Made by a program: the position numbers and the translations under genes. A stretch of 61,628 nucleotides of DNA, the filler included, from Choristocarpus tenellus KU-1152 (lineage: Eukaryota; Protista; Phaeophyceae), in NCBI GenBank assembly GCA_964200185.2. It is 8 parts of 8 records of this genome, joined end to end, with 100 filler letters (N's around TTAATTAATTAA, not from the genome) between each part and the next. Parts side by side here need not be neighbours in the genome. Positions count along the whole stretch, not along the records: positions 1 to 28,772 come from CAXNAD020000118.1; 7 more parts are not named here. One strand, written 5' to 3'. The notes beneath the pieces are model-generated. The model ran no database searches and was not told the DNA's origin. It worked only from the letters and a program-made list of their open reading frames with translations. This document shows, in pieces, positions 1 through 61,628 of this stretch; the stretch's first letter is position 1, and each line of letters opens with the position of its first letter.

Positions 1-337
1 AAATCACACCAAAAAATTGAAAATCGAAAAAAGGGTGAAAAGCGGACGCCGGCACCCACCCCCCAGATACTTTGACCCCGTTCTTCTCTGATGGGTTTGC
101 GGCGCCCACCATGTTTCTGCAGTCTCCTCAACCTTGTCCTTTGTCCTTTCTGTTACTTCCTATTTTTAGCCATACTACTTAAACAGTATCAATATTGTGC
201 CTTCCTTCATTCCTGCCAACACACACACACACAACTAGAAAGTAACACACCTCTGGAGAATTGCTTTGCAACAACTGCTTACTTGCCTACAAAGGAGACA
301 TATCATTCAACCTATTGTGATGTCCTTTCTACTGCAG

Positions 338-3300
338 TTATAACCTTCCTGTGGAGGTTTGGAGGTGCCATGTGCAAGTAAGTCTTTATGCCTTCCCCAT
401 GAGGTGCTTACGCAATTTTGCTTGTAACCTTGGTGTTTAGAAAAAATCTCGGATGTCAAGAGATGGGGGATTCTATTCATATGCTTGGTACTTTTAAGAG
501 ACTCACGAGTCAGTTGTCCTTGCACTCAGTGTTTTTCTGTCCTCTACAGATCAGAAGGATCTATCAAGTGTTTTCTCGCATATACTTCTCTATACGCTTG
601 GGACTGTATCCCCAGCTACATGGCATGACCTCCTATGACTCTCCTGCCACGATACAATCACGAATAATTTTGCTTTGACATTTGAGTGACTCGATCAGCC
701 CTGCTAGTACGATGGAAATAATACGAAAGGAAACCAGTAAAATTATTCTGCTACTTTTAGTATAGTCCCACAGTATGTGTTTATTATGTACACAACATGC
801 AGCGGGCATGTTAAGACCTATCTATACCTACTGAAATGGATTCATGGCCAGCCAGGTCTGAAAAATCCTTTATTATATGTCCGAGGGGTGTACCTAACGA
901 ACTCCTCTGGATTCCACACGGAGTAGTGAGTAGAGTCTTAACATGGCCATCTATTTATCTGTAAAAGTGTAGTAGGACGTGGCTCAGATAAACACAGTAG
1001 TTCCTTGGCCCTGTTCCTCAATGGAGAAATTCTGTGGGAGCCTTTGTTTGAGACTATAAAATTGTGGAATGCTCTTCCAGTATCACCCTGCCGAATCCCA
1101 TCGAACTATTAAATTTCCCCAAACCCTCCCTTTTCTTGACCGTTGCGAATCAAGACTATTCTTTCGATTACTGATTGAAGAATCATCCAAAAGATTGCAA
1201 CTTTATTGAAGAGTGGTATAGTAGTATTTTTTGCGCATGTGAGTGCTATGTGATTCACTTTAAATTCTCCATAGCGCTTGGCGCTTCCTCAAGACTACCT
1301 CGCAACCCTTCTTTTGTACTCATCAATTAATCAAATCATGCAAAAAAGTCGATACTCAGGAGTATTAAGAAACCGTTACCCATGAATTATTGCGATTCAC
1401 AAGAAGACCAAAACTATTCATTTCGAAAACTGTGACAGAACGACTGAAAGTTGTAATTATTTGCCAACCTTTGATGGATATATTCCAAGATCTTAACGTT
1501 TCCCCCCCAAATATAACTTGGCTACAATTAAAGCCTTTGTTCCACGTGTAGTTGCGCTGGGGACCGTTTGAGCCTAAGGATAGTTGTAATTGTTGGTAGC
1601 TGAGTGGGTGCCAACTGTAGGAGGTGCACAAGAACGAGGTCAAGTCAGGTACACTACAAGTATCGTGACCTAGCGGAGGTGATGTTGCATTCAGAAGGAG
1701 TGACTTTGTCACCCACATACCACACATTGTTGAAAATTCGGATTTTTTTCATCTCCATAAGATTTTTTTTTGCCTTTTTATCATAGCCTTTTTGCGTGAT
1801 TTCCGTTCGAAACAGTAGAAGCGTCTATTCGTTTCCAGACCTACGTGGTCTACCGTGTGGTGTGATTGTGCGGCCTCAACGGTTACTCTTCCCCATTGAC
1901 GGCGAACTGTAGGGTATTGCACACACATTCTATGTGTGCTTCTCATACAACTGGGTCGCGATCACACCAAAAACGAGCAGAATCCTACTTTGCCTAGTAT
2001 GTATATGGTGATGATGCTTTAAAGCAGGCGACCAAGACCTGGTAGCAAAATGTACTATTCCTTGATATCGGCCAGCAGGTGCTATGGAGAAATGGACCAC
2101 ATTCTCGTCTTCCTACGCATCATGTTCAGGAAGCTTGGACCAGAGGAATGTTTCATGTACGGTTTTCCCTTTTTCGTGTCAACCGTTTATCACATGGGTT
2201 AACGTTTGCAAACATCATCCGCTAATGATGATGTCCGGCACCAACAGGATACCCTACGGAGACCAGATATTATCGCTCTGATGCACGATACCTGCATATT
2301 AGATGAACGAGTTTGGTGAACCCTTGAGCGCCTAAAAAAAGCATGTGAAGTCACTATCAACACCATCCACAGTCAGAGTTAATCCTCACCAAAGAGGTTG
2401 AAAATACTAATGCATATACAAGATCTAAGACCCCTCATTCTGGCGAAGGGACTTGAGCATGTTCGAAGCCGTCCACCTTTCCGACTTATCCCTCCTAATG
2501 TTTTTGATCGGTGGGGGATCAGGAAGGGGGCCTCCTTAGAACAACAGATTGTGTGGTTCGATCAGTCACTCATAACCAGGGAGTATTCATTTTTCGACAA
2601 ATTGTACACTTACTGAGATTTTCACCACACTCTTTATTATCTCCCATTCTCACCATTCACAGAGATTCTACTCCTCCTTCCTTCCATCGGGTTCGATTTT
2701 TAATATGAGCCATCCCATATCATAGGGGCAGTCGCTTGTTTTTTGGGGCACTGTGACTGTCTTTCAGTATATATCTTGTAGTAGACTGAAGGGCGATTTC
2801 GTGCTCATGTAGACGAACTTTGTCTTCTCTTTTACAGCCACAGCCTCCTAAGAGAGCTTAAATTCATTTCAGGCTTGGGAATGGGGGGCGAGGCAGGTTT
2901 GACAAGTCCAAAATACTGAAAGTGGTACTAGAAAGAACCCCTTCTAAGATAGGATGGGTCATGCCTTTTGTCCGTGTCGGCCCACGAGGCCAGTCACTGG
3001 AGTCATTGAGATGATTTTGTAGTAGGGAATTCTTGGACTTCATTCAACTAGTCGATTATGACTTCCTGGTGCCAGACGTTGTTGGTTTTGGCATTTCCCA
3101 AACTAATCGCAAACCCAGAAGATCTATCCCGTAACGTTTCAATTCTTCTCGTCAGTAATTGGAGAAGTTTAAGCACCTATTTTGGATGCTCATTTGAGGC
3201 CTTCCAACTGAACTCTCCGTAGGTGGTGCTGACTTCACAAACGTATTCATTAGTTAGGACTTCCTTCAACTTTCCCCTCCTTTATGAAGGTGCTTGAAGT

Positions 3301-6300
3301 TCTTCCTTTCCTACTGTTCTATTTCAATATATTCAGAGGCGTTTGGGGAATTGGACAGGGAGGAGGACATTGTTGAGAGGGAAAGGAATAGGGTTGCAGT
3401 CAACATGAAGAAGGTCAGCACGGGGGAGAGGGTAAACTTCTCCGATTTGCGTCGAAGCGTCGGGCGAATACAGCACGGGGATGCAGACAGCGACCTGGCC
3501 AGCGAGCAAATGCTCGTTTCTGAGTTGATGAATACAACGCCTTCATCTTCTTATGAAGGTGATACATGGCGAGATGGGTATATCTACAACGGCCATGACG
3601 GATCGCCACCTGGGTCATTGGATGGACGGTACGACTCGGACATTGAAGCTGCCGATGAGGTGGTTAGCGCTGCGGAGGAGGTCAATCCTAAAGCCGATCT
3701 AATCGTGAAGGAGGACGTGCCAGAGGTGAGGACGTTTTTCTAGTGCACCTCGTCTTGAAAATTGAAGCGAAGAGATACCTTGAATCTCCTCAGGTCTATT
3801 AATATCGCATCAAGGTGTGTACAGACCCTTAGGTATCCCTCCCCAGTGCAACAACCTGTGGGATGGAGGCATTGCAGTCGAGATCGAATAGAGATTTATC
3901 TTGAACTATCACAGAGCGAGCACGCTATGTCGAACTCTTTCAAACCTTGTCTGATCTGTATCCGGGGGTATCCGGGAGTATACTCTGGTATTGAACACAT
4001 ACAAATACAGTGAGTAATGTAGGACCCCCTGCGCTGTGCAGATCAAGGCGGAATCCGGACAGGAGTCGTTGCTTTCCATGGGTCTTGCTGCGGTCAAGAT
4101 CAGTGAAGAAGAAGTGGTTCAGGGGGGGGGGGGGTAGAAGGCTTAACTGAAGACCCACACAGTCACCATGGGGCAGATGGAAGCTCCGGCGGGTGCACGG
4201 TGAGATTTTGCCTTGAATACTATTGTTTATTAGACTGCAGTCTACACTGCCTTGTACTTAAGTCGTGGGAGGTGATCACACAGGTCTATGAGTTTCCAAC
4301 TTGTGCGTGTGCCCTCGTGCCGTTCTCTTCCACGTGCTATTGTTCTTCAGTCACTTCAGCTGACTACATCATTAATATCGGAGTGCAAGGCCTTGGCACT
4401 TGGGAGTCATTTGACACAGGTGGGTTGTGCCTGACGTTGTAGATGAATGCTTCTATTGCAACCTTCCTATGCATCATTACATATGCCGTTATCCAGGATA
4501 TTACACTCCCCCCTGTCACATCCCGCCATCTATTTATGAGACTCGATTCTGCTACTGGGTAACCTTGTTGTTCCGTGTTGATTTGTTGATGCTGTTGCTG
4601 TGCTTGTGTCATAGGCACCAGATGCCTATCAACTTCGAATAGCAGATGATGAGTGGGACCCAGACTTGGACTTTCCGGAGCTGGATTCATCTGCAACTAT
4701 AACGGATGTGGGAGTGGATCAATTTGTGCTCTGCCCAAAGGTGCCTAGATGTCCCCTCTGGATATTACACATTGCACTGATTCTGGATTGGTTTCTCTGA
4801 AGAAGAGTGAGAACTGGATAATCATTGATGATGCAGCACTAACATGCATGATTAACTATTCCTCTTTTTTTTTTCTTATTTACTTAATTTTTTACTATGA
4901 AATCACTCCTTGAGATGTTCCTTTTTTCATTTCCTGAGGTTTTACTTTTTATTGCTTCATTGGGGAATTGGGCTACATTTCTTATGTTGCTACACTGTGG
5001 AATGCCATTGGGGACATGGATTGGAGATTGATTGTCATCAGGCTAAAGCCATTTCAAAACTGATAAGGAACCTTCGATAGTAAGGGCCAAGTACCTTTGT
5101 CTTTTAAGTATCTTTGGTGGCAGCCTCCTTGTTATGCTGTGTATGAGCCTATTAATCTTGCGCTAACAATATGCTGCATGTAACCAGGTTGTATATATAT
5201 ATATATATATTTTATACCTATCTTCTCTTTACTTTTTTTTCTGTTACATCCCGTATGACAAAAGTCCAACAATACTGTTCAAGATGCCTAGACAGAGGTA
5301 ACTGTATTTTTCTGGATCAAGATAGTTCAACTGTCTAATGTGCTCATCAAAAGCACTCAAGTTAAGTGTTTGAAATATCATCAAATGGTGTGGAACAAAG
5401 TTTGATAGTTGGAGTATTTGCAAGATGAGGGGTGAGGAAAGGTACTTTTTCGAGCTGATACTCTTCACCTAATTTTTGTGTTTTCCAAGTCTAGTGATCA
5501 GTGGTGAGAGACATTTTATGGTTTAGTGAAGTAGGAGCTAGTTAATGGACAAAGAAGTGGTTTTGAAATTCCCTGTAATCACTTCCAATGAAATGTGACA
5601 CGAACAAACAGCAAGTATTTTGAAGGCAAAAGTGAGATACATATCCTCCCTGTATTGATAGGAGTCAGCTGACCTACTGGAGTTGTTTGTTCTCTAACCT
5701 TCACTGGAGTCAGCAGCATGCAATGGTTCTATTAAGGTTGCAATGAATGCCCTGTTGCAAACCACTCAGTTGTTAAATTGGGTGCGTTGACCACTCCTCT
5801 CTTGTTGTCCGGATCTTTAGTGTGATCTGATGCCCACTGTACAAGAATCAAGTATAAATTTGTTTTGGAAGTGTGTGGTAGACTACTCTGGGCTATCTTG
5901 ACAATATTCAGTGCTTTAGAGCCTTAGGAGAAACTGAAGGGTTATGCAATGGTAAGCATGGGCGACCTCTACAACTTGTTGGAATGTCGACAGATTACTT
6001 GAATAGAACATTTTCTGCACAAAGTTGTCCCCAAAATGTCTTTGGAGGTGTAGTTAATATGTGCTAGGCAATTGTGGGGGTTTCACCTTATTGGAATCAC
6101 GATAGGATTTTGTGCTTGGAGTATGCACAACTGTAAACCGCAAATTGAGCATACTGCCTTTCTAATTAGCTCTCATACGCTTTTTGCTAATTGTATGGTT
6201 AGGGCATTTACACCCTCTGAACTCCTAAATTTGTCCACCTTATTTTCACCTTCATTTTCATGAGCCTGCATTACGAGGATTTTTTATGAGGTGAGAAAAG

Positions 6301-7824
6301 CCTTGCAATTTGCGTCTCCTCTTCTCCCTGTGGAAAATGATTTCAGTGTGGAAGGGTGCGTAGGTCTTTTTGAGGTGTTTCCCACTTTGGGGGACTACTT
6401 CGTACTTCACCATAGTTGCTCATGTTCATCTTCATCATATAACATGAAGTCAGATATACAGTGCAGCAATGGATGTGCACTGAAGCGCAAGGGTTGCTTA
6501 TCAATATCGTGTCATGGTCACCATGCAAGTGGCACGTACGAGCATAAATTGGTAGTGAATAACTGCAATGTGGTGTGATCAGCTTGTAAGATACTATGTC
6601 TTGCACCATTTCTGGATAGTGCTACCATACTGTATTGCAGTGAGTATCTCAACATTGGCCATGGTTGCAGTCTTCTCGGACTCTGGTCAACCCTTTTATA
6701 TTTACTCCTATGTTTGCCTTAGTATTAGGTATTGACTGATGGCCAAATTGATGTACAAAAGTGGTTACCTACTCACTACTACTTGGTACATAATCATTCA
6801 CCACTCTGTTCAGTGACATTTCATCAGCCTCCAACTATATTTGTATACATCAATTTCGTTGATCTCTTAACTTGGCAGGGGAAGGTAGAGCCAATGCTCC
6901 ACATCCACATCACACTCCACCAGGGCCTTCATGGGCCCCTAACAGGGACTGGGGCTATGGAGGCACCAGGGGCAGGGGCCAGCATGACGCTTGAGGTGGA
7001 CTTCAAGATTCCTGGGGGAGAAGACACCCATCACCTAAGCATACCATTAGGTGAGACTATCTTATGACTTGCTTGTATTGTGCCAGGTGAATGTTTTAGA
7101 GTTTCCAGAGATTCGGTTCAATCTTGAACTTGACTTTGCACTAGATTAGTGTGTCGCTGATTGATGACTATGGTTACCATTTCATCTTTGCCTGGAAGTA
7201 TCATGAATGAAGCAAAAGAGTTTCTGGTCAATGCCTTCCAAATCTGACACACGTAAGTAAGAATGCACAATAAAGTTCTTTTTCAATTGTATTTTTCTCT
7301 TGATAGGGTTGATTTGGCCTGGTTTTGTGGTTCAAATTTAACATGTAACCGTCTGATTCTTTTTCAAAGAGGTGTCAGCAGAGACTAGTTAATAGTCGAA
7401 TAAATGCATTTCATGGACCTTTCAAAACAACTTCGAACTGTGCCAAATGTTTTGTTAGTAAAAAAATATTAAAAGGCTCATCTCTTGTCCGTTCAATTTT
7501 TTTTCAAACACGAATGCACAGGGTGTGCTCCACCCTTACTTCCACCCTTTCACCTTTATAACTCTCATCTTCACTGTTGTTGCCTGTCACTATGCCTTGT
7601 GCTGCTCATATTTATCTGTCTCAGCTGTTGAAGTTGTACCAGATTCCATGCGCTTTGAAGAACTTCGACCAAGGGGTAGTGGAGCTAGTGGAGAAGATTT
7701 GGAGGCAACTCAGGATGGTGCTGTCAAACTTCGAAATATTGACACTGGAGAAGAGATTGCACTGGAAGAAATAGACAAGCGTGTGCCCCCTGCAATGGAT
7801 CCAAGTCAGCTGTTGAATTTTTGA
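338..7824 (+). CDS. Uncharacterised multi-exon protein, 5' end probably outside the contig; exon model only partly resolved
   Basis: AG/GT-bounded open exons at about 2249-2316 (DTLRRPDIIALMHDTCILDERV), 2838-2896, 3338-3725 (acidic), 4351-4418, 4647-4740, 6879-7050 and 7625-7824 (ends ...VKLRNIDTGEEIALEEIDKRVPPAMDPSQLLNF-TGA). No family recognised. A 13-G run near 4122-4134 makes one exon frame uncertain. Confidence 0.5.
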
Positions 7825-7899
7825 ATGGGAGCCAAGTCATTTAGGAGACAGTTAATACCATTTCGCTTGTGATAGTTCCATATACATCCTTTGTCTTGC

Positions 7900-10800
7900 T
7901 CAACAAGGGAAAAGCCCCTGCAGCATGGGAAGGCTGGCCAGAGTAGCCACCTCTTTTCTCTCTATCTTGAGGTAACGCTTGCGAATGACCTCAAGGTGAC
8001 TTAGAGGCATAGCACTGTGCACTTCATGTAAATCTCGAATGCAAATCTCAAGGTCACACAAGGTGTGCCCTGCTGCCTGACTCAGCCTTGGAGGCCAGTG
8101 TGGTTTCCCTAGTGTGGCTAATGCCAAGACCAAGCAGCTGCTCCCTGTGACTGATGGCTTGAATAGAACAAAATTGAAATGCTGGAGTGAAATCTCAGCC
8201 AAATACAGTGCCAGGTTTCGGATTTGTGACAGTCCTTTGAACTCTGGTACCATCTCCATCATGACATTGAGGAAATCCAAAACTGTTGGAACAGATAGTT
8301 GGAATTGCAGAGTCTTGAGAACCTCCTCTTCCATATCAAGAACATGCTTCGGCTCATACGCACGGCCAGCACAACTAGCTAGGTCCTCGATCCCAATGTA
8401 GGACACATCCTCACACTTGGAAGCCACGTGCAAGCATGTGGCACCCAGGAGCTGAAACTTATTGCGTGGGATTGAAGCCCTGCTGAGAAAACGGTCAGTG
8501 TAGCTCACAGCCAGAAAGGCAGTACGATGGCACATGTCAAATACGTCCACCACCTCCATCAGCCAGTCTACCAGCATAGAACGATGTTCAGCCCTGAATG
8601 ATTGCCTGCCCATGTAATCTGGAAGGGGACAGAGGTCCTCCTCCTGTCTTCGCAGGTAAGTGGCGAAGAGACCAAGGCTCTCTGGTATCCCTGGTGGGAC
8701 ATGGAGCGGTGCAATTGGTGCTGGAACCTGGGATTTGTGCCAAGAGGAGCGAGGGTGATTTGATTGGTAAGGAAAGAAATGAATCAACCACTTCATGTAC
8801 ACAAAGCACATGAATCGGTTCATGATGTCTTGAGGGTTTTGGCTGCTGGCTGAAAGGAAATCAGGCAAAAATGATACTTGCTGACTTGAGATGTGAGGTG
8901 TACAAAAGGTGACCAAGGGATTTTCAACAGTAATACGGACAATGAGCTCTATACCAATTCGTACTTCATCCCGAGCCAAAGCTATAAAAAATGTGAACAT
9001 AGCGGTGATTTTATCTCTCTGTTTTACCTCTATGTTTCACTGTTGGCTGACGAAAAAAAGTGGTGGTACTCTGATAGGAAACTGCAATTGAGAAAGAGAT
9101 TGTAATGATTTGGGTTGAGGCTGGAGGAAGTCATGTGGCGTAAGTCTTGGCCTTGATAGTTACTACTAAAAATACAACTCAAAAGGAAAGGCATTGTATG
9201 TTTACAGTGACAGGGCTTTCGCAACGCAGCTGTCATATCAGCGTGGAAAATTGCCACTTGAAACTAGTTGAAACTGTGAACCCACTAAACCCATGCATGT
9301 TATTCTCTCTTTCAGTGATACCTCATAAAACCTGTTCAAGTTCTACCCACATCATCTCTACCTAGTCCATATGAAATTACCACCAATGATAGTATTACTG
9401 AATGGTGAACACCGAGGATCTGGAAGGTAGACTGTAAGTGGGGAGCCTCTTCAAACCTTAGGCGATGTGGGAGAGAGATCCTGAAGATATGGATGGCGAA
9501 GCGCCTCATGAGCAGTGATGCGTTGGAGAGGATCGTACATTAGGAGACGATCAACCAAGTCCAGACCCAAGGGCTCAAGCCCAACAACAATCTTTGAGAG
9601 GTCTCGCTTAGGCCAGTTGGGGAAGGGCGCACTGTAGTTGGGGAGTTTGACAAATTCTGGCCATGTATCTGTTGTTGGTGTTGCCAGCTTATTGAACACC
9701 TGAAAAAGCTGGTCGATCTGGCTGACTCCAGAGAAGAGAGGCTTCCCCCGTAGCATCTGGACAAAGATGCAACCAACCGACCACATATCAACAGCTGGAG
9801 TGTAGTCCCTAACACCCATCAAAATCTCGGGTGGCCGATACCACAATGTCACGACTTCGCTGGTGTACGTGCGTCGAGGGTAACCTGCCAGCCGAACAAG
9901 AGCAAAATCTGAGACTTTCAGGGTTGCCCCGCTCAGTTTGTTGTCCCCTCTTCCAGGAATAATGAGCAGGTGCTTCGGTTTAAGGTTGCGATGCAACACT
10001 CCCCGGCGGTGGCAGTATGACACAGCTCGTAACAACTGGCGTAGTAAGTCCTTAGCCTGGGCAGAGAAGATATCATAATCGGGGAATTCATTATGGACAA
10101 GTCATTTCGAAGTTGTGCTATATAGGATGAAATATGTTAAGTTCGTGCAGACAAAAGTGCCAAAAAAAATGTGAACACAACTAGATTGTCAGGAACCTCA
10201 TGTTATGCCTTCGAAACATAACGCAAACAAAATTTTCATTTTGTTGTGGATATTACTACCTGCCCAGAAAGATTTAACCAGAACAGTAGTCTCACCGTAA
10301 GGTGGTCCAGTGGTTCGCCGCCATTGCGATCACTCGTGGGGTTAAGGTAGTCGTGGAGAGTGTATTGAATGTAGGGGAAGAATACCCGGAGTTTGGAGTC
10401 GTGCAAGTTGACATGGCACAAAGCCGATACATTCGGATGATCCACTCCCTGTATCGCCAGAAACAAGAACAGGGCATTACTAAAGTGGGTGTACTACAAT
10501 CGCAAGGAAGTTATACTATACAAGAGCATCCCATACAGATCAAGATTACAAAGGAGCTACAAGAGTTGTGACTCTGGCAGCTCACATACTCCATTATTAT
10601 ATGAAGAGGGGAAAGTGAGCCGCTATAAAAGCCAGGAATCACCTTTCTTTCCACCTGGAAGTTCAACGGCACGTCAGGTTGATTTGGGGACAATCCGATC
10701 TAGCACGTACTACATCCATACCTTAAGCGCAGCCAGTTCTCGAAGCATGTAGTAAGGAACTCCCTCACCCTTGGGATAAGCCCTTGCCTTCTTCATCGCG

Positions 10801-11198
10801 TAAATTCGATTCGTCCCTCGGTCCCTACACTGGAAACACACCCCTTCCGTTCCCTCCGCCTTCTTGCCTTGGTTCTCAAAACGGGCCCAGTTAAGCGCAC
10901 CAGTTTCTAGCTCCCACGACGCTTTACTCCAGAGTGCGGTGCTGTTACACGCCTTCTTCCAACATCGCGACACTGCCATGGCTGCTGTGATCGGGGCTTC
11001 ATCAACCGATGCGCTGCTAACGAAGAAGGACAACACCTGCAGTAAGATGTCGAGGTTGCTGGTGGCGTTGTGTCCACCATCACCAGTCCGTTGCCTCAAT
11101 ACACCTTTGTGTCTACTACGACTATGAATTCTTTGTGGATTTTCGTTCTCTTCCCCTAGATCACTGTTCACTGAGGCCAGTTTAGCTCTCTTGACCAT
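7900..11198 (-). CDS. F-box-like + CDK-like (pseudo)kinase + A/B-type cyclin fusion, about 685 aa, 4 exons (11198-10722, 10448-10296, 10056-9457, 8727-7900); alternative in-frame ATG at 11264
   Basis: All three introns are GT..AG and phase 0. Exon 1 has F-box-like LDILLQVLSF..AMAVSRCWKKACNSTALW, then AEGTEGVCFQ, YAMKK and EGVPYYMLRE. Exon 3 has HRNLKPKHLL, DFA, YTSEVVTLWYRPPEIL, DMWSVGCIF and RITAHEALRHPY. Exon 4 has the cyclin box HRSMLVDWLMEV..AVSYTDRFLS..FQLLGATCLHVASKCED..MEEEVLKTLQFQLSVPT and a C-terminal cyclin fold (YLAEISL..FKPS). Confidence 0.8.
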
Positions 11199-11406
11199 TG
11201 TGGACGTCTGAAAGGTGACCTTAATCCCAACAAGAGGAGATGAACAAGACAGACATTTTGGCATGTCATAATCGGGTACACCTATAAAACGGTCATTCTA
11301 ACGATACACAATTAGGGTATATTCTGGTTAAGTTTTTTAGACTATCAAAAAGGGTTGGTTTGTGTAATACACCAGTACATCGTAGTTCGCCTGTATCCCA
11401 TGATCG
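11199..11406. promoter_or_regulatory. Putative bidirectional promoter between the CDK-cyclin fusion and PECT
   Basis: Head-to-head starts about 140-210 nt apart; TATAAAA at about 11283. Inferred from position only. Confidence 0.45.
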
Positions 11407-14400
11407 ATGGGCATCCATGGGATAATCGAGGTTGTACTGGAGTCATATTTGATGTCCCGCCTTGTTGATATTTGTAACTATGTGTTGAGCGCCCTTGGTG
11501 TACCTCCACCTCTTATGGATGCTGAGCAACTTGGGGTATGGATAGCTGCTACGCTCTCAACGCTTGCTTCGTACTACATCTTTTTTGGTAAGAGGCACCG
11601 GCGGAGGCGAAAATACTTGCAGACTGAACTTCGGGATGCACAAATTCGAGTGGCTGTCTTGGAGGAGAAACTCCTAGAGCTAGAAGGAGAGGATGGCACC
11701 GTCAATGGAGGGAAAGAAGTTCGGATTTGGATGGATGGGGCCTTCGACATGATGCATTTCGGGCACATGAATGCATTTAGGCAGGGGAAGGCATTGGGCA
11801 CCTACTTGGTTGTGGGAGTCAACAGCGATGAATCCATCACAAAGTGTAAGGGTCCACCCGTCATGAACGACCAGGAACGGCTGACAGCAGTGGAGGGGTG
11901 CAAGTTCGTTGACGAGGTGGTCCCTGGAGTCCCATACGTGATGAGTGAAGAGTACCTAGAGTACGTCATCGAAAAATATCGTATTGATTTCGTGGTTCAT
12001 GGTGACGATCCTTGTATCGTGGATGGCAAGGATGTGTACGCCGCAGCCAAGGCCAAGGGGAAGTACCGCACCATACCTCGTACAGAGGGTGTGTCCACTA
12101 CTGACATTGTGGGGAGGATGTTGTTGTGCAATAAGAGCCACCATTCGCACAGCGCAGAGGGGGGGAAGATTCCACACCTGGCATCCTTCAAGAAGTGAGT
12201 TTACGTACTTACGACGAGGTCACTACTCTCTGTCACCTGAGGCCTGGGCGATGTTGATGTAGGGGCGTTCTGTCTAGAAGTCTAGGATCCGTAGTCCATT
12301 GCAAGTTTGAGTGCAAGTTTGTATATGCAAGGAGAGTTTGGGTCAAGTTGGTGGATTTATTAGCGATGTGTTTGCCAGGTATCCAGAGTATGGAAAAACA
12401 AATCCTGGAGTTTCAGCATTCGCACTATTTGTTCTGTCTGTGGAGCATTGTGTAGTATCACCGGCCCTGGTTATGCTTCAAAATCAGGTAGTTACCACAC
12501 ATGGCTTCCAGCAATACTGAGCAGGCTGCTAATCCAGCCTCCTCTGTTTTGTCCCTGTTTACCCTCCTTAATGCAGGAATGGCCTCTCCCATGTTCGATC
12601 AAAGTTCCTTACGACTTCCTGGATGCTTCGCCTATTCTCAGGTGGTGTGAAGGCACCACCAAAAGGTGCACGTGTTGTGTACATCGATGGTGAGAAATAT
12701 TCTCAAGAGTTGACTTTCTCGAGCTGAAACACTACTACGAACCACTGACATATTTCCATACTTTTGATAAAGGGGGCAAACCTTGGTGCTCTGCTAAATA
12801 CTGGACACGAGCGATTGCCAGACATGAATTCTGATCTTCTCCTTCCCCAAACCCATGAAAACGCTGTTGCGGAAGGTGCATGGGACATGTTCCACGCAGG
12901 ACATGTAGGTGTGCTTAAGAAGGCACAAGAATTTGGTGACTACGTGATTGCTGGAGTCCACAGTGATGAGGTGGTCAATGCACAGCGAGGTCTTAACATG
13001 CCTATCATGAACCTCAATGAACGAGTACTCAGTGTCCTAGGCTGTGTATATGTCAATGATGTCCTCATTGATGCTCCACTTGATCTCACGAGGTGAGTTG
13101 ACTGTTGACTGCAGCTGATCCTGCGTGTAAGTTAGGTTACAGACAATTCACGCCCCTGAGAAATACTCATTTGTTTGGTTGTGTATCCTCACGAAGGTCA
13201 AAAGGATGAAAAAAAAATGAGGAGTTAGCATTTAAATGCCACATGCCTTGTGTATTCGAGTAGGGTTTACACTTACGTGGGATGGGAATTGAATAATTGG
13301 TTGGATTGCCACTGCAGTGATGTAGTGTATGCTTAAGACTACTGAGTTGTTTTGTAGTTGCATATACTTTGATTGTCTCATACTGTCCCTCCTATTGTAA
13401 TATTTCGTTTTTTCTACTAACGTAACTGTCAATCACCGTGCTTTGTTATGGCAGGGAAATGATGGCATCACTCAATATCTGTGCTGTTGTGCATGGAACC
13501 GTGGATGACAACAAAAGCGCTGTAGAATGTGAGATGGCTAGTGAAACATAACATGCAGATTGCCTAGGGGAGCAGTGCAATCGATTTGATACAGTGTGTA
13601 GCGTTTATGGCAGCTTTCAAGCGTACTTGTTTTGCACCTACCTTTCAATACGTTCATTGCAACAGGTGCGCACTATCTGTGCCACTAAAAGACAGATGTG
13701 AATATGTTGTCTTATCTCTGTTTACTACATTGAAGAGTAATGTATACAGCTGAAGCAATATTTTGCATTGTAGATGGTACCATGAATGTACCTGTTGAAA
13801 TTGGGCCCCATATAGTGGTAATACACAGGACTATGCACACATGAGTCTTGTATGCCTTTGAGTTACTGTGGTATAGAAGGATATGGAGTGTCAAGATTAC
13901 AGGACTGATGGATCGAAAAGTGTTGTATTCAAAGACACTTATCAGTAGTTTGTAATTATCCAAAACAATACAATACAATAGTGACCAGGGGCGAGTCGAA
14001 GCAATTTATAGCTACGTTCATGCATATGTGTTGCCTGATTGAAAAAAGAGATACCACAGGTTTCCAAACCTGATCTCAGGCGTTTTGAGATTACGTGGCC
14101 AATGCCCTTTGTCCCAAATGTAAAGTTTGTTATTAGTTTAAATTGTTGGAAACCATGAATGCAAGGTGGGCATCGTGTAAATTGTGTGTCCCTGGTGTAG
14201 AGGGTGTAACACCATGAACCTCTATGTACCGGACAACAACAGATGAGTTCCTACTAAGTATCAATGAGAGAAGTGCACTCGCAACTCTTTTCCCAGTAGA
14301 GGACAGGAATAGCACTGGTGGGAGTGCACCAAGCGTATCTATACTTTGCACTGGAGGACCTGTCTATTTAGAATATTTCTGAAGTGGTGTGGTTAGAAGC

Positions 14401-15313
14401 CCCAAAACAGCTATATTTTACTATGCTTTATTGGTAGTTGTATGTATTGACTAATTGCCTAGGAGTTGAGATTTCATGGCATGCTACACAGTAAGAGGTG
14501 TAACCCCCATGCAAGTGAAGCGAATAGTATGTAATTCAAGGATGAAACAAACGGATCGAACCAATTAAACCAAAAGTGCAAGTGTGTTCGCATCAATTGA
14601 GGATCAAAGAGATGGCTTATTTGTGTGTTAAATGACTCTACTCATTTCTTCATGTAGAGTCAAAGTTCGTGATCAAATTGAAGATGACGCATGACATTTT
14701 TTGCTCACCCCCATGGTGCTGAATGCTGACATTTTTTCAATAGAGAGATACAATGCTTTCCTCATCTTTCTGTGCAATCACAGCACCTACCTTGAATTAT
14801 ATGCCCTATATATATTATTGCTGGTTGCCTTCTTCAATATATTTTCCTCCTTGGTATGTAGAGCTGATATTTTATCACAAGTTTCACTTTGATTTGAAAA
14901 CCTGAACCAAACATTCTCACTTGCCATGCATTGCTTGCTGTTTATGTAGCAACAAGATTCTCAAATTACAACGTTGCCAAGGAGATGGAGATCTTTCATG
15001 TAATCACAAGGTGGGTGATGATGTGGTCAGGTGCCAGGCAGGTTGAGCTAGTAGCATCATAAACATGCAGATCTAAGAAGAACATGAGAATTAGAAGACA
15101 CCTTGGGTCATCTTCACCCACGAGTCATTTCTTAATGTGTGAACTACTCCTATCTGTGGTTCTATTGTTCCTTGCAGTCCTTCAAGCTTAACGGTGATGG
15201 AGATCGTGGGTCGCATAGAGGAGAATCAGGAAATCTTCCAGAAAAAGTTTGCAAAGAAGATGCTGGCTGAGGATGAGTACTACAAGAAACGCTACAAGTT
15301 AGAAGAGAACTGA
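11407..15313 (+). CDS. PCYT2: Ethanolamine-phosphate cytidylyltransferase (PECT/ECT) with two CT domains, 6 exons (11407-12194, 12577-12689, 12876-13092, 13455-13528, 14950-15010, 15178-15313)
   Basis: WMDGAFDMMHFGH and YIDGAWDMFHAGH (two HxGH motifs), KGPPVMN..ER, VVHGDD, RTEGVSTTDIVGRML and PIMNLNERVLSVL. Exon phases are consistent through to TGA at 15311-15313. N-terminal hydrophobic segment present; the exact start ATG is uncertain. Confidence 0.92.
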
Positions 15314-15460
15314 GTCTGTACACTGATGGGAACTCAAGATTTTGAAAAGATTTGGTACTTGAAAACACGAACCTAAATTTATTTGATGACCAGTTTGAAT
15401 GAAAGCTATTGATGCGTGTATATGTGTCCTTCCTATTACACACACACACACACAGTCACT

Positions 15461-18400
15461 TCACATGTCTTCATCAGAGGAGGCCTGCCTCTTGGAAGGG
15501 TGTTGTGCTTCCTCATCACTTTCCCACTTCCGCTTCCCACCTTCATCCTCCAAATTTCCTCCCACTTCCTCCTCAGAATCATCACTGCTTGACGACAATC
15601 CTATGTCCTTGAGGTTTGCAGATACAGTGGACAATGATCCACTCACAACGTTTTCTGTCCCATTTTCTCCCCTACCAGTTGCATCACCGTAACGATCAGC
15701 CTGTCCTGTATCATCTTCCCCATTGTCTGATTGGATGTCCCCCTCATCTCCTGACTCACTTTCATACTGAGGGGCGTGATCAGTCGATTGTTCACGGCCT
15801 CGTTTTGGATCAGGTTTGCTTACATGAGTCCACGCCTCCTGCAGTTTAGTGAGACTGGCCTGCTTCACTTTGGCACGTTCCTGGCGTTGCACGGCGCGGT
15901 TAGCCTGCCTCACCCGCTCATCTTCCTCCTCCCGCTTCCGCTGTTGCACCATCTGAGTTAAGTAAGATGAGAGAGAGGTTAGAATCTCCTCAGTAGGTGC
16001 ACATCCTTAGGTGAAACAGAAAATCCAAATTCCTGACATTTTCTCCTGGTTCTCTTGTGAGTCGATTGACACGGATGGGATGGGTCACTTCCGCCTCACC
16101 TTTTCCAATGCGAGTTGGTGCCTTTCCCGGACTGTCTGCTGCTGGTCCGCCTTGATCTTTTCATGGCTCAGGTGTTGGTCAGCGCGCTCAATGTTGTCAA
16201 AGCAGAACTTGGCATGCTTCTCTGCCTTGTTTGAATCAAATGGTAAGCGGCGATGAGACCCTCCGGTCTTGTCTGGCTCGCACTGTGTGAGCCAATTGAA
16301 CAGCTTGGTGGCACCCTGTTGGGTTCCACGCAGCAGAATGTATTGAGTCAGGGTCAAAAGAGGTGCTACCGTCACCAATACACTATCATAGACTTTACAA
16401 GAACAGAATTGAATCCTCTTACTGGTAGCTGCAAGAAGATTGTGTACCTTCAGATCCTTGATGGCATTCTCCACCTCTGTGAGTGTTCGAGCTTCGCCCT
16501 TCTGCTCCTTTTGCAAGACCGCCACAGCGAAGGTCTCACGGGTAAGGGCAAGGTTGTACCACAACTGAAGGTTATTGGGTGATACATGAAGAGCCTTGAG
16601 CAGAGTCTGCATGCACTCTCTGTACTGACGGGCATCAAAGTATGCATGGGCAAGGTAGACATGGACGCTTGCTTCCCTACCCCCATGGAACTTCTTGAGG
16701 CAATTCTGGTAGAGACGAATTGCCTGTGGGAAGAGAGGTGTGGTTGTTTCAACTGTTGTCAGGTCAGGTCAAGCACCATCTGCATCGTTGGTCTGGGAAA
16801 GGTGCTTGAAACGACAAAGAACTTGACCATCTAATCAAGAAATTGAAGATACCAGCAATACCACTCTAAACCAGGGCCTGGAATGTCATCCTTACGTAGA
16901 ATGGGTGTTCTCTGTGGGCAGAGGGAATCAACTTACTGAAAGGCTTCATGTATGTCCTATAGATGGATTACAGACAGTAATGTAGCGTAACACTGTATCA
17001 ATAATACTACTAGCACTGTATTGTACTGCATTACAATTAGTACATCTGGTAGGGCTAGTTATTCAGAAGAGATGTGACCTGATACAACGCTTGCTCCCAA
17101 GGTAGGATTATCCTTAAACTCTCCTCTATCACTGGTACTTATCGAGCATATTTGATTGGTGTAGCCTTACAGTACTGCCACTAGACAAACTACAATAGCA
17201 GGCAAGGTATTTGTATGATACACATAACCAGGGTTTGTCGCAGTAGTGACCACAGCAGTAATGATTAGATATGTGGAAGTATATTATACCATACCGTGAT
17301 CTACCTTAGGACTTTGACTACTACAATGGGTACAGTGCTCTACCATGGAAATGCCATTGATAATAAAAAAGAAATAGACTCTCTACTGTAACATACAGAG
17401 ATATTGAAGTATTTTCAATGTAATATTACACACTGTATCATTATTGTTGCGTGTATGTCAAGCAGGAGTACCATGACTCACATGCCCATGGCTCAATGGT
17501 TAAGGAAATTGGCCCCTGTATAAATTGTACGAGGTCAACTCCTATGAACGCCAGACTACTTCTCATGGAAATATCACTTCAATCATAGAAAACCCATGTG
17601 GCAAGATGAGGCAACTCCAGCACAAGATTCCAGGGCACCATTGAAAACAGTGGAACTAGACTTTTAAACATGATTCAGTTTAGCCAGTGTTACATATTGG
17701 TTAAGAAAGAAACCATTAACAGGTTATGCAAATATCAGAAAATGTGGACAAGATATTCTACACTTTTCTACCTCCAAGGGCAAACACTGACCAGTGTTAG
17801 AGACTGTAGATAATACTGTGAGAGGTTGTTACATTGTTGTACTTAAAGTTGAAGCAAGAGAGGGTAAGAGAGTGCAAGTACCATCTGGATACCTGTCACT
17901 ATGGTTACTCATTGATACACCATTGTGCAATACTATCTGTCGAGTTACATGAGGCAAAAAGACATCGACATCTACCAGAACATTTTGTAACAACTTACAT
18001 CAATTATTGTCACCATGATATTCCAATACTTCTACAACTCCTGTCATGGAATTGAAGCACTAATCGCAACAAAAATGGTGTAACATCACACCACTCTGCA
18101 GGCTGATGATTTAATAGTTGGCAGAAACCGAGACATTTCTGGATTAGTGAGCACCCTGGTACAAAAAAGGCTCTCATTCAATAAATCCTTGCACAAAACC
18201 ATGACACTGCCAACACCACACAATTCAACTATCAAAAACTAATGGAATCACCGTACTATACTGTGCCATTCAAATTTTAAAAAAATACTCTTGAGAAAAA
18301 ACGCCGTACTGTATCATGATGTTTCCAAAAGTGGCCAATACTCTACTGAAATGTGAAATCATTCCCGAGAATAAGTCTTTGACAAATCAGTAGACAATTC

Positions 18401-21400
18401 TGCAATGTGGGGTTCTACTCACATACAAATATGTAAACCAACTAAATTTTTCTGATGCACCTCATGCCAACGGCAACGAGTCAGCATTTTTTTATATTTA
18501 TATATAGATATATACTGTTGTTATGGTTCACTTACTGGCAAAGAGCTGGAACTATTGAAAGGGTCTATGGAGGTCTACAAACATTTATGTCTAATAGTGT
18601 ATGGCATGTAAAAGCTTGTACAGAAAGAACCTAATAGGAGTCACTTTTGCTGTTTTACTCTCACCTCATTGTGTTTGTTTTGAGCCAAATACACATGAGC
18701 TAGATTAATCCACACATCTGCCAAAACCTCTGCAGAGATCTCCCTCACCCTAGCAAACACGTCCTTTGCTTGATCCAACATGCCTTTCTCAGCTAGAACC
18801 ATTCCCAATCCATTAGCTGCAGTGGAATCAGTGGGAAATGGGAGGGAGAGGCTGTGCTTCAATTTGTTTAAAAAACAAGAACCGCATTGCTCTACATTGA
18901 AATATCATAGGGAATGAAAGACATCTTGCTTTGGTTGTGTGTGTGACACCCTGCTCACAAACTGAGTGTCACAACTACATTTTGAGATGATAACTTCACA
19001 AACGATCACACATTCCTCAGAAGTACAATGCTCAACGAGGACACAAAGCTCAACATCATCAGCTAGAAGACAATACAGCAACTAAACAAAGGTTTGCAGG
19101 ATGACCAACATGAATAAGCAACCCTACCTGCCCAACGGTGTAACCCTCACCTGCAAAGGCATTTGCATCATCCTCCTTTAGCACTTCTTGATAGAAATTT
19201 GCAGCGTACTGAAGGTGCTTCTCATATTTTGTCCGGTCCTCCAAGTTGCTGAAGTAGATATTGCCTAATGAAAGCATTGCATAGCTGTCTCCACGGAGAG
19301 TTGGCTACAGGGGTGGGAAAACTACATGGTTGATCACATGTAGAAGTAACCGTCATACAATGAACACAAGGTACCAGAAAAATCAACACCGGGAAAGAAA
19401 ATCTTGAGGGGTGTTCAAAGTGGGCATTTATTTTCTCTTGAAAAAGCACACAACCACTCTTGTGAATCTTGTCCAAATCATCACGGGCAATGGAGGCATC
19501 AACAGTCAACTATCACCCACCAGGTCAAGTATCATCTCGAATTTCTTCTGTGCTGGGCCCCACTCCAGGTTGCGCATGTGAAGGTTGCCAATGTATGCCA
19601 GGATATCTGGATTCTCGCTGTCAATGTCCAATGCCTGCTTGAACCACTTGCTTGCCTCATGAATCTGCCCAGAGTCTCTGGCAATGCTGCCCAGTCGAAG
19701 GTAGCCTAGGGGAAGGAATGGAGGCAAATTGTAATAATCAACAAACCCTCCCAAAACCAATAAAACAATCAGTCTAACAGGGCCTGGCTACAAACTTCAC
19801 TTTTCTTATCCCTATTGCAGCACACAATTTCATTGCAGCAAATCATCGCTCATTAACTATCAAGGCTCTCCCTCACTGTGAACATAAGTAGGGTGTTCCG
19901 CTAGTATCGCCTTGTGGAGCTCCTGTGCGGCCTCATGGTGCCCCTGCTTCTCGTGAAGTAATGCCAGATTGAACGTTACTGACACCTTTTCCTTTGTAAT
20001 TCGGTTCTTTCGCGTCTTCTTGTACAACCTCCCCTCCACCGGCGGGCTGTCCTTATCTGCAAGTGCAACATCAGCCACTTCAAACTCTCCATCTTTTTCA
20101 GTCCCCTGCGCAGTTGACACAAAACTGCTGCCAACACGCACCTGCACACCCTTCCGTACAGCTCCTCCAAGCGATGCTGATGTTTGTACCATGCGAGAAC
20201 CTCCAACTAACGTAGCCATCGCAGGAAGCTCCTTCCACTCCCAGAAGAGTGGGTTAGCAGGATCAGTCACCCTTAGAACAGACTCTGTATCCCCAGTCTC
20301 CTCCACAGTTGCCTGACTAGGCCTGCCCTGCTCCAGTGCTTGTTCGTAAGCATTTCTTGCCTCCACAGGGTTGCCAACCCGCTCGTGCAAGACCGCAATG
20401 TTGGTCCATGCAGCTTGACCTGTTTGCCATTGGCGGCCATCTCTGTGTATCCTTTCCCCCCCACCTGAGCTGTCATTGCTTAGAGCACTGCTGGTATTGT
20501 TCCCTTCAGCTGATGATACTCCTAGGCCCCTGGTGTAAGAGGAGAGGGCCAGCTGATGATCTACAGAATCCTCCTGTAGCACCTGGTGTCCAGAGGATGA
20601 AGCAAACAATCACACTATCGGTTCAAATCATGGTACACAGCACCAACTCAAGGCACCTAAAGGAACATACAGCACGAGGAGCATGTAGCAAAGGTTGACA
20701 ACAATACCTGTGCTTGGGCAATCCATGCATCTGAAAGATTGGGATTAAGCTCCAAAGCCCTCTTGAACTTTGCCAAGGCCAATGGACGCTGCTTGTTTTT
20801 TGCATGCAGCATTCCCAGCAACACCAAGGCCTCCTGCAGTATACCAGAAGGCACGCTTGAAAGGTGAGAGATGTGGTGAGACAGAAAACCACATTTTGAT
20901 GGAGAAGATACGAGCAAGAAACCCTGTACATCTCTTTCTCAAGTACCTCTACTGTTTACGACCTTGAAAGGCAAAGAAAGCATAACATCTAGGGTCCGTC
21001 CAAACTCACACGCAACTCAGCAGGTATCCAAACTCAATCCGCCATCTTCGAGGTGGAAGCTGCAACACAATAGCAACAATCTGGGCTCTGATATGTTATC
21101 CCTAAATCACCATTGAGTGAAAGTCTCCATGTTGCTTACCTGGCTATCAGGAACCTCTGCCAGTACTGCATTAAGTGCGTTCATGGCAGGAGTAATGTCG
21201 CCATCAAAGACAAGCATTTGAGCCATTCCATATTGAGCAAGAGCAAACCTTGGCCAGAGTTTGCATGCCTCCACATATTTGACCTTTGCCTCGCTGAATT
21301 TCCCCTTTGCATGGTACACTCTTGCCCTGAGATAGCAACTCTCTGCTTTAATCTCAGCAGTTGAGGTGTTGTCATAGGCTTTGCCTGCCAGCTCCAACAC

Positions 21401-24156
21401 CTGCCTTGTCGGGAGAGTACTAAGGTTGAGACACTGAAAAACAGGCGGTTTTCAGGCCCATTCACCGGACTGGCAAATGAAAATGATCTCTTCCAGGGGT
21501 CAGACCGGCCCCACAATTATCCAACATGTCCTGGTCCATTTCCACTAGATATTGTACCACTCAATGTCAACCAACTGGACTAGGACTGACTTTCTCAAAC
21601 AACTCAAGACCATGCCCAACAGATATTGTACTCATCAATGTCCACAGGCTGAAGTGGGTCTAAATTTTTCTAACATGTTTGCTGGCTGGGCAAACTTTGT
21701 CTGACATGTCCACACCATGTCCACTTCGCTTTGTACTAGTTCAGTCCACGACCAGTCACAGACCCAGACCAAGGAGATAAACATAGGGCTGAAAGTAACA
21801 GATAACGGTATGAACTATTGGATTTATATACCATCAACATACCATCATTGGTATACAGATTGGTGGTATACCTTAAAACGCTATACCAATTCGTTGATCT
21901 TTCCACACATATCTGGTTGGCAGGAATCTCGAGTTTGTCTTCAAAATCGGTGCACCAATGATTTTTTGGCTACATTTACTTCCCTACCCAGATCATAGAT
22001 TATCACAACCACCTAAACATAGTTCATTACACCATTCCTTAAGGTATAGTGTAGCTGCCAAAGTCTACCAAACCCAAAAAATATATCCGTATAAAATATA
22101 TATATAGAAAGAGAAAGCAACCAACTACTACTACATACACAGAACTGTTGAACTATTTACTATTTGGAGTGAATGGGTCCATGTAGCATGCCATGATATG
22201 ACTGTGTGTCAAATGAGGTTTACCTTGACGGTCATAAGCAAAATCTTCTGGCATGCCAGGGTCCATGACCATCACTACTTCAATATGGTCGGGTCACCAG
22301 CTGGCTCTGTAATAATAAATTTAAACATGGCCAAGTCCATGGTCATCATTGCTGTAATAAAGACAGGCCGCTGGTCGGCCCTGCACAACCAAGTTTGAAC
22401 ATGGCCGAGCCCATGACCATCAACTGTTTCAACATGGCGGGCTCATGGGTCAGTCCACAGTCATATGGCCAACGGTTGACATGCTAACTGCCCAGCCTGG
22501 TGAGCGGGCTTAGTTTCCCAAGTATAAAGAGTGCAGCTATCTAGTTTCCACTTTCAAGTTGCAAATTGATGACTGCAATCAGCTACATGTTGACTGCTCC
22601 ACGTATCCAATTCAGGCAAACAAATGACTCACCTTCTCATACTCCCTCCTGTAGAATTTCAGCCCAACTCCAGACAATCCAGAGTAGGATTCTTTAAGTG
22701 GAAGCCTCATCCCTTCCACTCCACCATCACCTACAGCAGTAACAAAGGTGGGTCCAATCCGGATAGCATCTCCAGCACTAAGGATGCCATAAATGTCTGC
22801 GCTCAAAATTGCTGTTCGTGACCCCTCTTCTACACTAACTGTGCCCTTCAGTTGTGACCAACTCCAGAAGTAATGGTTTGCAAGATGGTTGAGAACCATG
22901 GAGTTGGTGCTATCCACATGATATGCCGTGCTTATAGTATTGATAGCATTCTCGGTTCGTATAGCCACATCAGGCGAGTCTCGGGCCAGAGTTGACAAAT
23001 CCAGAATGGCGGTGCCAACTAAGGCCTGGATATTTTGGGGGTCTAGCTCTAGGGCCCTCATCATGGCTGCTTTCGCCCTACTCACTTGGCCCAGCTTGTA
23101 ACAGCAAAGTCCAAAGCCCACTCGGATGGATGCAGAGCACCTTGGGTTCAGACGAATGGCTTCACTGCTCAAGTCCCGTCAACAGCGTAACAAACAAGAC
23201 AAGTGGGTAGTTTAATTAGACAGTCCAGGGGATGTGCTAACAGGAAAACCAATGATAAATTGATCTCATTGCAGCTTTTCCCGAACATGCCAACCTCCGC
23301 AACCCAGTCCTCGGCAAGGATGGACAACTTTGTGACCTCCCTAGTGAAACTGTGTTACTTTCAAACACAATAAAGAGCACAACAAATATATCACCTGTAA
23401 AGCTCCAGCGCCTGCTCATAGTTTCCGTGATGAAAGCTGATTGCTGCTTCGCCTAGGGTAGCAGGAAAGTTTTTCCTCTTTTTCCGTGCATTTTCGAAGA
23501 AGTACTTCGCCCTGTCAAGCTCGCCCTGACTTAGATAGAAAACCCCCTTCCCTACCCATGTAAGTTCCGACATGTTGTCGATGCGGTCTGCACTAGTAAG
23601 ATGATCAAGCGCCTCCAAGAACTGGTTATCCCTCGCGATTCCTTCCCTGCAGGAAGATGCGCGCTTCACTGCATCAGCAGCAAGAGCATTGAGGATTCGG
23701 ATTCGACCTACCTCGAAGGCCTTCATATCGTCCGAGTAGTACTGTTCAGTTTGGGGGTTTAGTGCGACAATGATCTCATTCAGGATTGCTCGGAAGTGGC
23801 CTTCCAGCCCTTGCCGATGATATTCCACCTAAAAGGGGACCCAGGACGAGATAGTGAGAGTACCAAGATTAGAGGTGGGTTCATGATGGGACCAAAACAA
23901 ATGGTCTGATCTCAAAAAGCCGCCATCACAACATAATATTAGCCGAACTGTTAAGTCAATAAGTATCTTAGACACTCACAGCAAATCGTAGCCAAATATC
24001 CAGCGGAGCTATCTCAGCTTTCAGCACATCCACAACATCGTTGTAGTCATTGGGCAGCTCGTCTGTGTATACCTCAACCCTCTGTTCTGCACCCCTCACG
24101 GGGATTCTAATGCACCTGTCATCCACCTCATCGTCACTTCTCGGTGACATAGACAT
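15461..24156 (-). CDS. CTR9: RNA polymerase-associated protein CTR9 (PAF1 complex TPR subunit), 12 exons (24156-23980, 23828-23395, 23164-22633, 21400-21140, 20833-20708, 20582-19877, 19705-19521, 19304-19151, 18816-18665, 16723-16448, 16315-16100, 15952-15461)
   Basis: N-terminus [36 protein letters not shown]; also [75 protein letters not shown] and [10 protein letters not shown]. Multiple TPRs and an acidic tail. All introns are GT-AG with consistent phase. Confidence 0.93.
22250..22520. repeat. Degenerate intronic repeat with short subrepeats inside CTR9 intron 3
   Basis: ACATGGCC.AG.CCATG..CATCA-like units recur several times. Confidence 0.4.
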
Positions 24157-24362
24157 GGTTGAACCCTGGTGCAGAAGAGGCAGTCCTGAAATCACATAGA
24201 CACAATGTACTCCTAGCTTTTGTCGGGAGGATTTAGGTAAGGCTCTTCTCAACCTTTCCGCATACGCCTCCGCAAGGTTTGAACTCCCCTACAACTCCTC
24301 TTCTCCCCAAGTTGTGAATCATCAACAATATCTGTATATACCAGATAAACCTCTTCCCAGAT
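24157..24362. promoter_or_regulatory. Putative bidirectional promoter between CTR9 and VPS37
   Basis: Head-to-head ATGs 206 nt apart. Inferred from position only. Confidence 0.45.
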
Positions 24363-26088
24363 ATGTCTTGGCTTTTCGGGACGAGTGGAAAGAGGCAGCC
24401 GCAGGGACAAAGTGATGTAAGAGCAGCGCGTGAGCGCCAAGTTCACAATTTGAAGGAGAAGGTGCAGGGTCTTCAGGAGAAGTCCACCGATACCTCCCTA
24501 TTCGAGGTTCAGATCAGTGCCCCACCAGATGGAAGGCCTGTGATGTTAAGAGTATTTCTTCCTACAAAATTTCCTTCGGAGAGACCAGGTGACTCAGTGT
24601 TGGGAGAAAATTCCCTAGTTCTTTTGTTGGCACTTTGTATTGGGTATTCGTCACACTTATAGAAAACCTTAACTCCCAGTCCTTTCTTATCTCTCCGCTT
24701 TCACGATTTGTGCGTGAGCAGTGCTGCAGCTTCTCTCCAAGGTTTCTCACCGATGGGTAAACCAATATATGCAAGTCGTTGGCCATCCAGACCTCAACGG
24801 GTGGGATGGCACCAGCCCTCAAATGATTGGGGATATAGTAGCAGGTGTGATCGAGGAATTTCGCCGAGATTGTAACATAGGAAGTTCAACAAGTCCTCCT
24901 GTGGTAGATCCGGCGTCTCAATGGAGTGGTTACGGAAGTCAGCCTGTGCAACCATTTCCTGGTCAGGGTGTACGCAGCGATACTGTTGGAAACTTGGATA
25001 CATCACGACGCCGATCTGGGGAGAAGACTCTGCCCAGTGCTGGGGGTCATTCTCCTCCGAGGGTTACGCCTGGAGGTGGGTAATGCGCTGATTGAAGTCT
25101 TGTAAAGCATCTCCGTGAGGGAAGTTCGTTGAGTGCTCGGCTAATATGATAATGATTTTTCTATCATTTTCCAATTTTTCCCACAAAGGTTCGGCAAGAC
25201 ATCACCTTTTGGTGCTTAGGACACTCCATGAACCTCTCACACCATCACTTTCATGCGTCACTTTCTTGTGGACTCTGATCCTTTGCCCTACGATTCTTCA
25301 CCGTGCCATTCGACAGCGTTCACAGCAGTGCCAATATATTTTGTCTAGTTTGGCGCAATAATTCTTAACAACCTTGATGTGTTCAGCATCACCATCACCT
25401 CTTCATATGCTTGACAGGGGCAGCTGAAGCTGGGGAACAAACGCGCGGGACGCGTATCCCAGCAATACCATCACAATTTGAGGAGCTCCAGAACTTGACA
25501 ACAGCACAACTCACCCGTCTACTTGAGGATGATGTCGCACGCCAGACAATGATACAAGCGATGCAGAGCGTTGTTGGCATGAAGGAGGTCAGAACTGAAA
25601 TGCGCAAGAGTAACTTCAAAGTTGCACAATCTACCATGGGTAAACAGGAGGCTATTGACCTGCTTCGAACAGAGTCAGAGAACATGAAGCTGACCCTAAA
25701 AGACATCAAGGAGGCATACGATGGTGAGGCCTGATGAAAATTGCAAGGGCCTGTTTGCTCCAAGTGTGTGAGCACTGCACACAAATGAATGTGCATTCTC
25801 TACTTCAACATGCACTTTGTCTTCTCCTGCTTGTGTGCCAAATGACAATCTATAGGTGAAGCTCAGGCTCATGGAAATACTACAGGTGGCACACCAGATC
25901 AAGTTATCCTGAAACAGGTCAAGCGGGCATCACAGGAGGCAGACAACATATCTGAGAAGATTGCAAACAGTTTCTTGGAGAGACAATTATCCCTTTCCGA
26001 TTTTCTCAATGACTTTATCCGGGAACGGCAACGATACCATGTGCTTGCTGCAAAGATTGAATGCATGAAGCGTGACATTCATTTTTGA
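24363..26088 (+). CDS. VPS37: VPS37-like ESCRT-I subunit with N-terminal UEV-like domain and C-terminal Mod(r)/VPS37 domain, 4 exons (24363-24588, ~24722-25075, 25418-25723, 25856-26088)
   Basis: Start MSWLF; LRVFLPTKFPSERP..HRWVN (UEV-like); IPAIPSQFEELQNLT..L..LLED; C-terminal EADNISEKIANSFLERQLSLSDFLNDFIRERQRYH. Confidence 0.8.
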
Positions 26089-27489
26089 AAATGGTGTAAT
26101 GAAAATCTGTGTAATCCCTTCGTAGTCAGTATCTTCCCAGTTGACCAGATAACGGTAGACTGAATAGTAGATAGGAGGGTCTATGTGAGAGAGGTCAATT
26201 GGATGCCCTTAGTAAGGACAATACTTATAGTCCGCAGGGGATTCATTTCAAAGGACAAAAAACCTGTACATACTAGACCAATGAATTGGTGGAGTATGAG
26301 AGTGGTGGGTCATTTTTATTTATGAAATGACTGTTTTTAACTGTTTTTTGCTTGAACTTGGAGGGCTTGTGGACTTAATCTTCCACTGTAGGTTCTATGG
26401 AGATTGACATACAACACTGACCCAGTACATGCAATGCTCTTCCAAGGTAAACCCTCCTATGGCCAGATGAGGCGACTTCTGAGTGCGGGGATTTCCTGGT
26501 CTCAATTATTATATCGTGACTCACAGTCTTTTTTTGGCTGAGTGTCGTCTGAGGTAAGGAGGGGCCTAATACACTGTCCACTGCTGGCCACTGTTGTACA
26601 GAGTATAGTTTTTCAAACATATATGTGGCTTTCACTAGATGGAGCTGTGAATGATCTGGATTGTGAAAAAGGAAATTGCTATCTGGTCACTGATTAGTAA
26701 GTCTGTCAATTGTCTAGGTCTCGGTGTACTTTGTATGGCTGGTGAAGAGCAAAAACATGAGAACCAACCCCGCCCTGGCTGGTGAGGGGCCCAGTTTAAG
26801 GGGAAATGATTTTGTCCTGTCTCCTGTATTGCTTCAATTCTCGGAGAAAAAAACACCCCAGCAGAAAGCAAGCAATGGTATTTTCATTGACCTCACTGAT
26901 ATGACCCAAATGGGACTATTGTGCATTAGAGTTGTGCATAAGATAATTTCATCACTGGCTCTTTAATTTTGGATAGAAAACATCTGGTGATTAATGTATG
27001 GCAGGTGATAATAAGCACTGGTACTTCCAATCCTGTTAAATGGTTACGGTAATTTCTCATCACAATAGCCTGAGGGGTCTCAGACCTCCGGTCAAAAAGA
27101 TAGTGCAAAGAAGACAACAAGGACTAGAAAACTAAGAAAATCATAATAATAATAATAATAGAGGAACTAAGATAATGATGGATTCATCTCCACTCTTCGC
27201 AGTCTACCCTTCAACCACATATTTTCAGTGTTCGAGAGAAGTATGAGCATTAGTCTCATCTCAGATACTGCCACCGGAGGTCGTATCTCTGGCGATGGAG
27301 AAAAAGCACGAAAAAGGAGAGTTGTGGGTTCAATTTTCAAACCTCCAGACAAGCCTTACTCCCCATTCTAGCCAAGCGCCCTTTTTCTGTCTTACTGCCC
27401 CACACATTACTAAGTGACGGGCATATGGTAAGCGCACATTCCCTCGTATGTTCAAAGGTAATCTAATTTTTTTATATTTGGAAGGAATA

Positions 27490-28260
27490 TCATGTAAAGT
27501 GTCAGGTAAATGTTGCTTGGACGGATCCAACCCCCTTTGGTTGTTTCATCCACCCAATATCCATAAAATACCAGTGGTTGACTGATAGGCAAGACTTCTC
27601 TGTTTACGTAAGTGTCGATCGCACATTTGCTTCAATGGATTCGAAAGCACTAATCAACCCTTTCACATCCCCAAAAACAAATTTGCATACATGTCAGTTT
27701 CATTCCTCAAATATCTACTAATTATTTTAAAGGTACCACTGGTGACTTGAACGGCAACATTTTGAACAATTTGAATAAGCACCAGTTACACGTCGCTTGG
27801 ATGAATCCCAAACCGTTGCTTGGCAATTTCACTCCCACTGATATCTGCAAAAATCCGCCAGATACCAATAGTGACTTGAGTGACAACATTTTGAAGTATT
27901 TTGCGCAAGTGTCAGGTACCCATTGCTTGGATAGACCCCAAACCGTTTTCTGACCGTTCCATAACTGCTTAATTTGTCTATAAGATACAAATGATGAGTT
28001 GAGCAGCAGCAATTTGAAGTATTTTTGCATAGGTGTCAGATACTTGATGGTTCAATGGGTCCAAACTGTTGTCTGACCGTTCCGCCTACCTAGCAACTGC
28101 ACATTATCTGTATGATACGAATAGTGACATTATAGGAAACATTTTGAAGAAAATTGCGTAAGACTCTACTACATACTGCTTTAATGGATCCAAAACTGTT
28201 GTATATTTCCACCCCGACGATACCTGCAAAAAAAGCCGTAAGATTCCAGTCATGACTTGA
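27490..28260 (-). repeat. Degenerate tandem array of about 123-130-nt units (roughly 6 copies), probably a decayed repeat-protein gene
   Basis: The motif GATAC..ATAGTGACTTGA..CAACATTTTGAAG..GTGTCAG..TGCTTGGAT..CCAAACCGTT recurs at about 27732, 27861, 27984, 28114 and 28242, with weaker copies upstream. Confidence 0.65.
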
Positions 28261-28269
28261 CTAAGTAGT

Positions 28270-28570
28270 CAAACTCAAGGAAACTTCCTGGAAGAATTGG
28301 AGGAACAGGAAGGGGGACAAAAAATAACTGTACACAGACGCCCAAAATGCTACTTTCAAGAGGGCGTTGAAGAAGACTGGCAAACACCTCAAATGGGTGA
28401 GGGCGTCTGACTTGCAGGAGTTTCTTGACACCTACACCAGGAAGATGGAGAACCTTATTCACCTTCGTGACCAAGCTGGTTTATGCCAATACCTGAAAAG
28501 CTTCAATATTGAGAGAACCAGAGGAAGAGCCTCTCAGCATATCCATGACGAGTCTGGAGTCCAAGCAGTA
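28270..28570 (+). mobile_element. Degenerate non-LTR retrotransposon (LINE) fragment, endonuclease-RT linker region
   Basis: Translation LKKTGKHLKWVR..LQEFLDTYTRKMENLIHLRDQAGLCQYLKSFNIERTRGRASQHIHDESG resembles, from memory, brown-algal LINE ORF2 linker sequences. Frameshifted and truncated. Confidence 0.45.
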
Positions 28571-28772
28571 ACCTATTCCAGTGCTATTGTAACTTTGTGC
28601 CTGTATTCATTTTTGCTGATAGTTGTGAAGAGGGAGAGACTTGCTGAGATGCTCTCTATTGTTATTTTTAATGGCATACATTCATAGTTCCTAGCAAGGG
28701 TAAGCCTTTCCATGACAGTACCCAATCTCTTTTGGGACTGTGAGTCATGGTCTTAGTGTCCTGTCGCTGCTG

Positions 28773-28872
28773 NNNNNNNNNNNNNNNNNNNNNNNNNNNN
28801 NNNNNNNNNNNNNNNNTTAATTAATTAANNNNNNNNNNNNNNNNNNNNNNNNNNNNNNNNNNNNNNNNNNNN
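28773..28872. other. Artificial contig linker (N44-TTAATTAATTAA-N44); the same linker is at 36573-36672, 40451-40550, 44886-44985, 48570-48669, 51780-51879 and 58013-58112
   Basis: Seven identical 100-nt blocks with a core giving stops in all six frames. Confidence 0.97.
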
Positions 28873-31079
28873 AAAGAAAAAAAAAATCACTTTTTTTAAT
28901 TAAATTTAAATATTTACATTTAACAAAAAATTATCACTATTATACCCCCCCCCCCCCCCCACCCCCAGTAGTATTTTACTGTAGAATTATTGAAATCCTA
29001 CACATGTGAGAGACAAGTTGACGGGTCTGTTGGAGCTGATCTGAGTCAGAAATCGTTTCCACGCACACTGTCCTTGTTGATGGCCCATAGAGCACCAACA
29101 ACCTTTCCTTTCAACAGCAGCAGATGGATGCCCGAAATGAAGTGCTGACCAGCACTTTTGTGTTTGTGTCTGATACAATCCACACGCGTGGGGGGGTAAT
29201 GTCAGGGACAGGCCCCATTTTGGGATCTCCGATACATTGATATGAGATGCCGTGTGCAGTGTTACCCATTATGTGCACCACCTTTTGCCACTGAGGTCAG
29301 TCAAATTAATGTGGAGTGGGTCAGACACACAACTGTCTGGTGGTAACCCCAGACATGATTAGTGGATTCAAACCAGCAAAGTCAGGGATTGTGTGTGATA
29401 TGATGTGACTAAAGTTGCACCCAAGTGCAGCGGAGATTGATAAACATGCTACTGTGAGGTTCTTAACCCTCACCCAGCAAGGCTCAGCCCCATCCCTCAA
29501 TTCTTTCCTGAACTTCCTCTCTGGTGGTTCTGATTACCCCCCCAATGGCAACTGAACGTGGTCGAACGACACGATTACAATTATACCAAATCGGAAGTGT
29601 ATAAAAATGGACATGATTGGTTCAGTCTTGTCATTGATCAAATGTATGTATCAATCAATCTCCTTAAACTATCACAAGAAGCAATCACCGCACTGTCACT
29701 CTGCCCATAGTAGGTCTCTTCATTTTGGGAAGTTCAAATTTAACCAACCTATGAGGTGGCTAAAAAATTCAAATCTATGCTGACTCGTCCGAGTTTGCAT
29801 CTTTGCAATCGACTTAAAATGTGGAGCAGATATATATATATATGTACTGGTTCTCTTTTTTTCTGTTGAGACTCATCCTAATCCTATTGTTCAATCACCT
29901 CATCGTACCAAGGAGTTCATACAATTCTCTTGTGGGCAAGCACTCTTAATGCCACTATTCTAGTACAGTATAGCAGCAATACTATTGTACACCAATCCCC
30001 TCTCAGTGCTATGATGGAATGTTGCAATGTTCGATAGATGATAGATGCATCACTAATAATGCATACATATAGTGGAGATGTTCTTACTCCTGGTAGTTAC
30101 TTTTTGCAACATACATAGAGAAGGAGTAAGTAGTATGAACAACACTTGTGAGTTGGTCAGCAGGGCCAAGCATACCAAAGTAATGCGCGCCCATTGTTGC
30201 ATCATCCATATCAATGACTGATTCAATAATGAAACAAAACGATTCTCCTACAAAAAACAGTCATGCCTGCCCTGACAAGCACAAGCCATGCTGGCTAGCC
30301 ACATATCGCTAGAAGTACAATTGCACTTGGAACACAGGATGCTTCACATCAGCAAGTCTATTGCCTGTTGTTGAGAGCATCAGGCACGGAAAAAATACCA
30401 CAGGCAAGGCAAAGGCACGAAACAGTTAAACTCCTTGCTTATTACTTACTACTTTGAAGTATGTTATGGAAAAAAAAAGAAAACATAAAATACTGTGAGT
30501 TCCATTGCGCAGTCACTCTCAAAACATACATATGACAGCGCTCGACAGAGTGGTTACTGTCTGGAATGCCAATAGACCCAAATAAAATTCATGTTGCAAG
30601 TGAGATCACTTGTAGCATTTGAAAACATTTACTCAATCCAACTTTCAGGCATACTGCATTCTTGACAGAATGCAAGACCATAACATACTTAACACAAACT
30701 CGCACATATACACGCACAGCTCAAGGAGAGAATATCACTCGTATCCTGCTTTAGCACAAGGCCGAACTCTAACACGACCAATCACTACTATATTCAGTGA
30801 AAACGAAATGAATTCAGGTTTGCCAATGCGCCCATATACAAACTTCTGTCCAGGTTGAACATGTTTTGTATACAAAATGTCGTGAAACAAGTCCATACAA
30901 CATGGACACCATTGCATGTCTGCACAAGGGTCATTGGACATACAACGTTTTGGATTTTCCTGTGCAAGGGAACATGGATGCATTAGCTGAAGAGTAAAGA
31001 AGAGGTTGCACCATGTCCTGGTGTTCAGTCCTCCCACTCCTCCAACTGTTGTGCAACACTATTTTGCCATGCATTCCAT

Positions 31080-32030
31080 TTATGTACAGGTATTGACAGT
31101 ATCCATTTCTACTCTCCGTTTGTGCATCCAGGGCTGATCATAAACCACCACCTTGTGTTTCTCCTGAGGGAGTGGGTGGGGAGATTGAGGGCAGAGTGGG
31201 ACAATGAACCAACATCTCAACTTCACCAGAGGAGGATGTGACGTCAAGGAGTAATAATTCTTTGATAAACAAACTACTCCAATTGCACACTAGTGGGGCT
31301 AAACACCTACCTAATGAGGAATTGATCTACATTACTAGAGCCAGGTCCTGATTCGCACTGATTGCAAGACTGGTGCTTTTCCTGGAGCATTTCCACAGTG
31401 GTTGCTACTTCCCCATATACGAAGATGAGAGGATTATGTTCCAGGAGCGCATGTCACCGCGAAAGACTAGCGGTGGTAACTAGAGTGAGAGCAGGAGTTG
31501 AGGGGAAAGAGTCACCTGACAGGTGCCTTCTGAGTCGTTTCCTCGGAAAAACAGTGTGTACTTCAGCCCAGACACCACCTGCATTAGCGCCTTGTAGCGT
31601 ACGAAATGGAGATCGCCATCTTCATTTCTGGACTCAAGGTGATTTATAGCAAACTGCAGAGTGGGTGGGATAGTTTTGTCAACGAGGTTCGTGCACTCTA
31701 CTTATAACAACAAAACTAGAGTATGAGAGTTAACTCTAATATTCACAACCAAGGGAAGGGAAAACACAGCACGATAAATGCTGATGGGGGATAACAAGGA
31801 GGTGAAAATAGAAGATGGGATATTTGTAGAGACTTTGGATGGCACAACCGCAACTGTTCTTCCATTCACATCACCTCAGTGACGTCCTCAAGGTGGCTGT
31901 CATTAGAGTTGGTTACGTCCTGGATGCCACCTGCTATGGGACCAGACACCACCGGTTCTCTACCATCTGCACTGGACATGATTATGGTGCAAAAAGCCAC
32001 GGCTAAATTGAGAAGGAAGCTTAGCCTCAT
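31080..32030 (-). CDS. Secreted cystatin (cysteine protease inhibitor), 125 aa, 3 exons (32030-31875, 31653-31516, 31163-31080)
   Basis: Signal peptide MRLSFLLNLAVAFCTIIMSSA, N-terminal GG (IAGGIQDV), helix EDVTEFAINHL, QVVSG (QxVxG) followed by KYTL, and VVYDQPW (PW loop). Two phase-0 GT-AG introns; TAA at 31082-31080. Confidence 0.88.
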
Positions 32031-32846
32031 AGTAATCAGACTGGTACAAACCTGGGCTGGTCAGATGCGACCTGTGGGACGTCGAAAATACCAATATAGG
32101 AATGAGAAGATAGTGGCTAGGTTAATCTGAATGCCAAACTAGCAAAGGTGTCCTGGACAAGGAGATCATTGAAGATATAACAAAGATCGACGAGCGATAA
32201 TTATGGTTGGGATGCAATCTCATGGAACGCAACTTTTCTAGAGAGGAAATCGAGTCGATAGTTCATCTACAACAAAAGCATTGTGATACAGGATGCGAAC
32301 TTTCTACAGTGCTATTTAACTTCATTTCTTTGCTGCTGACCGAAAGAAGTTCTCAACACGTATACAATGCTGCAGAGTAAATCGGCATGGGTCGACTGCG
32401 ACCGAATGAAAGGGGCATAAAGTCCACAAGGCTTCCTGCGCTGAACAGAGGAAATGAAGAACGTTCCGTTCTCTCTCTTGATCGATTTGCCCGAGAAGAT
32501 AACAAAAGCACGGGAAGAGAGAGGTGAGAAATCACCCATCATCCTAAGAACTCCTCACCTGAGAGGCCAGGATAATAACAGGGCTTACTGTTGCAGGTCT
32601 CTTTACTCGACAAAGACGCTTTCCTCCTTTGTGGTATGTTCAATGTATATGTACTGTGTTGAATTCTCCAATCCTCAACTCCAGGAAATTGAGTGCGCGA
32701 GCGCACGCATATGCTCTTCACACTTCCACTCAAAAGTGTAATACACTACAACACAACCACAAAACACAACACCAGTCTACTAACATCGATACCCTTGACC
32801 ATCTCATCGTCTTCTACGCTGCTTCTCGGTTGCCCTTGATGAAAAC

Positions 32847-35124
32847 ATGGAGGATTCCAAGCTCCAGAAGTTGCATGACATTCTCAAGAAGTTGGCGCCG
32901 AAGGGGAACCATGTGAGGAAGTTGTCAGTGCAGTATGACCAATGATCGGTGCTGCTGGGTCTTTATCTATGTCGATAGATTCCTGGGACGGATACTACTT
33001 TCCATCAAATCATGCGCTTAACCACCCTTCTCTCTCATTTGTTGCCGCCATTCCTGCTTTGACAGGGTGGACTTGGGAGTAGAGGTATTGTGGTTGGTGG
33101 GTACAAGCACAAGGACAATGGTTTGCCCAAGAATGGTGAGTGTTGCTGTTGTGAATTGTGCAGTAGGGATGGGATCGCTGTCACCAAGCTGTCCTTGAGA
33201 TTCGTTTTTCAATTGGTCAATATAGATGGACTTTAAATGGTGGATTTTGAGTTGACTATAGGGGAAATCGCACAACCCAAGTGTGCCTTTCTGCCTGCCC
33301 GTTGCATATTCGCCATCTCTTTCTCCTCCACCAGGCATTCTTCGATGTTCTCCATTATATTAATAGCATTACGCCCATGGTAGACACGAGCCCCTGTGCA
33401 TCCGCTGGCCGTAGATGCAATGCATATAGCTGAACGCAGGCTAGACTCGTAGCCGACTCCGAGAAGATTGCTTCCTGATCGCAAATAGCCCAACTCGTTT
33501 TGGTGGCCACAAGGTAATTGTACTGCGCCTCACAAGTGTCAACTGTATGACCGACACCAGCATGCACGTCCTTCGCTGTTTTGAATACTAACGCTTATCT
33601 CGTTGGTCAGGTCTGTACTCCTATTTCGTGAAGCCGGGGCATTTCAAGACCACCTTCAAGGACAGTGATGATGAAGGCGAAGAAGAGGATGACAAGGTCA
33701 GAGAGGATGCTTTAACGAAGGAGGATAGAAAGAAGGCGAAGAGGGCTAAGAAAGCTGAGAAGACCAGAAGGAAGGCGGAGAAGGCTGAAAAGTCAGAGAA
33801 GACCAAAAAGAAGGCGGAGAAGGCTGAAAAGTCAGAGAAGAAGACGGAAAAGATTGATAAGTCAGAGAAGCCGGAGAAGGTCAAAAAGGCCAAGGATTCA
33901 AAGAAGTTGGCAAAAGAGGAAATTGGAGTCGCCAAGGAGGCAGAGACAGAATCTAATGGAAGAAAGGTAAAAGATAATTTCACCACCTCAGAGAAGAAGG
34001 CGGAGAAGTCCAAGAAGGCCAAGGATTCAAAGAAGAAGTTGGCAAAAGAGGCAAGTGGGGTCGCCAAGAAGGCAGAGGCAGGATCTAATGGAGGAAAGGT
34101 AAAATATAATTTCACCAACTTGGGGGTTGAGGGACTGGCAGAGAACTCAGTGGAAGCTGCGTGCGCTCGAAAGTCAAAGCGAAAGCGGGACTGCTTGAAG
34201 TCTGGATCAGGTGATGAAATGGATGACTCTTCTGCAACCAATGCAGTCAAAGGGAAAGTAGCTGATGAGAATGGCGAGGTTGAAGGGAAGAAGGACAAAA
34301 AGGTCAAGAAGAAGAAGGGGAGTGTGAGCAAGGCTACAATTGAGAATGTTCAGGCAAAGCTCAAGTGCAATGTGGAAGGTGAAGATATGGAGGAAAACAA
34401 CCGTGGGAAGGGAGACCTGGACAGTACTGGTGGGGGGGGCTCATCGAAGGTGAAGTTGGAAAAGAAGAGGAAGCTGGCAAAGTTGGAAAACGGGAATGAT
34501 GGGGCGCAGCATTTGCCTGAGCACTCTGCTGATGATTTAGCTACCTTGACCATGAACGGCGAGGGTACAAAGATGTGCAAATCCGGGAAGAAGGTTGAGA
34601 AGAAGAAAGCGAAAAAGGAGGTAGCAGGAGCAGAGTTGAAGGCTTCTTCTAGCCCTGAGGAGAAGAGGTCTAAGGCCAAGAAGAGGAGCAGGGAGGAGAT
34701 GGTGCAACCTTCCACCCCATTGGGGGATGATGTGGGTGGCGGAGAGGCTGGAGAAGGGGAAGGGAATGGGATCAATGGAGCAGCAGGTAAAGTCAAGAAA
34801 AGTAAGAAAGGTAAAGACAAAAATAGCGTGAGTAAGGGCAAGCGACAGAAGGAGGGTGAGGACCTTGCGACAAACCCAAATGGGAGGGTTCATGTAGGTG
34901 GAGGTGAAGAACAGATGGAGGAGGTGAGGGTGGAGATGGGCGAGGAAACTGCTGGTTTGGTAAAGAGGTCAAAGACGTCAGCTAAGAAGATCAAGAAGGA
35001 TAAGAAGATAGCTAAGGCGACTGGGGGTGTTGAGAGGGATGAATCTGACGGATCTGTAGCCCTCTCCAAACTGAAGAAGAAAAAGAAAAATGCTTTGAAA
35101 GGTGGACAGAAGGGAGAGTCATAG
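32847..35124 (+). CDS. Lysine/glutamate-rich low-complexity protein, possibly nucleolar; exons about 32847-32912, 33066-33120, 33611-35124
   Basis: MEDSKLQKLHDILKKLAPKGNH / GGLGSRG.. / GLYSYFVKPG, then a ~500-aa KEK-rich ORF ending in TAG at 35122-35124. The two upstream exons are inferred from splice sites and phase. Confidence 0.7.
33862..34116 (+). repeat. Internal ~126-130-nt tandem duplication in the Lys-rich CDS, preceded by shorter AEKAEKSEK repeats
   Basis: KKAKDSKK(K)LAKE..GVAK.AE..SNG.KVK.NFT occurs twice. Confidence 0.85.
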
Positions 35125-38100
35125 TGGCTGTCGAATTTCCCATAGAAGTAGAACGGTGATGTGAGGTCATGAACCCAAGGTTCACAGATTGTTAATGTTG
35201 TGAATGTTTGTTGGGGGAGATGTTTACGTAGGGTAGGAGTGGTTGGGCGTTCCAAGAGTAGGGAAGTAGATGCAGTGGACTGATGCTGTTTAAATACTCT
35301 TGTAACAGCTGCACCTAGAATGCTGTTGGAGTCTTGCTTGCACTTGATGAGGCTGGATTACAGGGCCAACATGACCCAAGAGATGAGAAGAGATGACTGG
35401 TCAGTCAATATCTCACCCCATAGCACAAGTTGGTGAAGTTTAACTCTTAGCAAGACACGCCAAACACCATCACCTCCTGCTCCATCTTTAGATTGCTCAT
35501 TTACTGAGGGTGACTTCACATCTAGTCAAGAATGCATCCATGAGGACAACATTGCTCACATTAGGGGATATCTCGTAATATTTGACATCGATTCTGCAGT
35601 ACATTCCAGTACTATTATTATGTGGATCACTTCAAGACTTGGTACAGGATGAACAAGTCACCTGATACAGTGCACACTCAAGACCTCAGTGAATACCATC
35701 ACAATGCCAGAGCATGGCACATACTTCCGAACAATGCACACTGTTCCCAAAATGCCTCCCAGGTAGTAAAGGTATCTCCTTCGGTCTCCCTGTCTTACCC
35801 ACAATAATCCCCCTAATGTATCAACTCCTCTGTGTCTGCTTGTTGCACAAAAAGATCCAACCTCTGGGGCAACTAGAGTCCATCTTCCCTATGTTTACAT
35901 CCTTGTAATTACATAATTGCAGTATGCAAAGAGAGAGACTGCACTTTGAGATGTGGGGGCAGGGGGGAGGATTTGAGAGTTACAAAAATGTTACTCTTCC
36001 CCTCTCTTGAACAAAAATAACCAACAGATTGAACATCTGTTACTTGAAACCACCATAGACAGGCAAGATGCTCTTTGGGTCAATAAGATATGCTGCACGA
36101 CCAGCATATGCCCCCCTGTGAAGATGCAGAAAACAGATAAGACCAAGACAAGGCAAGATGAGGATGTTACGAGATGCTGTGAGGGATGGAAATCAAATCA
36201 TCTGTGGGACAAAGGTAACATTTCACTTGAGCATGTTACAATGACTGCTTCTGCGTGATAGGCCTTGAGATAGTTTTGGATAAGAGATAAGGATTTCTTG
36301 CGTTATGCCTCACTCACACCCTGCAAAGCTCCTAAATATTTGACTGTGTACTCAGTAATGGTTCAGGTGCGAGGAGGGTCACGTACCTGTAGCTGTGTAC
36401 ATTTTCTATCATTTCCCAACCCATACCATGCTCGAAATTTCTCCTTTTTGTATACTTAGGATGATCTTTGTATCAAGTGAAAAAAAAAAAACTCTCAACC
36501 CCGTGTCAGGAAGAGTTCCCCAAGACATCCAACACTCCCACCACCCCTTTTTGTGAGGGCGGGGGCGGAGAANNNNNNNNNNNNNNNNNNNNNNNNNNNN
36601 NNNNNNNNNNNNNNNNTTAATTAATTAANNNNNNNNNNNNNNNNNNNNNNNNNNNNNNNNNNNNNNNNNNNNCCCCCTCCCAGATACTTTGGGTCATATT
36701 CTCCTCTTCTTATTGTATCGTGGGGAGGAATTGACGTTCTGACAAGGTTCAATAAAAATAGTAAATAACGATGGTTTTCGCAACATGGAACTCTACTTGT
36801 GAACCGTCTCAAAACATAGAGGGCGTAACTAAATCACTTCGTTTTAGATTGCCTCTGTGAGACATGCACCCTATGAATTGTACCAGTCCTTTAAAACAAA
36901 TTGTATTTTGAATGGTGTTAGTAGGAACACTTCCATTTGCTATTCTGGGCGATAGGTGCATCCACTAGATACGCATCTAACCTGTCACGTATATGTGACC
37001 CATGTACCATCCCTGACTTACTTGAGGTCTAAGTTTTTGGCCTCTTGTTGCGCCTGGTGTGACATTACGCTGCTGGACCATAGACCAAAGAAGCACCCTG
37101 GGCTCCTCTACCCGTTTTGACTAGCAAGAGGCTCCTTCTTTATGTCCACGAAACCCATCACTCAGCTTCCTCGTCCTGGACTTCTTTTATCAATGAGTGG
37201 GATCAGAAACTGATGACATACCCAGTCTCACCTTAGCACCAGATACTATGTATATTGGCATTGAACAGCATGCACCCGCCTATCCTGCACCTCCTCAGTC
37301 TGTCCCTCAAAACCTCCGTCTCCATTCCTTCAAGAAACTGCAACAGCCTAAACATTGCACTCAAGGTTGATAAACCAACTAATCGCTTCAATTCAATTCT
37401 TTACCTTAATGGTACACAGTACGAATGAAGATACCGTTGTTACGCACCAAACACATCACAATTAATTAACTTCCTCCATTCATCTACTCCGGAGTATGAC
37501 GCCTCCTGTGTTGTCTCGAAGTTGCAAAGCACATCCTCCCGCAACCCCCCTCCTCAACCTAACAGAATATCAAGGCAGAGAACGCTTTGGCAACAAGGAT
37601 AAGGGTGCTTCCAAGTACATACTGTTGAAGATAAGGCGACGAGCAGCAACGAGAGCAAAATATGTAACGTGTAGAATTCTGATGCTCTTTGCAGAGAATG
37701 GTTGTCAATGCCAAAAGAGGATAAATCTTGGGAGTCAACCCCATCCATAACCAAGTACACAACTGAAGCAAGGGCACTCTTTTCCCGTATCATTATGGAA
37801 GAGTATCATGCAGCCATCCAAGGACAATAGGTGTGATGACACTCAGAAGTATAAGATACTTCTAGGAAGTATGTATGTGCAGCTCTCCGCCTCCGGAATT
37901 GATCGTAGAAGTTGTCCACCATGTCAACTCCACTATCTCATAGTTATGGTGTGCGTACAAGACGTACATGTACGTGCATCATGCGTATCAGTGCTGGGAA
38001 CCATGTCAAGTAGATTGACAGCACGAGTGACAGCAGTTTCAGTCAAGTGGGAAAGAGCACACCATTATTTTGTGTGCCTGTGGGTCTCATTTATGGCAGC

Positions 38101-40670
38101 TCCCTAATGATGCTAGTGACATTTGATCAGTCATCACTCTTTCCTTAGTTGGTAGTAGTTGCGATGAACGAGGTCATTAGGTTGATGCGTTGTATCCACA
38201 TGCTGAGCATCTACTAAGCACATGCCATGCAAAATGCGTGTAGTGCCTTAAAGATAGATTCTAGAAAGCCAGTACTAACAGGTTTTCAACGGCACAATGA
38301 ATCCGTAGCATGAACATGGTCTCACTTGAAGTACTCACGGTACTAGCAGCATCCATAGTTTTTCTGAAAGTACCAACCACAAAAGTAGTGCAGCAATATT
38401 TTGGTAGTCTTCCTGGCACCTACAATCAGCATTGGAAATCAGGAAGGCCTCGGCAGTAGGCCCAGCAGAAAACTACCCACCTCTTGCGATTGCCACTGAA
38501 AAATTGATGAGTGGCGGGATAGTACAGTAGACGAATTGAAACTGTTGACATGTAGCGACATATTTCATTGTCGCATCTATCCTCCAATCAAAAATAGAAA
38601 AAATACTTTCCTTATTAATGCGATGAGGCAATAGGCATCACACTGTGCCTTCCTCACTTATGTTCCCTCACACCACTGCACACTTCAAACAAACAAAGTC
38701 CATGCACACACACAGCTATGTAACAACAGGAGTACTAGCTTAAGTGAATTGCACAGGCCTTCACACACGAACCACCAATGGATGCTTGAGCCCACGCTCG
38801 CACACATGACACAAACAAACGTTAAAAACACTGTAACAGCATGAAAAGCTCTGGACACTCAACAGCAAGACCTAGCTCCAAACCCCTTCGTGCCTCAGTC
38901 CTGTTCAAAACTGCCACCAAGAAGCTCAGATCACCAATGATGCTCCGAAAAGGACAGTGTAGATACTCCACCTCCCACTATACCACACGAAGGCACTCCT
39001 TCACAAACCTCCACTTCCCTCTGTCCTTGCCCAGCTTAATAGCAAAACAGAACACATGGACTGCATCCCTACTTCACTCAAAGGTCATGAAACAGTGGAG
39101 CATGTAAATGCTGCTTTGATAAGGGAGCTTGCATCTACGGCCATTAGCCCCCCCACCCCAGAAAAACAAGGTGCCCAAACCCCCAAGAACTTCTCTACTG
39201 CACAAAAAGGTGTATGTACCCTGCCTTGTCAAGCCCAGGTACTCAGTCTACAGCACTGCTTGAAAACATTCATTACTATCTCTTCAAGAAGTGCCCATCA
39301 ACTAAAATCGTAAACAGTCAATCGTTTCAACTGAACTTCCAAACCCCTGTCCACTGACCATGTCTCTAAACCTAATACAGAAGGCATGTCACAACAAAGG
39401 CCAAGAGCAGGCAGGAGAGTTTGCACAACCAAGGCGTCTATTGGATCAATCCCATATGCAAGACCTACATGATGCACCAGTTGTAACTATCGCTATTCAC
39501 GTCGCATCTCCTACACAAATTCCCGCTTGCACCACCTCGGATGTCAGACGCCTGTCCAACCCACACAGCTGTCAGCTACAAACCACAATCCTCTCCTAAA
39601 GATATTCACAGCAGGCGCCCCACCCCACTCTACCCAACTTAAACAATGTCACAGTTGCGACATATCCAGTCCCCAACACTCATCACCACGTCCTTACTCC
39701 TCTTCCCTGTAGTTAGCATCTGGTCGTCCCATCTGCACCACCTTCAAAATCCCCAGAACTATAGAGAATGAGAATGTTGCTATAAGGCTAGGTGTAAAAA
39801 ATGGCTCCAGTGTCTGCCAAACAGGACAAGGAGCAAGGGAAAGGGGGAGGGGGGGGGAGGGATGGAATCACTGAGAGTGGGGGGCACCGGGTCTAGAGTT
39901 AAAGGAGGCGAAGGGGGAGCTGGACAGTGTGTTTCTTGTTCCACCACCCTCACTTTAAACTTCAAACACAAAGTCACTTTGTCTTCTTTGAGTTGAGATA
40001 GAGAAGTTGAACGGGACCACATCTGACCAATCAAAAAGAGGTCAAAGAAGAAGAAGAAGAAGAAGAAGAAGAAGAAGGGACCCTCAGATGGCATGCAAGC
40101 ACCCAATCAAAACGGCCCACCAAAAGCAAGCCTACAAAAGTAGAGGTAACACAAGAACCAGACGACCATCGCACTTCGGCATGGATGATTGCTTATTGGG
40201 TCTGGAACAAATCCTCTTTGAAATTAATTATACATTAGAAGAAATAAAACATCATCACGGTTCCTCACTCTAAGAACCTCCGACTGCACTGCACATTGCT
40301 AAAAAAAATAAAAAGGAGCAGGGTACACACTGAACCGGCTCGGGCAAGACCTGGAAAGCACACGGAACGCTTCAAGGCGATTCATTTTTTTTTCTTTTCG
40401 ATACGAATCAATGTACTCCGCTCCACATAGGGTCAAAGTATCTGGGGGGGNNNNNNNNNNNNNNNNNNNNNNNNNNNNNNNNNNNNNNNNNNNNTTAATT
40501 AATTAANNNNNNNNNNNNNNNNNNNNNNNNNNNNNNNNNNNNNNNNNNNNGGGTGTTCCCCCCTTCTCGCAAAAAAGGGGGCGCGCGAGGCAGCCCCCCC
40601 CCCCCCTCCCCCCCCCAAGATACTTTGACCCACACTGTGTGATTTTATTGTTGCTGAAGTCCTTTGAGTA

Positions 40671-43600
40671 CCTAGGATTGTTCAATGCTTCCTTCTCTGC
40701 CACATCAGTTGCACTAATGTCGACCACTCGCAGTGTCTGATTGCTGGAGAGGCACACTGCAGTCGATAGAATAACTTTGTCAGAGAGCTTTGTCAGCCCG
40801 CCTAATCGAATCTGAATAGAAGTGTGAGAGAGTAGAGGGCTCAGGTGGCGTGAGAGAATGATTGCTGAAGTGAAGGAGGCTGTAACAAGGGATTCACATT
40901 TTTCATTCTATAGCAATAATGTGCTCTTGCTGTGCTAGAGTTCTATGTGAGGATTGATGGGTGTACACAATGCATTCAATGTCTTAAAGGAAGTACTACA
41001 GCTTGCATAGGCGGACGTGAACAAGGGGTCCTAGGTCTATTTGGGGCCAGGTCTGTTGCGCACAAAGGTCAATTCCCCTCAAAGTTAGGGGGTGTAGCTG
41101 ATTGTAATCCTAAAACATTGGTTTTGCATCTGCTTCTTGAAGGAACAGTAGGTAGGAGGAATGGATCGGAGAAATGGGGAAGATATTGGGTTTAGAATTG
41201 GTATCATGAATGCCCCTCAGCATGCTCCTATTCATAAATTTGTTAAGATAAAATATTGGATCTCATGAAAGGAGACTATTAATATCCATCAACTACCAAT
41301 ATGCTATATCATATTCCCTTTTATTTGAACAGCACAAAGACAAAGCAAGCTACGAACAAATATACTTGAGAGGGGAAGGGAAGGCTTGTTGAGAAACAAC
41401 AAAGCCCAAGCAAGACCTGTAAATGGATAACAGAAACATCGGCAAGGAACGAAGGCTAGATTAGAATAATATTGTTCTGTTCTATCTAATGCGATCACAA
41501 TTCCAACACGAATAAGCCTCGGCATATCTTGTGTTTGCATATCTTGTGTTTGCAAATTACGAGAATATTGGAGATATTTGTTGCCGGTGGTAAATATGAA
41601 GCAGATAGGATAGTTGCAACTGTTGTCAAACACCCCCCCATCCCTGTTCCTAAATAGTTTGCCTAGAATGTTGAAGAGATGTCTTCTTCTATGCATACTC
41701 TTCGTGTACCTGCGGATATAAGCATGTCATCATGTACAAGAACAGCCAGACAGCCAGACAGTCAGGGCGATCAGCCTCATGATTATTTTTTTTTTGATCT
41801 CTCTTCCATTGTGCCCACGTGAGGGCATTCTCATAAATACTTCAAGGGCGGTTCACAATTTGCTATGTAAAAAAAGGTGAAACTGTTGTGAGGGATGACA
41901 TACATCAAAGGCTCTGCCTCGCTCCCTAATACATTTGCAGTCAAGAGGTTGCAAGCGTGTTGCAAAAAACTATGCTAGGCCAATAGAATAGCCTAGAAGC
42001 CACATTGAACCAATGACATGAATTCACTGTTGCAACCTGAGTCAAAGCATTTAAGAGGGTAGGGCCAGGTCCATTCAAGGTCCAAAATCCAATGTTGCAA
42101 TTTTGATTAATTTTGGGTATCTTGTTTGTTAGCAAGTGCCAATATCCTTGGTTTGGACACACCTTTCATAGTTGTACACATTTTGGATAACTGTGTTCAC
42201 ATAAAATACCGAAAAAGGGCATTAAAAAACTGTGGGAAGCCAAGCCCTGAATGGACAAACAGGTCAAAACTCCTACCCTCTTAAATACTTTCGGTCACCT
42301 CCCCTATCCCCTCAACCTATCTGTTAGCCCTACCAAGTACCGGCATCACTCAAGTACTGCCTACAAGAAAGGACCGGGCTTGGGCTATTTAAACATGCCA
42401 CTGAATTAAACACGAAGGCAATACACAAAAAGGGAAAGGGTGGCTCACTGTGTGGAGTGAGGAAACACTCAGAGCCTGTAGGATAGCTGAGGCTCCGGTG
42501 AGGCCAATGTTGTTCCCCGTCAGATCGAGTTCCTCAAACCTGATTGAATTGAGAAATGGAATACATATATTGAAGGTTAATGTGGATGAGAAAAGAAGAG
42601 GCCAGGGAACTGCCAATTTTATAGTTGTCTGACTGACTTGGACGGAGAAAATTTAGTCGGCCTAGTATCAACACAAGAGGATGAGTCGTGAGCTGAGAAA
42701 CACGTAAGTGTTCCAGGGGTCCAGCATGATGGGGATGTGAAGAGGCTGTGCAGACAATCTTCCTGCTTGCCCCCATTAGGGCGCAGAATAGATCATTGGG
42801 TTCTTCACTGTCCAACCTACAGTCGGTTGGCTTGGCCCGGCTGAGTGTGTTAGAGTAGCAGTATATGCATCCAAGGAATCAGCTACAAGGTACATGCGTG
42901 TATCAACACAGGAGGAGGAAGAGAGGGACACATTGCTGTGGGTAGCAGGGTTGAGGAGTGTACAGTTTTCTTCACATGTGTGGAAGGAGTGATGCCAAGG
43001 CAGAGTGAAGCAGTTGAGGTTGAAAGAGCGGATGCATCTTGTAGGTTCGGTTCAATATCACAAGTTATTTATACTATGCTGGCATAAAATGCTGCTGCTT
43101 GTGCAATGTCCTCACACCTCCTCGACCTATTAATACCATTCCACAAATATTGACTAATCTAGATGTACATGTTGTATAGTAGAGAAAATTGTTAACCTGC
43201 TCCAACAAAACTTGATCAGAGTAGGAAACAACAAAATAGACATGTCCATGATTTGCTTCCATACCATCCATCACTTCTGTAGTTACAAATTGTTCTGATG
43301 GTGGACATAATTTCCATCCCTCGTTGATCTTCTCAAGGTAACCAACAATAGCACTGCAGTCCCTATTGAAATCAGAATTGAGTGTTGCATCACTCCACAT
43401 GCTACAACAGGACTAAAGCAATACAGTACTTGCCTGAAGGCATGCCTTTGCTTAATCACATTTGCCAGTGCAATTGCTCCATTGTCTCCAATCTGGTTCC
43501 TCCCGAGTCGAACGACCTTTAAAGGACACCAAAATCTTCGAAGGAATGGTACACCGCCCACAGATGCAGAACCTGAGTTATTTTCCTCTCTTGGCAGCAC

Positions 43601-43746
43601 CTTTCCTCCCTCAAGAAGGTGTTGGAGTGAAGATGGCTCTGAGATTGTCGTGAGATTCAGTCTGTTGCTGGAGAGGTTGATGCTGCGCCGGAGACCCTCT
43701 ATGAACGCCCAAATGCCCTTGTCTGTCACATTGTTCTCACTCACAT
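40671..43746 (-). CDS. Partial RNI-like leucine-rich-repeat protein
   Basis: Exons encode DVSENNVTDKG, LKVVRLGRNQIGDNGAIALANVI, FEELDLTGNNIGLTGASAILQAL and LSSNQTLRVVDIS. Both ends lie outside the contig or are unresolved. Confidence 0.75.
42039..42296 (+). mobile_element. MITE, 258 bp, with imperfect terminal inverted repeats and a 4-bp ACCT target-site duplication
   Basis: Left end GAGTCAAAGCATTTAAGAGGGTAG; right end CTACCCTCTTAAATACTTTCGGTC. ACCT at 42035-42038 and 42297-42300. Internal sequence matches the copies at 43840, 44654 and 59015. Confidence 0.8.
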
Positions 43747-43839
43747 CTATACTCCACACAAAGTCGGGATAGATTCAATGCTTGTTGAGTTGGAGGCAGT
43801 TTGATAGTTCCATATATATTCTAGTTCTGTGAATAAGGT

Positions 43840-44098
43840 GAGCCAAAGTATCTTAGAGGGTAGGTCCGCGTCCATTTGGGGGCCAAAATCCAAAGTTGCG
43901 ATTTTGATGCAATTTTGGCTATCGTGTTTGCTAGCAAGTGTTGATATCCTTGTTCCGGACACACCTTTGCATAATGTATACATTTTACCTACCCCGAAAC
44001 ATTTTGGAGTCGGAAAATGTAAAAAAAACAAACATAGGAAGCCAAGACCCAAATGGACAAACAGGGCAAAACTCGTACCCTCTAAGATACTTTCAATG
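43840..44098 (+). mobile_element. MITE copy, same family
   Basis: AAAGTATCTTAGAGGGTA ... TACCCTCTAAGATACTTT is a perfect 18-bp inverted repeat; the interior is colinear with the 42039 copy. Confidence 0.8.
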
Positions 44099-44653
44099 TA
44101 TTGTGGATACGCAGTGTTTGTAGGACATGAATACCAGAGTGAATCAAGCAGATTGTGGGCAAGGTATAGCTAGGCTAGATTACTTGAAACGAAGCAAGGG
44201 GGAGTGGAGAATCGTTCCTTGATTTTTTGACCAGAATTATCTAGTCCAATTCATCTCTCTCTATTTATCATTCATTTTTTCTTGACACAAGGGTGTGGAG
44301 GGACAGAAACAATGTTGCTACCAGACGGGGATGGTATACAACAAGTTGAGTTGGGATTGGGAAGAAGGTGTGATTTCTTATGCCAGAGAGTGATGATATG
44401 TATGCACATTTAGCACACTTTTGACATGAGTTAGAGTAAATGTTCTACATGTCTTGTACAAAAGGGAATTTATACAGTCAATGACAACATGTTGGTGCCA
44501 CTCCACAACTAGGGTCGTACGTCCAGTGAGACAACCAAGAGAACCTCTAAGGTACCCTTATTCAAGAACTTCCATGCAGGAGCAATGCTTCCAAAATTTT
44601 GACGCTCTTAAGCTTAGAACAGCGTGCTGCAATTTCAACCCCTCCACATGTAT

Positions 44654-44885
44654 GAGTCAAAGTATCTTAGAGGGTAGAGCCATGTCCATCTGGGGGGGGC
44701 CAAAGTCCAATGTGGCGATTTTGATGAAATTTTGGCTATTGTTTTGTTACGAAGTGCCATTATCCTTGTTCCGCGCACACATTTTTATGTATACATTTAA
44801 CCTATTCCGAAATATTTCGGAGTAGGAAAATGTCATTAAATAAAGGCTCAAAGTATCTAGGATGGGGTGGCGGCTGTCCATTTGG
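44654..44885 (+). mobile_element. MITE copy interrupted by a second related element starting at 44845; truncated by the contig end
   Basis: GAGTCAAAGTATCTTAGAGGGTAG at 44654 and a new GGCTCAAAGTATCT terminus at 44845. Confidence 0.7.
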
Positions 44886-45614
44886 NNNNNNNNNNNNNNN
44901 NNNNNNNNNNNNNNNNNNNNNNNNNNNNNTTAATTAATTAANNNNNNNNNNNNNNNNNNNNNNNNNNNNNNNNNNNNNNNNNNNNGAGGGGATAAGGGGG
45001 CGCGAGTGGGTCTGGGGAGGGAATCGTGGGGAGCGGGAAAGGAGGAACCACAGTAAACATACTTCCATTCAGCATTTCACACAACTGCAATAAAAAATAA
45101 AGTTTTTCCCCTGTTTGCGGGCAGGCGTGCACGGTACATTCCTCAATTATTGACAATCATGGGGGCGTGTGTAGGAGTTGGGCAACAGGCACGCACACAG
45201 AGTAGGCTACAGGCATAGATAAAAGGATGACCAATGGCCTGTCGACATCACAATCTCAAATATTTTGTGTCACACACACATGCTTTTGATCAAACGTGTG
45301 CGTACTCACGGTGTGCTCATCGTGAAGCCATGCATCAAGCTGGAGCATGGATGGCGTTTACATATAGGACTTACTGCTGCAAACACAAAAAAAGCATCAA
45401 AACCAGACAAAAGCGGGCAAACACACACTCACACTCACACGCACACACACACACACACACACACAGACAAGCAACCCATCCCCAACACCTAATTCCTCCA
45501 AAAAAAAAAACACTCCGACCAACCGATTCCTCTGTCAGGCTCCAAACACCAAACAATACCCAAAACTACCATATGGACCGACTCATCACCCTGCCCACCC
45601 TAACCCTAACCCTA

Positions 45615-47580
<1,966 letters not shown>

Positions 47581-48111
47581 TCAGGAGGTAAGGGACACAG
47601 CACATGCTGAGACAGAATAGAGGTGAGGACGCGAGGGAGAGGAACGCCTGCACACACCCATCCCCCGAGTACAATCATTCGATTTCAAACTGTCTTCATT
47701 GTCGATGGTCAAAGCTGTCAAGATTTCAAACGGAGGGAAAAGCTGTTTGTCGACCTACTTCAATACCTACTTCAATACCTACTTCAATACCTACTTCACA
47801 GCATTCGTGATAGGCAATCCATCAACATCAAAAACCCCACCAAAATATGTCACTCTCTAAGCCAAGTCACGTATCATTTCAGACCTGCCACCACCGCCTG
47901 CAATGTCTGCAAACGCCAGAAAACTAATATCAAAATCCCATCACGCTCCAACCCCCCCCCCCCCCCCCCCCCCCCACCCCCCCCCCCCCCCAAAAAAAAA
48001 AAAAAAAAAAAAAAAAACAAAAACAACACAACAAANNNNNNNNNNTTTTTTTTCTTTCACCCCCCCCCCCCCCCCCTTCATTTGTACAAAAACCAACAAA
48101 AAAAAAAAAAA

Positions 48112-48154
<43 letters not shown>

Positions 48155-48861
48155 CCATAACACTCTACTGTAAAAAAAAAAACTCCGACACAGTCGTGGA
48201 AGAGACCAACCGTTTTGCATATCCGCCATGTTTCCTCCAACATCTAAAAAACAAGTGCATTCGCACTGTGGGCAGAGTGTCAGCACACACGGGTTTCCAT
48301 GTATGGATAAGGCATTGTGTGGTCTCTTGTACTGCACAATCACACATTCCGTCCTTGAAAATCAGGGACCTACACCGGACCAGCCTTGATGCATTTTTTT
48401 TTTCCCCTTCCAGATGTGGAGATGAGACGCAGAATTTCAAGATATCGGAAGGGAAAGTGTGGTGTACAAAAATCGAAGTTTCACCTCGTGTTCAATATCT
48501 GAACCCCCCCCCCCCCCCCCAAAAAACCCAATCCTCACGTATAAATATTACATAAAAAAAAATTATAAANNNNNNNNNNNNNNNNNNNNNNNNNNNNNNN
48601 NNNNNNNNNNNNNTTAATTAATTAANNNNNNNNNNNNNNNNNNNNNNNNNNNNNNNNNNNNNNNNNNNNTTTTTTTTTAAAAAAACAGAAAAAAAAAACT
48701 AAAAAAAAAGGGGGGGGGGGGGAGGAGGGTACATGGTGTCATCAAGGCATGGTGGAACACAGGACAGAAGAAAATAAACTATAGTCATGGGTAGATTAGG
48801 GATGAAAAGGTATGAAACATCAGGCACAAACAAACCTGGAATTGTAGCAACACAATCATGG

Positions 48862-49020
48862 TGGTCCAGTCAGGGAAAAATGCATAGAAATGATAAAGTT
48901 GACAGTATAATATGACTTATTAAACATACACAATAAATATCTGTTTATGGTAGTCCAGCCAGGGAAAAGTACGTAGAAACGGTAAGGTTGACAGAATAGT
49001 ATGACTTATTAAACATATAC
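48862..49020 (+). repeat. Two-copy diverged tandem duplication, period about 89 nt
   Basis: GTCCAG.CAGGGAAAA..TAGAAA..GTTGACAG.ATA.TATGACTTATTAAACATA occurs twice. Confidence 0.75.
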
Positions 49021-50225
49021 CATAAGCAGTACATCTGCATATCAACGGTGTCATTTATACAGTCATACCAATTCGCCAACCACCCTGGTATGTACTCAGT
49101 GGAAATCTCTAATTTAATGCCAAAATCACTGGGTCGCTGAGAAATCGGCAGAGCATATACCCCCCTGAGTCCAGAATATTTGAAAAAGAAGTATGTACAC
49201 CATCAGGTTGAATAGTTCGAAAGGAGTTGTTCAGGACACCAAAATAAGACTTGTGGAATGTCGGAATATACTCAAAATATGGAGATCTAAAAGGAAAACT
49301 CATTTTTTTTGTTTGCAACTATCGGAATTGTATGTATATGATGCACTTGCAAGGAGAGTACCAATCAACTGAAGTAACTTTACTCACTATGCTGACACCC
49401 GGCCTAAGACTCTAAAACTGTGCATAGGTGTTATTCCCCTGCTTTTTTTCAGAGGAATCAGAAGGTTTTTTCAACTATGCAAGGTTCTAGAGGAAATAGG
49501 ACCACAAGGGCAGAAGGTCAGCAACATGATGTAACACAACACCATCCCTACAATAGGCAGTGCAGTTGCATCTTCGTGATTATCAGAGACTTAAAAAAAC
49601 CCAACTAAACCCTTGCATTAACACGTTCAAAGCTGTCAAAACTGCCTGGTAATCATCACTGAGAAACAACAAAGAGTATCATCCAAAGGAAGTGGGAGTG
49701 CAACACCACCCTTGTCGATAAGGTATGAGCAACTGGCAATTAAAAAAAAGGTCCCAGCGATAGCATGCAGCAGTATGACAAAGATAGCCCAGTGTTGTGG
49801 TATCCCAAGACCAGCATCCACCATGAAAAAAACACAGGGAAGTCTTCATCTCAGATACCGATGCCCAGAGCATAAAAGCACACTACATCCAAAGAGATAC
49901 AAAATTTTCCAGTTTACAATCCGCTACTGCAAGCTCACAAAGTTGTGGCAAAATGAGCCAGAAATGATGACCTTTGAGTAGGTTGTGCAAGCAGTCAACA
50001 CTACAGCAGGGGGCCCTCCCCGAGTTTCCGTTCAAAATGCCACCAAAATTGATTCCCAAGCTCATGAAATTATGCGTACAAACAACTCCTAGTTCAGATC
50101 TAACCCAATGAATGGTAGACCCCAAGATTTCCGAACTCATAGCTCCTAGTAAAAAAATCGATTCAGGTCCTCCAAAAGAAGTCTAAGGCTTCTGCAGTAT
50201 ATCTTACAAATCTGCATCTACTCAC

Positions 50226-51515
50226 CAAGAGTCCCACTGCCACGACTTCAACCAGTGGCTGACGCCCACTCCCACGAATGTGCTCCGATACCCATCCATG
50301 AGAGGTGCGGTAGCGGGTGATCCCATGAAGGCTCGCCGCCCTTAACACAGTGTAGTCGGTAGTCCATGAAAGGGTTAGTGAGGATTAACATTATTAGCAT
50401 CATCGAAGACATACAAAATGATACTTGAGTATTTTAAGTCCCGCCTAGTAGGCACTTCCACCTACCTGTACTACAGACTGGTCCATGATGGTGTACACAA
50501 GTCCAACACAGCTGTACACCATAGTTTGAATCTTTTTCTACACTTTTATTTAGAGTGAGGGGTTGAGGATCCAGGTAAGGTTGGAAAGGATATTTGAACA
50601 AATAACGTGGCACCAGGCTGTACCAGCAGGGGAGGCAAACGCCACCAGAAGACATTAGTAACTTATTGAACCACAAAACACAACCCTGACCCTGGCTGGA
50701 TATCTCCATCAGCTACACACAATCCTTCCACCTTGAGCATTTTTTAACCATCAACACCCACCCTTGAACTCTAAAATCCTCACCTCCCATATGCAGTTAC
50801 AATATTGCCATAGTGAAGAACATGAAGTGGGGTTCCACTGTCACTGTCTATGTTGGCTGTTACTGGGGCCCCATCCTGCACCACACACATGTGTATACCA
50901 TCATTCAGGATAAGAGTTAAGAGGAGTGGGAGATAGGAGGCTAGCATAGGTGAACAAAATGGGAGGACAAAGCAACACACATGGATTACAAAGAAGAAAA
51001 GTACGTAGGACCAGACCAATCAGCAGGACAACTCATCAAAAGCAAAACATATGAAATGTTAAAACACAACATAGATAGACACAAACTGAACACCACCACA
51101 AACCTACAATATCTCCCCTACAAACCAAAACACCATTTTACCTCTTCACACAAACTATTTTGGAACACACCAACTCACACAAAATACTGTGACAAATCCA
51201 AGATTTATCCCCTACCAAGACAAAAATAAATTCCTGGAATATTCAACACTAACAAAAAAATCTTCATACCATCACAAACTGCTGTTGGACCAAAACACAG
51301 CGTGACTCTATGTAACACAGTGCGACTATATATCCTCTCCTCACCTGACATACCACCTGGATACGGAAATAACCAGGCTGTGACCACGGCAGTGAGGAAA
51401 CATCCTTTCCCTCACCCCCCACCCCTGCACCCTCAGCCCTGGCAGCAATAGCAGCACCAGCCTTCTTAGCAAAGTTAAACAACCATGCCTGATGGTCCTC
51501 CCTAGCACGTTGCAC
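50226..51515 (-). CDS. Partial uncharacterised protein with an SH3-like beta motif (exons 51515-51345, 50875-50784, 50340-50226)
   Basis: Phase-consistent GT-AG exons give YFRIQVVCQDGAPV..DSGTPLHVLHYGNIV..GITRYRTSHGWVSE. Confidence 0.55.
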
Positions 51516-52423
51516 CTTTTCAGGTCACACCAAAAGTAAGAGTGGGTAGGGGCACAGCGATGTAGGGGGAAGGGCGAAGTTAAGGAACAAGCCAATCACA
51601 AAATAGAAAGGGAGCAGTAGGTACTGTCAGTACCAAGTGCCAATGGGGGAAGGGAAAAACATTGCCAGAGCAGGGACCAACGGGGGTGGGGGCAGGGGCA
51701 ACAAGAGGGTGGGGAAAAAGGGCTCAGAAATCGAAAGTATCTAAGAAAGGGGGAGGATAAATCATGTAGCATGGGGAGGNNNNNNNNNNNNNNNNNNNNN
51801 NNNNNNNNNNNNNNNNNNNNNNNTTAATTAATTAANNNNNNNNNNNNNNNNNNNNNNNNNNNNNNNNNNNNNNNNNNNNACCCTTACATGACATTCATTG
51901 GCATGTCGCACTCACACCTCCCCCCCCCTCCCCCTCCTTCAATGCCGTGTGATCCCACCTCATCAAAAACACCAGACAAAGGAGAATGGTGAGCCTGGCA
52001 GCCGTGTGGTTCCCATGGACATGTCATTCTGTCTAGGGGTCAACCACGGTTGCATCTGGATTGGCGCAGCTATAGGTTGCCGGCCAAATGCAGTGAGTTT
52101 GCCCAAATAGACTTGCTGCAGTCAAAACCTGACTTGTCCTCCCTTGTTCCTAGATACTCATGGACAAAACCACCTCTCTCTTCAGTATGAGCAAGGTCTC
52201 AGGACAAGGACCAAACAATGTTTTAGGGCCAAGGCTGATTGTCATCAAATCCCACAGCTGCTCATCTCCAACCACCCCACTTTTTTACCCTCCCTCAAAA
52301 CGTCAATTTCCACACCCCATCAATAGTCTCGCCACATATTGACAAAACAGGCATCCTAACCATACCTCCTTCACCAATCAGATGTCAAGTATACTGTGCT
52401 CCTTGTACCTGGCATGGGACTTA

Positions 52424-52454
<31 letters not shown>

Positions 52455-52496
52455 CCTCCGATGCCTTATTTACCTCAACCTGTCACCCCTCTGCAG

Positions 52497-54291
52497 CGTC
52501 TGACAGTGGCCCGACTCTTGGAGTATGCTGCCCAGAACTGGCCTCCTGATACAGCAGTTTGTGCTAAAGTTGGTGACAGGCAAGCTAGCAGAAGCTTCAA
52601 CTACGCCCATGTCATGTTCTCAAGCCGCAGCACTGCCAGGTGAGCTTGTGGAGAACTGCAGCATACTGTCGTGTTGCCTGAAGGTATGCTCTCGAAGTAC
52701 TGGAATGATAAGCTATGCTTGTGTTTGTGTGAGCGCATATTTACGTGTGTGTGGGCAGTTGGTGGGTACCCAGGAGGGTGGAGCAGCACAAGCCAAGATA
52801 CCCCATTGGGAAAAAGTTAGACCTGAGAGACCTTTGGGGAAGGAACTATGGAGTGAGGCAGAGAGGAAAGGAAGAACAGAGGGCTTAGTGAAGGGGAACG
52901 GCCCCTCTTTCTTTCATTGCTGCAGCATTTGCCTCTACTTCATATAAATAATATGTATGTGACCCTATAAATACCTCCAGTTCTATTTGTAGTATTAGCC
53001 AATCCTTCAGAAAAAGCTGCCACGTAACATTAGCATGAACAGGGGAACCCTCATCGTAGCTAACCCCCACTGTCATACTTTTTTCACTTCTTGAGACGAA
53101 GGACATTGTTATTTTTCACACACAGGTCAGGGTTTGGGTTATGGTTAGGTTTCCGAAAACGTATGTGAAGAATTGAGATGACAGTGGTGGATACTTGAGA
53201 GCTGGTGGTTCCCCAGTGCACTCTGACTTGCTGCCACAGTGTGAAACTTCTCCCAGAAAGGCTCCTTGACTGCTTAGGGTTAGGTCTTCGAAAATGCGCG
53301 TAAAAGGCTTTAAAATATATAATTTCAGTGGTGGCTCACGAAGAAGGGGTGGTTATCCTGTGCACTGCCCATTCCTACTTTCATGAATCGACAGCAGTGA
53401 AAGCTCATCCCTAACCATCAACCTAGCACATAACAGAATATACCCCTAAACTCTGGATACACCTTGAATACACCTTGTGCCTTCCCTACCTCTCTCAAGC
53501 ATTGATTGTCAAGCTCTGGAAGGTCCCCTGGTGTCCAATTCTCCACCCCCGAATTGCTGCCACTCATCTCCCTTCCTCAATGCCCCGCCCCCTCCACCAA
53601 TTATTAACTACTATGATCATCTAGGGAAGCCATGAGGCGGCTCTTGAGTGTTGGGAATGCTTCTGGCAGAACATGTATTGCGGGCGGCGAAGCAATGGTG
53701 CAGTATGCGTCAGCTACTCCAAGCTATCTCATTAACCGCCAGAAAGGAGTTTTGGTTGGTGAACTTAAGAGCTACATCAACAAGAGAGAAGGAGCAGGAG
53801 CAGGAGGACGGGCAGATCGGGAGCGTGAGCGACCTTGGTCCACCTCAACACAACAAGACTCCCGACTCGAGAGAAAGGGTCGAGAGAGGGTTGAGTGTGG
53901 AAGGGTAAGAGATTGGGGCGGAGAGAGGGAGTCACTCCGGGACAGAACCAGAGGCAGGGATGGTGAGACTGTGAGAAAAGAACCTGCTGCAGAGGAGAAT
54001 AGAGGTCGGAATCGAATGTTGGACAGGGGTAGAACTCGGTCAAGAAGTAGAAGCTCTAGAAGCACTGAGAGTAGCAGGAGCAGTAACAGCAGTAACAGCA
54101 GTGGGAGCAGCGGGAGCAGCGGGAGCTGGAGCTCTAGTGGAAGGGGGAGCAGAAGCAGGAGCAGGAGCAGAAGCTGGGGAAGGAGGGGTAGAGACAGGAG
54201 GAGCAGTAGAAGCAGAAGTAGGAGCAGGGGTCGAAAGAGAAGTCGCAGCAGAAGCACGGGGTACAAGCGGCGGAGTCAAAGTCGAACCCAA

Positions 54292-54322
<31 letters not shown>

Positions 54323-55949
54323 AAAGGGGCATCAGACATAAGTCCGCAACCAAGGGATGTGGAAGTCGGACCATTAATAGGACCCCATCAAACAGAGGGT
54401 TAACGGATACCACCAAGCCCATCATCAATACATCTATTGGGTCCATGTCCGCAGATCGCAATGATAGGGCTAAGGGCAGGCCTCCTCCTCTGTCATCTTC
54501 ACAGCCATTGACCCTGCCTTCTATGGCTGTAGTACCGAACCCAACCGCATCTTCAGAGAAGGCACGAATTCAATCGCTTGAAACGTCCGAGGCACAGGTT
54601 CCTCCCCCTTCCCAGCAACCCCATCTTCCTCCGCCACCGTTTCCACTGCAGCCGCCGCCTCCACCTCCACGGCAACCAGTTTCACAACCTGGGGTGAAGC
54701 GGGTTCTAAGAGAAAAAGAAGAGAAGAAGAACGGGCAAGGGCAGGATGAGTCCTTGTGTATCAGAGCTTCTTCTCCTCGTACTGGTGAGGAAAGTGGCAC
54801 ATGTGACCATATAGACGGGAAAGGAGGCAATGTGGAGAGCAGTGGAGGCGAAGCTGATGCTCACCCACAGTGGTGCACAAAAGCAATGACAGATGGTCCC
54901 TTTGATGCGGCAGGCTCCTGCAATGTGGTGACATCCGAAGCTAGATTGATGGAGTCGGTAGGAAGGTGAGTATACCAGAATGCTGCCGACTATTTTGTAG
55001 TAGGAAGGCAGGGAGCCAGTGTCAATCAAGGAGAAGAATCGGGGGGTGACAGTATAGGAACACTTAGAAACATACCGAAGTGGTGCTGCATACTAGTATA
55101 ATAAATATCATGGTCTACAGTGGTTAAAAAATACATTATTGCTATGTAGTCCATGTCTGGTAATGGGAACATTTTATTTGATATCAAAATATGTTTGCAT
55201 CTTGCCACAGTAAAAAGATCATTTTTTTTTCTCTCTTACTAGCCTCCTTTGTTTGACCCTTCAATGCCCCTTCTCCACTTCCGCCCCACAGACACATAAC
55301 CTCTAAAATCCCTGTGTCCAATGCATTGGGTTCTTCAGAACGTCTCTCCCCTTCACCTACCTCCTTGACCACCCAAGATCCTACATGGGCTGCAGTTGAG
55401 GCTCGGGCTGCTGCAGATGCTGCACGTAGGTTTGGTGTGCACTCAGGTCATAGTGGGAATGGCAAGGATGAAGCACCCCTCCCCTCCACGGTGGTCACGG
55501 TGATCACCCAATCTGAAGATAAATTAATCTCTGATGCAGCAGCGACCCCAGCTGCAGCTGCACCAGTTCCTCCTACAGCTTCCCCTACAGTTGCTTCTAC
55601 CCTTGATCCGCCGTCAGTCCCTGCCTTAGCACCTTCAGCAGTCTCAGCCCAGCAAACAGAACATATTCCAACCTCGGCCCCAGCCCAGACTCCTGCCTTC
55701 TCTGCTAATGGCTTGGCTCTGAGTTCACCTCCTGTGCCCAACCAGCCCTCAGCTCTTGGTGCTTCAAAGCTTTCCATTTCGAGAGCCTTGGGCAATGGCA
55801 ACCTTGACCAGAGTCAGTTTTGTCCAGCTCTGGCCTCTGCAAGTGAAAGTCAGGGACAGGACTGGGGGGTAAGTCAAGGCCTCATCCCTGGTGCAAGCTC
55901 TGCCGGCAGAGGTCATTTAGAAAGGGTCAACAATGAATCTTCCGGCCAG
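52497..55949 (+). CDS. Partial RRM-like + RS-rich + Pro/Ala-rich protein (exons 52497-52639, 53625-54965, 55292-55949)
   Basis: RNP1-like NYAHVMFSSRSTAREAM..VQYA, followed by long RS dipeptide tracts. Splice phases are consistent. Confidence 0.65.
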
Positions 55950-57949
55950 GTGAACTGACTCCCAGACTTGATTTGGTTGGACTCACTCTTCAGGGGAAGT
56001 AATCAAATCAATGTCATCTCGAAGGGGTGATATATATATATATATAGATATATATACATGTTTTGTTAATGTGTTGGGTAAACCCTAAACCCTAAACCTG
56101 TGGTGACAATGAAAAGATGAAAAAGATGAACAACCACAGCCTTCCCTCGCTACAGAGTACAAATGAAGTAGTAGCATGGAAATGATTTTGCACGCTCTGT
56201 GGGTTTGTACACCGTTTATACCTCTCAACACACCACAACAAGGCGTGGAAGCTGGTGGGAGTATCAGACATATGACATTGTGGATACTGTTCACAGTGGC
56301 ATGTAAAGGAGCGACCTCTGTCAGTCTGTTTTAATAGCCACACAGTAAAGTGATCAACCTCTTTGCCTTGCACACTGCAGAGTCCATCAAGAGTTTTTGC
56401 TTGAGAATTATAGCAGAGATGTACCCTTTGCAACATCTTCTACTGGACTGGGGTCTACCCTTCGCAATACCTACACTCTGGAATTTGAATACTATCCAGA
56501 GATTGGCCATAGAATGCCTCCACTCGCTCTTGCCTGTTTTTCCACCCTCTCAAAAACTCTCTTACCCCACTATTGAACACCAATAGCGCAACATGAACTG
56601 TGGCTACATGGGAGGAGCATACAGCGTCACTGCCCTTGTGCCCATCACCTTGGGAGAGGCTGTGCAGGTGCGGCAATATCAAAGTGTATGTGGTGAACAT
56701 CAAACCTCTGTTTTCCTGAGAATGCGTTCATTAGGGGAGGGAGTGGGTTGATACCCCTTAGTGAATCATGACATAGAACACTTTTTCCTGCTGTGTTTGA
56801 ACAAGTGCATTAGAAATAGCAACTATATATATCTATATATAATCGTGTGTGGCCCACGATATGTTGATATAATATTTATTGTGTACAAGGGACCATGAGC
56901 CTTCTCAGATGTGACATATATTAGTTCACAACCTCAACCCTGGTTCATCGTGGTAAAAGGCGGACATTCTGGGTTCCTTGAATGCAAGAACGAATTTCTT
57001 GTTGAACTTGGCATAATTTCCTTCAGAGCCATCAATTTTGGAGGGAAAAATCCTATCTCAGCAGTTACAGGTCATTCCAATGTCTATATATCACTCACAC
57101 CACTACTGGTGACTTCAACTGTATACCTGCAGAAGGTGTATCCCCATGCAGTGATGCATATCCCTTGTTGTGTGTACTGTTGGTCTTCACCACAGTGTGA
57201 TCTCTTTGAGTGCCCTCAGGATGTGTACCATCTTCTCACAAGTGGTGTATGTCCCTGTTGGGTGTATAGTCCCGTCTTCATCTTTGGACAAAACCTTGAC
57301 AGAGTATCTTAACGTGCAACTAGTGCTCGGGAGCGTGATCCTGATAAGGAAAGTTAAAACAAGAAACTGTAGACTTTTTTGTCTCCTGGAGTGAGCACTG
57401 ACCTGTGTTAGGCTTCATGTATCATGTTGTTAGGGGATGTTTACATTGTTGTAATGAAAATTGGTGCAAACCTTCTGATCCAAGAGGGACAGTAGTTCAC
57501 CAGAAAAAGGGCAAATCCTCCCTACTTTATGTGCTCTGAAGCATCTATCCAAGAATGCCACAGACAACTTCCTGTTGTACTCAGCACATGCATATATATA
57601 CTCCAGTATATATTTATATATTAAAATAATCTGGAATAAATAATCATGCACCGTTTTTCGAAGAATGTGGGTATGACACATGTAACCCCGAATATTTATT
57701 GTTATGTTTGACACAAAGTCGGTGATGTCTTGGAGAGATACTAAAATGTACTCTAAGTACATGGATACTTTTTTTTCTACTTAGGGTTAGGGTTAGGATA
57801 CTACCTATTATTTTTTTTCATAGTCCAAGGTGCCGTTTTTGCATTGTATATGCTGCACTCTCCTGCTTAATATCCTATTCTGTTCATAGGCTCATATCAG
57901 TGTGCTACCTCTCTCTCTCACTCACTCACTCACTCACTCTCCCTCTCTC

Positions 57950-58012
<63 letters not shown>

Positions 58013-58807
58013 NNNNNNNNNNNNNNNNNNNNNNNNNNNNNNNNNNNNNNNNNNNNTTAATTAATTAANNNNNNNNNNNNNNNNNNNNNNNNNNNNNNNN
58101 NNNNNNNNNNNNCAAAACTCCCCCCAAACGGGACATCAACAACCCCCCCCCCAAATGGACAGCCGCCACCCCCCCTAAATACTTTGAGCTTGCTTTGCTA
58201 AAAGGCATCAGCAAAAAAAACAAACCCAGTGTTTGAACATCTCAGTCAATTGTCTACGCTACGTGCATGTGCCTGTGTGTATGTACGTGACTCTATGCAG
58301 TGAAGGGGTTGAGTAGCTCTATTATAGTGCTAATATAGTATGTTGAGTCCTTCCTATCAAGAGTAATGTAGAAATTCTATCTTAAATTATTGTTTTCCGT
58401 GGCAGTCTTCATTTCAAACAAATCCTAGGTACTTGAAGTCTATTATACACCGAATTATTGCTCATCAATCCATCATATTGAATTTGAACGGCAATGCATG
58501 TACGACTCGGGGATTTTGAGTTAATAAAAACAAAATGAGTAGGAGCATGGTATTTTTGAACCACGAGTTGCGTCAAACAGATCACTTGCTATAGCTAACA
58601 GGCAGTCTTTGGAAATGCATTAGCACAAGTGCTTTCCAATTCATTCTGTGTCTCGCTGAGGTGTTTAAGGTATTTCAGGGCAACCTGCACTTTGCAGTAG
58701 ATTATTGAGAGAGTACACAAACTAACTGAATATTATTTCTGGGTTCATGAAACGTTGTTGCCTCAACGGCCTATGTAGAAAAGGGATAATAGAACATAAC
58801 CTCTCAC

Positions 58808-61508
58808 CCTCATTTCTCGTGCATCAATGACAAAGACCCTCAGAATACCAGGGCAGTGAAGGCAAGGTATCTTTGGTTCAGTCAGCTTGGGGGCAGAAAG
58901 GATATCCACATCACTTCCTTCTACCTGTGACAAGGTGGTTCAAACAGTTCAGAATTAGTTGCTTGGAGGTCAATGACCAACTATAGTTACACCGTATCGG
59001 GGAATATGACTGTTGACCCAAAGCATTCAAGAGGGTAGGAGTTTTTGCCCTGATTGTCCGTTTGGGGCTTGGCTCCCACAGGTTTATTATGCCCTTTTTC
59101 GGTTTTATGTGTGAACACAGTTACGTAAAATGTATACGACTATGAAAGGTGGGTCCGGAGCAAGGACACTGACACACTTGCTAACAAACACGATAGCCGA
59201 TGTTCATCATTGTCGTAACATTGGATTTATGAACCCAAACGGACCCTACCGCCTCCGCCCCTCCCTGTACATCTGCTACTTGTGGTTTCTATATAAATAC
59301 TATGCAATATTCGGCTGCTCAGCAGTCAGAAAGGCCTGACACACCTAGAGGAAAACTTTCTGCCAGATTCAACCCTCACTAATTGACTTGCAAAAACTGT
59401 CCAATTATTCAATGTCAGAAGGACAAAAAAAGTTTGGCTACGTACCTCTGGAGTAAAAATTGAGACAACCTGAGAGTGGAAGCCTTTTTTGGTAGTGATA
59501 ATTACATGGGAATATAGTGAGACCTACCTCCCACGCTCCAATAAACTTGACGGAAATGTTGAGCTGTCCAGCCGAATGCTTCTTGTTCTTGTTATCCGAC
59601 AACTCAACCTGTTTCAAAGCAACAGCTCCATGAACAAAAAACTTCTTGTGCAGGACGGCGCTTGGGTGTATCTTTACATATTCTTTTGCCCAAAACCATG
59701 AAAGTTCATACTACAAGCACACATTTCATCGTTTCGAGTGAGGGTAATATGAGGCGGCCTGTCTTGCCTTCTTTGTCACACTCTATTGTGGTTCGTCTCA
59801 TGAAATATGACCATCAGTCAGCTTGCTTGTTCCAACAGCACAACACAACAATGTCTCTTTCTAGACACCATCCCCATCCCCTGCAAGCAACTCTGTACTC
59901 AGTATTCAAAATCACTTCTCACAAGCACCACTCACCGAAATATCATGGCTCTCTCTTGTTCTAATGATATTTTCGAGTTCAACACTCCCCACTCCAAGCA
60001 CTCGTTGAGCAATAAGCACACCTGAGGTTAACACCTCAGCTATAAGGATGTTCTTCACCTGATACCAGAAAATTGCAGCATTGGGAACGAGGAGGTGGTC
60101 TAATTCAATCACAAGGATGGACCTCAGGTTGTGTCAACCTTGTGCAACTTGTGCTCATGAAAAACCGTTAGGTTATACGCACACATATCGCCTTCTCACC
60201 TGCAAACTCCCAAAGTCATAGGAGGGGAGCTCAACAACTTCCTCCCACACAGGGTGCACCAAGTCCCCCTCCTCTGCATTGCTATCCGACCCTGCAGCAA
60301 GGAGGGGCCTTGTCGATGACGATCGTTTTCCAGGGCTCACAAGTAGTCGAACCTTTAAGAAAAAACGGTGGAGCAGTGGGACTGTTTCTTGCTCTGATTG
60401 TGAACTCTAGACTCAAAAAGAGGAAAAGATGAGAATTAGTGGGGCTTGACTTCCCTGGGGAGGGGGAAGCCAGGCACCTCCGTATTTCTCAATTCGGAAA
60501 TTTTGAATGAGAAAATGCTAAGGAGGTGTACAGCGGTCACAGCGTAAGGTGGAGCAATCCCTTTGAGGAATGACACTAGTCGTCCTCAAGGAGAAGGCAC
60601 ACTGAACTGCAATCGATGTTGTGTTGTGCTCGTATTGAGCAACATCCAGAGAAATCGGGTGTTTCTTTCCCTTTGCTCCACTTCTCTCCCCAAGACTAAA
60701 GAAGGCTGTACCTTAGGTAAGAGGCTTTTAGTGAGCCTCACCACAATTTAGTGAGTAGATTGTGCAAAAATATTTGTAGAGAGCAGTTGGGAAGGCATCC
60801 ATCACAATCAGGAACATGTTTCAGATGTGTGGTTTTGTTTTTCAGATTAGATGGTTGACTATGAAGTATAGGAAACAACCAGCGGCTCTCTTTGTGGAGA
60901 CAGGAATATATGCATATAAAGAAATTTCCTAATAAAATATAATTCTGAGTTGTTACTGAGGCTGACCCACAGTCAGGCCAGGCAAGGCTCGATTTGATTT
61001 GAAGACCATGGTCTATTGCCCAATCTATCATGGTGAAAGATCAAGCAGCAGAGACAAGAGCAAATCATAAAGACAACATAATACTTACGAATTTGGGCTG
61101 CTGAGGTGTATTTTGAGCAAAGTTTTGGTAGAGATCGTTCACCTTTGAACAATGGATGACAACTAACCTCAGGTGATTCTGCCTCCTCCTTGAGCAAAGC
61201 ATTATGTACAATCACTCTCAGCACTCCAGGGCCCTCCGTATCACCTATGACTGGTAGCACTACCTCTTTGTCCTTGGTCCTGCTATTACCTATGATGTTA
61301 CTCCTGCAAGCAGTTTTAGAGGAAATCATCCTTTCAGGGGGGTAGAACTCAAGTTGGAAGGCAAGGACGCCCCTCTTTGCAGCTGCAACGCCTTTGCTGC
61401 TACCATAAAAGCAACGTGTTGATGTTGGGGGATGGAGATCGACCACCAGTTCCATTGGCTTGGCAACCCCAGACTGGTTGTGGAGACAAAGGCAAGAGAT
61501 ATCCAGTT
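58808..61508 (-). CDS. Partial multiple-C2-domain protein (exons 61508-61168, probably one near 60711, 60291-60200, 60058-59936, 59608-59528, 58924-58808)
   Basis: Repeated C2-like segments: RGVLAFQLEFYP, GVLRVIVHNA, HPVWEEVVEL, LIAEV..RVLGVGSVEL, AGQLNISVKF and PGILRVFVIDAREM. GT-AG boundaries. Confidence 0.7.
59015..59270 (-). mobile_element. MITE copy in reverse orientation within an intron of the C2 gene
   Basis: The reverse complement matches the 42039 copy (..GGGAGCCAAGCCCCAAACGGAC..CTCCTACCCTCTTGAATGCTTTGGGTC). The other end is degraded. Confidence 0.7.
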
Positions 61509-61628
61509 CTGCATGTCCAATGAGGGTATCATCCTCAAGGAGACTCTCATTCCAAACCTACGGTGGGGGGGGGGACAATAGCATATTTGTGACACATATG
61601 GAGGATAGGATTGGAAATGTTGAGTGTC

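What the first reader, a model, noticed from the sequence alone, without database searches (positions are those of the whole stretch)
7900..11198. Single gene fusing F-box, CDK and cyclin: a self-contained cell-cycle/ubiquitin module
Seen: four exons splice in frame through three phase-0 GT-AG introns. The kinase exon ends ..SPTSPK at AAG|GT (9457) and joins VPAPIAPLHVPPG.. after a pyrimidine-rich CCCAG acceptor (8727), giving a Pro-rich linker between a CDK1/2-like domain and a full A/B-type cyclin. Established: CDKs and cyclins are normally separate proteins whose association is the regulated step. Inference: this ~685-aa protein is a permanently paired CDK-cyclin with an SCF-docking N-terminus. 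The ORF track shows it as four unrelated ORFs. I cannot confirm whether homologues are already described.
Basis: partly seen in the sequence, partly recalled or inferred. Interest (0 to 1): 0.92.

Follow-up and report, generated by a model that had tools for sequence, protein, structure and literature searches.

The report
F-box, dead-CDK, cyclin fusion gene
This brown-alga gene really does join an F-box, a CDK-like kinase and a cyclin in one 685-residue protein, but the kinase lacks its catalytic residues, and this kind of fusion was published in 2010, so it is a real, uncharacterised member of a known family.

Summary
Four minus-strand exons (11198-10722, 10448-10296, 10056-9457, 8727-7903) are joined through three GT-AG introns. 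One contig of public run X3 (depth 151) skips exactly these introns, including the disputed 729-base one between kinase and cyclin. The NCBI protein P0182 (Choristocarpus tenellus, 685 aa) equals the four exons end to end.

The kinase is CDK1/2/3-like, but it reads HRN instead of HRD, His instead of the metal-binding Asn, DFA instead of DFG, and Glu at Tyr15. Of 104 fetched relatives that carry kinase then cyclin in one chain, 86 have exactly this HRNLKPKH loop and none has HRDLKP. It is therefore probably a pseudokinase, not a permanently active CDK.

The kinase-cyclin fusion with this Asp-to-Asn change was published for Phytophthora in 2010 (PMC3019232) and noted in Stentor. Databases already name relatives "cyclin-dependent kinase with F-box domain" or "Cyclin-F".

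Models dock the dead kinase on its own cyclin in the canonical way (ipSAE 0.76, best control 0.35; AlphaFold2 pTM 0.88). My best reading, which is inferred, is a cyclin-F-like SCF substrate receptor. Interest is moderate to low.

The parts
10722..11198 (-). Exon 1 (residues 1-159): disordered N-terminus, F-box, kinase N-lobe up to the PSTAIRE-equivalent helix
   Evidence: ORF and sequence. Pfam F-box-like plus the start of Pkinase. The spliced contig covers 11080-10721. Equals P0182 residues 1-159. The ATG at 11198 follows the NCBI model; an in-frame ATG at 11264 lies upstream, and neither is covered by the transcript contig.
10923..11063 (-). F-box-like region (about residues 46-92)
   Evidence: Pfam F-box-like, residues 50-92, 23.6 bits against a cut-off of 24.3. 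A profile of this region from 32 relatives hits the Skp2 F-box at E 1e-7, and all 44 matches with E up to 0.14 are F-box proteins or carry an F-box. In the AlphaFold2 model it forms helices 46-56, 67-74, 78-84 and 87-90 at pLDDT about 90.
10722..10769 (-). PSTAIRE-equivalent helix GEGVPYYMLRELAALK (residues 144-159)
   Evidence: Aligned to the PSTAIRE helix of CDK3 and CDK1. It is the core of the predicted contact with the cyclin domain: residues 144-147, 149, 152-153, 155-157 and 159.
10449..10721 (-). Intron 1, 273 bases, GT..AG, phase 0
   Evidence: Skipped by the X3 contig.
10296..10448 (-). Exon 2 (residues 160-210): kinase N-lobe strands and hinge
   Evidence: Equals P0182 residues 160-210. 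Relatives hit it by tblastn. Covered by the X3 contig.
10057..10295 (-). Intron 2, 239 bases, GT..AG, phase 0
   Evidence: Skipped by the X3 contig.
9457..10056 (-). Exon 3 (residues 211-410): kinase C-lobe and the start of the Pro-rich linker
   Evidence: Pkinase 1.5e-36. Best solved relatives are CDK3, CDK1 and CDK2, E 1e-81 to 1e-72. Covered by the X3 contig.
9970..9993 (-). Catalytic loop HRNLKPKH (residues 232-239): Asn replaces the catalytic Asp, His replaces the metal-binding Asn
   Evidence: Read from the sequence. Aligned to HRDLKPQN of CDK3 and CDK1. Invariant in 40 aligned relatives. The exact motif is in 86 of 104 fused proteins and HRDLKP in none.
9901..9909 (-). DFA in place of DFG (residues 260-262); the Asp is kept
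   Evidence: D260, F261 and A262 are invariant in 40 relatives.
8728..9456 (-). Intron 3, 729 bases, GT..AG, phase 0. Its first six bases read GTT TGA, so an unspliced message would end the protein just after the kinase domain.
   Evidence: Skipped by the X3 contig at depth 151. Intron-internal contigs (8730-8939 and 9171-9432) reach depth 2.8-3.5 only.
7900..8727 (-). Exon 4 (residues 411-685 plus the stop at 7902-7900): rest of the linker, then the cyclin
   Evidence: Cyclin_N (window 8293-8661) 1.1e-37 and Cyclin_C (window 7936-8289) 2.7e-21. Best solved relative is cyclin A2 at 5e-37, then cyclin B1 at 8e-27. Equals P0182 residues 411-685.
7623..7899 (-). Likely 3' untranslated region
   Evidence: The X3 contig runs on to 7623. 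Contigs carry no strand, so part of this stretch may belong to the convergent plus-strand neighbour (ORF 7525-7824).

Best explanation
Shown: this is one expressed gene of the brown alga Choristocarpus tenellus. It encodes a 685-residue protein with an N-terminal F-box, a CDK1/2/3-like kinase domain, a short Pro-rich linker and a cyclin-A/B-like double cyclin fold. It belongs to the published family of 'CDKs with integral cyclin domains'. Most members of that family also carry the F-box.

Inferred from sequence: the kinase domain is a pseudokinase. The catalytic Asp and the metal-binding Asn are replaced (HRNLKPKH), DFG reads DFA, and Tyr15 is Glu. The ATP-site Lys, the helix Glu, the DFG Asp and the T-loop Thr are all kept, so it may still bind nucleotide and hold an active-like shape.

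Supported by models only: the dead kinase sits on its own cyclin through the canonical PSTAIRE-helix to cyclin-box interface, giving one rigid body.

Inferred mechanism: the protein works like cyclin F, as the substrate-receptor subunit of an SCF ubiquitin ligase. The F-box would bind Skp1, and the locked pseudo-CDK-cyclin body would be the recognition module. Recognition could use the largely conserved cyclin docking patch (HRSMLVDW..E for MRAILVDW..E), and perhaps the surfaces that bind Cks or CDK inhibitors. Targets would then be ubiquitylated rather than phosphorylated.
For: Gene and splicing.

Family: the best hits to the cyclin exon among 1.84 billion cluster representatives are proteins of about 500-1000 aa with Pkinase followed by Cyclin_N and Cyclin_C. 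Among fetched proteins, 104 have kinase then cyclin in one chain, 86 with HRNLKPKH and none with HRDLKP. All 45 fused cyclin domains lie on one side of a branch (SH-aLRT 98) away from 52 stand-alone cyclins. The family was published in PMC3019232 and noted in Stentor.

Pseudokinase: residue-by-residue alignment to CDK3 and CDK1, and the invariant columns.

F-box: 10 of 17 relatives match F-box-like, best E 1.7e-10. The family profile hits the Skp2 F-box at 1e-7, and every match with E up to 0.14 is an F-box protein or carries an F-box. Skp1 is present in this genome.

Docking: ipSAE was 0.76 in three runs against a best control of 0.35. That mark was reached by 51 of 78 solved complexes and 2 of 108 mismatched pairs. 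The runs agree in at least 92% of contacts, and the partner's pLDDT is at least 84. The contacts run from the PSTAIRE-equivalent helix and the T-loop to cyclin residues around K514 and E543. The full-length AlphaFold2 model has pLDDT 88.2 and pTM 0.88, with only residues 2-45 disordered. Its kinase part best matches CDK2 chains taken from cyclin-bound complexes, TM 0.91-0.94.

Cyclin F as precedent for an F-box cyclin that acts as an SCF receptor and activates no CDK: PMC9699750.
Against: No experiment bears on function. This protein's own F-box score is just under Pfam's cut-off, and Skp1 binding was not tested. CDK2-cyclin A is among the most often solved complexes, so the docking pass may reflect memory of that likeness rather than real binding.

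Loss of the canonical residues predicts inactivity but does not prove it, since some atypical kinases work without them (my own knowledge). No target is known. The docking patch is changed at two positions (Met to His, Ile to Met). The run with the spliced contig is not on record as RNA, and the contig does not reach the start codon.
Confidence: 0.55

Rival explanations
1. One reading: an active, self-activating CDK-cyclin in one chain. The kinase would be permanently switched on by its tethered cyclin, with the F-box governing its turnover or location.
For: The architecture is real. The canonical interface is predicted. Lys33, Glu51, Asp145 and Thr160 equivalents are kept. Giant-virus kinase-cyclin fusions with an intact HRD loop show that such a design exists in nature.
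Against: The catalytic Asp is Asn and the metal-binding Asn is His, in this protein and in 86 of the 104 fused relatives, and none carries HRDLKP. The first glycine of the Gly-loop is lost and Tyr15 is Glu. Judelson and Ah-Fong reached the same 'probably inactive' conclusion.
Confidence: 0.08
2. A decoy or sponge. The dead CDK-cyclin body would soak up regulators of real CDKs (CDK inhibitors, Cks, Wee1 or CAK, or proteins with RxL motifs) without ubiquitylating them. The F-box would serve only to make the decoy itself unstable and cell-cycle timed.
For: The pseudokinase features and the conserved T-loop Thr and docking patch fit this. Judelson and Ah-Fong suggested that the cyclin domain might regulate the protein's stability.
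Against: The F-box is conserved from oomycetes to brown algae and labyrinthulids. That fits a working SCF adaptor better than a simple degradation tag. Nothing tested here separates the two readings.
Confidence: 0.2
3. A trans-acting cyclin. The cyclin domain would activate a separate, genuine CDK, and the tethered pseudokinase would be an autoinhibitory plug that is released on a signal. The F-box would then couple an active CDK to SCF for phosphorylation-primed ubiquitylation.
For: The cyclin keeps the CDK-contacting Lys and Glu (K514, E543). The linker is flexible (pLDDT about 71-73).
Against: The intramolecular arrangement is predicted with high confidence (pTM 0.88, ipSAE 0.76). The PSTAIRE-equivalent helix of the pseudokinase is itself strongly conserved in the family, which suggests a lasting pairing.
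Confidence: 0.12
4. Two neighbouring genes (a CDK ending at SPKV-stop and a separate cyclin) wrongly merged by gene prediction, or a spliced contig that comes from a retrocopy rather than from RNA.
For: A TGA lies one codon after the donor site. The 729-base intron is three times longer than the other two. Run X3 is not on record as RNA.
Against: One contig at depth 151 crosses all three joints at GT..AG ends, while the intron interior is at depth about 3. The genome has a single locus for the kinase exon. About 100 relatives carry the same fusion, among them intron-poor oomycete genes confirmed by RT-PCR.
Confidence: 0.02

Closest known systems
Phytophthora infestans 'CDKs with integral cyclin domains' (four genes, among them PITG_21617; Judelson and Ah-Fong 2010, PMC3019232)
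   Same: A CDK2-class kinase followed by Cyclin_N and Cyclin_C in one chain. The same catalytic Asp-to-Asn change in subdomain VIb. The fusion is confirmed on transcripts. Oomycete relatives are among the best hits, at 45-50% identity.
   Different: That paper does not mention an F-box (0 occurrences) and reported no diatom members. This one is from a brown alga, has three introns and is single-copy in its genome, whereas P. infestans has four copies.
Stentor coeruleus CDKs with C-terminal cyclin domains (SteCoe_2757; bioRxiv 10.1101/168187)
   Same: [quoted passage not shown]
   Different: It is a ciliate protein, no F-box is reported, and its relation to this gene was not tested here.
Animal cyclin F (FBXO1), substrate receptor of SCF(cyclin F)
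   Same: An F-box at the N-terminus and a cyclin-A-like cyclin domain towards the C-terminus. Cyclin F activates no CDK and acts in ubiquitylation (PMC9699750). UniRef's automatic name for many oomycete relatives is 'Cyclin-F'.
   Different: Cyclin F has no kinase-like domain between the F-box and the cyclin. Common descent was not tested here, so the likeness may be convergent.
Skp2-Cks1-CDK2-cyclin A assembly on SCF (solved, e.g. PDB 7b5l)
   Same: An F-box protein physically joined to a CDK2-cyclin A body. The family's F-box profile is most similar to Skp2's F-box, the kinase to CDK1/2/3 and the cyclin to cyclin A2.
   Different: There it is four separate proteins with an active CDK2. Here it is one chain with a dead kinase, no LRR domain, and no evidence for Cks.
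Canonical CDK2-cyclin A
   Same: The folds and the predicted interface are the same: the PSTAIRE helix and T-loop against the first cyclin fold.
   Different: The two parts are covalently linked, the kinase lacks its catalytic residues, and an F-box is added.

Membership tests
CDK with integral cyclin domains (Judelson and Ah-Fong 2010) | Kinase domain followed by Cyclin_N and Cyclin_C in a single polypeptide, confirmed on transcripts | tested here: met
   Pfam exon by exon. A spliced contig crosses the kinase-cyclin joint. P0182 equals the four exons.
CDK with integral cyclin domains (Judelson and Ah-Fong 2010) | Catalytic Asp of subdomain VIb replaced by Asn | tested here: met
   HRNLKPKH at residues 232-239, aligned to HRDLKPQN of CDK3 and CDK1. 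Invariant in 40 relatives.
CDK with integral cyclin domains (Judelson and Ah-Fong 2010) | Sequence kinship with the oomycete members in both domains | tested here: met
   Profile hits at E around 1e-270 to 1e-290, including Phytophthora, Aphanomyces, Saprolegnia and Albugo proteins. The fused cyclin domains form one group, SH-aLRT 98 (quick tree).
F-box proteins (SCF substrate receptors) | F-box motif of about 45 residues | tested here: met
   This protein alone scores 23.6 bits, just under Pfam's 24.3. The family profile hits the Skp2 F-box at 1e-7, and all 44 matches with E up to 0.14 are F-box proteins or carry an F-box. 10 of 17 relatives match F-box-like. The model shows a short helical bundle at residues 46-90 with pLDDT about 90.
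F-box proteins (SCF substrate receptors) | Binds Skp1 and assembles with Cul1 and Rbx1 | not tested
   Skp1 is encoded in the genome.
Active cyclin-dependent kinases (CDK1/2/3 class) | Catalytic-loop Asp (HRD) and metal-binding Asn (HRDLKPxN) | tested here: not met
   Asn234 and His239 occupy these positions. No fused relative has HRDLKP.
Active cyclin-dependent kinases (CDK1/2/3 class) | ATP-site Lys33, helix Glu51, DFG Asp145, T-loop Thr160, intact GxGxxG | tested here: inconclusive
   The Lys (YAMKK), Glu (PYYMLRE), Asp (DFA) and Thr (RTYTSE) are kept. The Gly-loop reads AEGTEG, so its first Gly is lost and Tyr15 is Glu.
Active cyclin-dependent kinases (CDK1/2/3 class) | Overall sequence and fold of a CDK, and a cyclin-binding surface | tested here: met
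   CDK3, CDK1 and CDK2 at E 1e-81 to 1e-72. Foldseek TM 0.91-0.94 to cyclin-bound CDK2. The predicted interface runs through the PSTAIRE-equivalent helix (a model only).
A/B-type cyclins | Two cyclin folds (Cyclin_N and Cyclin_C) with the CDK-contacting Lys and Glu | tested here: met
   Pfam 1.1e-37 and 2.7e-21. Cyclin A2 at 5e-37. K514 is invariant and E543/E544 nearly invariant, and both regions lie in the predicted interface.
A/B-type cyclins | MRAIL docking patch | tested here: inconclusive
   It reads HRSMLVDWLMEV where cyclin A2 has MRAILVDWLVEV. Arg, Leu, Trp and Glu are kept, while Met becomes His and Ile becomes Met. Peptide binding was not tested.
A/B-type cyclins | N-terminal destruction box and APC/C-dependent turnover | not tested
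   The place of a normal cyclin's N-terminal region is taken by the kinase domain. No motif search was made.
Cyclin F (FBXO1) orthologues | Common descent with animal cyclin F | not tested
   Only an automatic UniRef name links them. No animal cyclin F sequence was available by reference to put in the tree.

The most novel reading that the evidence does not exclude
The family is a one-chain SCF substrate receptor whose recognition module is a catalytically dead CDK clamped on its own cyclin. That would put the Skp2-Cks1-CDK2-cyclin A arrangement, or cyclin F, into a single polypeptide. It would be widespread in stramenopiles and present in some alveolates, and it would pick out CDK substrates or CDK inhibitors for destruction instead of phosphorylation. 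The F-box part of this reading was not found in any paper searched.
Probability: 0.35. Interest if true: 0.6.

Novelty: new member of a known kind. Interest (0 to 1): 0.35.

Why it matters
CDK and cyclin are the textbook example of a kinase controlled by reversible binding of a partner. A lineage-wide protein that ties the two together, kills the kinase and adds an F-box suggests that the CDK-cyclin shape has been reused as a recognition device for ubiquitylation.

If that holds, it would link the two main engines of cell-cycle control in one molecule. It would also give a handle on cell-cycle regulation in brown algae and oomycetes, some of which are major crop pathogens and in which these proteins are uncharacterised.

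As it stands, the fusion and its dead kinase have been in print since 2010 and the gene model is already in NCBI. This report adds three things: a brown-alga member with transcript support, the family-wide F-box, and structure predictions of the intramolecular pairing.

Tried and rejected
- Two-gene model (kinase ending at TGA 9453-9451, separate cyclin). Rejected by the spliced contig and the fused relatives.
- Retrocopy as the source of the intron-less contig. Rejected: there is one genomic locus only, and the intron pieces are present at about 2% of the exon depth.
- RNA runs. No run is on record as RNA. X3 behaves as RNA, but being contigs it cannot show transcript ends, so the 5' end stays open.
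- Paper searches combining F-box, cyclin and pseudokinase with stramenopiles, and 'cyclin F' with oomycetes or brown algae, found nothing beyond PMC3019232 and the Stentor preprint.
- Viral origin of this gene. Not supported: giant-virus kinase-cyclin fusions are only 24-34% identical, keep HRD and showed no F-box (Pfam on two of them), whereas this gene has introns and cellular neighbours.
Exons were searched one by one by reference. Full-length work used the database protein P0182, which a search returned and which proved identical to the four exons.
- A first count on the cyclin tree needed 8 label changes. The 8 'solo' rows inside the fused group are fragments, or fused proteins that lack the exact motif I used as a label.
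Full report
**What is there.** On the minus strand, four open stretches are in phase across three introns that begin GT and end AG:
- exon 1: 11198-10722
- exon 2: 10448-10296
- exon 3: 10056-9457
- exon 4: 8727-7903, followed by the stop at 7902-7900

Scanned one by one against Pfam, they give:
- exon 1: F-box-like (E 4.4e-5, 23.6 bits, cut-off 24.3) and the first strands of a protein kinase
- exon 3: Pkinase, 1.5e-36
- exon 4: Cyclin_N 1.1e-37 and Cyclin_C 2.7e-21

The kinase frame runs GTT TGA straight after the third donor site. The rival reading, a CDK ending there with a separate cyclin gene downstream, therefore had to be taken seriously.

**Transcript evidence.** Three public runs hold the stretch; none is on record as RNA. 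Laid on 7400-11700, X1 and X2 carry the unspliced DNA, and X1 may be the source of the assembly. X3 has one 2217-nt contig at mean depth 151. It covers 7623-8724, 9454-10055, 10295-10447 and 10721-11080, with skips of 729, 239 and 273 bases whose ends read CT..AC on the plus strand. With the tool's cut offsets these are exactly the predicted joints. Contigs inside the 729-base intron have depth 2.8-3.5.

The genome holds only one locus for the kinase exon, so a retrocopy does not explain the contig. The kinase-to-cyclin splice is therefore real and dominant in that sample.

Two limits remain. X3 only behaves like RNA. Its contig stops at 11080, so codons 1-39 and the choice between the ATG at 11198 and an in-frame ATG at 11264 are unsupported.

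**Identity of the gene.** A family-profile search returned P0182, 'unnamed protein product [Choristocarpus tenellus]', 685 aa, on a contig of 28772 nt, which is the length of this piece. P0182 is the exact end-to-end sum of the four exons. Full-length analyses used P0182 by reference.

**The family.** The cyclin exon was searched against 1.84 billion cluster representatives. Its best hits are proteins of about 500-1000 residues with the match at their C-terminus. Nine of the ten I scanned carry Pkinase before Cyclin_N and Cyclin_C, and four of them show a weak F-box match. They hit all four exons in order, and the first three blocks end exactly at or within a few codons of the predicted exon edges.

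Of 258 proteins fetched, 104 have kinase then cyclin in one chain. Of those, 86 contain exactly HRNLKPKH and none contains HRDLKP.

Named members come from many oomycetes, from brown algae (Discosporangium), and from Tribonema, Phaeothamnion, Chrysoparadoxa and the labyrinthulid Hondaea. There are single entries labelled Durusdinium and Batrachochytrium salamandrivorans. Source names include 'cyclin-dependent kinase with F-box domain' and UniRef's automatic 'Cyclin-F'.

In a quick maximum-likelihood tree of cyclin domains, all 45 fused ones lie on one side of a branch (SH-aLRT 98), apart from 52 stand-alone cyclins. The 8 other rows on their side are fragments, or fused proteins that lack the exact motif. 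This fits one origin of the fusion within this sample. The giant-virus fusions were not in the tree.

**What is already published.** Judelson and Ah-Fong (2010, PMC3019232) described four P. infestans CDKs with C-terminal Cyclin_N and Cyclin_C and confirmed them by RT-PCR. They noted that all have the catalytic Asp of subdomain VIb replaced by Asn and 'may be enzymatically inactive'. They found relatives in other oomycetes, in ciliates and in Theileria, but not in two diatoms. [quoted passage not shown] Neither paper mentions an F-box, and my other searches found no paper that does.

**The kinase domain.** Its nearest solved relatives are CDK3, CDK1 and CDK2 (E 1e-81 to 1e-72). Against them:
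- Changed: the Gly-loop reads AEGTEG for GEGTYG (first Gly lost, Tyr15 to Glu); HRDLKPQN is HRNLKPKH (catalytic Asp to Asn, metal-binding Asn to His); DFG is DFA.
- Kept: the ATP-site Lys (YAMKK), the helix Glu (PYYMLRE for PSTAIRE), the DFG Asp and the T-loop Thr (RTYTSE).
- All these positions are invariant or nearly so in 40 relatives.

My inference is a nucleotide-pocket-bearing but catalytically dead CDK held in shape by selection.

**The cyclin domain.** It is closest to cyclin A2 (5e-37), then to B1. The CDK-contacting Lys and Glu are conserved: K514 is invariant and E543/E544 nearly so. The docking patch reads HRSMLVDWLMEV for MRAILVDWLVEV, so it is largely but not fully kept.

**The F-box.** This protein alone falls just short of Pfam's cut-off. 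However, 10 of 17 relatives match F-box-like, best E 1.7e-10. A profile of the region from 32 relatives hits the Skp2 F-box at 1e-7, and all 44 matches with E up to 0.14 are F-box proteins or carry an F-box. Skp1 is encoded in this genome. Binding to Skp1 was not tested.

**Do the two halves pair?** I ran a complex prediction of P0182 100-405 against 425-685. It gave ipSAE 0.76 in three runs against a best control of 0.35. That mark was reached by 51 of 78 solved complexes and by 2 of 108 mismatched pairs. The runs agreed in at least 92% of contacts, and the partner's pLDDT was at least 84.

The contacts are those of a canonical CDK-cyclin pair. On the kinase side they are the PSTAIRE-equivalent helix (144-159), residues 172-177 and the T-loop (266-269). 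On the cyclin side they are residues 427-434, 511-523 and 536-564.

CDK2-cyclin A has been solved hundreds of times, so this pass shows likeness and may come from memory. It does not prove binding.

A full-length AlphaFold2 model built with 40 relatives has mean pLDDT 88.2 and pTM 0.88, with only residues 2-45 disordered. Its kinase part best matches CDK2 chains taken from cyclin-bound complexes (TM 0.91-0.94).

**How it most likely works.**
- Shown: one spliced gene, three domains, membership in a conserved family, and loss of the catalytic residues.
- Modelled: a rigid intramolecular CDK-cyclin body.
- Inferred: the protein is a cyclin-F-like SCF substrate receptor. [quoted passage not shown] Here the F-box would bind Skp1, and the dead CDK-cyclin body would recognise targets.

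The rivals are a decoy that titrates CDK regulators, a cyclin that acts in trans on a real CDK with the pseudokinase as a plug, and an active self-paired CDK. I rank the last lowest because of the invariant HRN and His.

**Verdict.** This is a new brown-alga member of a known, published family, not a new kind of system. The family-wide F-box and the SCF-receptor reading appear in database names but in no paper I could find, and that is where any remaining interest lies.

**Seen in passing.** Giant-virus contigs encode shorter kinase-cyclin fusions that keep HRD.

Noticed in passing
L005:2932-4518 (+) and L008:2995-4425 (+), IMG/VR giant-virus contigs of 405 kb and 1.47 Mb: Nucleocytoviricota contigs encode single-ORF kinase-cyclin fusions of 528 and 476 aa (Pkinase plus Cyclin_N by Pfam). 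They keep an intact HRDLKP/HRDLKS catalytic loop, and L008 also keeps DFG. Pfam found no F-box. They are only 24-31% identical to this gene. The ESM Atlas also lists viral clusters of 55-67 members with Pkinase plus Cyclin_N. A 2023 review of giant-virus cell-cycle genes does not mention such fusions.
   Followed up: partly
window 9451-9456 and intron 8728-9456: The third intron begins GTT TGA in frame. A message that keeps it would encode an F-box-pseudokinase protein without the cyclin. In run X3, intron-internal contigs are at depth about 3 against 151 for the spliced form.
   Followed up: partly
window 11081-11331: No X3 contig covers the first 39 codons, the annotated ATG (11198), the upstream in-frame ATG (11264) or the 209-base gap to the divergent neighbour. 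The spliced contig ends at 11080 without a loose end, so the transcript's 5' end and the true start codon are open.
   Followed up: no
window 11407-12198 (+): The divergent neighbour has a cytidylyltransferase-like domain (CTP_transf_like, 7.7e-21), by eye like ethanolamine-phosphate cytidylyltransferase. It starts 209 bases from the F-box gene's ATG. An X3 contig lies on it at depth 174.
   Followed up: partly
window 7525-7824 (+) and 7623: A convergent plus-strand ORF with no Pfam match overlaps the presumed 3' UTR. One X3 record has 28 loose letters before 7623. This may be a splice joint of that neighbour, or the point where two convergent transcripts were merged in one contig.
   Followed up: no
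window 19860-23828 (-), perhaps from about 15460: Several minus-strand ORFs carry TPR repeats (TPR_1, TPR_2, TPR_19). They probably belong to one multi-exon TPR protein gene. The acidic, Ser-rich ORFs at 15461-16612 may be its tail.
   Followed up: partly
P0225 (labelled Batrachochytrium salamandrivorans BASA81) and P0197 (Durusdinium trenchii): Family members carry labels from a chytrid fungus and a dinoflagellate. The ESM Atlas also lists a chlorophyte cluster with F-box plus Pkinase but no cyclin. The range beyond stramenopiles, and possible contamination of those assemblies, was not examined.
   Followed up: no
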